Below, piece by piece: positions 1-64,000 of a DNA stretch of 64,000 nt. Where the stretch lies: the NCBI GenBank assembly GCA_002189035.1, contig NEEC01000007.1:2294001-2358000 (forward strand), given 5' to 3'. Source of the DNA: Utricularia gibba (taxonomy: Eukaryota; Plantae; Magnoliophyta). The notes below the pieces were generated by a model. It was not told the DNA's origin and did not search any database. It saw only the letters and a program-made list of their open reading frames with translations. The stretch's first letter is position 1. Each line of letters opens with the position of its first letter. The position numbers and the translations under genes are program-made.

Positions 1-965
1 GTCTGCATGGTTGGGTGGGTGAACAGATCGACACTAAAACAAAAAACTACGCAGAGCAGCACATGCTTGACATCGTTGCTTGTGTGTCTCCAGGCTAGAC
101 CCATTTTAAAACGAGGAGATGTAAAGCAGGTGGTTGATCCAAGGTTAGGACCCCATTACAACGTGGCTCAACTCACAAAACTCGCTTTCGCTGCCTCCCT
201 TTGCATTCGACCATCTCCGGTCTGCCGGCCGGCAATCAGCAAGGTGACTATTAGCGCTTTTTGGTTGCTGATTTCAGAAAATTACTCTGCTTTCAGGAAT
301 TTGAAGTCCCATTAGTGAGTGTGCAAGCAGTCTGAGTTGTGCCATTATTTTATCAGTAGCATTATTGTGTGTGTAATTTAGTGCAAGCATAGCCATATCA
401 GATGGGGACTAGTATTGATGCGAAGCAAGTGGAACTGGTATGAGTGGGTGAGACGACAGTGATATCACTGTGAGCAAGTTGATTATTTTATAGCGACAAT
501 ACGATACTTTTAGATAGACATTGGCATGCATGTGAACTTCCAGCTCGGATTGTTGGAAGAACTTGGTTGTAGTTGAAGAGTCCCCGCCCGTGTCTTGTTT
601 TTTTGCTTCTCGAACTGTTCCTGTCATCACCACTTGCGTGTGGATGTACGCAGTCTGATGGCATTCGCCCCACCTCATCTGAGCAAGTTGAGATTTATAG
701 GTGTCATTGTGTTAAGAAAACGAGAAATCCCAGGTGTTGGGTGAAGGATTTGATAAGGTTGGCGTGTCATGGTTCATAGGTATTGGAGATAATTGAGATG
801 GAAGAAGAGATTGTGATGGATGCGCAGAGATGGAAATCCCAAGTAGAAGGAGAAGAAGAGGAAGAAGAAGAAGAGGAAGAAGATGCATGGGTGTGGGGGC
901 TGGAGCTCGGAGATGAAGATTATGATTGGGACACGTGTTCAACCATTTCTCGTGGATCTAATTAG
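1..965 (+). CDS. Receptor-like cytoplasmic kinase (RLCK-VI/RBK-like), 3' end only
   Basis: Exons 1-14, 94-243 and 780-965 with GT-AG introns give ..LHGW/ARPILKRGDVKQVVDPRLGPHYNVAQLTKLAFAASLCIRPSPVCRPAISK/VLEII.. (kinase subdomain XI plus acidic tail). The 5' part lies outside the window. Confidence 0.85.
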
Positions 966-1768
966 TATCATGCATTTTGTAAAAAAAAAAAAAATCTGTG
1001 AAATTGAATAAGATTCTTTTTTTAGAATATATTATTTATTCAATATTTCCAACTACATTGTATTAGTGTTTTAATTTTCCAAATATTTAATTTGATGTAA
1101 CATACATAGAGTTGATTTAACTTTGATTATATTGGAAATCAGTGTTTTAAAAATGAGTTGAATCCATTTCACCTAGTGTTGCGCCAAAGAAGCAACTATA
1201 GTATATTTTTTGAGTTGAATCTAATCCAACATTGGATTAAATTCATGATTTTAAATCAATACTACAAAATACTATTCATTTATATGCTAATTTTGTATGT
1301 TTTATTTTTAGAACTCCATCTAAATGTTTTACATATTCTTAATTTGGTTATAAAGAAAATATTCTAATACATTATGTTTCATATAATAATTGTGAGACAA
1401 ATGCCTTGTTTAGTATTTTTGTTATTTAGGTTTGTATTATATTTTTTTATTTATTTTTCATTAATAATTGCATATTGCAATTATAAGGGAAAACTAGCAC
1501 TTACGGATATTGATGTACATAAATAGTAATTGTTTGACTATTATTAAAATAAATGAAAATTACTTCAGCTGATATTGTTTTTAATGGCGCCGGGAAAGAA
1601 GGGATGGCATCTGGGCGACGGCGATGTTGAATGAATCATCCGGCAAGCACGCACCACCGTCTATTGTTGCGTCTGTATTTTATTGGGTTGACTTTCACGG
1701 TATCTTAATGGCAGTTGGGTTTCATAAAACCCCCCGATCTCGGATTCTCCGCTGACTCCAGGGCAGCG

Positions 1769-3088
1769 ATGGCGATGGCGAAGCACGCGCACCCTGTTTC
1801 TGAAGCAAACGAGAGCAGCCCATTTGGTGGCTTAACCGCTGAGGAATTCTACGCCCGTCACTCGGTCACCCACTCCTCCGACTACATCACAAGCCGCACT
1901 CTGAAACTCAAGCTCTTCACTCAATGGTGGCTTCCCGAGAGCAGTCCACGCTGCTCAAAGGTATGGTCTGCGTCGTCCATGGCTACACCGGCGAGTCCAG
2001 CTGGTTCGTGCAACTAACCGCCGTTCACTTCGCGAAACATGGGTTCGCCGTCTGCGCTATCGACCTCATGGGCCACGGGTTCTCCGAGGGACTGATCTCG
2101 CATATCCCGGATATCAATACGGTGGTGGATGACACCATTCTGTTTTTCAATAGCTTCCGTGCCAAATACTCACATTTGCCGGCGTTTCTATATGGGGAGT
2201 CGCTGGGAGGGGCGATCGCGTTGCTGATAACTCTTCGCCGTGAGGGGATCGTACCAGATAGGAAGTTCGACGGCGTCGTTTTGAGCGGCGCTATGTGTGG
2301 TGTTAGTGACAAGTTTAAGCCCCCATGGCCTTTGGAGCATCTGCTTTCGGTTGCAGCCTTCTTGGCTCCAACTTGGCGCCTGGTTCCAATCCGAGGATTC
2401 TTGCCTGAGGTTCTCAAGGTTCGCGCTTTCTCGCTTCTCAATGCGTTCATCTGTGTTGATCACAAACTGTCTTCTGGTAATTTTGCCATTGCTTCTTCTC
2501 TCTTTGATGGGGGGATTCAAACTTCTGAGAAATTACTTCCAACTTTCCGGATTAGTCCTACAATTCGCTTGAGTTTCTTGCACTGAGAAGTAAATGCATG
2601 TTTTCTAAAGGGGATTCTGCTGTATGCTGTCTGTCTTCATTTTTCAACAGCATGTATGGACAAACATGTGTCTTTTTAGCCCTTTGATTTACCCTGTTTG
2701 ACCTAAAAAGAAAAATGGGATGGTGTGATCCTTGAAGATGGAGTGGAAGCGCAAGTTGGCACTCGCCAGCCCCAGGAGACGAGCTCATGGCCATGGGCCC
2801 CGAGCAGCGACAGCGCAGGAGCTGCTGAGAGTGTGCAGAGAACTGCAAGGGAAGTTTGATCAAATAGAGGTGCCTCTCCTGATCGTCCACGGCGGCGATG
2901 ATGCTCTTTGCGATCCGGCATGCGCGGAGGAGCTCTACCTCCGTGCTGCCAGCGCCGACAAGACCCTCAAAATCTTCCCTGGGCTATGGCACCTCCTTGT
3001 CGGAGAATCGGACGAGGACGTGGACCTCGTCTTTGGGCTGGTTGTCCAATGGCTTCTAACCAGAGCCGACGACGTGGGGATTTTCTAA
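1769..3088 (+). CDS. Alpha/beta hydrolase, monoacylglycerol lipase / caffeoylshikimate esterase-like; 1-nt frameshift near 1949 as assembled
   Basis: Motifs LFTQWW, VHGYTGESSW, GESLGG (nucleophile elbow), VHGGDD and LWH. Intron 2419-2737. The frame changes between WLPESSP (ORF 1715) and LLKGMVCVVHGY (ORF 1924). Confidence 0.88.
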
Positions 3089-3198
3089 TATGCGTATTAA
3101 AAAACTTATCTTTTTTAAAAAAATATAATAAATTTTAAAATAATTATTTAGTATAAAAATTGGGCTAGTTTAGGATATTTAAAAATTGTAAGATCATA

Positions 3199-3248
3199 TT
3201 TACCCGTTTTCGGAAATACTGATGTGGCATTTCCGAAAACAGGGTAAA
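3199..3248. repeat. Inverted repeat/hairpin (~19-bp stem, 11-nt loop)
   Basis: tttacccgttttcggaaat-actgatgtggc-atttccgaaaacagggtaaa; the arms are complementary with one bulged base. Confidence 0.85.
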
Positions 3249-3289
3249 CATTTCTGAAAATCAGTAGTTAATATTCTTCATTTTTCCTG

Positions 3290-3570
3290 AAACTAAAAAG
3301 TGGAAAGACATTTTACTTTTAAAAACAGAATAAAGTATCTTTCGATTCAAAAAGATAGAAACATACTCCAAAGTTTGACAGAAAAGATGCAAAATATGAC
3401 ACGTAAAAAATCGTCGCGATTCAAAGAAGACGGCATATGAAGAACATAGATGACATGGATGTATGTATCATATTACATAATATGATTGTAAAAGATAAAT
3501 GTCATGTTATTTATGAAGATAACATTATGGATGAATATGAAATATATACAACTATTGAACCACTGAATAT
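3290..3570 (+). mobile_element. Degenerate PIF/Harbinger-like transposase remnant
   Basis: Across a frameshift the translation reads DDMDVCII/LHNMIVKDK (3473-3499), resembling the plant Harbinger DDE C-terminal motif IMxACxILHNMIVEDE. Multiple stops; no TIR or TSD identified. Confidence 0.4.
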
Positions 3571-4201
3571 GTTGGAATCAATATGCAAAATCATTTTGAT
3601 CAAATAGACCATTCACGTAATAACGTCATCCATCGACGACTTAAAAATGATTTGATAAGACATATTTGGATAAATTTTAATTGATTTTTAGATTTTTTAA
3701 TAATTTCATTTTATGATTTTGTAATTTTATTTATCAATTTCAATGTTTAAAATTGAAATATATTTTAAAATCTTTATTTTAATATAATGATTTTTGGAAA
3801 TAAATACAAACATAAAGTAAATTTAATAACGTAAATTAAATAATTCAATTTATGCCATGTCAGCATTTTAGTAAATTGATAAAGATGCTTTAACGACGAG
3901 ACTTTCAATTGGGCCTGTTGTTCATCTTGGGATTCTGTTAAAGGGCGTGGCCCATTCGTATCTTGTATATAATGATTTTCAACCCGTAACGGAACTCATT
4001 TCTTGAACTCAGTTACCCAACCCTCTCGCTTCCACTTTTGTTCTTCAGTTGTTTCTTGGAGAGTTTTAGTGAGGAGTGTGTTCCGATGCTATTGTTCCTC
4101 AGAGGAGAGTTCACCTTCCACCGTGAAGTCGTGTGGGATATGATTTTCTGTTGTGTTCGCTGTGCAGTTTTGGGGATGATGTTCATCTGCTAGCGGAGGA
4201 T

Positions 4202-5542
4202 ATGATTGCAATGCGGTTGATTTCAAGTTGTCGGCATGATTTGTTGAAACGCGATTTCAATTGTGGGCTTTACTTTCAACGGCGATGGATGACGTCCAGC
4301 AAGAGAGTCCAGGACCGTAGCAGAAAGAAAAGGATTCATGACCTCGAAATCGCGACTGAGAAGCACAAGGTAGTCTCCAAAATACTCTATTTGTTTGAAC
4401 TTATCAAACGGGAACCGGAAAACGTAATGACCATTAGAGATCTTAATCAGAATCGAAACCAAATCAATCTTCCTAAGCCACATAAGGTATCAGATTTCAT
4501 CCGGAAATCACCCAAGCTCTTTGAGCTCTACAAGGATCAAAGGGGTGTTGTGTGGTGTGGGATGACTGATGTCGCTGAGGAATTGGTGAGGGAGGAGGAA
4601 CAGATCATTGAGAGAAATAGTGATAAGTCTGCAGAATATGTTACTAGAATGCTGATGATGTCCGTAGATAGGAGACTTCGACTTGATAAGATTGCACATT
4701 TTAGAAGGGACTTGGGATTGCCAATGGATTTTAGGAAGTGCTGGGTAAATAGTTATCCTGATTTATTCAAGGTCATTCAGCCATTGAAGCCTCGTGATGA
4801 TGCAGAGTACCTGGAGCTTGTTTCCTGGAAGCCTCATTGGGCGATCACTGAACTTGAGGAAATGAAACTAGGCATTCATGAATTGAAGGATAACAATGGT
4901 TATGTCCCTGGAAGTCTTTCTTTGGAGTTTCCTCTAAAGTTCCCTGCTACATACAAGAAGATTTACAGATACGGAGGCAAAATTGAGCATTTTCAGAAGA
5001 CTGAGTACTTATCACCTTATGCTGATGCTAGTAGCTTGAAGGCCGGTTCTGTCGAGTTTGATAAGAGGGCAGTTGCGGTGATGCATGAATTACTTAGCTT
5101 CACCATTGAGAAGCGCCTAGTTACTGACTATTTAACTCATTTCAGGAGGGAATTTAACATGCCACAGAAGCTGATGAGGCTTCTACTGAAGCACTTTGGG
5201 ATTTTTTATGTTTCTGAGAGAGGAAAGAGGTTTAGTGTTTTCTTGAATCACGCCTATAATGGATCAAATTTAATTGAGAAGTATCAGCATCCTTTGGTAG
5301 TTTGGAGAGAGAAGGTCCTGAGTCTCGCTGGTCATCGGGGCAAGAAGAAGCCAATTGCAACCTTTGAAGATATATCAGAATTGGAGGATAAGTTTTCTCT
5401 GGACAGTGATACCGAAGATGAGCACATAAATCTTGAAGACCAGCATAGTGATATCTTAGATGGTTTTGAAAACACGCTCATTTCAGATGGACCTGAATTG
5501 GAGCTAGAGCCTGTCCACGTGGACTATCGCAAGCCCACTTAA
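4202..5542 (+). CDS. PORR (plant organelle RNA recognition) domain protein, intronless
   Basis: ORF of ~446 aa from ATG 4202, with a transit-peptide-like N-terminus and the PORR motifs RMLMMSVDRRLRLDKIAHFRRDLGLPMDF, YLSPY, KRAVAVMHELLSFTIEKR and HFGIFYVS. Confidence 0.9.
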   Translation: MIAMRLISSCRHDLLKRDFNCGLYFQRRWMTSSKRVQDRSRKKRIHDLEIATEKHKVVSKILYLFELIKREPENVMTIRDLNQNRNQINLPKPHKVSDFIRKSPKLFELYKDQRGVVWCGMTDVAEELVREEEQIIERNSDKSAEYVTRMLMMSVDRRLRLDKIAHFRRDLGLPMDFRKCWVNSYPDLFKVIQPLKPRDDAEYLELVSWKPHWAITELEEMKLGIHELKDNNGYVPGSLSLEFPLKFPATYKKIYRYGGKIEHFQKTEYLSPYADASSLKAGSVEFDKRAVAVMHELLSFTIEKRLVTDYLTHFRREFNMPQKLMRLLLKHFGIFYVSERGKRFSVFLNHAYNGSNLIEKYQHPLVVWREKVLSLAGHRGKKKPIATFEDISELEDKFSLDSDTEDEHINLEDQHSDILDGFENTLISDGPELELEPVHVDYRKPT

Positions 5543-6849
5543 GGTCTTCTTCTTTTCATACCCCCAGGTTAACCTGTGTTCTTCCTAGCGTTATTCATCT
5601 GAGTTGCTAGTGCAATTTTTTGATGTTTTTCACATTACAGTTGCAGCCTGATTTATCAGTAGGAAGTTCTTAACAAGACAAACACTCGCTCGCACAGTAT
5701 TCTTTGATGGAATTACAGAGGTAGATGGAGGACTTTTATTTTTATTGTCCAACGACAAAATATCATACACTGCATTTCCTTCCATGCCAACTGTCTGTAA
5801 ATGAATTCGCAGAGAATACTCATGATATTGAAGTAGCAGAGTAGGAGCAGGAATGAAGGCATCATTATTCCATTATCATGATGTTTGTATTTTTAGGTAC
5901 GTTCTGTCTGAGTCTCCTATATAGGTTCGATCGATGATCCTTATTGTTAATTTCAGGTTCGGGATCTGCACGGGGGTGTGCATCCATCAAAAGAAGCTGA
6001 TGGTTAGCCTAGAAAAAAGAATCAATGCCATGGGATTCACTCCGAGAAAACTTCAACTGATATGTGAACTATCTGAGAGAAGGAACGAGATCCTCATATT
6101 CGTGCTTGAAACCCCTTCAAGAACGATGCATCAAGTCTAATGATCCTGCAACAAATGAAGCTGGAAAAACCAGCTGAAGAGGAATCTTACGTAGAAGTAG
6201 TACTCATACGAGGCACTGCACAATGCTTAAGAGAACAAGGATCTGAAGATCCCAGAGGTGCCTCCTTGTATCAATCCGAGTGATGCTGAATCCATTCAAC
6301 CTGCTGAGCTAGCATTGCTGGAACCACTTTGTTAAAAGTAGTACGTCCTTCAACCTTGCCTAGATATGAATGCTTGAATGCTTCGTTCAAATGTAGTTCA
6401 ACTTTTCATTCGTGCGGTTTTGGACCCGGTCATCTTCCTATTTAACTCAGAATTGCTTCTAAAAAAGCATGATACCTGTTGATTTCATGAATCAAATTGT
6501 CGTAGTGAGTGTTAACAGGATGAACGATCACATGCACAGAGTTTGGATTCCTCCTCTCTATGTGTTGCTTGTTTTCTTTGCCAAAATCGATTCCACATGT
6601 GTCAAGTGTATGATCATCAATTGATCATGGATGAAAATGCAAGTAGAAGTAGAGGAGCCCCTCTATTAAAGTAAAGAAATGCAGCATGTTAATCACAAAG
6701 CAAGGCATTTGATGCCATGTTTTTTGCTTTGGAGCCAAAAAAGGAGAACTAATAATTAGAGAGACGGGCAGAATTTGTTGTCCACTATCCAGAACACCGA
6801 TTATTGACTGAGGTCTTCTCACTGAAGCAAGCACTTGCTGCATGCACAA

Positions 6850-9800
6850 TCACACGGTGTAATGCTGCTGCATCGTCTCGATATCAAGACCCTTGAGCTT
6901 CACCACTGATTCAACATGGCCTTTGAGTGTGTGGAGCTCACGAAGCCTGAATAGATGAAGGAGAATCAGTTAGCTTAACTACTCCCGCATTCTGTTGGAA
7001 TTATGCTGCTGTACCTAGCCTGTTCAGCTCTCCTCCTGGCTTGTTCAGCAATCTCAGAGAGTTCTCTGTAGCTGCTCCGTTCATTGAAGAGAGTACTTGA
7101 TTCTGGTGCTTGGAGGCCATGCAGAGTCCTCTGTGCAACAGCCCATTGTGCCTCTCTTTCCCCTCTTCCATAGTCACTTGTTGAAGTGAAGGCAATCTAC
7201 CATTGCAAAATGCAGTGTTAACCATGAGATTTTGCAAAGAGTTAGTCATGTCAGATGCTAGAAAACAACTCATACTTTGCTTTCAAACAAGTGCCTCCAA
7301 GCAGTTCCACTTAGGATGTAGCGGATGGCAAACTTCATGAAGTCGAGAGGGATGTAGGAGACGATGCTGTACAGCCATATTACCGCAGCCCATCCCCAAC
7401 CACATCCTTGGATTCTTGCAAATCGCATGCTTGCATACACAGCTATTAACGTTGCAACCTAAAAATGTTAGTCAAGTCTTTTGCATTAGCAATCTTGAGC
7501 CTAGTGTCAATCTAATGAATATCCAGAGGTGTAGAAGGGATACCAGTTGTGCTATCAGAAAAGCAGTCACCAGAAGAAGGCCAGGGCGTTCCATGAAGGA
7601 CCAGCTGCGCGATCTTGTCACAAAGATAAGAGCTTGGCTAACTATGCTGACTTGCAAATAAAGAGTAGCCATCATTTCACCTTCGTTATTCCTTATGCTT
7701 CTAACTCCAAATGTGCGCTGCAAATTACAGTTAACATGAGGATTACTTTATAAAAAAAACAGCAATTTGTAAGAGGTGTGTACTTGATCAAGTAAAACTT
7801 ACAGAGAAGAAGTCTGTGTCGTGCATCACCCAAAAGAATATAACAGTCATGATGGCCAAATAACCACCAAGAACTATCCCTGTAGCAAAAATTTCCTTCA
7901 GTTTCCAGCTATCTGGTGTTGGAGATGGTTTCACTCTATCCTTCGAAATAGTCATAATTGTACCTATTGGGCACATCGTAGTTAGCAATCTATAGTTCCT
8001 TGTAACAACTGAAAGACACAATAGGAGAAAGAGATATTACCATCATTCAGAATGGCTATGATCAAAACCATAAATGGTGAGAAGTCAAATTTCCAAATCA
8101 AAGCAATCAGCATGAACCCAAACTGAAAAAGAACAAAAGGCAATAAACAAGTACTCGAAAACATATGGGGAAAAGCATTTTATTGAAGATAAAAAAAAAA
8201 AAAAAAAAAACTTACGACAATACGGATTGTGATGGAGACTGCATATATCTGTTGAACAAACACATAATGAATGTCATTATCAACGCTGAACAAAAATACC
8301 CAAAAAAAGATAAGGAAAAAGAGCCAACTGTGTAGTTCTTCATTCTCTGGAAAATAGCCCTACTGGTTAAAACAGCACTAATGATGACACTGAGCCCTGG
8401 TTCAGTGAGCACAATGTCAGAGGCAGCTCTAGCAGCATCAGTAGCATCAGCAACAGCAATTCCTATGTCTGCTTTCTTTAAAGCAGGGGCATCATTTACA
8501 CCATCTCCAGTCATTCCAACGATGTGCTTCCTTTCTTGCAACTTCTTAACTATTTCATACTTGTGCTCTAAAACAGAAAGAATGAAATCAAATTTCCTCA
8601 TACAAGTGGAAGAAACAGGGGATTACACTGGATTTCGAGAGGAAAAAAAGGCACCATAATTTTAGAAAGGTAACCTGGAAATACTCCAGCAAACCCATCA
8701 GCCTTCTCAATCAGTTCCTCAACCGGAACGCCTACTGTAGCCTCATCACTGTGTTGACCAAGCAAAGTAGCAGATGGATACATATTCACGCCCATGCCAA
8801 GTCTCCGACCAGTTTCCTTAGCAATTGCAAGTTGATCACCTGATAGATAGTTGGGAAGTAAGGACAATGTAGCAGTATGAGTCCATTCAGAATGTAACTA
8901 ATTTAAGGACAAAAGGAGTGCTCAAAACAAACTGATGATGTAGTTACCAGTGATCATTTTGACATTCACACCAAGGTTTAAAGCCCTTCGTATGGTTTCT
9001 GCACTGTCATGCCTAGGAGGGTCAAAGAGAGATAAGACTCCAACAAACTGCCAGGGTCCACCAGGGCTATCCTTAGATTTACTCGGAACTTCCTAAAAAA
9101 TGCATTGATAAATAGTGAATCAGTCTTGGTGCGAACAATAAAAAGAAATGTGGTAGGCCATAGAAAACATCATAAAATAGGTAAGTTAGAATCATTCTAT
9201 AGATATTAAACCTGTCTTGCAACAGCCAATGAACGGAGACCTTTCTCAGCAAATTTGCTAATAACAGCATGAACTCTTTTCTTCAGATCATCACTGCAGT
9301 TGCATAGTGCAAGTATCTAAATAACAGAAAAAAAGTAGCAATCAGTTCAATTGAAGCTATTACGGCGTTCATGTAAGAAACAGGCAAATGAAACCATACC
9401 TGCTCAGGAGCTCCCTTGCTAGCTCTATGCCAATTGCCATCAGAGTCTATGTATGTCAAAGCAGTTCGTTTATCAACGGGATTAAATGGTAAGAAATGGA
9501 CCTCCGTGATACCAGCGCGTGCCTAGCAACCAGTAACAAATCAACTCAACAATGAAGATCTAAAAAGCGATTTGTATGAGCTAGGCACTAGAAGAGAAGC
9601 AGGCAAAAGTTCCTACCTCCCGTGGATCAGCAAGTGTACCAACAATAGCAGCATCAATAGCATCTTGGTTTTCAGTTCTAGATGCTCTTGCTGCGAGAAG
9701 CAATACATGAAGAGGATCCACACCTTTGGCAAATACCTCAATCACAGCCTTGTCAACAGTTAGTTTGTTTAGCGTTAAGGTCCCTGTTTTGTCACTGCAT

Positions 9801-11690
9801 AAGACATCCATTCCCGCCATTTCCTCAATCGCAGTCATTCTCTTGGTAATAGCACCCTGCTGTGACAATCTGTGGGAACCAATAGCCATTGTGACAGACA
9901 ACACCGTAGGCATGGCTATGGGAATGCCTCCAATCAAGAGAACCAATATATTATCTATTCCACTTCTGTACTCTCGACGTTGTATTGGGTACATCACAAT
10001 TACCTCAATCACTATACCAACAGCAATAGAGCAAATACAGAAATTCCCAATTTGTGTGAGCACTTTCTGGAAATGCCCAACCTGGTTGGTGTTTTCAACT
10101 AGATGAGCAGCCTTCCCGAGGAATGTATGAACCCCAGTGGCAATGACTATCGCTTCAATCTCACCTTGCTTGCAAGTCGAACCAGAAAAAACTTCCTCGT
10201 GCGGATTCTTGGTCACGGGCAGAGATTCACCAGTGAGAGCTGATTGATCAACCTTCAACGGATCACCTTCAAGAAGGCGAGCATCAGCGGGAATAATGTC
10301 ACCAAGTTTAATGCTGATTATGTCTCCGGGAACAAGGATTGCAGCTTCCTGCTCACGCCACTGCCCATCCCTGAGCACCTGCAAGTGAAGTTCAATCACA
10401 GTTGAAGACAAGTGACAGGTGCACAAGCCATACAACATACGATACCTTTGTTTTCGGAGCCAGACCAGCCATAAGTGCAGCAGCAGCATTTCCAGCGTTG
10501 TTCTCTTCAACGAAACTAATGGTTGAGTTGATGAGGAGCAAGCAAATAATACCAACGAAGTCTTGCCAATCCGGGGGCTTCCCACCTCCATTAGACATAA
10601 CAATGGCCACTATCGCAGCAGCTTCCATGACCCACGAAAGTGGGTTCCACATAAAACCAAGAAACTTGAGTATTTTGCTTTCCTGTTCACCACAGCCCAA
10701 ATAAACAAACAAATTTAACACTCAGAAATGTAAAAGGATGCCTCTTGTCTTGTTCCTTCACCTTCTTCTCTTCCAACTTGTTGGGTCCAAACACCTGCAA
10801 CCTCGTGGCTCCTTCCTCGGAGCTCAACCCTTCCCGGCTGCATCTCAACTTTTCAAACACTTCCTCTATCGGCACAGTTTCCTGTCAATTTGTCGACCTC
10901 GAAATCAGTTTCCGAAAAACAGAAAACCCAGTCTCATCGTCACCCCAACGCTCTGAAAATTCCGTACTTTCTACATTTACAAATCTATGCATTTTAATTT
11001 TCCCTCTCAATACATAAAAAATTATTTAATATTAAAAAAGTAATTTTTTAAATACATATAAAATATATTTATTATATTACTCGAATTACTTTTTCACATA
11101 CTTTATCAAGGATACTCACATCTGTAATACACCCCCTTCCCTCGACTTCAGTTACTATTTATTTATTGACATTTTCCGTAATATTGTTCTCCTAAAAATA
11201 TTCAACTGAAATAAGCAAACTCACCTAAAAAAAATATCTCCCATAAATCACGCCCTGGGCCCCACACCACATTCTACACAAACGTATTTAAAAGCTATAA
11301 AAAAAATCAATTTTAATACTCGAATTTATACGAAGATCATGAAGCTGCACAAATTTTGAGAAATTGAAGAAGATGAAAAGCGTAGGGGATTTGAATTAGG
11401 AAAACCAACGTAGACGAGAATGGGAAAAAAATGGAGCGATTGCGCGTAATGAATGCAGTTAATCTTGTTTCCCTTATCGAAAGATGGTAAGCGGAAGAAG
11501 AAGCAGAAGAGGAGGAGCATCGCCCGCCGCCATGGGAGATGGTTGGCTGTATGGTGTACCGGAATGAATCCCAAACCCCGACGGCGGAGAGGCGAAGGCG
11601 CAGGCAGACTGACAAGGGAGAATACGAAGAAGAAGAAGAAGAAGAAGAAGCACTCACCAGATCGACGGTCTCGTTGCGGATCTCCTCCAT
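6850..11690 (-). CDS. AHA: Plasma-membrane P3A-type H+-ATPase (AHA/PMA), 16 exons, ~946 aa
   Basis: Exons 11690-11658, 10881-10762, 10682-10446, 10378-9617, 9522-9400, 9316-9212, 9092-8948, 8839-8675, 8567-8329, 8248-8216, 8122-8041, 7963-7803, 7717-7544, 7458-7276, 7196-7015 and 6946-6850 total 2841 nt in frame. Motifs [13 protein letters not shown] and [13 protein letters not shown]; C-terminal HYTV is the 14-3-3 site. Confidence 0.97.
11627..11650. repeat. (GAA)8 microsatellite in H+-ATPase intron 1
   Basis: Direct reading of the sequence. Confidence 0.9.
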
Positions 11691-14468
11691 GGCGAGAGAA
11701 GAGGGGAGCGAACGGCAAGGGTTTTATTTCCCTACTCCCTCCTCCTCAAACCCTCCCTCCCAGATTTGGATGATATATATATATACATACATTCCATGGC
11801 ATGCGGTTCCCGATTATAAGCAATCCCTCCACCCACAGTCAACACACACCAACTCTCCATCTATATATACCACCTATATTTTTTTAATTATTTAATTTTT
11901 ATAATATATATTTTTTCAAAAAAAAAAGGCATCTTACAAAATTAGAATAGTCATTCATCTCCTCTTCATCCCATGTGACTGAATTTGTTGTATATATATT
12001 TATATATATTGACATACCCATGAATGAATATGCATGCAAAAAGAAAAAAAAAAGTATTCTTTTATTTAATCTAGGAGGAGGTGTTGAACCGGTTTTGAAA
12101 ACACCGGTCTGGTCTGGTCTGGACCCTCCCTCCCTCCAGCTTTGCTTTATTTGATCTGATCCTGGGTTGGTTTTCAAGGGAAGTGATTTATTATTGATTT
12201 GGGAGGAGAACATGTTCCCCTCCTCATGGGGCGACTTCCCGAGAATAAACGAATGAATGCCAACCAGAAATGAAATGCTTCCTACTTTTTGGACCAACCA
12301 AAGAGGAGAAGAACATGTTCTCCGATCCAGTTTTTTGACTTCAATCTTCTCCTCTTCTGTAGGGGGTATTTGTAGAAATGACCCCCTGCAGTGGCAAATC
12401 AAAGAAAAAAACTATTTAATTGTCTTTTAACTGCAGTGGCAAAAGTAATATATTCCCAACAGATGTATTAGAAAAGTAACTATAATTTCTTTAGTATATG
12501 AAAAAATAATCATAATATATATATATATAAAATTGATCTTAATGTATAAAAGAGAAAGTTAAGATGAGTATTTTTCAAAATGACCCATCTCCAACCGGGT
12601 GATGAGAGTCATGGAGTAAAATTGCAGTCGTTGGTTTTTTAACCCTAGTTGGAAATCATCTATATATCTTACGGAGCATAAAGCGGCGGCATCCTCGTCG
12701 CATTATTTATTCCATGTGTCCATCAACCGAGAATCTTTACCCTGCACCTTCCGTCGCGGATCTTTACTCTTCTACCCGCGTCCCCACGCCCCCACCCAAA
12801 CCATGCACCCATCATCAGAAAAAAAAGAAAAAAAATGGTTAAATAATTCATGATTTATTAAATATTGGTTATAAAGAAACCAACCCATTTATTTATACAT
12901 TTTCCTTATTTTATAGTCGTTTTTTATGAGTAATCACAGTTATTAAAAGAATAACCATTAAAAGGTAAAAGGTACCCAACCTGATTCCTTTTCTTCTAAT
13001 TCTTCTATTTGTTGTGCGTTACTGGGCAGGCCGGAAGTCATCCAAGTAAACTTGTGGGCCGACGCCCATCGTACGATCCTAATGCACAAATTTGTAACAA
13101 ATCAATTTATTCTTATATAATATTATTCATTTTGAATATTCAATTTTCATGATTTAATATTCTATTATTTTTTTAAAAAAGTCTTATACAATATTATAAA
13201 AATATTTTTCTACATAAATTGTCTCTGTATTTTATTTGTAAGGATGTAAGATTCAACTAAAGTTATTATACATAAAGCTTGACATTACGGAATTGCCACC
13301 AATTGATAATAGCATGCATGTTTTGTATAACACATGTAATATCTTATGGCAGTAGTGCAGCCAAAATTTGAAATCAATGGTATCATTTGCATTTTGCCTG
13401 TGTCTTGTAAACATGGACCTAAACATAGAATTTTTTTTTATTTTTTTCTATTTTATTATTTTAAACGTAGATACCATTTTAAATAAATATATATATATAT
13501 ATATAGCTAAAATTATGTATCAAATAAATTTATAATTTTGATTGTATAATATATGTTTATTAAAATACAAATAATTCAAATACATGATTAATTAAACTAT
13601 ACTATTGCACTTTATTTTACAGTGTTGCTGACTCCTTAGTTAAATTTGGAGAATTGAAGTTTTTAATAGTATCTATGGCAATTCCAAGTTTTTTTTAATA
13701 TTTTGTCATATTTTTAATTTCCATTTGTAATTAATCTAAAAGTTCATATATTTGAATAATAATATTAGTCATTCTTGGACAGCATGATGCAATGCTGGGC
13801 AAAAGGGGATCACGAAGAATTTAAAAAAAATTAAAAAATTTGAAATCTTAGATTTATTTAGACAATTTTCTTATTTTCCTTATATTTATATTTTATAATA
13901 AATATAATTAAACATTAATAAACTAAAAAAATGAGTTGAACCCGTTAATAAATAATTTACTTTATTAAATTAAATGGTAAGAAGGGATGGCAAAAGGGAG
14001 GGGAGGGCCCCATTTATTACATCGTCCAACCGAACCCAGCACCACGCAACATACTAATGACGCTTCGCCAGATATAAATCCCCACTAATTGCGTACTTTG
14101 ACCGGCTTAACAACCGCCATTATTGCTCTAACCCAAGCGATTAACCGCGCACTTATTCTCTTAAACACACATCATTACGTGTCAACCATGACCACAATAT
14201 ATGTATTATATAAGACATGCATGATTTATTTGACGTGTGTGTGATTGGTTGATAGATTTTATTAAAATAAATAAATTTATTAAATTTATTAAATAATAAT
14301 AAATTTATTTTTACATCATGATTCTTGCATTTTGGACCTATTATTATTTTTAGTGTGTTTGGGGGAGTTTGTGATTGTAATTAGAGGTGGTTAATTATGA
14401 TTATAAAGGGTGCTTAGATTGCCTCCTCCTATCCCCTCCTCTCCAACGTGAGACCTTTGATTCCGGCG

Positions 14469-15226
14469 ATGGCCATGGGAGAAGACGAGCTCCAGCTGGA
14501 GCTGGGACTGGGTCTCGGATTTGCGAAGACGGAAGCTCGCCGACCCAAGAAACGAGTGTTCCTTGTTGATATCCCCACTCCCAATTCGAGCCACAGGCTG
14601 CTTCAAGACTGCAAGGACAGCGGGCTGTTGATGGAGGAGGAGGACGATGACTACTGCGACCGCAATTTTTCATCCGAATTCGGGAGAAAGAAACTCAGGC
14701 TCACCAGAGAGCAAACCACTCTGCTGGAGGACAGCTTCAGGAAGCAAACCACTCTTAACACTGTGAGAAATCCTTCGCTCCTGATGCTTCTAGACATTTA
14801 TGATCAGAAACCGTCTGAAAATCAGAGTTTCAACTCGCGCAGGCTGAGAAACAGGCGCTGGCCGAGAAACTGAAACTTAAACCCAGACAAGTGGAAGTAT
14901 GGTTTCAAAACAGACGAGCAAGGTATGAGGAATCCGGGCTTCATGGCCACGCCTTCATGCTTGGCTTCTCATGTGTTCCACTGTTACACTGCAGGAACAA
15001 ATTGAAGCAAACCGAAGTTGACTACGAGTTTCTGAAGAGAAGCCACGAGAGATTGCTAGACGAGAACCGCAGGTTAAACGAGGAGCTGGCGAAACTGCGA
15101 TCGCACGACATCAAAAAGCTCGATCCGCTCCCGGGGTTTCTCAACGATCGGAAGGCGGCGCCGGAGGAGACCTGCGAGCGTAGAGGCTGCGCTGCGGTGG
15201 GCCTGGAACCCCCTACCCTAACCTAA
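14469..15226 (+). CDS. HD-Zip class II homeobox-leucine zipper transcription factor (HAT-like, divergent)
   Basis: Exons 14469-14762, 14843-14922 and 14995-15226. N-terminal LxLxL EAR motif (LELGLGLG), homeodomain [21 protein letters not shown], and zipper [14 protein letters not shown]. Confidence 0.9.
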
Positions 15227-16269
15227 TGATCACCCATTTTTCTTCTTCTTCTTATTTTTTTACAAGGAAATCATAGAAGACAAATGCATGGTGCATTAAC
15301 TAGACAAGCCTCCTACACAGAAGTCATATAAAATACACACAGTTGCACCCTCTAGACTTAAAAAAACTCATTTCTCACCCAATAATTAACGAATATTGCA
15401 TTTTGACCCACTCCAGTCGCCCCCCCCCCCCCCTTCAATTTGCAATTATTTGAGTTTGATTAATAAAAAATACCATAACGAAATTCGATGTGATTAATTC
15501 AATCCCGATCACAAATAATTCATAGTTCAAAACGATTCAATCGTGATTTTTTTAAGGTGGATGGATTAGGGGTAATCATGGAGTAGTTGTTCACTAATTT
15601 AGGATATTTGATTTATTAATAGAAGCGTGAGGGAATCTTGTGCGGCTACACTATGATTTAATTAATAATTATGGATGTGATAAATAAATGCATTTTCCCT
15701 AACCCTACTCTTATCTTTGACTTCTCCCTGCCCTGCCCTCACCATCATTTTCTTTTTATGGAAAATAATTTAATGCCTCATATGGCAACTGATTAATGTC
15801 ATTTATTGCCCCCATTCTTCTTACATTGTCTTCTCCTTCCCCTTCTCTCCAACCCTATTCCATAGTACTCGATGACGTGGAATTCTGCACTATGTTTGGT
15901 AAGTTTGTGTTATTCAAGAAAAAGTTGGAATCCCGATAATAATTTTTAAATATAATTGAACTTATTAACAATTAGTGATGTTTGAAATAAAGAATAAGTT
16001 CCTGTCTGAGCATGTAACTATGTTTTCGAGAGGTATAATTCAAGAGGTTGTTTGCTAAGATAGTATAATTAATAATATATTGGAGTTATTTGTATTTAAT
16101 ACGCGATTAAGTTTAAAGTTTGTTTGATATATAAATTTTGAATATATCTTTCTAAGATAATATTATATTTGATAAATTTTATAAATTGAATTGTTTAAAT
16201 TAGTACAGGCCCGATTGGAGGCCCAGTAGAGTACTTTCCCCAGCAGCTCCAGTCGACAGTCGACACGAT

Positions 16270-16620
16270 GGAGATGCACAAACTACAGAAGAAGATTCGT
16301 GCGACAGTTGGTGATTCGTCTGTTTCATTTCATGGAGTTCTTAGCACTTTTGGTTCCTAGTTTGTTCGTTGTTGAATAACAAAAGGCTCTGTCCGGATTA
16401 ATTCTTAACTGTTTTGCGGGGCAGACTCGAGCGTTGGCACGGCAAATGTTCGATGAAATGTCTATACGGGTTGATGGTCGTGTGGGATATGTGAAATGTT
16501 GATGAGAGGCAGAGTGTTCTCCACCCGCTTTCTTGGTGTTGTTTACAGTTTCACTTTCTAGAACCTGGACCACTCTGAGTAGTGAGCAGGCATTCCGTGG
16601 ACCAAATGTGGTTTACTGTT
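16270..16620 (+). pseudogene. Possible decayed PLS-class PPR gene fragment upstream of Obg
   Basis: Translation LARQMFDEMSIR..GYVKC** (16434-16506), plus upstream KIRA/QLVIR across a frameshift, resembles PLS PPR motifs. Interrupted by stops. Confidence 0.4.
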
Positions 16621-16803
16621 CCTTCTAACTCTGATAATGTTTGTAACGAAATGCTTTACATTTTTGAGTTCTTGGATTGGATTCGATTTGGCCATTTAAG
16701 CTTTCATGTTCATGGTTCCCGTATCCGTATAACCGGCTAAACTCTTTCTGATATCGGTGCTTTCATTAGAAGGATTGCAAGTTTAACAAGGTCGTTGAGA
16801 GGA

Positions 16804-18884
16804 ATGTGGTTGCAGCGGAAGGGTGGGGTTGCTTCTTTGGAAGCAGTTATTGAAATCTCTAGAAAGAAATGGTTTTTCCAAACCTGCTCATGTTCAAGCA
16901 TTTCCCAAAAGAAAACAAAATTGGCACCACTGCAGGTAAACAGGGCCATATGTTTGCGCCTCCCCTATTTCATATTTTCGAATGTTTAGCCTAAGCTTTT
17001 GTAATATGCTTTATGTAGGAGCGAAAAATGATAGATAGATTCAAGCTGTGGGCTAAAGGAGGTGATGGAGGAAATGGTTGTTCAAGCTTTCGCCGTAGTC
17101 GTCATGATCGCCGTGGAAGACCTGATGGTATTCCTTTGCTACAAACTGGTCAAAGTGAACCCATCTTGATAGATAGAGAAAGGCGTGCAATAATGTCATA
17201 TGATAAGCCTAGGTCTCTTTTCTTATGTTGTTTTTCTGATGCATGCCACAAATGTTTCATTCTTTCTGGATATTGGGATCTTGGTTTCACACTCATTCCT
17301 TGGGTAGGGAAGGCAGAGTCTTGATCTAAGACATGGGATTCCTGGATTTTGCTTACGGTGTTACTTTTAAATGCAGGCGGTAATGGTGGAAAAGGAGGTG
17401 ATGTTATCTTAGAATGCTCAACAACAGTGTGGGATTTTAGTGGTCTGCAACATCATATAGTGGGTAACACATCCTTTCTGTTAACATGTGGTGACTTACT
17501 CTTTCTGTTTATTTTTGTCCTTCCCGATCATTCACAACATTAGGAGTGATTTTGTTATCTTCTGCATTGCTGGACGAGCGATTTGAAAACCTCTTCTATT
17601 TTCCAGAATGCGAAAAGAGGAGGAAATGGCGCTCCCAAAAATATGATAGGCAGCCGAGGAGCTGATAAGGTGGCATTTTAAAATGGTCTCCCCCATTGAA
17701 ATTCATTTTTTCCTGAAACAAAAATGGCCGGATTTCAATTACAGGTTGTTCAAGTACCTATTGGGACTGTTATCCATCTACTTCAAGGTGAAGCTCCTAC
17801 ATACGTCGAGAAGAAACCTTCTGGATCCCTGGATCCTTGGGAGATTCCTGATAAACTCGACTCTGGGTTTTCTGAGTTCTGTGAACCATCTCTCACAGAG
17901 GGAACGCGGAAGTTGGCTATTAAGAAGGCAAGAGGAGCCGAAAAATTCACATTATCTGCTCGGAAACTTGATCAACATGAGGCAGCAATTTTTCTCGAAG
18001 ATGAAATCCTTAATGAACCCGAAGCACATTCTTGGACAGGAGGAAATAGAAAATATTCAACTTCAGGCAACGAGACTAGCACGTCTGAACCAGAGCACGA
18101 GGAAGATTTATTGGACATACAGGAAGTCGTTGAACTTACTGCACCTGGTGAACAAGTAATTGTTGCTCGAGGAGGGTGTGGAGGTTTGGGCAATATGCAC
18201 ACTGCAAAGGGTCTCAGTATCTCGAGCCCTAGCAACGATAATGCAACTGGTGAGCCTGCTCTAGACAATCTCGGCCAACCGGGGTCAGAAACACTTGTTC
18301 TATTGGAACTGAAAACTATTGCTGATGTGGGCCTTGTTGGCTTGCCAAATGCTGGGAAAAGCACCCTTCTTGGTGCTCTATCAAGGGCCAAACCGAGAGT
18401 TGGCCACTATGCCTTCACCACACTGAGGCCGAATCTAGGAAATTTAAACTATGATGATATCTCCATCACTGTGGCTGATGTCCCTGGTCTCATAAGAGGA
18501 GCTCATGAAAACCGGGGCCTTGGACATGCTTTTCTACGCCATATCGAGCGTACGAAAGTGTTGGCCTACGTAGTGGATCTAGGCAGAAAGGATACACCTC
18601 CATGGGAGCAACTCAGAGACCTGGTATTAGAACTCGAGATGTACAACAATGGCTTGTCCAATCGGCCCTCTTTGGTGGTCGCAAACAAGATCGATGAGGA
18701 GGGTGCTGAAGATGCGTTACAACAACTGAAAAGAAGGGTGGCTCATGTTCCCATTTTCCCAGTTTGTGCTGTTCTTGAAGAAGGAATACAAGAGCTGAAG
18801 GCTGGCCTCAAGGAGCTGGTAAGGCCCCTGGATGTGGAACAACACGCCCTCAGCCTGAAACTAGACCATATTCTCCTTGACTAG
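16804..18884 (+). CDS. OBGM: Obg-family GTPase, mitochondrial type (ObgM)
   Basis: Exons 16804-16935, 17019-17127, 17377-17459, 17607-17669 and 17745-18884. Gly-rich Obg fold (GGDGGNG), G1 GLPNAGKS, G2 YAFTT, G3 DVPG and G4 NKID. Confidence 0.93.
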
Positions 18885-19865
18885 GGGATCCTTCTCAGTT
18901 CTTTACAGTTAATTATGAATTGGTATTTTACGTAGTTTTTTATTTTAATAATAAGATAATGATTTTGTTTGAAATAAATTCTGTTTTTGAAAAAATGTTT
19001 TAATATTAATTGTATTATTAAATACAAATAAATTGTATTCCAAGATCTGTTTGAAGTTTTTTCAATCCATATATTCATTATACTTGATTTTGTAGTTTTT
19101 TGGGTGAGGAATAAATTGAATTTAATATTTTGAAAATTCATAATTCTTTGAATTAGTGTACTTGAGTTCAATTTAATTGTTTTGTTATATATTCTATTTT
19201 ATTGTTTATTTCAAATTTCATAATAATAATTAGAAAATTAAAATTATGAAAGTAATGAAATTTAAATATAAACAGAAAATCATTGTATTAGATGTATCAT
19301 AAAATTAATATATTAACTTGATTTTGAATTTTATATTATATAATAATTTAATATAAACGGCAAATCATCGGAACCGGGGAGGGGAGGAGTGGCTGGCTGG
19401 CTGGTTGCATGGGAGCTAAAGTTTTATTATTATTATTATTATTTTTCTTCTGGGATTCTTCGCATTCGCGTGGATAGTTTGATTCCCATTTGAATTTGCT
19501 GAATCAGTTTATTTCTAGCTGGATTCTTTGCAAATGGATTGATGCACTCCTCCTCCTGATTGTTCTTTTCGTTTCTTGCTTTGTGATTTTAGAAATTTGG
19601 GATTTATGTAGACCTTTTGAAATTTAACCGGATAGGTTCTTTCTCCTCCTGGATTCTTCTCAGTCTGGTGGATATATTGATTTCCCAGTCGATTCTAGTT
19701 GAATTTTCTGAGTCCGGTTTTTTGTACCGCGATTTCGGTGCAAATGGATTTATGCCCTTTTCTTTTCTTGCTTTTTGGTTCCTTAAATATGGGATGCATG
19801 CAGACCTTTCAAGGTGAGGAATTTGTTCGGTGCTGTGGATTATTAGCTGAATGGTTGCTCGGAGA

Positions 19866-21098
19866 ATGGGGTCTCAGGATGGTGGGACGAATGCTAATGA
19901 AGGGAACCAAACTGAAACACAAATGGTGCAGAATCAAATGACTGATTTATTGGGGCCTTTAAGTAGCATGGATCTTGATGAGCTTCTCATGTCTGTGTGG
20001 ACGCCTGAGATGGATAATAATCAAGTGATAGAATGTGATGGGTATCAGACTGCCACTCCCCAACCAGCTCCATCGTCTGGTTTGTCTTTGGATAACAACC
20101 CTCCTCTTCCTCAACCAGAGGAGCTAAGCCAGAAGACGGTTGATGAGGTGTGGCAGGGCATTCAGGATGGGCAGAAATGGAGTAATCATGACAGGGAGTC
20201 TGCTCAGGGAGAAACATCTTTTGACGACTTCTTGATTAAAGCTGGATTTTTTTCTGAGCCAACCCGTGAAAACATAACTTTGTGCTCTGTTACTGATCCT
20301 GTAGGGTTGCCCCAAGAAGCTCGGTGGATGAGTTATCAGGCCCTTCCAGTGCATTCTCAGCCGCAACTCCCCATTATCACACCCGGCCATCACGAGTTTG
20401 CCCTCCCCGCCTTCCCTGATACTCAAATGTTCATGTCCTCTTCCTCTTTGATAGGTACCTCCTCTGGTGCTCAGATGCCTGGAAGGAAAAGGGGTACTCC
20501 CGATAACCTAGCTAGAAGGCGTGAAAGGAGGCAGAAGAGGTTGATTAAAAACCGTGAGTCCGCAGCACGATCACGAGCTAGGAAGATGGTACTCTTTACT
20601 TCGCAATTGTACCAGCTACTATGACTTCCATTTTTAGCCGGTGATTCTGAATGCATTCTGTGTTTTCATTCTTCAATACTACCGAATGGTTGATGCTTTT
20701 TACTTCAGTTATATACACATAAGCTGGAGAGTATGGTCTCACGTCTGGAGGAGGAGAACAAAAACCTTAAGAGACAACAGGTACTTTGTGCTTGTCTTTT
20801 CTTGAATAACTGCCTCACTCCCTGCTTCCTTGCCATTTTCATAAAAAATATAGTGTCATTCTACGTTGTCGTTACCATTTATTACCATCCTAGATATTGA
20901 TCTAGTTATGGGGTGTTTGGCACCTGTGCACACAAACACTAGGCCACGCTTTTTCTGTTGGTTTCCCAATCCGCAATATATCTACACTCTTCATTGCTGT
21001 GGGTGACCTTATAGGAAATGGAGAAGGTGCTGCACAGCGTTTCACGACCGGTGCCAAGATATAGTCAGCTGCGCAGGACAAGGTCATCGCCACCGTGA
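19866..21098 (+). CDS. Group A bZIP transcription factor (ABI5-like/AREB3/EEL type), divergent
   Basis: Exons 19866-20588, 20709-20780 and 21015-21098. Motifs LSSMDLDELL, LSQKTVDEVW, FDDFLIKAG, the basic region RRQKRLIKNRESAARSRARK and C-terminal LRRTRSSP. Confidence 0.9.
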
Positions 21099-21487
21099 AA
21101 ATCTGATAGTCTTTACGACCTGGTTTGTCCATGTTGCAGCAACAGAACCTTATGATGAAGATGTCTGTGAATTTGTGCCCACTGATCTTTACATATATAT
21201 ATCAATAAACGTACCTTCATGGTCTTTTAATGGCCTGCTGTAGATAACCCCAGCAACAAACATATTGGCTTGTGGGCGTCGTGTTTGATTTTCTGATATA
21301 GAAATATGAAGTTTCCTCTGGCACATACGATTTGAACTGCAGGCTTGATGGCAGAAGCTCCTTCCTCCGTCTAGCGGTGCCAGAGCATTTGCCCTCCCAG
21401 AGGGATAGCCTGAGGAAGGAGATGGTGTTGCTGGTCTGTTCCGTTTAACTATTGTAACAAGTTGATCCCCAATACTCAGCATGATAC

Positions 21488-21495
<8 letters not shown>

Positions 21496-21540
<45 letters not shown>
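21496..21540. repeat. (AG)~22 microsatellite
   Basis: Direct reading of the sequence. Confidence 0.95.
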
Positions 21541-21544
<4 letters not shown>

Positions 21545-22843
21545 GTACATGAAGAAGCAACAAAAGTTGTAATGTAGAATGTTGTGTATGTTTCTTACAA
21601 ATGATGGAAATTGACTAAAGGGCAGCAAAACTGTTCTTTGTTGGCGCTGGTTCACTGCCCCGATTTTCACATGCCTTTCCAAACTACTGTTCCCTCCTGA
21701 AAGATTCATTTGCAGTGATATCAACCTCATGTCCGAGCCTCGAATTTGCAAAACAACGTGCTGATGATCTAGAGAAGATATACTTCGAAGTACTTGAATC
21801 CCAAGATAGAAAGCGTCAGAAGTTAGAGGAAACTGAAATAAGAAATAAGGATATAGTCTACACCACTTATTTTATAAATTCTATTTATGAATATTGGATA
21901 AGTAAAACTCAAATAATTAGTTGTGGTATTTTCAACTTATTATTTATTTATGAAGAAACAAATGTATTTCGATTTTGTACAGATTTGATTTATTGGAAGC
22001 AAATACATTTGTTAGAATAAGTTAGTGACTTATTTTGATAAGTAAGTTAATGTAACTTATTAAATAAGTTGAGTTTTAAATATAAATATAGGCAAATTTA
22101 AAATAAATAAAAGTTAAGTATAAATTTGAGTAAAAATTACAAATAAATAAAAATCATGTGGTTATGTCATAAGTAATTTTAACGTATATTTAAAGTAATA
22201 AGTTGAAAAATAAGTCGTGCAGACTATATACTAATAGTTCATCAACTTCAAGAATCTATGAATAGGTACCCACAAGTCTTGTAAACTATCATTGTACTTG
22301 TTTCTTCTACAACCAAGTTCGTTTTCATCATGGTATGGAATATTGTCATACGTTTGTAGACATATATACACTATGTGCTGTTTAGTTAATAGTCAACCTT
22401 ATATCCTTCATAAATAAAAAAAATCTAAGGTAGCTCTATATACAATAAAAAAAAACTTATAGAAAAACAGCTCGATTATTAAAATATTTATATAAATGAT
22501 TTGAAGCAAGAACAACAAGGCTATTATTCATTATTTTTGATATATATCCCCATTCCCTTGATGGTGATTTTTGAGTTGATTTCATTACTTTTTAAAGAAC
22601 TTCTTGATATTAATAAAATATTTTTTGGGTAATTATTTGATTCACATGATATTAAAAAGACAAATCAATTGATTGTAGATTTAATTGGCACACAAATTAA
22701 TCCCCAACAAAAGAAAAGGTCTTCGCGAAATTGAAAAAATAATATTTAGAATTTTCAAGAGGGAGAAGTTTACAATTCTTGCTATGTTGAAAAAAAAAAA
22801 TCAAAGAATGAATTCAGAAGCTGAAAAGATCAGTTTTGATTCC

Positions 22844-24148
22844 TCAGGAGAAGGCGGTTGGCAGGGCTGTGCAGTTGAGAGCTTGGAGGGTGGGGATGAT
22901 GAGGCTTTGCTCGATGCGGACGGCGATCTCCTGTGTGAAGTGAATTCCATCCCAGAACATGTGGCGTTCGGGATGGGAGCATGCGGGCACTCCGGCGCTG
23001 CCGCAGAATCTGTTGCTGCTGTAGTTGTACGCGCCTCCGATCCCGCAGCAGGCTCTCAGGGCGGTGGCTGCATGACCCTCTGTGCACGAATCAATGGTAA
23101 ATAAATGATGAGCATCTCTGCCGACTACAGGTGGAGAATGAATGCGAGGGCTTGCCTTGATTCAATCTGTCGAGGATTTGGAGGAAGCCCTCGTCGAAGG
23201 CGCCGTAGATGAGGGTGACGTTGGGGAACTCCCTGCCCAACTCGTTGATGGCTTGCCGGAGGTAGTTGTTCTTCATGGTGATGAGCCTGTTGACGCTGCT
23301 GAGGCATCCCAGGCGATCGTAGGCGGTGGGGTCGCCGGAGGGCATTGCGGTCAGGATGTAGGGGAAGCAACCCAGAGGGGCGCTGCCCGGGATGACGATG
23401 AGCCTTGCTCCCATCCCGATGAGTTGCTGCAAGTAGGGAGATTATATCAGTATGAAGGAATGGCCACAACTGGTATTTTTTTTGTGACAAAAAGGGGATC
23501 GATTAGTTACCCTGGTGGCCTGGATCTGTTCTCTGGTGATGGGGCCGACGTAAGACTGCGCTTCCTGAAGGGTCTTTCCCTGCGTGAGGGCGTACCCGAT
23601 GTCGTTGGCCTCGAGGTCTCCCAGCAGCACCAGCGAATTGGCGAGCCTGTCGGCGATGCAGTCGGAGGCGTTTGCGCCGCCGCAGACGGACCGGAGGTGG
23701 GTTTGGAACCATTCGAGTTGGGTGGCGAGGGAAGTGGCGTAGCGTGGGATCCGGATGCCTCTCCGCGAGAAGAAGCCGTGGTCCATCACCGGACTCCTGG
23801 CGACCGAGAAGATGACGCCGTTGCTGGAGTTGGCCCTTTCGGAGAGAGAAGGAACGATATCCGGGAAGCCGAAGTCGAAAGCCGCGAAGTCGAAGTCGAC
23901 GAGGCCGTCAGACCATCGCCCGTTGGGGTGCCGGGATACGTCCGCCCGTAGGGTGCACGTGTGGGCGGGAGTGACTCCTGAATGAGGACGGAGTTTCCGA
24001 CGTCGGTGGCGCCGTCCCCGAAGTGGTAGAGGTAGGGAAATGGGCACACGGGATTGCCACCAGTCCGTGAAGAAGCAACCGCAGCGCTACTACAAGCACT
24101 CGCAGCAACGATCGCGAAGAGGAGGAGCTGAGAGGAGAAACCCATCAT
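22844..24148 (-). CDS. GDSL/SGNH esterase-like protein (acetylajmalan esterase-like), copy A; 1-nt frameshift near 23925 as assembled
   Basis: Exons 24148-23511, 23426-23156 and 23079-22844. Mirror of copy B, but missing one base in a G run. Confidence 0.85.
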
Positions 24149-24228
24149 CACCTGAACTGAACTGATCTGATCTGATCTGCCGTTGGTTGTTGAGCTTGAA
24201 TTATGGAGATGAACTGGGGTGCGTGGAA

Positions 24229-24237
24229 TTTATAGTA
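24229..24237 (-). promoter_or_regulatory. TATA-like box (CTATAAAT on the minus strand) in the palindrome spacer, ~80 nt upstream of the copy A ATG
   Basis: The plus strand reads tttatagt at 24229-24236. The spacing fits a core promoter plus a ~50-nt 5'UTR for the minus-strand copy. Confidence 0.55.
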
Positions 24238-24261
24238 TTCCACAGAAAGGCTTTTCCTCGG

Positions 24262-25570
24262 ATGATGATGGGTTTCTCCTCTCAGCTCCTCCTCTTCGCG
24301 ATCGTTGCTGCGAGTGCTTGTAGTAGCGCTGCGGTTGCTTCTTCACGGACTGGTGGCAATCCCGTGTGCCCATTTCCCTACCTCTACCACTTCGGGGACG
24401 GCGCCACCGACGTCGGAAACTCCGTCCTCATTCAGGAGTCACTCCCGCCCACACGTGCACCCTACGGGCGGACGTATCCCGGCACCCCCAACGGGCGATG
24501 GTCTGACGGCCTCGTCGACTTCGACTTCGCGGCTTTCGACTTCGGCTTCCCGGATATCGTTCCTTCTCTCTCCGAAAGGGCCAACTCCAGCAACGGCGTC
24601 ATCTTCTCGGTCGCCAGGAGTCCGGTGATGGACCACGGCTTCTTCTCGCGGAGAGGCATCCGGATCCCACGCTACGCCACTTCCCTCGCCACCCAACTCG
24701 AATGGTTCCAAACCCACCTCCGGTCCGTCTGCGGCGGCGCAAACGCCTCCGACTGCATCGCCGACAGGCTCGCCAATTCGCTGGTGCTGCTGGGAGACCT
24801 CGAGGCCAACGACATCGGGTACGCCCTCACGCAGGGAAAGACCCTTCAGGAAGCGCAGTCTTACGTCGGCCCCATCACCAGAGAACAGATCCAGGCCACC
24901 AGGGTAACTAATCGATCCCCTTTTTGTCACAAAAAAAATACCAGTTGTGGCCATTCCTTCATACTGATATAATCTCCCTACTTGCAGCAACTCATCGGGA
25001 TGGGAGCAAGGCTCATCGTCATCCCGGGCAGCGCCCCTCTGGGTTGCTTCCCCTACATCCTGACCGCAATGCCCTCCGGCGACCCCACCGCCTACGATCG
25101 CCTGGGATGCCTCAGCAGCGTCAACAGGCTCATCACCATGAAGAACAACTACCTCCGGCAAGCCATCAACGAGTTGGGCAGGGAGTTCCCCAACGTCACC
25201 CTCATCTACGGCGCCTTCGACGAGGGCTTCCTCCAAATCCTCGACAGATTGAATCAAGGCAAGCCCTCGCATTCATTCTCCACCTGTAGTCGGCAGAGAT
25301 GCTCATCATTTATTTACCATTGATTCGTGCACAGAGGGTCATGCAGCCACCGCCCTGAGAGCCTGCTGCGGGATCGGAGGCGCGTACAACTACAGCAGCA
25401 ACAGATTCTGCGGCAGCGCCGGAGTGCCCGCATGCTCCCATCCCGAACGCCACATGTTCTGGGATGGAATTCACTTCACACAGGAGATCGCCGTCCGCAT
25501 CGAGCAAAGCCTCATCATCCCCACCCTCCAAGCTCTCAACTGCACAGCCCTGCCAACCGCCTTCTCCTGA
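24262..25570 (+). CDS. GDSL/SGNH esterase-like protein, copy B (intact ORF; signal peptide; catalytic Ser absent)
   Basis: Exons 24262-24903, 24988-25258 and 25335-25570 (second intron is GC-AG). Blocks FGDGATDVGN, PYGRTYPGTPNGRWSDG, GDLEANDI, GARLIVIPGSAPLGCFP, ACCGIGGAYN and WDGIHFTQ. Confidence 0.92.
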
Positions 25571-25863
25571 GGAATCACACCATTGTTTCCTTCTTCTCTT
25601 TAACCATTCTTTCATTAGTTCTAATGTAAAGTGACGTGCTTAATGTCATCCACTGGGAATGCATTCATTCACATGTTTGAGTTGCCCTGTTCCCATTCCA
25701 AACAAACTGTCACAAGACATGTCTAATCCAGGACTAGATCCATAACCCCAAGGAAAAAGATGCACACAAATTCCATCACGAGGGGTAGCAGCAGCAACGA
25801 TGTTCGTACGAAAACTGAAAACGATAAACCAACTGGGAGTTGGGGGCGAACCGGTCGAAATTT

Positions 25864-26033
25864 AAATACCGATCGAAGGAAGGTGGCCGGCCTCCTCTTC
25901 TTGGGCGGTCGTATGGACCAGGTCTCTCCCTGTAGTTTCTGCCTTCGTATCTCGGAGGTCCACCGGCACTGCCTCGGGCGCCTCCGTCACGGTCGTAACC
26001 CCTCTCCTAGCCATATCCATTCTGTGGGTATCC
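25864..26033 (-). pseudogene. C-terminal fragment of an RZ-1-type glycine-rich RNA-binding protein, with an in-frame stop
   Basis: The minus strand reads YPQNGYG*ERGYDRDGGARGSAGGPPRYEGRNYRERPGPYDRPRRGGRPPSFDRY, the typical RZ-1B/C tail. TAG at 26009-26007; no RRM or zinc knuckle nearby. Confidence 0.7.
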
Positions 26034-26150
26034 TTGAAATTCATAGGAAATTTTACTGTTTTGGGGCGTATCTCTTGACATCCTGTGCAATGAACAGACA
26101 GCAGCAAAACTGTACTAGGGAGGGCAAGATGCACCTCAAATACATGCAGA

Positions 26151-27736
26151 TTATAAACCTCCATTTCTCCTTAGCACTGCTGAGGAGGCAAGTTGTGTTA
26201 TACGATCAAAGTCTAACTTCACCATTGCCTTTTTGTCAAATATGGCATCTGATAAGACAACTGCGGATGCACCCCGAGAAATGTATTCATCCAAGGACTC
26301 TGTAATACAAGATAGTTTGAAGTTTGACTATCAATATGTTAGTTGAAGTTTTAAGCCTTTGCAGCTAACCTAATGTGATGCCCTGGGATGCAACCAATGG
26401 GATATGAGGAAATGGTTTCTTTATCGCAGCTATGTAACTCACCCCACCCAATGCAGATACAGGATATACCTAAAATTGTGACAGCAAAAAACCAACATAT
26501 TAGGTACACGTACAACTAAAGGTACAGCAAAAAACCACAAGCAAACAATGCACGGCACAGGTTTAGGGTAAGGAGTTCACCTTGCCAATCTGGATATCAA
26601 GTTAAATAGAACGGAAATAGCTCCGAGAACATATGAAACTTAAACAAAAAAGAAGAAGACGCCGCTTACCTTGACTATCTTGGCACCAGCATTGAAAGCA
26701 GAAAATATCTGCAGAACTATAGAGAAATGAGTAGCATCATCAGATAATGTGTTAGAAGAAAGAAAGAAAAGGGGGATCTGCATACCTCCCCCGGAGTCAT
26801 TGCTCCTGGGATGAACAAAGCATTGTCAGACGTAATCCCAAGAATCTCCTAAGATCATCAAAGTCCTCAGTGAATATTCAAAACAATGACTATCAGCAAA
26901 TTTAGTCGGAGATAAGTTACCTGTATCATTACAGGACTCATGAGGAACTTAGCTCCTAAATCCAATGCCTTTTCAGCATCTGATACTTGCAAAATGGTTC
27001 CAACCTATTTGGGATGTAGCTTGCGTGAGCTGTTTATGTAGTAATGGTCAATTCAAATTAATCCCCTCCCATCACACTTACTCCTATTGATGCTGAAGGA
27101 TATTCTTGAACCAAATAGTCCAAAACCTGAAAGGAATAAGGAATGACGTCAGCTTACAAATTTCCAAGAATGATTATATAAAGACGTGTAAGCCTTCAAA
27201 TTTTCACCTCAAAAACACCAGGGGTAGACATGGTAACCTCTAACTGCAAATTGTTGCAAAACAAAAATGCATCAGCGAAGCTAAGATCAAGATGTTTGCA
27301 AGAATACATCCTTCAGCAGCCCAGTTTCCAAACCAAAGAGAAATCAACTTACAACCGAGACTCCTCCAGAAAATGCTGCTTTAGCAGCCTGAACTGCCGT
27401 TTCTGCACTAAACAGAAGAGTGGCCAAAGTGCTGTAGACAATCACCACTAGAAACAAAACAGTTGAAGGAATGCATATTCAAACGGTACCTGGGGCTCGA
27501 AGACACGCAATCACGCCTGAATCTTGAATATCCCTTAACACTTCCTCACCAACACCAACTCGAGTGTTTCTCTTAGCATATTCCTGGTTGCAGCTCCTGA
27601 TGTTGTTGTTAGAGAGGAGCGGCTTAAAGCGGCAACAATGCCATAGGGGTGTCGTGGGTGAGTGACTCGCTTTAAGAATTGAGAAAGGGAGAGTTTGCGA
27701 CCAGACGCCGCTGCCGCCGGCGACAGCCACAGCCAT
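26151..27736 (-). CDS. EDA: KDPG/KHG aldolase (Entner-Doudoroff aldolase family), plastid-transit-like N-terminus
   Basis: Spliced motifs GVIACLRA, LEVTMSTP, GVGTI, GAKFLMSP, PGAMTP and GAKIVK/VYP (Schiff-base Lys), then VASQGIT and GASAVVLSDAIFDK. Stop at 26153-26151. Confidence 0.9.
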
Positions 27737-28141
27737 GAGTCTATCGCCTCCTCCTTCCACGAAACATGTGGGCGAGCCCCGATTCCGCACGGAAAAGATA
27801 TGATACATTGGACACAGCCCAATTTCATGGGCCGAGTTTCACTTATTAAAAAATATTATTTTTTTATAGAAATTATTGAAGTAAATTATGAATTTAAATT
27901 GAATATTCTAACATCAAATTCAACTAGGAATTTTAAAACTCTTGCACACGAATCAAAAGTTGATTTATCGGGCAGGGAAAGTATGATGTCAGTTCCACCG
28001 GCCAACAAATGGACTCTCAAATCCCATCAATTGTTCATCACCACGTGGCATTTTGGCCAATGAGCGAGCACCGCCCTGGCGCGTATTGGAGGAATCTCTG
28101 CAAAATGTGGCTACAAAACGACAATACAGAAGCTCCCTCCC

Positions 28142-30156
28142 TCAGGCGTCACCGGAAACTCCATGGTTCTGTCTCTCTTCCTCCTCCGGCGACTTCAGGT
28201 ACCATTTCTTCAGGCGGCTCGAGGTTTTCAGCACCTGATGGAGATGATCAATCAGTTATCGATCCACAAAACGAACCAAAAAATGTCAAAGTTGGGGAGG
28301 AAGGAGATGCTTACCTCCTCATCCCAGTTGGTTCTCCACATCATGAGGCTGAGGGCAAGAGTCACCAGCACCACCCCACTCAGCATTCCTATCCAAATTC
28401 CCTTCATCCCCATTGATCGGAAAATAGGTGAGTTTTCTTCTGTTCGGGCATGTGTCTAACTAAGCAGAATGAAAGCAGTTACCTTGACTTGGAGGTGAGC
28501 AGCGTATCCAAGAATGATCCCAAGCGGCAATCCGACCACATAGAAGCACCCGAAGTTGATCACCGCAACCGTCGCTTGCAGCCCGGCTCCGACCGCCACT
28601 CCTGTCGGATCATTAGGATGGCATGGGACGCTCGTGGTTGTTGTGGAACCAGAAACCAGTATAGCGTGTTGTGGAATTACCTGAGAAAACTGGGTATATG
28701 CTGTTGAACAGCATGGAGAATCCGAGGAGAAGGGATAGATCAGCAATGCTCTCTCCGACCGCCGCATCTTCGCTGAAGAATTGGCCAATTTTTCTCCCAA
28801 AGACGAAGCACAGGATGCTGAATACCAGCCCTATGGTGATGGAGTTTGACAGGATGACTTTGATGGAGAACTTCACAGCCTCGGCGTCGCCCCGTCCGAG
28901 CTCATTCGCAACACGGACACTGTCAAGCAACTGGTGTTAAACACTCTCCAGAACATCTTCAGAAAATGAGATTACAGTTGCTTTAAGCATACCATGCAGC
29001 TCCAAGGAGACCTAAGCAGGCCATCAGCTCCCATGCATTGATGTTCAGACTGTAATGCACTTGCTCGTCATGTTCAAAGAGGAGCTGGAGATTAGATAAT
29101 GGAGATCTATGAGAATTACACAGAGCTCTCACCATACTGAGAAGGCTGATATTGCAACTTCTGCATCTTTCATGTATCCGGCCAGTAAAACGAGAATGGC
29201 AGTGTACCATAACTCCAAGCTGAATGAAAAGGGATGAATCATATCTTGTTTTTTAAGAAAAAGTGAACGTAGAGGCTTACCAGATCATGAAACCAGAAGA
29301 TATGGAGAGTCTAACGACAGGGAAAATATCGTTGAATGCAGCTGTGCTAAAGCCTTTCCATGTATCAGGGCACCACCCACCAAAAATGTACACGAATTCA
29401 GAGATCACAACAAACCAGGAGGATATGTTGAGGGCAATCATAGCTCCTTCAACTCCCCACCCAAGCATGAAGACAAAGCTCCAAGACAAAAGGAGATGGA
29501 GAGCAAACTGGATAATGGATAAGTAAGCAATGATGGAGTTTCTCTGCTGTGCTTGTAGGTACATTTGAATTGTCAAGCTAAAAACCAGAGAGTAGTCGAA
29601 AGGAATGAACCAGACTGAAATGCGGCCCGCAGCTGCTGCAATGGGATGCTGCTCACCAAGCAGACGGAATAACGAGCCCCCGAATACAAAAAATGGAATA
29701 AAGATTGTTAAAGTAACAAGATCCACTATCCATGATCTTTGCAAGAAAATACCCATCATGTGGTACTGCTTGGCCCCAAAGGCTTGCCCACAGAGGGTTT
29801 CTGTGGCACTTGACATTCCAATCTATTGAACAGGAAAAACATATAAACTAAACATTCCAACGAAGCCCATATATAAGCAAATCTATCCCAGATATGTGAG
29901 GCAAGATTACCAAGACTCCATTGATGAAACGAACAAGCAGAGTTTGAACAAGGGCATATCCAGCAAGATCCTCTGAACCAATATGGCCAAGAAGCGACTG
30001 GGTCACGATTAATGTTCCGAATGAACAGACTCTCGCAATAACACTCGGCAAAGCAATCCTCCATATTTTCTTTGTTTCTTCACAAAAACGTGCCTTCAAA
30101 TTCCCCTCTTGACCACTCCCTGAATCAAGCAGCCTCTGCTGCAAGTCGTTCGCCAT
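28142..30156 (-). CDS. DTX: MATE efflux transporter (DETOXIFICATION family)
   Basis: Motifs EETKKIWRIALP, GMSSATETLCGQAFGAKQYHMMG, LELWY, SVRVANELGRG, GVAVGAGLQ and GIWIGM..WRTNWDEE. All junctions are GT-AG and in frame. Confidence 0.93.
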
Positions 30157-30941
30157 TTCTGGAAGAAGAAGAATTAGCAAATGTGAATAGAAGGAGTGCT
30201 TGGTCCACTATTCTAGTCTAGTCCCAATAGAATGATTAGACCTTTAAGGCTAAACCTACCCGCAGAAACTCCAAAAGTCAGAATACAGAGTGCAAGTTCT
30301 TCGAAGATGAGCTTGATTTTAATCCACCTGTTATTACCCAATGAAAGAATCTTTCTAGCTGAACCTCACGGTTACCGGAATCAACAATTTCAAAACGATG
30401 CGATATCCCAGAAGAGAAGAAAGATTGGACAGAAACGAGTCCTCTTGCAGCAAATTCTTGCCGCAGTGGTACACACACGTCACCACCCACGCTAACTACT
30501 GCATTTAATGCCTATGCCGTTCCCTAAACCACATGTCTAGGGGAACCCGCCATCTTTATATACAGTTTTTTTTTTTTTTTTTTTTTTTGTGGAGCCATCG
30601 CCGACGGTTGAACGGCCACCCACTGAAGAGCGCCAGCCTCGTCATTCTTCTTCTTCCACGGCAGCTGGCACGTGATGGTAAGTTACCTAATTTTGATTGG
30701 TGGATGGGATTCGTTACAACCAACTAGATTTCCCGGCCGTCCCTTTTTGGACAAATCTATTCGAAAAGTTAAATTATATTATAATTTTCTGACATCTGGA
30801 AAACAACACCACGAACGAAGAAGTGAAGAAGAGAACTGGGGTGAAGAGAGACAAAAGTGTCAATGCTTTGTGGGCATTATTTGTGTTCCTTCAAATCGCA
30901 AACAACAGAAGAACAGAAACACGGAGAAGACCAGGAGAACT

Positions 30942-32444
30942 TCACAGCCTCTTCAAGCTTTTCTTTCTTGAATCCATCTTCTTTTTGTCCGCTGGAACTT
31001 TAGATAGCCCTGTTTCCTTCTTCACAACCGATGATGCGGCCGCCTTGGATTCGCTCACTCCCATCTCGGGTGCTGCTGCAAGGTGGGGGTCTTGGCAGTT
31101 TTCGGTTTTTGGAGCCAAGGGAGAAGGCAATGGTGTCGCAGCTGCAGCTGGAGCGATTGCAGCACTCTTTGCATCTGTGCACTTGGTTGAAGTGTTTGTC
31201 TGCTCTGTGTTTACAGCGGTAGGGAAATCTGAGATGGCCCCTGTTTTGGGTTTTGGCTTCGCCTTGAGAGCATGTATTCCTGTGTATAGCCTGAACATTT
31301 GTATCAAATAGTTAGGACTGCCGAAGCCTGGCTTTCATATGCTAGACAAATTCATGATGCCCAGATATTAACATCAATCCAAATAACAAGAAAATAACAT
31401 CAATCCGAAGGATAAGAATCCGCACAGTTTTGTTTTTGATTTCGGAACAAGGCGGCAAGGCAGGTCTTACCTAGCATGTCTTGCATACTCATCGTAATTA
31501 TCAAGCAGCATCTTGCCCGCCTGCTCATTGAGGGCGGATTCAGGAAATGGTTCAATGAGTAAGCATCTGATGACCTGTTTTTCAGCAATGTGCAAGATGA
31601 TGATCAACAGCATGATGAGCCATCATGCGCTTATGGATAAAAGTCATAACAACTGAAAAGACTTACTGTTAGAACATGGCGCAATCCAAGAGTTGGGTTC
31701 CAATCCTTCTTTAATGCGTTCACGCAAATCTCACCATTGGTTGAGATGTTGGGATGAAATATTTTGGTCAGGAAAAAACCTTGAAATATGATTCTCAGTG
31801 AGTTTAAAATGGATACAGGTTCTAAGTAGCTCATTCAATACAGAAAAGATTATGCTTCCCATGTAGAGGAAATCAAAACTGATCTAAAGGAATTAAATGT
31901 AAACTAGAGAATTTTTTTCTTTGATCAGTAATAAACTACAGAATTTATTTTACCTTTTGGAGGTGACTGAGGAAAATCGTGAGACAGAGTCAATTTCATT
32001 CGAAAGATGCCATTTTCATATGGGGTCCCAGCTGCAGGAACTCAGAGTTTATCAGTAAAAAAACTCAACCATGAAGAACGGTTACTAAGCTTAAGAGATC
32101 ACTACCTGGGCCTTCAATGTCAGCATAAATAGTGGAGAAGTTATCCTCATTTATGCGTACTTTGATGCCTTCGGGAGGCACGTCATTGAGATTCTTAAGT
32201 TCCCTTGCCAGTTGCTTAACAACATTTGGAGGAAGATTCTCGTTCGTTGCCTAAAATCATATGGGCAATTTCAAGTCATGAGAGTTTTTTTTTTTTTTTT
32301 CTGCCTATAGAAGATAAAAATCAAAATACTGTTTATCTGTTCCTAATGAAAAGGTGTGCAAAAGACTATGTTCATCTGATCATGGAATAGTGCATACGGT
32401 AAAGAGAAGAGGATTCATGCAGGATGAACCAACAAAATTACCAT
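30942..32444 (-). CDS. UBC22: Ubiquitin-conjugating enzyme E2 22 (UBE2S orthologue)
   Basis: ATG/GT micro-exon at 32444-32442, then [21 protein letters not shown], active site [19 protein letters not shown], and a basic C-terminal tail KKSLKRL. Confidence 0.93.
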
Positions 32445-34621
32445 GGTACAGGCTGTAGCGAATCACAAGATACTTTCTTGACTGTGAACGGAAATGGAAT
32501 TCACCAAACGGCCAGCAATATTGGGATAGAAGACTTTGAAGCCACAAATCTACGGTACTGCAAATACAAAGGGGATAAATAATCACGAAAATCTCATAGA
32601 GAGAGCTTTCCCAAGGAAGACATTAGCATAAACCCCAGGCAAGAAACTTTGAAAAGAGACAGCATATGATAAGGACTATATCAAAAAACTCCTATTACTT
32701 CATAAGTCAAAAATGATCCACCTCAATATCAATAGTTTAAAAAAAACAGCTAATAATTGCGATAAGGTACACAACACTACTCTCTGAGGCTTTCCAGACT
32801 CTGAATAAAGCACTTTCGAAATCTACTCTGCACCTAAAGAACTAGGCCTGAGGATAACTCAACTAAGCAACCAATTCGGAATTTGGCAAAAAACATTTCT
32901 TTGCTCAAAATGCAACGCGATCATGAGAGTAAAAAACAATACGCGTCAAACCCAGTCCGGATGCGAAAGCTGGTAGCCCACGTTACACAAACCTCACAGG
33001 ATCTCCCGAAGTGGCAAGAACCCAACACAGAAATCAGACGGAAAAATAACAAATCCTCAAAAATTACGGCATTGTAGGAAAAAATTCGTATTCATCAAAA
33101 GAAACCCGTCGACTTCACCCCATGCTGACCTAAATATAAAAAGAAAGGAGAAAAAAAACCCAGTTCAGAATAACCTTCAAGAAATGGCTCCTCGGGCTTC
33201 AGAATTTCCCAAATTCAGCCACAACTGGAATCCAGCAACGTATCTGTGCCCTCAAACTGACCCAGGAATTGATTTACCGTTTTCTATCGGCGAGACAGAG
33301 AGCGTAGGGAGAGAGAGAAGTCTCGAGAAATCGCCAGTATTAGGACAGAAGAGGGATGGAGGCCCAGATATGGCTGTCACCACTCCCGACTTGCTTTCGC
33401 CACTCCGATATTACCGTTACACTTGCACCTTCAGCCGTATCCACCCGCTTCATAAAGCTGTCGGCAATTCAAAAATCAAATTCCAAATAAAACAATCTAT
33501 AATGAGACATGAAATCTGAACCGTTCCTCACTTCAAACTTATATCTCCACCGTTCATTTTTGCCCCCAACACCCCTTAAGCGGCTGTCTCTCGCCCCCAG
33601 CTCTATTTAATTTAAGACTTTAAATAGTGAAATATAAATCATACAAAATACTAATTTAATAAAATATTTATTATAGAAAATTAAACCACCAATTACTTTA
33701 GAGCATGTGTTGCTAAAAAAACATTGACACTATTTGAAAAATTGTGATTAAATTGTTTTGAATTATAAATCGTAGAATTAAATTTAAACTAAAAAATTGA
33801 ATTATAATTCATTCATAATTGTATCAAGTTTTATGATCCAGTTTTGGATAGTTAATCAAACCCGGAAAAGTACTGTTGGTGGGACAAGAGGATTCTTAGC
33901 AAGGAATTTGAGTATTTAAGAGAGCAAAAATTTAAATCGGTTAGTGATATTATCTCATATTACTTATGGATAATGGAAGTGATATGTTTAGATAGAGAGA
34001 TAATATTAATATTATATGAGATTTTTTTTTTCAAAAATGAAAAACATAAAATCATAAAAATTGGATATTCAGAACAAATAATATCATATAATGAGAATAT
34101 TGATTATTTTTTTATTTTAATTTTGTAATTAAAATATCAAATAATTTTTTAACATAAAATTAATGATTTAATTATGATATGAATCACGATTGAACTATTT
34201 AAATCACAAATTACTCATAAACAGTTCATAGTTTTTTTAACCATTTAAAATAATGATTTCTTCTTAAATGATATAAATTTTCATAGATTTTTTCAACTTT
34301 TTTAGTTAAACAAGTAATAGAAAATCAAATTAAATAATAAATAGAATTTTCAGTTTTTGGAGATAGTTACTATACTGAATAACTTTCATGCCAAATTACA
34401 GAAAATTTACGATTCCATTTGAAATTTTATGTATAAAATAATTATAAAAATATGTTTACAAAACGCGCAAAATATATATTATTTAAAAATGTTTAAAAAT
34501 AAGATGTACTCAAAGGCCTTGTTCCAGAAACAGCACAGGTGTGTTTAGTCTGCTGATGGTGGTAGCTTTTACACAGGAAGAAGCTGCTCAGCGCTGAGAT
34601 GAGAAGGGGGTAAAGATCAGC

Positions 34622-36210
34622 TTAGTAAACCATCTGTGGCTCAAACTCGGCGAAGTCGACGGAGCCCGATTCGACGGGTTTCATGAGGTACGCAGCCAGT
34701 ATCTCAGAAAGCAGAGCAGCAACAAGGGGATTCTCTTCAAGGCCTTGACGAAAGGTATGTCGTCAGACTCCCCTAGTGCTAGGAGTTGCTCGTTGATGAC
34801 CACCATCCTGTCCAGCTTCCTCTTGAATTCTGGGTTCTCCACATCCAGCACCGCTGGGAAGATCCTCGCAGTTGTGCGGTTGGTCTGTGAGTGAACTAAC
34901 TACTGGTTAGAGGCACAGTTTGCATTGATCTAGTGTAAGGGGATGGAATAGAGCATTGCCTCTATGATGACATGCATGTCGAATTCCTTTGTGTTGAGGC
35001 CAATGCCCTCGTAGAAAGCAGTTCTCTGGCAGTCATTGAGGTACATGGTCACATACACCTGTGTGGAGCAACAGCCATGGAAGACAGGGGAGGTTTAGTC
35101 TACGATATGCTCTGCAGTTTAAGACAGAGGAATGTGTTGAGTGGTTACCGAAAGGCAGAAGAAACGAGCCCAGAGCTTGGCCTTCCAGTCATTCAGGAAC
35201 TGGGGCTGTGCCTTCAGCAATGCGGTGAAGAAATCACCGTGCCGGTTCTCATCTTGGCACCAGTTCTCAAAGTACTTGAAGATGGGGTAGCACTGAAACT
35301 CAGGGTTCTGTTTCAGATGTCTGTATATGGTGATGTATCTCCAGTATCCTATCTTCTCAGACAAGTATGTTGCATAGAAGATGAACTTTGGCTTGAAAAA
35401 AGTGTACTTTCTGGCCTTTGTCAAGAACCCCAAGTCCAAAGCTAAGTTGAAGTCAGAAAGTCCCTTGTTCAGGAAGCTGATTCGTTATCAAGAAACAAGA
35501 TCAGGCCATCTCTAGGATAAGGCAACAAGGGCAAAGTCTTAACTTGAAGCAGCACTTACCCAGCATGACGAGCTTCATCCCTTGACATTAGGGAGAAAAT
35601 TTCAGCTACCACAGGGTTTGTTTTCTACACAGGCAACAATAATGTAGACTCAATTAGCAGACACATACAGCTTTTAGTTCAAAGTTCTACTAATTGGAGA
35701 TAAGGTACATGAGTTAGTATGTTTTGTGGTGATAAGAAATGGAATGTGAAATGGGGATACCTTGAGTCTCCTCCCAAGCTCTTTGTAAAGAAGAAAACCA
35801 GAGAATTCAGCAGTGCAAGATCTCTCCAAGAACTCAACAAAAATCTGCCTCAAGGGGCCCTCGAGTTTATCAGCAGCTTCCTTGAACTCCTTATTCCTGA
35901 CAAAATGGGTTTGATTGAAATCCGTCTTGAACTCCTGTAAACAAGCCTCGAAATCAGCGAGATTGAGGTTCTTGTTGATCTCCGTGCTGAAAAGCCTCTC
36001 CATTTCATCGAAATCGGTAGTGTAGAATCGTGGGGTCAAAAGGGTCTCCTTGATTTCCTGCTTTTGGTTCTTCTTCTTGCCGGCGACGGCGGATGCTGGC
36101 GGAGGCGGAGTCACGGTGCCTGACATTCGGACCGTGAAAGTTCTCGAAGTTGGGGCTCTGGGGACGCCGAATTTGATGAGGGGTTTCACCAATGCCATTT
36201 CTGCCGCCAT
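34622..36210 (-). CDS. CHL27: Mg-protoporphyrin IX monomethyl ester oxidative cyclase; 1-nt frameshift at 34726-34729 as assembled
   Basis: Motifs [40 protein letters not shown] and [14 protein letters not shown]. The conserved C-terminus [36 protein letters not shown] requires one extra C. Confidence 0.96.
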
Positions 36211-36330
36211 TTTCCAAGGTGCCAGCAATCACTTCAGCAGCAGAACCTTCAGCCTCGTCTACAAAACATCCATCGGAGCAGTGGAGTGCCGCATATAAAT
36301 GAGTGATGCCTGATGGCAGGGAAGAAATCT

Positions 36331-36367
36331 AATCTCATCCAAGAACGTAATGCGTATGACACGTGGC
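36331..36367. promoter_or_regulatory. G-box (GACACGTGGC, 36358-36367) and I-box-like GGATGAGATT upstream of CHL27
   Basis: A typical light-responsive element pair 120-150 nt upstream of the CHL27 ATG. Confidence 0.55.
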
Positions 36368-36774
36368 GTCCTGTTATGGGCCACCTTGATTACCCCGAAG
36401 GCTGTCATGGCCGGTCGTTTCAGTCGAGTTCCGGTGGCCTGAAACTCTCCACATAATCTACGAAACCTTGAAAAGATGATATTTTGAGGGGGAATTATGG
36501 AAGTTGAAACCCATCCTCGTTCCTTTGGATAACTACTCTACAGAAGTTGCTCGAATTTCAGGACAAAATGACCAGTCCGATAACAGTAGACAGCAGTTCA
36601 TGGCTTACTACTAGATACTGACAACAACACAGTACCCCAAGCAGGAGTTGAAGTACCAAAAAGCAACAATGCAACACACACAGCTTGGTCTAATCTGTAC
36701 TTCCTAACAAAAGTTCATCATATCCTAGACACAGAATCCAGCAATTTCTGCTGAAACTTCAAAAGGGTGATTCA

Positions 36775-38838
36775 TCATCCATAGAAATACCCCCTGCAGA
36801 CATCAGATCCACACAGGCATTGCCTCCTACCTTGGTCTGGAGATACGGTGCCGTAGTCATATGTCAGCTCCTGCATAAGAGGGATGTGGCGGATAGCGAA
36901 GAAGGCTACATGGAAATATGAATCGTGATTGCTCTCGCTTATAACAGGTTGCCAGAATACATTTGGGGAGCAGCTATGGTTCATGAACCGGGCGACATTT
37001 CCTGTGTCTTTTGAACTTATGATGAGCGGTAAAGGAGCCTTCCCGGCAGTGGGAGAGCTCCGTGCAGGTTCTAAAGGTTCATAGGAACGTGTGGAGTCAA
37101 AGACGTACTCATCATCTTCACTCCCAGACTCATTTCTGCTTATGATGTCCCCAGCGTACACACAGATGAAAGCACCTGCACGAATGGGATCCCAGGACCT
37201 CAGGCCCCAACCTCTGTTCTTTGTCTTGAAAACTTCAAGACGAACCTTCAAGCCGGCTTGTGACATGCGATTCCGGCAGCTTGGAGGGCAAGAACAAGAC
37301 TCCCCACACTCATATATGGGAGATTTGCTGAACAAGAGAACTCCATTCGAGGAGTAGGGGATAAATCCACCATTTTTCGCATTGCAAGAGCAGCTAGTGT
37401 CACCCGGTTGACATCCCCCTGGGCAGCGGCAACCCAAATAAGGCTTCGACAAAGGGAATGGCTTTGTGTACCTAAGATATGGGGTATAAATGAAATGAGC
37501 CGGTCCCTTTTCACGATCAACATCATTCACAAGAGATATTGGTTGAATCTCAGCTCCTGAAGTCAGGTCTGGAAGAATAACACCAGGTCGTGAAGCTGTG
37601 CCATCTTTCCACTGTTGAATTGATTTCCACAATGAGAAAGCTTCAGGCTGCCCAGGTAACCTCTCAAGCTTATACTTAAAAACACTGCAACCAGCTGCAT
37701 TTTTCTCCGTCCATGAATGCTTAATTTTATACAGCCCGTCATAAACATAAATCTTACCAGTTGCATTAGCTGGATCCTTTACCCCCCTTACAACTCTTAC
37801 CTCGTTACCACGATGAAAACTTTTCTCTAGAGCAAGATTTCCCCTTACTAGCTTCTGATCAGACATGGCACCATCCCTCTGAAGGCCTCCCTGGCCACTG
37901 TAAATCAGCACATCTGCATCATCACCATCATCATCATATCCTCCGGATGACACAATGCTGACAGCAATAGGTTCTTCATCTGCACTAATTTTAAAGCTCA
38001 TATAGTCTATCCCAGCCATGCTCGGAGCATGTAATCCCACAAGGCACAGTTCCATCCGAAATAAAAATATATCACCAACCTCAACTCCCCCAACATGCCC
38101 AACTCTTTTTGTACAATTCGTCCGTATTCCTTTTGACATCAAAAGGTTGCCAACTTTCAGGTCTGGGCGTTTAGTAACAGACCTTTCATTGGTTTCTTCC
38201 ATCTGGGTCAGCCGCTTCCTTATCAAATCGTAGACCAAGAGTAAGGTGGCAACTGTACCCCTGTCGCCTTTTGCTCTTCTAAAGTCATCAAACTGCTGAA
38301 GCTTAAAGGCAGATAGGTAGCCATTGACTAGAGAATCACTATCAAATTCCCCACTTTTCGCAGTTTCTTTCCTCAAACGACCCTTTCGCCTCTCAGAGCT
38401 ACTTGCAACGGCTGCAGTGAACCCACTATCATATTGATCATCTTGATTTAATGAACCACTGCATCCATCTACCTCCACAGACACACGGGTTCTAGATGCT
38501 CTCTTACGGGGACCAGTGCCACCATTTTCTTGTGATGTTGGTGTTCTAAAAGAATTCAAAGGAACAGGAGCTGGTATATTTTCATGCACCCCAGAATTAG
38601 AAGTTGGATTCTCTGCAGCGGTGTAAGCTCCACAAGGGCCAACAAATGGGTAAAACGGTTGAATTCCTGAGGGAAAAGGGCCTGTAGGGGAGACGCAAAC
38701 GAAGGGTGTAGGCTGAGGAGATGAAACGGAAGAAAGGGTTGGAGGGTTTGGGAATACTGGGACAAGACATCTGATTGGCTTTACATCCAACACCCTAGAT
38801 TTATCAATTGTTCCATTGGAACTTTGAGCTTGCTCCAT
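36775..38838 (-). CDS. SUVH1: SUVH1/SUVH3-like SRA-YDG + pre-SET/SET/post-SET protein, intronless
   Basis: SRA motifs VGDIFLFRMELCLVGLHAPSMAGIDY and GGYDDD; Cys-rich pre-SET; SET motif RFMNHSCSPN..ELTYDYG; post-SET CLCGSDVCRG. Confidence 0.93.
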   Translation of the reverse strand: MEQAQSSNGTIDKSRVLDVKPIRCLVPVFPNPPTLSSVSSPQPTPFVCVSPTGPFPSGIQPFYPFVGPCGAYTAAENPTSNSGVHENIPAPVPLNSFRTPTSQENGGTGPRKRASRTRVSVEVDGCSGSLNQDDQYDSGFTAAVASSSERRKGRLRKETAKSGEFDSDSLVNGYLSAFKLQQFDDFRRAKGDRGTVATLLLVYDLIRKRLTQMEETNERSVTKRPDLKVGNLLMSKGIRTNCTKRVGHVGGVEVGDIFLFRMELCLVGLHAPSMAGIDYMSFKISADEEPIAVSIVSSGGYDDDGDDADVLIYSGQGGLQRDGAMSDQKLVRGNLALEKSFHRGNEVRVVRGVKDPANATGKIYVYDGLYKIKHSWTEKNAAGCSVFKYKLERLPGQPEAFSLWKSIQQWKDGTASRPGVILPDLTSGAEIQPISLVNDVDREKGPAHFIYTPYLRYTKPFPLSKPYLGCRCPGGCQPGDTSCSCNAKNGGFIPYSSNGVLLFSKSPIYECGESCSCPPSCRNRMSQAGLKVRLEVFKTKNRGWGLRSWDPIRAGAFICVYAGDIISRNESGSEDDEYVFDSTRSYEPLEPARSSPTAGKAPLPLIISSKDTGNVARFMNHSCSPNVFWQPVISESNHDSYFHVAFFAIRHIPLMQELTYDYGTVSPDQGRRQCLCGSDVCRGYFYG

Positions 38839-40727
38839 GCAAACAACAACCAGAAGAAACACAACAAACACTCTTCAAAACCTCGTAACAGATAAATTAG
38901 CAGTTGAGCAAGAGCTACACGTTCTGTTAATGCCAAGGGAGTTCTCCGGCAGACTTGAAACTCTCATTCCAAATCACGAACAACAACATATGACCTGCAA
39001 TAAGAAAAACGCATACTAAGCTTGGGAAGTAAAGTGGCATGCACCCAAATAATAAACTAATAACAAACTTTGCTTTCAGACTGATAAATGCAGTCTACAA
39101 TGAGAGAGGCGAAAAACAAAACTCAGGCAAAGAACCGATTTTGCTCGTTCGAATGGGTGCAAACTCTTGAGCACAAGTGAAACATAGAAAAAAAAAGGGT
39201 AAAGCAAAATGAGTACAAAGTGATCCCACAATTCCAGCAGACAGAAAAGTGGGTGAACGCGAATTCGAAGCAAAATTGAGAACTACCGCAGCAAACCCAA
39301 AAGTGAGAAACCCTCGAGTTTAACGAAATTCTGGCCAGTCTAGTATGTGAAGAAGAAGAAGCATTAATCTGTTAAATGACAGAACCACACTGGCAAACTC
39401 CAAACCCCAAAAAGTGATGAAGGAAAGGTAGTTACCCCTTGTTATTACGAAAGCTCGAAACTTTTACTCTTCCAAGGTGGTGGAATTTCAAGATGCACTC
39501 TGTGGGTTCTTTTGCCGTCTCTTTGAAACATCAAGTATACGTTACTTCAAAATCCCCCCTTTGTCGCTTTTGTTCATCCTTATCATTTCTTTTTTGTGAT
39601 GATTGTGATCCACTTAATGCGAAATTATCATCTTTAATGAACCCAAATCTGAAATTTCCACCTGCTCATCCTAATGATTTCGGGCTTGGAGGTGGGACAA
39701 TGAATGGGCTATGTAAGGCATTCTTTATGTCCTCTTTTCAGTTATCTGCTTCCTATTCCCCGCATTCACAGCGAAGAGACGTTAATGATGTACCTCTATC
39801 TGTATTGGATTACGCTATTTGACAAGCGTGATGCTTAAAGGAAGGTCGACTGGTTGGTTTGCACGAAAGGGAGAAATCTGCTTGCTTCAAGGCAAAGATA
39901 AGATCATCATGCTTCCCGATGTTCAGCAACTTCAAGCAATTTGAAGGCGCAAGTGTGATGACAGAACAAGCTTGCTTGTTATGATTTCAGACATGTTCAC
40001 TGCATAGTCTCATTCCTATCGCTCCTGCACTACGCTGAAAATTTATCTGGGATTTCATTGTATACATATGAAACACTGAGGAGACTCCCCTTCGCTGGTC
40101 CATCCATCTGTTTTTCAGGTAGAAGACCTTCAATAAATAACTTTGTTAGTAGTTTTTTTGTCTTGCCCACAAAGAAATAACGTTTCTTTTTGGATTTCGA
40201 CATATTTTCTTTTGATGATTTTCCATTTTGAATGAGCTAGTGTTGGCTGTTTCTTTCGTAGTTGTTTCTTCGATTTGCTTCTAACTCCAGCCAAGCACCT
40301 CATGGGACGAATGTTGGATGGTTTTGCGTGCAAGGCCCTGACATTATGTCATCTATGTCAGCTATTTAACAAAAGGCGTGATCTTACTCCTTGAAATGCT
40401 CATCTTGAATGAATGAATGAATGAAGCATGGTAGGACATCTAACAGAAGAACGCTACATAATCCTCTTTTTGCTTGCATTGTTGGACTTATAACAGCTAA
40501 CAGAAGGATGCGTGCACAATAGAAACAAGCTGTTACAAAAACTTGGGATATACAGTCGGGGTCTATATTTCTGTGCTTTGGTGGTGGTTGAGTTCAAAAG
40601 GAAGCTTTTTCGATTTATAGAGCTTACACCTACGAAAACATTTCTACCTTTCCATAGGCAAAGATACTTGATTTGCGTGGATGCTCGGTTCCTAACAGGT
40701 TCTGAGAGTCTTAGCTCAGAGGAAGAA

Positions 40728-43700
40728 ATGGTTGCATTTACACGGTTGCTCAGCACTCTGCTGCTGTTTTTTATTCTTCTGATTCATGGGCATCATTCAT
40801 CATCGGCTGATGCAATTGAAGCTGATCAGACTGTTGCGCTTTTTATAAATGCGTCTGAAGCATTGGCAAAGAAAATACCAGAGACCATGCTTGGTGTATT
40901 TTTTGAGGTGTGTGTTTTCTGACTCTGTAGATGTGTGTAATGGTTCATATAGCATCCATTTTTTCAGTGTTCAATGAAAAAACTTTTCGTTATTTATCCA
41001 CATTGAAGCTTGAAACATTGTTGTTAAAACGCACACAGGAAATCAACCATGCTGGAGCTGGAGGATTATGGGCTGAGTTGGTCAACAACAGAGGTCATCT
41101 TAAAAATATTTTACCTTTTCATTATGTGTTGTATTGAACTTACCATCATTTTTTTTCTTACCCCTTAATATTCATCCCTGTATGAAAATGTAAAAGAAGC
41201 CCCATTCTTGATCCTTCAAGATCCTATCGACAACTCATGCTTGTGCTTGATTATCACTAAACACCTTTTAGATCCTGTTATACTTATTTAACTTTATTTT
41301 TTAAAAGCCTGTCATCGTTTTATGTGTATGGGTACAAATTTCCACCGTACATGGAATACATAAGAATCTTCTTTGTAAGTGTTCATATGCTTTCATGTGG
41401 GATTCATCTCATGCATCCATGTCATTCCCATTTCCGCAGGCTTTGAGGCTGGTGGCCCAAATGTTCCTTCGAATATTGACCCTTGGTCTATTATTGGAGA
41501 TGACAGTTCATTAATCGTATCAACAGATCGTACCTCATGCTTTGACCGAAATAAGATTGCATTAAAAGTAGATGTGCTTTGTGACCAGGAAGGTCCCAAC
41601 ATTTGCCCTGCTGGAGGAGTAGGAATATATAATCCTGGCTTCTGGGGAATGGTATATTCTTATTCTGCTTTTTAGCTGCTATTAAGATTATAAAGGAAAG
41701 TAACTAGATGTTTTCCATTCGTTTCTAGTTTTTAGTTCATCTTGCTTTTCTTAAAGCATTTCCCTCGGAAATATGATGAATTTCGTGCCAGTATGAAAAA
41801 GTTCTTCGTCAAGTGATGCAGTTTTCAGATATTGTACTGTTGTTTAATAAGAAGAGTTGTCCTTTTGGTTACCTGTAATGACTGACTGCAAGGAGAACAC
41901 GTTTTTGTGTTTCTTGCAGAATATTGAAAAAGAAAAGAGTTACAAGTTGGTTTTTTACACTCGCTCATCCGGCTCATTTGATTTGACCGCATCATTAACT
42001 GACTCAACAGGATCACGGACATTGGCTGTCAAAACCATCTCGTGCGGCTGCTCAATATCCTGATTATTCTTTTCGTTAAACAGTGCTCTGTGGGTTTTGA
42101 TGTTTAAGCCTGTCTCCTTGCAGATCTTCTGGTTTTTCCAACTGGACGAAGATAGAACTTACTTTAAAAGCAAATGAGACTAATACAAACTCAAGGCTTC
42201 AACTTGTAACAGCTAGAAAATGTGTCATTTGGTTCGACCAAGTATCATTGATGCCAACTGACACACATAATGTAAGCACTGAAATACTGTCATTTACTAC
42301 TCTTGGCTGCATTTTTTCCCCAGTGCTGAAAAATGAGAGTTTCCTGATTCCTTTTTCCACTGCAGGGCCATGGCTTTCGGAAAGATCTATTTGATATGGT
42401 GAAAAATTTAAGGCCTGCATTTCTGAGATTTCCAGGTATCCAAAGTAACATTTTTTGGTCAAAGAATAGACTCACAACCACCTAATCTGATCAACATGAC
42501 GTTTGGTTATTGATTGGCTTGCATTCAACTTAATCTTCACAGTCTGGATTGAAATCTCCAGTTTTATTTTTAAGCTTCGTGATTCTATCCAGGAAGCCTC
42601 AACTTTTTTACTTCCAAAGTAACAATAAACACGTTCTCTTTGTTGGAAGATTGGGAGCTCGAACACTCTTTACATACACTTTGGCAGGTGGGTGCTTTGT
42701 GGAAGGTGAATGGCTAAGGAATGCATTTCGCTGGAAAGAAACGATTGGGCCATGGGAGGAGAGACCAGGCCATTTCGGTGATGTTTGGATGTACTGGACA
42801 GATGATGGTCTGGGTCACTTTGAGTTCCTTCAGGTAATTTTTCTTCTTTGTAGTTGTTGTCATCCGCTAGTCTCAGCCAGGCATGTAAATTTCCTTGATA
42901 GTATAATATCCTTGAGCACTTGTATCCTCAGCTTGCAGAGGATTTGGGTGCATTGCCAGTGTGGGTTTTCAACAATGGTACTGTATGTTACCTCTTTTGG
43001 CACTATATTCTCATTTGGAGCCTCAGTATCTTTCCAGGTTTATTCTTTTTTCATTGTAATGTCCAATGGTTTTAGGGATCAGCCATACAGATGAAGTTGA
43101 GACATCAAACATCGCACCTTTTATACAAGTATTTTTTTTCCTCATACTTTTAGAGATCAACATCATCGAAGCTTATGTAGCATATTGGTTGTAAATTTAG
43201 TGATCATCTTTCTAATTGCTGAAATTTCCAAAAAATGTTAGGAAGTTCTTGATGGCATTGAGTTCAGCAAAGGTGATGCTAGCACAAAATGGGGTTCTGT
43301 TCGAAAAGCTATGGGGCACCCTGAACCGTTTAATTTGCAGTATGTAGCTGTGGGAAATGAAGATTGTGGCAAGCCAAACTACGTAGGTATAGAATGTGTA
43401 TTCATTTTGGATTACGTTATTAGCTCTGTGATGATGATGATGATAGTAGTGCAGTAATACATTACCGTCGTTATAGAATATGAAAAATGAATGTAATGTT
43501 CTGTTGTTCTTCCAACGCAGGAAACTACCTAAAATTCCACTCTGCCATCAAGCAAGCATATCCTGAAATCAAAATAATATCCAATTGTGATGCTTCATCC
43601 CGGCCACTTGATCATCCAGCTGATCTATACGATTTTCATGTAAGGAATTTGTATGATTGTTAGAAGGCCCTTGTGTTTTCCAGGCTATCAATTGCTTGTA

Positions 43701-44843
43701 TATTTTTGGGGTAATAGATTTATAGCAGTGCAAGTAACGTCTTTGATGCTGCACGCCGTTTTCATGGAAAATCTTCAGATCCTCCAAAGGTCCATCAGTT
43801 GTTGTTTTTGCTTGGAAACTTTACTATTGTGGCTGGTAAATGTGATGCATGATGAAATGGTGCAGGCTTTTGTGAGTGAATATGCTGTCACTGGAGATAA
43901 TGCTGGTAAAGGAAGCCTTCTAGCAGCTCTGGGTGAAGCTGGTTTTCTCATTGGGCTCGAAACAAACAGGTTTTACTGCGATTGATCTGTTCTAGTTTCT
44001 TCCCAGAATGCCATTGATTTCTTCTTTTCCCTTGCTCGCAGCCACGCCATTGAAATGGCAAGTTATGCACCATTGTTTGTGAATAGCAATGACAGGAGGT
44101 ATATTACATTGCATATCCTTTTTTCTTGTCAGTGTCTGTGTCTCTGCTTGCATCAAACTCATGCTGCTCTGTGCAATAGATGGAACCCGGATGCAATAGT
44201 TTTCAACTCTTACCAGTCCTATGGAACTCCAAGCTACTGGATGCAACGCTTTTTCGTCGAATCCAATGGTGCCATGGTTCACAATGTTACTCTTGAATCC
44301 AATCTTTTAAATACTCTTACTGCATCTGCTATTACATGGAAGGATGCAGAGGGTAAACAGCACCTGAAAGTGAAAGTATGTACCTGTTTCCTGGCTTCCA
44401 CACTATGTATTTGTTCATGCTTGCCTTCAACTTCAAGTTTTGGTCTTCAGGTGGTGAATATCGGTTCGAATGTCGTGAAACTTCAAATATCTATCGAGGG
44501 CCTGGAGTTGAACTCATTACAACAATTTGGAGCAACGAGGACAGAGCTGAAATCTGATCATGTGATGGATGAAAATTCTTTTGAAGTACCGAATAAGGTA
44601 CTTGCTTCTATACCATATCCCCTTCCCCTTAGTGTTTCATTTCTGGCAAATGGAAATCCTCTCGACTTCTGCGGTTTCGATCAGGTTGTGCCGTCGGAGA
44701 GTCGGCTGGACGATGTTGGAGATCAGATGGATGTTGTAGTGTTTCCGCACTCCTTGACCTCGTTTGATATGTTGATTAGCTCCAGCAGCATGAAACTCAG
44801 GAGTGTGGGATCAGGTTCTGTGGGGCTTGAAGCCTCTCGTTGA
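40728..44843 (+). CDS. ASD1: Alpha-L-arabinofuranosidase (GH51), secreted
   Basis: Signal peptide, then FEEINHAGAGGLWAELV, FLRFPGGCFVEG, GNEDCG (acid/base Glu), FVSEYAV (nucleophile), MASYAPLFVN and SYGTPSYW. Multi-exon gene. Confidence 0.94.
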
Positions 44844-45344
44844 AACTATGGGCGCCTTGGATGTACTGTGGCACCTGCAACTGCTGGTTCAGTGTCATCA
44901 GCTTGTTCATCTGTTGCATTGTGTCCATTAATGAAGCATCTGTTGTCTTCTGAAACTTTTTCAATCAACTAAAACATGGTTGTCTTGTGGACTATAAAGT
45001 TCCAAGTTGCAACTCTTCCGGATAGAGCTCTAAAGTTCCAAGTTCCCAAGAACACAAACGCTCCTAAGCTATGACAGACATCGTTGTAAACAGGCAGCCA
45101 CGCACAGGGACTCATGTAGTAGCAAGGAAGACCTTCAGAACTCGATGAAAGTTCGCAATGTGGTGGAAATTGAACCCCCAAATTCGGACATGGTGCGTCC
45201 TGACGACCAAGAACAGGGTGCCGGCGCCGGCGCTTAAGATGGAATGTGCAGGAAATTGTCCTGCACTAAATGGAAGGTTAGTGGTCAACTGGAGGAGTAA
45301 CACTACAGATAATGACATAACCTGGAGGAAGACACTCACCGTGG

Positions 45345-48300
45345 TTATGGAACAATATTGGAGTGGAAGATGAGTGGGTAAGTGCAGCAGATGCCACTGC
45401 TCCAACACTGCAAAGTTCAAAACATCAAGCCTATTGAGAGAAATAATGTGCATGTTTTACCAAGTCCACGGCATGTTCACTGGCACCTGTTTCTTCATCG
45501 AATTTATGAACTGGGTACTCACCACAGATAGCAGCGGGCCTTGTTTGTATTTGCCGTGGAATGAAAAAGCTAGGGGCTTTGGAGAATCTCCGGGACCTCT
45601 AATGAATCCACTGAATTTCCAGAAAGAAATCAGGAACAAAAAAAGAGGTGACAAAGTATGACAAGTAACACGAGCTATAAAACGGAAAGATTGGCACCCA
45701 CATCAACGATGCTGAGATTAAAGGAGCTCTTTTTACATCATATATGGCAACTAGGCCTCTGTATAACTCATGGCCATCTCTATATGATACTGCAAGACGT
45801 TCTCCAGAAGCATCCCAAGCTATCCTCTCAATTTTCTGGCTGCAGGAAGGCAGATAACGTAACCTAAATATTCTCTTAAAAAGTGCCATACATCACAGTG
45901 CACGACCTTCCTAGTAGATAGGCTATACAAAAAAAAAAAAAATCAAGGTAATAATAAATGGAGGCAACAGAATATTCCAGGATCCAATGAATTAACAATA
46001 AAAACATAAAGAGACACCTACATAAGGTATTCCAAACATATCAATCTAGTACATGCAGTCCGCTGAAAGAGGACTGGAAAATCCTCAGACACTTGAAATC
46101 GGGTTTGCCTACCTGCCAATCAAGGTTTTGATCTCTGGCAACTCAACCGGAAGCAGATGCGCATCTGAAATGGAAACCATGACTGCATATCAAAATGATG
46201 TTTTTGGGGGCGTTGGCGGGAAATCATGCAAAGGAGGTGACGAGGTTAACCCACAATGATAACAGAGGCCATTATTGTTCAACTTAGAAGAAATTATATC
46301 TCAGAACTACAATTAAATAGGCATTCAGAAAAATTGAGATAAACCTAGTGATGGCGGTCTGGATGCAAAGTGAATTGAACCTAATGTACACGATTCCAAG
46401 AATGAAAGGAGTAGCATACGCCCATCAGGATCCCACGTAGCTCCCTGTCATTAGATATATGAACCTTCAACTCAACATGCCAAAATAATCTTCATCAAAC
46501 ATGGTGAAATAATCAGGATTTTCACCTGTAGTGACTTTCATTAAACATGGTGTAGAAGACAGTGTCAATGAAAGATGGAAAACTTATAAGCAGGACATCA
46601 ACTTAGAAATTCAATTTTCTATATGCAAGCCACAGAAATGAATATGCAATTCACAAGGAAATAACGTCAAGTACAAGGAATAACAATACGGGGCTCTGAA
46701 GAGCTTGACTTAAGTACAAAGAATTATATGTTCAATCATATATGAATACAAGCAGCATACACAGCAAAGACAGTTAGGACTTTTGTACTGGACAATACTG
46801 AATCTACATAATAATCTAGAACTTCATATCTTATTTTTCATAATGGCACAAACTATCTTCTCGAAAATACAAAGAGCATTGTGCAATCTCTAGTGTGAAA
46901 TAAAAATGGACACACCGTAACAATTCCATTTTTTGAAGACCACAACTCTGATGTCCATGTGGTTGTCTCCCAAAGGTAAAACGTTCCATCACTGCAAAAA
47001 ATATGATGACACAGTTATCCAGATTATGGGATCTCTGCTCATCAAAGTAATTGCATGATTGTATGAAACGTCTGATTAGTTGAAGTACAGTTTTGCAGCA
47101 AGAAAATAATCGCCTGATGGAGACCACTTCAGCAATGATACACCACCAAAACCTCTCCGAATAGGTGTGGCAACGCCTGTGAAATATCAATGACGAGAAA
47201 AAGATGAAGCAAAATGAGAATTAATTTAGTGGGCGCAAGACCAAGCATTTACCTTGTGCAACATCCCAGATGGTGAAAGAAGAGTTTGCAAATGAAGCTG
47301 AAGCTAAATATGTAAAACCAAGTCAAGGAAAACTTCACAAAGAACTGGTTATTTTCATCATCAATCAATGATTTGTTTGCAACTAGGTCAAAAAAGTGAG
47401 ATTTCAAGCCAATAGAATGAAATAAAAATCATTCATAAAGTTGTTGCGAGCATTCCAACATGACAATGTCACATAGTTTGACACACTTGCAATAAGCTTC
47501 GTTAGTGACACATAAATAAGCCAAGACCTAAAGATGAGGAGAGAATCAAATGATATCACCAATCCCAAAAGCTCAACTTGTTTCAGTACCAATTTAAAAT
47601 AAGTTAAACAAGACGAGCATTGAAAATTACCAGGAAGCAAGGTGTGTAGAAATGTGTACTAAGGGACAGACGTATGCAGCTGATAAGAGACATAAAAATT
47701 ATTATCTTGAAAAGTGCCAAGATGGCTAAGGTTAATATGAGGTTTATGTGGATATCTTCCATCAGGACTCCATGATAGTGCAGTTACTTGCTCATCCGAA
47801 GTTACAAGAAAATCTACCAAGGTCCAACTAGTTCCACATGTGCGTGAAAATATACTGAAACTTCGCCCACTTCGAACTGATGCCACATTGCCAGAGCAGG
47901 AGGCAGCCCAGATGCAAATTCCACCCCTATCAAAAAGAACCAAAACTTTGTGTCCAAGTACAGAATTTATAAGGCCACTCGTAAAACCAAAAACTAGGTA
48001 TCAATCAATGAATCAAGGGCTGTCTAGAAGAGAATAAATATTGAGGGTTATAATATACTAACTTGCATGCAACAGAAAGTGCTCTTCCTCCATTTGGTCT
48101 CCATTCAAGACATCTCACGTCTTTCTGGGCATCATTTGACAGGATAAAAGGAGACTTTCCTTCTTAAACATGCATGAGCAAAGAATCACCTCAGAATAAA
48201 CGACGAAGACCATGCAAAACAAATAAAGAGAGCATTGGTGATTGGTATCACCTGAGTCTTCATTGTAGTCACAAATTATCACGTGATTAGGCCCAGAAAT

Positions 48301-49028
48301 GAATGCTAGAATCTGTTTTTGCTTATGCCAACTCACACCTTGAAGGTCAATGTTCTTCAACAGTTTCACCTGCAAAATTCATATCCAAAAGAGTCAGCAC
48401 CTACATGCCTCTCTTGTTCCTATAAAATCTCAATGCTTCTTTGAATATCTGATGCTCTCTTGGCTAAACTGGTCAAGCTGCAACCCAGAGTAAAACTCCA
48501 AACACGAAACCAACTTAATAAAATTAAATCTTGCAGAGTCAGCAACACACACATCAAAAAACTAAAGCAAATCGTTGAGTAGAGTAATTACATCAGCAGG
48601 CTGGAAAAGCGGTTTCAAAGACCGACTCAAAGCAGCTTGATAGACTGCGGATAAAACGCCTACATCTCCCTGCCCAAGTAAAGCAGCATCCTGTTCCTCT
48701 ACTGCATCCGCTGGATTATCTACTTCAAAAGGTACGGGACTAAATACAGTTCCCTGCAATCATTTCTTTCATCACCACCACTACGACAACCCGCGACCCG
48801 GAAAAAAAAAAAGAATCAAAACATTCAAATCAGAGAATTACGAGTATTTTTCCATATGTATTTCGTGCTTGATCATTACTAAGGCTGTCCGCAGTAACTG
48901 AACAGAAGAGCATTTCACATAAGATTCAATCGAGGCGGATTCGTGAAAATACTGAAATGAAGCGGCATACCAAACTCTCTGTTGATTTCGCAGATAGTAA
49001 CGCTGCCTGGCTGCGGGAATGAAGGCAT
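45345..49028 (-). CDS. ALADIN: ALADIN (AAAS) WD40 nucleoporin
   Basis: Motifs MPSFPQPGSVTICEINR, LEWRPNGGR, WSPDGR/YLAS, LLKWSPSGDY, WDASGERLAVS and CWSSGICCTYPL. Contains an AT-AC intron at 47755-47312. Confidence 0.92.
47312..47755 (-). other. U12-type AT-AC intron in ALADIN
   Basis: 5' splice site ATATCCAC, branch point TTCCTTGAC (47330-47322), 3' end AC. Splicing restores WSPDGR-YLASASFANSSFTIWD in frame. Confidence 0.88.
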
Positions 49029-49989
49029 CTCTGCGCCGAGGTCTCTTATCGGACTGTAGAACTGAGAATCGGAGCGCAGTCGAAGGGGGTGAGTGGCGGC
49101 ATGTTTATATATAAATTTAAAAATTAACAAAATTAAATTAAAAATTCACGGTGCCCATTTTAAAATCAATATCATTAAAATAACTCAAAAAAATATTATT
49201 CGAATAAAAACAATAACTATATTTAAAAATTAACTTAAAATATTAATTTTAAATAAAATGTTTTATTATATTACAATTCTAATTCCAGATAATATAAAAA
49301 CTGATTCAGAATTTTTATTTACATTTTCGAATAGTTTAGAATTTAAAAACTATTCATTTATTTTTTTCCATTCTCAATATCGTGACCAAAATATGCATTG
49401 CATGAGTTGGGCCCCTGACGGGCAAGACAAACGAGACAAACAAGGTGACAAGGACAAGTATTGTATTATAAAATTGGTCATTGTATTTTAAATATATGAA
49501 AAAAAATATTTTATATATAAAAATTTATTTTTAGTATGTGATAAAGAATGATAAACCCGGTCCAACTTGCACCCAGCAACGCCATGTGAAGCTGAAAAAT
49601 AGGCGCAAACTTCGTTGCCGGCGGCTTCGTCAAATCGCCCTGCTGCTCCCAATTTTTCATCCAGGATTTGTGCGCTTCAAGGGGCTTGATCTGTTGATGA
49701 ATGCGAGTGAGTTAGTGAGTTCCAAGGAGAGTGGAGACCAAGTGGGTTGGATTAGACTTGTGTGTATATCAGGTAACTGACTTGTACAACAAATCCCTTA
49801 GGACCAAATGCTGCTGTTGAATCAATGAATTGGAGAGTTGGGCATGAAATTCAAGCGAACAAGAGGAGAATGGATCATCTTGGGACAGAAACAAGAATCA
49901 TTTTCCTGTAAAAGATTGTGTTCTAAGTGTGGCTTCATCCAAAACAAAGGAGAGGAGTTTTTGTGTCCCTTAATGCGAACAGCAATCGA

Positions 49990-50819
49990 CTATGAATCAT
50001 CACCACCGCCTGGAAAAAGATTTAGAAGTTTTGTCTCTTTCTTTGGTTCCAAATCTTCATTGGACGCCGGCTGCTGTATGAGTGTCGCAGTACCAGTAGG
50101 AGATATCATCGGGACTTGTGCGGGTGACTGGGAGTGGGGATGCTTCAACTGCCCTTTTGGAGGGGACCCACTTCCGAGCTGCCGGAAATGGTGCGGCAAC
50201 GGAGGCAAAGCTCGCATCTGGGTGTGGTGTGGCCTCGGCACCGGCACAGACGGGCTGAAACGATCGGAATTAGCCGGCGGCACCGGCGAGCTAGCGAATG
50301 AGGGATCAGTTGTGGCTGGCTCCATCGCCATCACAGGGCTACTACCAGCGCTGTTGGGCATCTCCTCCATTCGTTTCAAATATAGCCTATACTTCTGCAA
50401 GTGGCTCGAAACATGTTCCCTAGTCAACCCATCAACGTCCATCAACTCCACAATCGCCCTCGGGACAGCGGTCTTAACCCCCAACTGCGTCACCGCGTCA
50501 ACGAATTTCGTATGCAGCTCAGGTGTCCAAATCAGGCGGGAGCGCTTCGATGTCCTCAGCAATTCATCAGACCCTGATCCGCCACTGGGTCCGTCGGCGA
50601 CGACACCGGCCTCCGGCGAGTCAAGTTCAGCGGAGGAGACACGCGGCGGCGGAGCGGGAGTTTGCGTTTCTTGGGACCCGGAATGTCGAAAGCTGATGCG
50701 AGTTCTGGAGTTATTAGAGATTGGGAAATGGGTACAAGTTCCTCAGGCGACGGTAGCTCCTCTTCCCATTCAGAAAACCAATTAGCATTGCAATCCTCTT
50801 CCTTCATTTTCTTGTACAC
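49990..50819 (-). CDS. PCL1/LUX ARRHYTHMO/BOA-like GARP-MYB transcription factor; 1-nt frameshift near 50673-50679 as assembled
   Basis: The N-terminal EWEEELPSPEELVPISQSLITPELASAFDI lies in one frame; SSAELDS..GSGSDE-LRTSKRSRLIWTPELH..LTREHVSSHLQKYRLYLKRM lies in the next frame. The family is normally intronless. Confidence 0.88.
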
Positions 50820-51546
50820 TCCCCTGTTTTTCAGAATGAAAGAATATACTGCTGCGATGGATCAAGATTTCTTCTGCTACCGAGACAAGAAAGCAACACC
50901 AGAGAAATCAGAATCCCCACTCTAGAGTTTCACCATAACCCAGTAGAGAAAAATGGCGAACTCAACCAAAAAGAATGAATCATTCAGACTGTGGGCACCC
51001 TCCCTCCCTCCCACTCATCCAAATCAAGAAAAGTGTAAACCCCAATGAAGAAAGAAAACGGAAGAAAACGATAGAGATGATGCGACGCTGTTTTGATTCG
51101 TCCAACACAAACTCCCATTATAATAGGATTGTTCCTTCCTCTCGGAGTCTCATCATGTGGAAGATTCTATTTTCTGGGAATCGAGTGACCGACCCCCCAT
51201 TCGAAAGACAGCAACTTCAATGCCACCCCATCCCATCCCCTAACCGTCATTTTTGGATGTCGTCGTCGAAGTCATCGGAAGGTTCGAATTGCTTACGTAC
51301 CGATAACCGTCGGAACCCTAACGATAGCGTCCCCGGCGGCAAGAGCGCCACCCTCGCCAATTCACTCATTTTCATTCGATTTTTTTTTAAAACAAAAACT
51401 ATTTTTATTATCAAAATTTAATTTTATTATTAATTATTTTGCAATTTCAATCAGAAATTGGCATATCAGATTGGCCTTAAAAAGGGCCCAACTACAGACA
51501 ACGTCAACGGTCAAGTCAGGTTTTCTTTGAGAATCAAGGAAGGGAT

Positions 51547-53635
51547 TCAGGAAACCGGTAAGAGAAACCTCGCCGGCGGCAAGAGCGCCACCGCGCCTCG
51601 TTCGGAGGAACAATATTTTTTGTAAACCCCTCTCAGTGATTGATCCGGTGCCGCGGCCTTGCGATGTAAGCTCACCAGTAGCTTTGCGGAGTCCCTGCTC
51701 CAAAAGAATATTGTGTGACCCAAACAACAACGAAGGATTACAGAAAACGATATTGTAGTTCACTCACATGAGTTGATCCTCGGAGAATCCCGTGTGGCAT
51801 TTGAGCGTTTCTGTCCAATAGGGCGTCACTTCGAGCGTGCAACGAGCGGCGTAGACTGCCGAGGCAGCAATCAGGGAGGGAGAATGCATGAGGATCCGGT
51901 AGTTCATCATTCCGAGCTCAGCAAGAAAATGTACCATCTTCGCCACCTGTTCGATGAAAGGTCAGGATGAATCCTCTCAATCACGTATTGCCCTTTCTCT
52001 TACATTCCATTGAATGTTTAATACTACTACTTACATCTGATCCAGTGATGGACGCCTTGATGAAACGAACCAGAAATACATACGGGGTAGGGACAGTTAG
52101 TCGCCATTCCAATTCTCCAAGTATTGTTTTCTCCATTGCGCGAACTTGATGGTGCGCGTAAGCTCCATCTGCTATGGAAACTAGTTCATCCACCTGCACT
52201 CAGGATCAAAGCACACACTTAGTGTTAAATTATCAGTACCCCCCCCCCCCCCTGTTTCTGAACAATGTCGGTACCTCAGGTGCCCAGATTTCCTCATACT
52301 TGGAAGCTAGAAGCAGTGAAGCTAAGCCCACCAACTGAAGTTCTTTTCTTGTTGTTTTTCTAACAGCAAGGTATCTATCAATAATGTTGATTGTGAGGTA
52401 AAAGGTCTCCATGGATAGCTCGAGCCTTTCGTGAACTTGTACCAGCCAGTCGACCAGAATGGCTCTTACTTTTTCGTTTAGTTCTGGCTGAGAATCCATG
52501 TAGTTCTGAACACGGCCTTCATTCTGCAGTACAAAGGAAACTCCGAGTCAAAAAAAGATGTACTTATGTTGCTATTTACTTTCTTGTTTATTGTACTAAA
52601 CATTTACCTCTGCTGACTTGTAGAACTTGTGCATCTCTTCAATGTATTCCACTACAGCCAAGTCATTCTCCAAATCTGCGGCATCGATATCAACTACTTG
52701 CTCCTTGGGCTTACTGCTCATCCCGCAGGCAGCCTGCAGAACAAAATCCCATAAAGAAACCAGCAAACAAAAGCAGGGCATTCACTTTCAATATCAACCA
52801 GTTTCAGGGCTGCAGTGAGACCTTGCTTCTTGCAGTGAGGGCTGCAGAGAAAGTTTTAGTCTTGGTTTTAGAAGATTTCTCCTTGTTCAATGGCTTCTCC
52901 TTAAGCTGTACTTCTCCGGAATCTGAGCCTATTTCAATGATCTCCTCTGTTTTCGGCTTAACAGCATCCTTCTTCTTGGCCGGTTTCCGGGCTACAACTT
53001 TCTTCTTTGGAGGGACTACACCAGCCTTATTTTCAGCTGCGGTTACAGTCACAGCAGCTTGCCCATCGGCTAGCAACTGAGCACAAAAACCCCTGAAACA
53101 AAACGGCCCTAAGACGCCTCATTCGCAGTTGAATGTGAATCAACTCTGAGAGACTTGAAGTACCTTGTAATAGGACGAGATACTTGAGGAAGAGTTTTGC
53201 CATCAACTTCACGAATTACGACCAGATTTCCGATGTCTCCGAGAGCACGCCTACTTTTTCTCTCTACACCAATCTTCTTCACCTTGTTTACTCCCAGTGC
53301 TACTTCTTCTCCTGTAAATCAGTTTCAGTAACAGAACAAGAGTGGAAACTTGGACAAGAAAACATTCGATCAAATTTTCATTACAAAAGCATTAGCGGTT
53401 CTTCTGGGTCGGAGTAAACAACACCCATCCTCACAAAAAATTCTCTGTTTTTTTTCAGGCAGATCTTTAACAGGAAGAATGAAGCGAAAATGCATGAAAA
53501 CGACTTTCTCCAATTCAACGCAATGAATCGCTTCAAAACCACCCAACAAATCCTTCAATTCAACGGAAACAAAAAAGGATCAGAAACATAAAACATACCC
53601 TTTTCGTTCACTTGGGCAACGTTTCTTGACGCCAT
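51547..53635 (-). CDS. CYCB1: B1-type mitotic cyclin
   Basis: D-box RRALGDIGN and cyclin box [32 protein letters not shown]. Last exon [23 protein letters not shown]; stop at 51549-51547. Confidence 0.94.
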
Positions 53636-53746
53636 GGATCACTTCGTTGCAACAACAACTGGATGGAAGGGGAGAAAGAAAATGGCGTAAGAGCGGAGAG
53701 GGGGGCTTTTTAAAACTCAAGACAATTGGATGATCCGATGGCCTCC

Positions 53747-53846
53747 TCCAACGGTCAGTTTCTCCTTGATTCCCAGCCGTTGGATCTCCTTTCGAAACTT
53801 CTCTTCGTATCTAGCCCCTTCAATTGCCGGAAAGTTACCGTTGGGG
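53747..53846. promoter_or_regulatory. Three MSA (mitosis-specific activator, MYB3R-binding) elements in the cyclin B1 promoter
   Basis: TCCAACGGTC (53747-53756, +), TCCAACGGCT (53775-53784, -) and CCCAACGGTA (53837-53846, -) match YCYAACGGY, 110-210 nt upstream of the ATG. Confidence 0.85.
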
Positions 53847-54686
53847 TTATTCGAAACCGGGATACAATTGTCTGCGAGCGAGCGCACCGTAGGGTAGAAC
53901 TCCTTTCATTAAAAGTTTTTATTTATTATATTTCTAGTTGTATTGCCATTATTAATTATTTAAAATTTTGCACAAAAAGATTATTTATAAAGCTTTTTAT
54001 TTCAACTTTTCAAATATGCACATATTACATTTTTTAATTTTTTATATATTTTAAATATATTTATCAAATATAATTTTAATTTTAGTGGTTTTGAAATAAA
54101 TGAAATTTATCAATGTCAATTTAAAAATATGTTATAAGTTCTTTAATTTAATTTTTTATAAATAATATATTTCGAATTTATAAAATTATATATTTTATAT
54201 TTTATATTATCAAAATTAACTGATTTTAACTTTAATATTATTATAATAATGCATCATATTAAACAGTATTTATAATTTACATGCATCTTCTTCTTATAAT
54301 TATATTCTCACTAAATTCCAAAAATCACAAAACACAAATACGATATGACTCTAATAAGGAATTTTAATTCACCTAACTTTATATGCGAATGTGTAAAATC
54401 CTAATACAAAATTTTGTTGGATGTAAAATCAAAATTTTGAAAATTGTTTTGATCTTCATTATATGGTTTTGATAACTTTAGGTTTTTTTTTTTGTAATTT
54501 TGAAAGTCAGATTATTAAACTTTTATAAAACTTGAAATATTTTTCTTGTAATTTTCTGATTTCGAAATAGACACATTCCACCTTGAAGTATAATTGGGAC
54601 TAAATGAATATGTTTCAAGTTTAACACAACACACAGTATAAATGTCATGTATGGGCGGGCCACAGCAGCACCATCATCAATCTTCT

Positions 54687-56943
54687 TCAGATCAGGACAT
54701 CGTCCTCCGGGCCGGCGAGGAACACCTGCCATTTTCATGTCAAACTTCAACAAACTGCAAGTGACAGTTCAAAAGCAAGGAAACGACATTCCAAACTCCC
54801 TACGTTGCATTCAGAAGCGTATTTCCTTGCAAGAATCAGAGCCCCATTTCGCTGTAGCTCAGACTCAAAGACTAGTACAAAGCTCTGTCCTTTCCGGGCT
54901 ACCCAAAACAACGACTTGGCAGCATAGATTCCACCTCCTCTGAATCCGCATAACTGTAGAAAAAAGGTTCAAGCTTTGTGACTTTTGATACACTGTCAAG
55001 AGCAGATGCAGATTGTGTTCTGTGGTGGATTACCTGCATGGAGTTTGAGTATGAATCTCTGGCCTTTGTGATCCATCCTCTCGCAAGCTTGATCTTTGTT
55101 CTTCCCACGTGAAAGGAGTGCATTGAATTCGAAGAATAATTCCGGCCATTCATTTGAGAGATGACTACCTGTGGAACAGGACTTCATTTCAGGAGCCAGA
55201 CTTGACATCAGAGTTTAGTGAAAAAGATCTTTCATACAGTGAAGTCACTGCTTGTCTTTCTGAGAAGTGTGTCCAAATAGCTTTCCAATTCCAAGGCTGT
55301 GTATCAACCAAAACGCATGATCAATCTGCAACATCAATAGCACAGAAGATGGCGGTGAATGTGAGGAGGAAGGAACCTTGCAAAATCGGCTCTCGTGTAC
55401 TGAGGGTAAGCTTAGTCCCATTGGAGGAAATCACCACTTGGAGAACTCGGCCAATGTCAATCGGCTCAGGAGCATAAACAGACTTGGTGGCACCTGAAAT
55501 GACAAGGAACTGAAGTTCAGCATGTTCACAAGATTCATATTAAATGGCCAAAGGTGAGTACCTAAAATAGGTTCTACCCGGCTGCATTGAGATGATAACC
55601 TGAACCACTGGAATGAACATTTTTCGAGCTCTATAGCTGCATCTGGCCGTGGCTGGATCTGCAGAATCGACCCTAATCTCATTGAGCCAATCAGCTCACA
55701 AACTGAGGACATGGTGTTATCAGATGTCCTGCTCATTACCAGCTGCATAGAATGAAAAACGATCAGAAGTATGTGGCACTTTTCATGCTACAGCTTAGGT
55801 GCTTTCTGACCTCATTCTGAAGATTCATTGAAGTAATGCTCTTCATCTTGATCAAGTGTCTGAGCTCTTGAAGCTCGCTTTCCATGTCAGCAACCTGTGA
55901 ACCAAGTACTAGAACTAAAAATGGTGCTCATGTTTTTCAAAAGAACCCTTCAGCTTCCATGCAAACCTTCCAAGGCTGGTGCTTTAGCTTTATTTTCCTG
56001 GCCTGTTGGACCTCCTCGATCAGTTCCTCCAATTCCTACCATGAAAAATCCCTTCAGTTTCATATGAGAGTTCAAGCTTATTGAGAGCATTGGAAATCCT
56101 CCTTGCCTGCTTCTTTCCTGAACCCTGGCTCAGCTCTTGCTCCTCCAGTGCCTCTCGGATTCGTAGTACGACTGCCCTTGCACTCTCTATCTCAGCGCAA
56201 GCGAAAGATTTTTCTCTGCTCACCAACTTTTTAGCATCCTCTGAAGCCTGAAAAACCAACTCCGGTTTTCCAGAATCATATTGCAGCTTAGCTCAGCTAA
56301 ACAGAGTTGGCTCACGGACCTGCTTAAGAAAGTTTACTAGTCTGTTCACTTCAGACTTGGCCTGAATCAGCTCTCCTTCCTTCTGAGTCAACTTGACTGC
56401 CAGAGCCTCAACCTGAACAACTCAGGATTGAAGAAGTGAACTTTAGAGTTGTGAGTTCCTGACAAAAAAATAAGGCTTACCATTGCAATGGCTTTCTGCA
56501 CATCATCTCTGTTATGACGAGGTAATTTTCCCTTCAAACTTTCAAGTGCATCTCTAAGCTTCTTCAGGAGCAAATATCCATCAAAAGATGCCACTTCCTT
56601 GATCTTGCTTTGGTACTGAAGTTATGAAAGAAAGCTTCCAAAACTCGCAAATACAAAAAGACTAGAGATGCTTCATTACAAGCAACATGCAAACTACTAC
56701 CTTCCCAGATAACTTCGCAGCAGAAGCCAAATTCTGGTCGAATTTGCTAGCGAGATCACGAACGGAGAGGCGGCTGTGCTGCTCATTCAGCTGCTTTAAT
56801 TCATGTTCAACTACTAGTGCAAGAGTTGGCCCCTTGAAGTCCTGGTTGATCTCCTCCAAAACTTGGTTATCAGCTCCAAGATTATACTTTGGAAAGTGAT
56901 CAAACTTGAATTTCACATCAACAGAGACACTAATCCTCGTCAT
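54687..56943 (-). CDS. SCAB: Stomatal closure-related actin-binding protein (SCAB family)
   Basis: Motifs RLSVRDLASKFD, LLKKLRDALESLKG, GATKSVYAPEP, KIKLARGWITKAR and FESELQRNGALILARKYA/VFLAGPEDD. Confidence 0.9.
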
Positions 56944-59609
56944 CAGGCCGAGTTCACAGCTCAAGAATCTGCTCCACAGAAAAAGCAAATGCCTGTTGCT
57001 CTCAGAAATGATCCCTGAAGCAAAAGGGCATTCCCCTTTTCTTCATCATCAGCAACTGATTCTGATATCACAAAAAGACGTATCTTTTCATGTGCCTCTT
57101 GACATACAACTGGGAAATGAAGCAAAAAAGCTGCAGAAACTTAACGACCATTGGCAGAAGAAAATGCAGTAGGACCCCTAACACAAACAAAGGATAACAA
57201 CAAGACGGAAGAAACCCCATGTGCTAGCTTTGAAAAATGCCAACTACAAAGTTTCAAAAAACAAAAAAAAAATAAAAAATAAAACCTTCTCTCCATCACC
57301 CACCTCTGCTTCTCCATTGCTCATTACAACACACAGTCTTTTCACAATCCCCTTCATACAATTCTCCATGACAGCACTCAAATAATCTGAATCCAATTCA
57401 TGCCAACCTTCTGCTGCTACAATGGGTGCTCTCCATACCCTCAAATCTGAGCACATACGCAGGCGGAGCATGCACCCGTATCATGGGAACATTGCACATG
57501 CAAGCAATGACTTTGGATAAAGTGTGTGGGCATTCAGATTCAGAAATGCTTGGTCTTTCTTTCTCTTTAATGTATTTGGGGAAAGACAACCAACCTCGCA
57601 AATAATAATAATACGCAATGGCGTTGAAGTGACCACATGGGTCTAAATTGCGACAAGGACCGGACACCCCACCACCGTTTCATCGTTAGTCTGTAGTTAT
57701 CCATGGGATCAAGGTGAAACGCGTCACAAAAAAGGGTATATACGTAATTCACTTGTTCTTTCTGTCCTAAAGAGCTTGGAATTGTGGCTGATGTGTCACT
57801 AACGGTATTAATATCATTCAACCATATATAATTGATTTATTTAATATACATTTATTTTTAAATAACTTTATCAAAAAATTATCATAACTCTATACGTAAT
57901 TAGTATTAATGTTTTAAAAATTATAATTCAACTGCTTTGAATAATAAACCACTTATAATAAGGATTTGATTATTGTAACAAACAAATTTTACATCAGTAT
58001 TTATAAATAAAAAAATAATTATATAAAAAATTTCAAATAATTAGTAATTAATTAGATCTAATTTTTTTTAATAATGTTATCTAAATTTATTATATATTTG
58101 AAAAACATGTATTCATGCGATTTATCGAATCACTAATTTCAATATTGATGAAACTATTTTAAGATATAAAAAAATAAATTATAATTCAATCATGATTTAA
58201 TTATTAGTTGAGCTATAATTAGATCATGATCTAATGATTCAAATTTTATTTTATTTTTTAAAAAACGAAAAAGTTCAATTACAGTTTGAATTACAGTTAA
58301 ATTGTTCAAAATGTAAAAAGCTCATACGAGAGCGGTTGACGGTTCATTTTACATTTTATAACATAGGTCAATATACATTTTATATCTCCCACAATGAAAT
58401 AAACACTAACAATAACATAGTGAAAAACTAAAATGTTGTTAGAAAATCTCGGTCGTTGTTTTGAAAGAGGGAACGAACTGGACAAGCCCATTTGTAAAAC
58501 AGGATGCAATCGTGAATGGGCTGAGGTTTTCAGGCCCAAAAGAGAAATGGGAAGCAAACCCAATGACGTGATAAATAAGAGAATTTTTTTTTCATTCTCG
58601 TTTTATTTTTTTATTTAATTGTCGTTTTTCATTGATTGCATGGCTTTTTTAAAATCAATAAATAGAACGGGCCATGTTTGTTGGAGGATCAATGTGATAT
58701 CAATTGATGTTTGATTTTTCTTTTTAAATATAAATATATATATTCTTGTTGTACATAGTATTTCATTTCGAAGCTGTTAGTAGTATTGAATATTTCTATA
58801 ATTTATATAAATCATTATTAAATATTTCTACACATTTCTCTAAAATTTTGATTAAATATTGATGAATTGTTTTTTCATTTCATTATCAAATAATAATTAT
58901 TTTTTAAAACGCAAGGGCCGGGGCCGCCTTACCAACAATGGACATTCCACCTGACAAGGGCAATATCGACCTTTTACGAATTTCATACCGTTAGGTGAGG
59001 ACACGCTTGTCTCTACTCAATTTGCTTGCTAATCTCATCCTTGTTCCACTCCTCTGCTCCTCACTGCGATCTGCACTGTAGGGCTGAGCAGATCCCTCTC
59101 TATCTCTCAGTCCAGTGTTCGTTTCAAACGCTCAGGGAGGTAATCTTTATGTCAGATGTCCCGTTTTTGAATGCGTGTGTGAACTTTGTTTTGATTTTCC
59201 GTAGATCGAGTTTTTGCAATGAGTGAATCTACATGATTTTTGAAAAGAATATTGATGTCGGTGAATGTATATGTTCCTGTATATGGATGTGTGTAGATCC
59301 GGAATATTTCTGAAACTGGTGTGCAGATCTGAGTTGGATCTGAGATGGGAACTCAGCACTTGGAGGGATTGTGATTTTTGGTGACTGCACATTATGGAAT
59401 TTGTTTGATGTGTCTGCATGAGTATTTTTATGGGTTAAATTCTCCACTTCTTGTTAGAACTTATGTTGCCGTTGTTGATTCGGTGATCTTGATCATGATG
59501 ATGCATTCTTCTTCGGATTTTATCTTCTGCCACAAATGAAAAGTATGCTTTGTTTTGCAATGCCTGTTCTTAAAATGGTTGTGTGCCTTTTTGCTGAGAT
59601 GCAGAGAAA

Positions 59610-61396
59610 ATGAGAGAGATCCTTCACGTTCAGGGAGGGCAATGTGGCAACCAGATTGGTTCGAAGTTCTGGGAGGTTGTCTGTGATGAACATGGCATTG
59701 ATCCAACAGGAAGATATGTCGGAACTTCTGATTTGCAGTTGGAGCGTGTTAATGTTTACTACAATGAAGCTTCATGTGGTAGGTTTGTGCCACGTGCGGT
59801 GCTCATGGATCTGGAGCCTGGAACAATGGACAGCGTCCGCACTGGTCCTTATGGCCAAATATTCCGTCCAGATAACTTCGTCTTTGGTCAGTCTGGTGCT
59901 GGTAACAATTGGGCTAAAGGGCATTACACTGAGGGTGCTGAGCTGATTGACGCAGTTCTTGATGTTGTGAGGAAGGAAGCAGAGAATTGTGATTGTCTTC
60001 AAGGTGAGTACATTCAATTGAAGTATTCACTATCATATGTTGAATTGGAGAAATAAATCTGATCTATCATTTTTTTCTTGCACTTTTTGCTTATAGAAAT
60101 TTCATCTAATCAAACTTTCCTCTATATGCTGTAGAAATTTCATGTATTCTACCTCTCCCTGTGTTTCAGGTTTCCAAGTTTGCCACTCTCTTGGTGGAGG
60201 AACTGGTTCTGGAATGGGGACCTTACTTATCTCTAAGATCAGGGAAGAATACCCTGATAGGATGATGCTTACATTCTCGGTGTTCCCCTCTCCAAAGGTT
60301 TCAGATACAGTTGTTGAGCCATATAATGCTACCCTTTCTGTGCATCAGCTTGTTGAGAATGCAGATGAGTGCATGGTTCTTGACAATGAAGCTTTATATG
60401 ATATCTGCTTTAGGACCCTCAAGCTCACCACCCCTAGCTGTGAGTGTATAGTGTGCCTTGGAAATGTTTTCTTTTTTCTCGTTGTTAACTTATTGTGAAT
60501 TCCCTGCATAGTATGATCTTGTCAGACATATAATTACACACAAAATTGATTGTTTTTCATCCTCGCTAATGCTTGGAAGAGCAGTTCGTTTCTGTTACTT
60601 TCTATATTATGGTTTTGAATGTTGCTGATGGCATGAGGGTCATCAACCTTCGATTAAACCTCTTTGACATGTTTATTTCCACTAAATCATGTTTCTGATT
60701 TCTTGTTTTCTTGCTCATCCAGTTGGTGATCTGAATCATTTGATCTCTGCTACCATGAGTGGAGTGACATGCTGTCTCCGCTTCCCTGGACAACTCAACT
60801 CAGATCTGCGAAAGCTTGCAGTGAACTTGATTCCATTTCCTAGACTGCACTTCTTTATGGTTGGTTTCGCACCGCTGACGTCCCGTGGCTCTCAGCAGTA
60901 CCGTGCCCTCACTGTACCAGAACTCACCCAACAAATGTGGGACTCCAAAAACATGATGTGTGCAGCTGATCCTCGCCATGGACGCTATCTCACTGCATCA
61001 GCCATGTTCAGAGGCAAAATGAGCACCAAGGAAGTAGACGAACAGATGATCAATGTCCAGAACAAGAACTCATCATACTTCGTCGAGTGGATCCCAAACA
61101 ACGTGAAATCCAGTGTCTGTGATATACCACCAAGAGGACTCTCCATGGCATCCACCTTCATAGGCAACTCCACCTCAATCCAAGAAATGTTCAGACGTGT
61201 GAGCGAGCAGTTCACTGCTATGTTCAGGAGGAAGGCTTTCTTGCACTGGTACACCAGTGAAGGTATGGATGAAATGGAGTTCACTGAAGCGGAGAGCAAC
61301 ATGAATGATCTTGTTTCGGAGTACCAGCAATACCAGGATGCTACCGCTGATGATGACGCTGAGTATGAAGAGGAGGAGGAAGAGCCTGTGGCCTGA
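59610..61396 (+). CDS. TUB: Beta-tubulin
   Basis: [15 protein letters not shown]. Exons 59610-60003, 60170-60439 and 60723-61396 at the canonical plant positions; GGGTGSG motif; acidic tail. Confidence 0.98.
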
Positions 61397-61768
61397 GCAC
61401 CGGGAATGCTCTTCCCCTGCAGTAAATCTTCATGTGGTACTCTTATCTTATGTTTCTTTTCTGGTATGCAATTACACTTGTGGAACTCATCCCTCTCGTT
61501 GTGTTTCTTGTGTTGTACTACCTGTGGATTCTTGTCACGAGTGTTGTTGGCGGAGTTTGTTTCTCATTGGCGCAGAAACAAAGTCACAGTAAAGCAAGAA
61601 GAAACACATGAATATAAAAATGGCGAGCATTAGCATAGATATGAGAGTCCTAATTTTTTTTTTTTTTTTGAGCAGTTAAAATAAGAGCCCCAAGCAACTT
61701 CCCATCTGAGGTGCGTTACTGTTACACAAGTAAAAAGAAAAATTACCCGAATATTCAACCAGTACACA

Positions 61769-62998
61769 TCACACGAGATCAATTTGCCCAGTTTCGACGA
61801 GTGGCTTGATGGATTTGTAGGGCAACGCGTACAAGTCGTCAGCCTCAATGTTAATAGGCTCCTCCATGCTGTGAACAATCCAAACATTAGCAAATACACA
61901 GAGGCAGTGACTATACATGAAGAGTAAAAAGAATGGCCTTTGATTACCCATCGTCCAGCTGAAAGGCTCCCAAAAACGTCTTGCTTCTGCAAATTACATA
62001 GACATCCAGCTTTGGCTCGGATACTGGCATAAATGTGAGAAGAAAACTGAGGTTACCAATCTGAGAGTTCATGTCCCATGTGTAAAGAAAGAAAGGTGAT
62101 AATGCTGCTTGTGATGTCTCACCCATATCATCCTCTTCACTGGCGGCAGATTGTCTCAAATGGGACTGGTACTGATCAGGCAACTTCGAGAGGACAGATG
62201 CTTCCAAGTGATGTTTTAGATCTGCAGCACATCTAAGACAAATATCAAGTTTCATTGTGAGCGAAGCCGCAAAAGTATATATCTTGAAATGAATGAGTAA
62301 AGCATCCAAACCTTCGGGCAAATTCTTGCTCATGGCTTGAAAGCCGGCTTCGTAGCTCTGCAGTTTTCTCTATGTGGAATGCATACTTCTCGATCTGCTA
62401 CGGCATGAATTACATGTGAGACATCAAACTATTTGGGGTGGGGGGACACAAAAAATTCCTATACACCCTGATACGTAAATCATTAGTGATTTGTTCTCAA
62501 CACTCCAAGATTAGGACATCCAATCATGATTACCTTTAGAAGACGAGTCCGGAGATATGATCGCAGGAGATACATGGTCCTGTCCATGTCCATCTGATAG
62601 AGGGAAACGGTAAGGGGATCAATACCACTTTTGTTAAACTCATCCACCATCTCTTCCTGAAAGCAGGAAAGAAATGTTACAGAAAGAAAGAATATACAGT
62701 AATGCGAGAAATTGGATCAATACACTTTTCTCAAGCACATTTTTATTAAATCAAACTAGCTCTCCCTGCAACATCCCTACCCATCCCCAGAGCATAGTGG
62801 ATTTGCTGGCACAAGCAAACAACTCACCATTAACTGGATTTGCTGGCGGGATCTGAGCACTAAGTCAGAGTCAAACTTTAAAATCTCAGGTGCAGCCTTC
62901 TCGTTCCTCCATGCATTTTTCAAGATCTCAACATCTGTCGTCAACATTAAGGAATCATAATCTTCAGCATTAGAGCCCTCTCCGCCAACTGAATCCAT
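61769..62998 (-). CDS. SLD5: GINS complex subunit 4 (SLD5)
   Basis: Motifs LKNAWRNEKAAPEILKF, LYQMDMDRTMYLLRSYLRTRLLK, IEKYAFHI, EPKLDVYVICRSK and DLYALPYKSIKPLVETGQIDLV. Six exons, in frame. Confidence 0.92.
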
Positions 62999-64000
62999 GG
63001 AGCACCTCTCGTTCTTTTTGTTATCTCCCACCTCCCTAATATCAAAAGGTTTTCTGGCAACATGATTCAGGCTTTAAAAAGAGCAGCGATATCTACATGT
63101 TAGAAGTTAACACATGCCTCTGTGAACAAACCATCATTGAAAATGGGAATGAAGAAAAATAACCAACCTTAGAGGTTCACGTGAGTTGATCACAATATAC
63201 TCCTGGGATAGTATTTTGCGCTGGCAGACTCAAAGATCTGCAAGCATTTAGAACAACAAATTACAAAAAAAAAAAAAAAAAAAAAAAAACCAAGAGCCAA
63301 AACTCTTTCCAGGAACATTGTCTAAATAAGGGGACACAACCAAGCTAGCAGACACATTTAATAGTAGAAAGCCGAAGATTCAGCAATAGCATTTTGAATC
63401 AGAAAATCAGTAAGACATCTTTTATCTCCATTATCTGCAAAACTCACATATTCTGAAAGTGCGAATCAACCACATTTTGCTTCCGCAGAGTTTAAGTGGC
63501 AGCACAGGGATGCAAAGTCTGAAACAGAAAATTTAGTAACAGATGAGGCGAACATTTCCATAAATGGCCGGGTAGATAAAGTGGAAACGATTAACCACCG
63601 AAAAAAGATGAGCCCAATCTTGTGCCTCTGGTTTCGATCGGCTGACTGGCGGCTCCACCTTGAGATGAGATGAACGCTGATTGCGAGCTTGCTTTCCCGT
63701 CTTCTTACTCCCTGTGTTGCTACACAAAAGGAACAAGATTTGGGGGGAGAAAACTTTGATTTTCAAAGAGGCCCTTGTCATGGACTGGAAACAAAATTAG
63801 GCCCAACTTATCACATATGATTGATGGGCTGCAATTTCACTTAATATTGGGCTTAGTTCCCAAATTTTAGAAACATTTAGGAAAATATTTTAAAATATTT
63901 TGAAAAATGTATTTTGTTGATTAATTGAGAATAATTTAAAACATTCTTCAAATATTATTTCTTTTTTTTAAAGACAAAAAAAATTGAAAGTCTGAACAAA

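What the first reader, a model, noticed from the sequence alone, without database searches (positions are those of the whole stretch)
22837..25577. 2.7-kb palindrome: a whole GDSL gene duplicated head-to-head, almost exactly from ATG to stop
Seen: two 1.31-kb arms are reverse complements, including both introns. The only difference I found is a 1-nt indel in a G/C run. Identity starts within the first codons (ATG ATG GGT) and ends 7 nt after the stop, and the outer flanks are unrelated. Inference: either a very recent fold-back duplication or ongoing arm-to-arm gene conversion that homogenises only the gene body, as in mammalian Y palindromes. Such long palindromes can extrude cruciforms and are normally unstable. 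A simple fold-back read chimera would keep mirroring the left flank, but here unique sequence resumes at 25578.
Basis: partly seen in the sequence, partly recalled or inferred. Interest (0 to 1): 0.85.

Follow-up and report, generated by a model that had tools for sequence, protein, structure and literature searches.

The report
Mirror-image GDSL gene pair, real
A plant chromosome carries two head-to-head, letter-for-letter identical copies of one secreted lipase-like (GDSL) gene 112 bases apart; independent short-read data show the pair is real, but such gene pairs are a known kind and how this one stays identical is unsettled.

Summary
Arms 22837-24150 (minus) and 24263-25577 (plus) are exact reverse complements, both introns included. 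There are no substitutions and one 1-nt indel (G4 at 23925-23928 against C5 at 24486-24490). The spacer is 112 nt, and no homology continues beyond either arm end.

It is not an assembly fold-back. Contigs built from public short reads bridge the left outer junction exactly (X1) and run from the spacer into the right arm (X4). Arm word depth is at least twice flank depth in three DNA runs.

Every run that covers the indel site shows the 5-letter run, so the frameshift in the left copy is probably a consensus error.

The gene belongs to a Lamiales-wide GDSL clade that has Gly in place of the catalytic Ser. Further near-identical paralogues lie elsewhere in the genome.

Identity that stops at the ATG and 7 nt past the stop slightly favours gene conversion limited to the coding core (0.45) over a very recent one-step inverted duplication (0.35). 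Artefact is about 0.1.

Cruciform instability is overstated, given the 112-nt spacer. No read-through hairpin RNA was seen.

Unchecked notes from this scan report other head-to-head gene palindromes in the same genome, including a second GDSL one 464 kb away.

This is a new member of a known kind, of moderate interest.

The parts
22837..24150 (-). Left arm: GDSL copy L on the minus strand. Exons by mirror: 24148-23511, 23426-23156, 23079-22844. As assembled it is frameshifted in exon 1.
   Evidence: Run X1 contig 22622-22937 bridges the outer junction 22836|22837 with 0 differences. Run X2 contig 23778-24194 bridges the inner junction.
24151..24262 (.). Non-palindromic 112-nt spacer. It holds the 5' leader of copy L (about 24149-24205) and the only TATA-like element.
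   Evidence: Run X4 contig 24165-24346 runs from the spacer into the right arm. No run holds more than 0.44 of the sampled words of the centre.
24263..25577 (+). Right arm: GDSL copy R with an intact 382-codon reading frame.
24262..24903 (+). Copy R exon 1: signal-peptide-like start, block I HFGDGATDVGN, block II NGRWSDG, block III EANDIG.
   Evidence: Translation. Homologues at 64% identity carry PF00657. Motif alignment.
24904..24987 (+). Intron 1, GT-AG, 84 nt. Its mirror in copy L is 23427-23510.
   Evidence: RNA contig joint 23426>23511 in run X5, depth 230.
24988..25258 (+). Copy R exon 2.
25259..25334 (+). Intron 2, GC-AG, 76 nt. Its mirror in copy L is 23080-23155.
   Evidence: RNA joint 25256>25333 with 2 ambiguous letters in run X5. 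The reading frame closes only with the GC donor.
25335..25570 (+). Copy R exon 3 with block V FWDGIH and the TGA stop at 25568-25570.
23925..23928 (-). G4 run, the only arm-to-arm difference (partner C5 at 24486-24490). It shifts the frame of copy L after ..YPGTP.
   Evidence: The X2 contig laid on this arm has the extra G, and contigs of X1, X4 and X5 over 24486-24490 show the 5-letter run.
24223..24243 (.). 7-bp hairpin GTGGAAT/ATTCCAC around TTTATAG, which reads CTATAAAT on the minus strand. It lies 80 nt from the ATG of copy L and 27 nt from the ATG of copy R.
   Evidence: A promoter role is inferred, not shown.

Best explanation
This is a genuine head-to-head pair of one GDSL-family gene, from the Lamiales clade that has Gly in place of the nucleophile Ser. 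The gene is a member of a small family of near-identical paralogues in this genome. The two copies share nothing outside the stretch from the ATG to 7 nt past the stop. I infer that their coding core, with the two enclosed introns, is kept or was recently made identical by non-allelic gene conversion between the inverted copies and probably with dispersed paralogues. Meanwhile the untranslated flanks turned over. The 112-nt spacer carries the leader and the single TATA-like element. In the one RNA run laid, transcripts at about a third of the family's total depth continue into the flank next to copy R, and none lies in the flank next to copy L. Shown: the structure, its junctions in independent reads, at least 2 copies by depth, extra paralogues, splicing, and family placement. 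Inferred: conversion as the homogenising process, the promoter assignment, and that the 1-nt indel is a consensus error. The confidence of 0.45 is for the whole statement including conversion; that the pair itself is real I put at about 0.88.
For: Structure. Independent junction support: X1 contig 22622-22937 has 0 differences, with 215 nt of flank and 101 nt of arm. X4 contig 24165-24346 covers 98 nt of spacer and 84 nt of the right arm. X2 contig 23778-24194 runs from the left arm into the spacer. Depth of arm contigs against flank contigs: X1 8.4-10.1 against 4.1; X2 118-147 against 42.8; X4 8.5-10.8 against 2-3.1. For conversion: both ends of identity hug the coding sequence, at the ATG and at stop+7, which random duplication breakpoints would rarely give. 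A further paralogue seen as loose ends loses homology exactly after the stop codon (22844) and at 24205, about the predicted start of the leader; neither loose end occurs in the window. GC3 is 0.786, against 0.40-0.49 in three neighbouring ORFs and 0.26-0.52 in Lamiales homologues. Biased gene conversion has been proposed for this genome (PMC4972453). By contrast, the diverged head-to-head pair of the same subfamily in Castilleja keeps flank homology with ordinary end points.
Against: There is no decayed mirror homology at all outside the arms, which an old pair might be expected to keep. Identity is perfect to the last base, with no erosion at the edges. No single read or contig spans the whole structure. 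No run holds the whole centre. In the divergent accession X2 the spacer runs at 24260 into unrelated DNA, so the close apposition of the copies may be young. Contigs cannot separate allelic from paralogous differences, so concerted change between accessions could not be shown. High GC3 is confined to exons (introns 0.38 and 0.47), so it may reflect codon usage instead.
Confidence: 0.45

Rival explanations
1. A very recent one-step inverted duplication, by template switch or fold-back repair of a break. It copied ATG-to-stop+7 of one copy into the promoter of the same gene, 112 nt upstream. No conversion is needed, because the arms have not yet had time to diverge.
For: There are 0 substitutions in 1314 nt, with sharp edges and no homology outside them. 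At an Arabidopsis-like rate of 7e-9 per site per generation (an assumption from knowledge), that allows up to about 1.6e5 generations. The spacer-to-right-arm junction was seen only in X4, which is otherwise near-identical to the window. In the divergent X2 the spacer continues into other DNA at 24260. Castilleja shows that inverted duplications of this gene type do happen.
Against: Both break points would have to fall within 0-7 nt of the coding ends by chance. No target-site duplication and no microhomology of 2 nt or more were seen at the junctions by reading the sequence. A variant of the right-arm-to-right-flank junction is present in the divergent X2. A dispersed paralogue also ends its homology at the stop codon.
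Confidence: 0.35
2. An assembly or polishing artefact: two separate GDSL loci wrongly joined in the spacer, or truly 99%-alike arms made identical by consensus polishing.
For: No run holds the whole centre. The window differs from every run by deletion-type differences: G4 against G5 at 23925-28 and at 24216-19, and (CTC)3 against (CTC)4 at 24286-94 in both arms. This shows consensus weakness in exactly this region. Several near-identical paralogues exist that could confuse polishing.
Against: The X1 contig joins the left flank to a minus-strand copy. The X4 contig holds part of the minus-strand leader (24165-24205) and the plus-strand gene start within one 186-nt short-read contig, so the head-to-head centre is seen directly. 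Arm depth is at least 2x the flanks. Unique flanks lie on both sides. The only shared short segment a misjoin could use is about 41 nt, which is trivial for long reads to resolve.
Confidence: 0.1
3. The palindrome acts as a hairpin-RNA (endogenous inverted-repeat siRNA) locus. Read-through from a neighbouring gene would give a 1.3-kb perfect double-stranded RNA that silences the GDSL family. This is compatible with either origin.
For: Polymerase-II-transcribed long inverted repeats are a recognised siRNA source in plants (PMC10827316). The right neighbour, a MATE gene, is on the minus strand and points into the palindrome. An earlier scan note raised this idea (s1-285363).
Against: The copies are head to head, so their own transcripts run outwards. 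In RNA run X5 there is zero depth over 22131-22838, only about 5 over the spacer bin, and about 230 over the gene body, so the family is highly expressed and not silenced. If the genome is Utricularia gibba, its DCL3 is truncated and 24-nt siRNAs are scarce (PMC8333044).
Confidence: 0.07

Closest known systems
Sex-chromosome palindromes kept alike by arm-to-arm gene conversion (human Y P1-P8, PMC8600007; willow W palindromes, PMC7023750)
   Same: Inverted arms of near-100% identity around a unique spacer, carrying genes. Intrachromosomal conversion is the accepted homogeniser.
   Different: Those arms are 10 kb to Mb long, hold several genes and lie in non-recombining regions. Here there is one 1.3-kb gene per arm and a 112-nt spacer, with no evidence of a sex-linked or non-recombining setting. 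Conversion was not demonstrated here.
Head-to-head GDSL pair of Castilleja foliolosa (CASFOL_012599/012600, locus L001)
   Same: Same serine-less GDSL subfamily, same divergent orientation and same three-exon layout.
   Different: The arms are 82-93% alike. Homology runs about 130 nt upstream of the ATG and about 150 nt past the stop. The spacer is about 1.4 kb. No flanking synteny with the window was found, so it is probably an independent, older, unconverted duplication.
Endogenous inverted-repeat siRNA loci and young MIRNA genes born from inverted gene duplication (PMC10827316; Allen et al. 2004, as cited there)
   Same: An inverted duplication of a protein-coding gene that could fold into long double-stranded RNA if transcribed through.
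   Different: Those loci are transcribed as one hairpin and are usually non-coding. Here at least one copy is an intact, expressed gene, the orientation is divergent, and no read-through was seen.
Concerted evolution of close inverted gene duplicates, such as the Drosophila Hsp70Aa/Ab pair (from my own knowledge, not checked here)
   Same: Head-to-head gene copies whose coding regions stay nearly identical while the flanks differ.
   Different: No population or cross-species data here show the concerted changes.

Membership tests
GDSL/SGNH esterase-lipase family (Pfam PF00657) | Sequence homology to family members | tested here: met
   Exon 1 finds 25-51 Lamiales proteins, the best at E 3e-74 and 64% identity. 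Most carry PF00657 and are named GDSL esterase/lipase or acetylajmalan esterase.
GDSL/SGNH esterase-lipase family (Pfam PF00657) | Direct Pfam hit of the window's own protein | tested here: inconclusive
   Exon pieces gave no hit at E<=0.01. Two of the three pieces were submitted before the splice sites were known and were off frame. The spliced protein has no reference, so it was not submitted.
GDSL/SGNH esterase-lipase family (Pfam PF00657) | Block I nucleophile Ser in the GDS(L) motif | tested here: not met
   The window reads HFGDGATDVGN. All 34 aligned full-length homologues also lack Ser at this position (30 Gly, 3 Ala, 1 Asp). This is a clade-wide trait, not decay of this particular copy.
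GDSL/SGNH esterase-lipase family (Pfam PF00657) | Block II Gly, block III GxND and block V DxxH | tested here: met
   NGRWSDG, EANDIG and FWDGIH align with the homologues.
Conversion-maintained palindrome (Y/W type) | Inverted arms more than 99.9% identical around a unique spacer | tested here: met
Conversion-maintained palindrome (Y/W type) | Arms more alike within a genome than orthologous arms are between lineages that already had the palindrome | tested here: inconclusive
   Contigs of X1, X2 and X4 differ from the window at about 1% inside the arms. These differences cannot be told apart from paralogue differences, and the whole structure was not seen in any single run.
Conversion-maintained palindrome (Y/W type) | Large multi-gene arms in a non-recombining region | tested here: not met
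   The arms are 1.3 kb with one gene each. The recombination setting cannot be tested here.
Endogenous inverted-repeat siRNA (hairpin RNA) locus | One transcript reading through both arms | tested here: not met
   In run X5 depth is 0 in the left flank and about 5 over the spacer bin, against about 230 on the gene body. This is one run of unstranded contigs, so the test is weak.
Endogenous inverted-repeat siRNA (hairpin RNA) locus | 21-24-nt small RNAs from both strands of the arms | not tested
   Also, no small-RNA run was laid.
Fold-back read or assembly artefact | Mirror continues into the flank, no independent junction reads, and arm depth about half the flank depth | tested here: not met
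   Unique flanks lie on both sides. Junction contigs are present in X1, X4 and X2, and arm depth is at least 2x the flanks.

The most novel reading that the evidence does not exclude
This locus is one of a genome-wide class in a very compact plant genome: autosomal head-to-head gene palindromes whose identity is limited sharply to the coding core by frequent conversion. Because the arms are identical, recombination between them could also flip the 112-nt spacer. The single TATA-and-leader unit would then serve either copy, acting as a slow invertible promoter. Short reads cannot see such a flip, since both orientations contain the same words.
Probability: 0.12. Interest if true: 0.7.

Novelty: new member of a known kind. 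Interest (0 to 1): 0.36.

Why it matters
For this locus alone the value is modest. It is a clean, verified example of a gene-sized perfect inverted duplicate on a plant chromosome, with ends that coincide with the coding sequence. That makes it a convenient place to measure non-allelic gene conversion, or very recent inverted duplication. It also lets one test how an inverted pair sharing a 112-nt promoter region is expressed.

The wider value depends on whether the many similar palindromes noted elsewhere in this genome are real. If they are, the genome would be a natural system for studying the birth, homogenisation and tolerance of inverted gene repeats. It is compact, has a deletion bias and, according to PMC8333044, weak RNA-directed DNA methylation.

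The result also warns annotators that the frameshift in the left copy is probably not real.

Tried and rejected
- Pfam on exon pieces gave no hit. Two of the pieces were off frame, because the true splice sites came later from RNA contigs.
- A longer stop-free query meant to reach this species' own proteins found none in the collection.
- Two exact-pattern scans of metagenome contigs, one for the left junction and one for an arm-internal 33-mer, found nothing.
- The second run search, on the centre, showed that no run holds all of it.
- No flank synteny was found with Castilleja, Rehmannia or Paulownia. Head-to-head order is not conserved: Paulownia has a tail-to-tail pair, and Rehmannia, Striga and Buddleja showed single genes within 10 kb.
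- A search for decayed homology outside the arms was negative.
- No target-site duplication or junction microhomology was found by reading the sequence, so transposition was set aside.
- Part of the spacer resembles, from memory, a PacBio hairpin adapter. I rejected this because the same letters stand in short-read contigs of X4 and X2.
- I first read the differences between runs as concerted evolution between accessions. I withdrew that reading once it became clear that paralogues elsewhere supply many of those contigs.
Full report
**What is there**

The window holds two exact reverse-complement arms, 22837-24150 and 24263-25577.
- There are no substitutions.
- There is one gap: a G4 run at 23925-23928 against a C5 run at 24486-24490.
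- The spacer, 24151-24262, is 112 nt. It is not itself palindromic apart from a 7-bp hairpin, 24223-24229 with 24237-24243, around a TATA-like TTTATAG.
- Sequence beyond the outer arm ends is unrelated: local alignment scores no better than shuffles, z<1.
- No other repeat of 150 nt or more and no third GDSL copy lie in the 64 kb.

**The gene**

Splice joints in RNA contigs (run X5) give exons 24262-24903, 24988-25258 and 25335-25570. Intron 1 is GT-AG and 84 nt. Intron 2 is GC-AG and 76 nt. The spliced frame is 382 codons.

Exon 1 finds only Lamiales proteins, from Rehmannia, Striga, Castilleja, Paulownia and others. The best match is E 3e-74 at 64% identity. Most of these proteins carry PF00657 and are named GDSL esterase/lipase or acetylajmalan esterase.

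Block I reads HFGDGATDVGN, with Gly where the nucleophile Ser should be. All 34 aligned full-length homologues also lack Ser there, while blocks II, III and V are kept. The missing serine is therefore an old trait of the clade. This agrees with earlier notes s1-285403 and s1-210014.

As assembled, the left copy is frameshifted after ..YPGTP by the G4 run. The right copy is intact.

**Is it real?**

- X1 (2013 DNA): a 316-nt contig covers 22622-22937 with 0 differences. That is 215 nt of the unique left flank joined to 101 nt of the left arm. Its depth is 3.3, against 4.1 for the flanks.
- X4 (2016): a 186-nt contig covers 24165-24346. It runs from the part of the spacer that is the minus-strand copy's leader into the plus-strand gene start. 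It has 0 substitutions and two small insertions. This shows the head-to-head centre within one short-read contig.
- X2 (a divergent accession): a 416-nt contig covers 23778-24194, from the left arm into the spacer.
- The right outer junction appears as a variant in X2 (loose end at 25596, matched) and in an RNA contig of X5.

Both arms collapse onto the same words, so two copies predict twice the flank depth.

| Run | Arm contig depth | Flank contig depth |
|---|---|---|
| X1 | 8.4-10.1 | 4.1 |
| X2 | 118-147 | 42.8 |
| X4 | 8.5-10.8 | 2-3.1 |

The excess above 2x fits extra paralogues.

Limits: the output listed only some pieces. No piece spans the whole structure. No run holds more than 0.44 of the sampled words of the centre.

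**The indel and other small differences**

Every contig that covers the indel site shows the 5-letter run. The X2 contig laid on the left arm has the extra G, and X1, X4 and X5 contigs over 24486-24490 show no gap. The window also lacks one G at 24216-24219 relative to X2 and X4. It lacks one CTC at 24286-24294 in both arms relative to all four runs. Single-letter losses in G/C runs are typical long-read consensus errors (my own knowledge). I rate the left-copy frameshift as probably not real, at about 0.7.

**Further paralogues**

Loose ends point to copies elsewhere, and none of these sequences occurs in the window.
- One copy diverges immediately after the stop codon (22844, in X2).
- One copy shares the leader up to 24205 and then has a different, TATA-containing upstream sequence (X2 and X4).
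- In X2 the spacer runs at 24260 into unrelated DNA instead of into the right arm.
- X1 holds a copy with a different intron 1 (loose end at 24911).

Because of these copies, the roughly 1% differences between runs and the window cannot be assigned to alleles or to paralogues. I do not use them as evidence of concerted evolution.

**Expression**

In X5 the gene body stands at about 230. A contig of depth 77 runs from the right arm at least about 90 nt into the right flank; I inferred that reach from the bin depth. The left flank 22131-22838 has zero depth, and the spacer bin about 5.
- The right copy, or an allele of it, is therefore expressed.
- Most transcripts probably come from other paralogues.
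- The left copy shows no 3' end of its own.
- No read-through across the palindrome is visible.

The neighbours are an Obg-like GTPase on the plus strand (17724-18884) and a MATE gene on the minus strand (29277-29816, with spliced RNA from about 25900).

**Origin**

There is no target-site duplication and no useful microhomology at the four junctions (read directly). Two models remain.

(a) Gene conversion limited to the coding core.
- Both ends of identity hug the coding sequence, at the ATG and at stop+7. Random breakpoints would rarely do this.
- A dispersed paralogue also loses homology at the stop codon.
- GC3 is 0.786, against 0.40-0.49 in neighbouring ORFs and 0.26-0.52 in homologues. 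Biased gene conversion has been proposed for this genome (PMC4972453).
- The Castilleja head-to-head pair of the same subfamily is 87% identical in protein and 82-93% in DNA. Its homology reaches about 130 nt upstream and about 150 nt downstream. That is what an unconverted inverted duplication looks like.

(b) A very recent one-step inverted duplication.
- There are zero substitutions, perfectly sharp edges and no decayed mirror homology outside them.
- In X2 the spacer does not abut the right arm.
- With no conversion, zero differences in 1314 nt allow up to about 1.6e5 generations at 7e-9 per site per generation (the rate is an assumption).

My weights are (a) 0.45, (b) 0.35, artefact 0.1 and other 0.1.

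**Claims I would soften**

A 112-nt unique spacer makes cruciform extrusion unlikely, so the instability argument is weak. This rests on established knowledge and was not tested here. The hairpin-siRNA idea (s1-285363) has no support in the one RNA run and remains untested with small RNAs. If the genome is Utricularia gibba, its DCL3 is truncated and its methylation is low (PMC8333044).

The name U. gibba is given in note s1-190968. It is consistent with the Lamiales-only homologues, the absence of this species' own proteins from the collection, and contig sets of about 95 Mb. I did not verify it.

**Context in this scan**

Unchecked earlier notes report similar structures in the same genome:
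- a second head-to-head GDSL palindrome 464 kb upstream (s1-233709);
- an RNR1 palindrome (s1-197778);
- a sharply bounded coding-core palindrome (s1-281461);
- an identical tract inside diverged inverted invertase paralogues (s1-231603).

They raise the prior that conversion between inverted copies is common in this genome, but they are not independent evidence.

**Comparison and verdict**

In mechanism, the closest known systems are the conversion-maintained palindromes of sex chromosomes (PMC8600007, PMC7023750) and concerted evolution of close inverted gene pairs. In form, the closest are plant inverted-repeat siRNA loci (PMC10827316). This locus meets the structural features of a palindrome. 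It does not meet the size or setting of the sex-chromosome class, and the decisive conversion test was inconclusive.

It is a new member of a known kind. The interest is moderate, and it lies mainly in the sharp coding-core boundaries and in the possible genome-wide pattern.

Noticed in passing
L001:6738-11821 (Castilleja foliolosa JAVIJP010000016.1): A second species has a head-to-head pair of the same serine-less GDSL subfamily. The proteins are 87% identical and the arms 82-93% complementary. Homology extends past the ATG and the stop, and the spacer is about 1.4 kb. No synteny with the window was found.
   Followed up: partly
window 24391-24423 (block I) and homologues P0001-P0048: Gly (or Ala/Asp) replaces the GDSL nucleophile Ser in all 34 aligned full-length Lamiales homologues. 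YLYHFGDG.TD.GNS is strongly conserved, and the block V Asp and His are kept.
   Followed up: partly
window 24262-25570 against 17724-18881, 19851-20621 and 29277-29816: The GDSL coding sequence has GC3 of 0.786. Three neighbouring ORFs have 0.40-0.49 and homologues in five other Lamiales 0.26-0.52. Its introns are not GC-rich (0.38 and 0.47).
   Followed up: partly
window 21843-22235: A 393-nt AT-rich segment with 57-nt imperfect terminal inverted repeats (21845-21901 and 22179-22235), MITE-like. It is skipped in related contigs of X1 and X2 (DNA) and X5 (RNA). Those contigs have unlike flanks, so they probably come from a paralogous locus.
   Followed up: partly
window 25259-25334: Intron 2 of the GDSL gene uses a GC-AG splice pair (AAG|GCAAGC), confirmed by an RNA contig joint.
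   Followed up: yes
window 24216-24219, 24286-24294 and 24119-24127: The window is one G shorter, and one CTC/GAG unit shorter in both arms, than every public run that covers these places. This is either consensus error or a private variant carried by both arms.
   Followed up: partly
window 24205, 24260 and 22844 (loose ends of X2 and X4 contigs): Near-identical GDSL copies elsewhere in the genome share the leader up to 24205, or end their homology exactly at the stop codon. In X2 the spacer continues at 24260 into unrelated DNA (AAGGGCATGGACATGG...).
   Followed up: partly
window 21483-21545: A (GA)n microsatellite of about 60 nt lies in the left flank.
   Followed up: no
window 17724-18884 and 29277-29816: The flanking genes are an Obg-like GTPase (MMR_HSR1, GTP1_OBG) on the plus strand and a MATE transporter on the minus strand. 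The MATE gene's spliced RNA converges on the right GDSL copy.
   Followed up: partly
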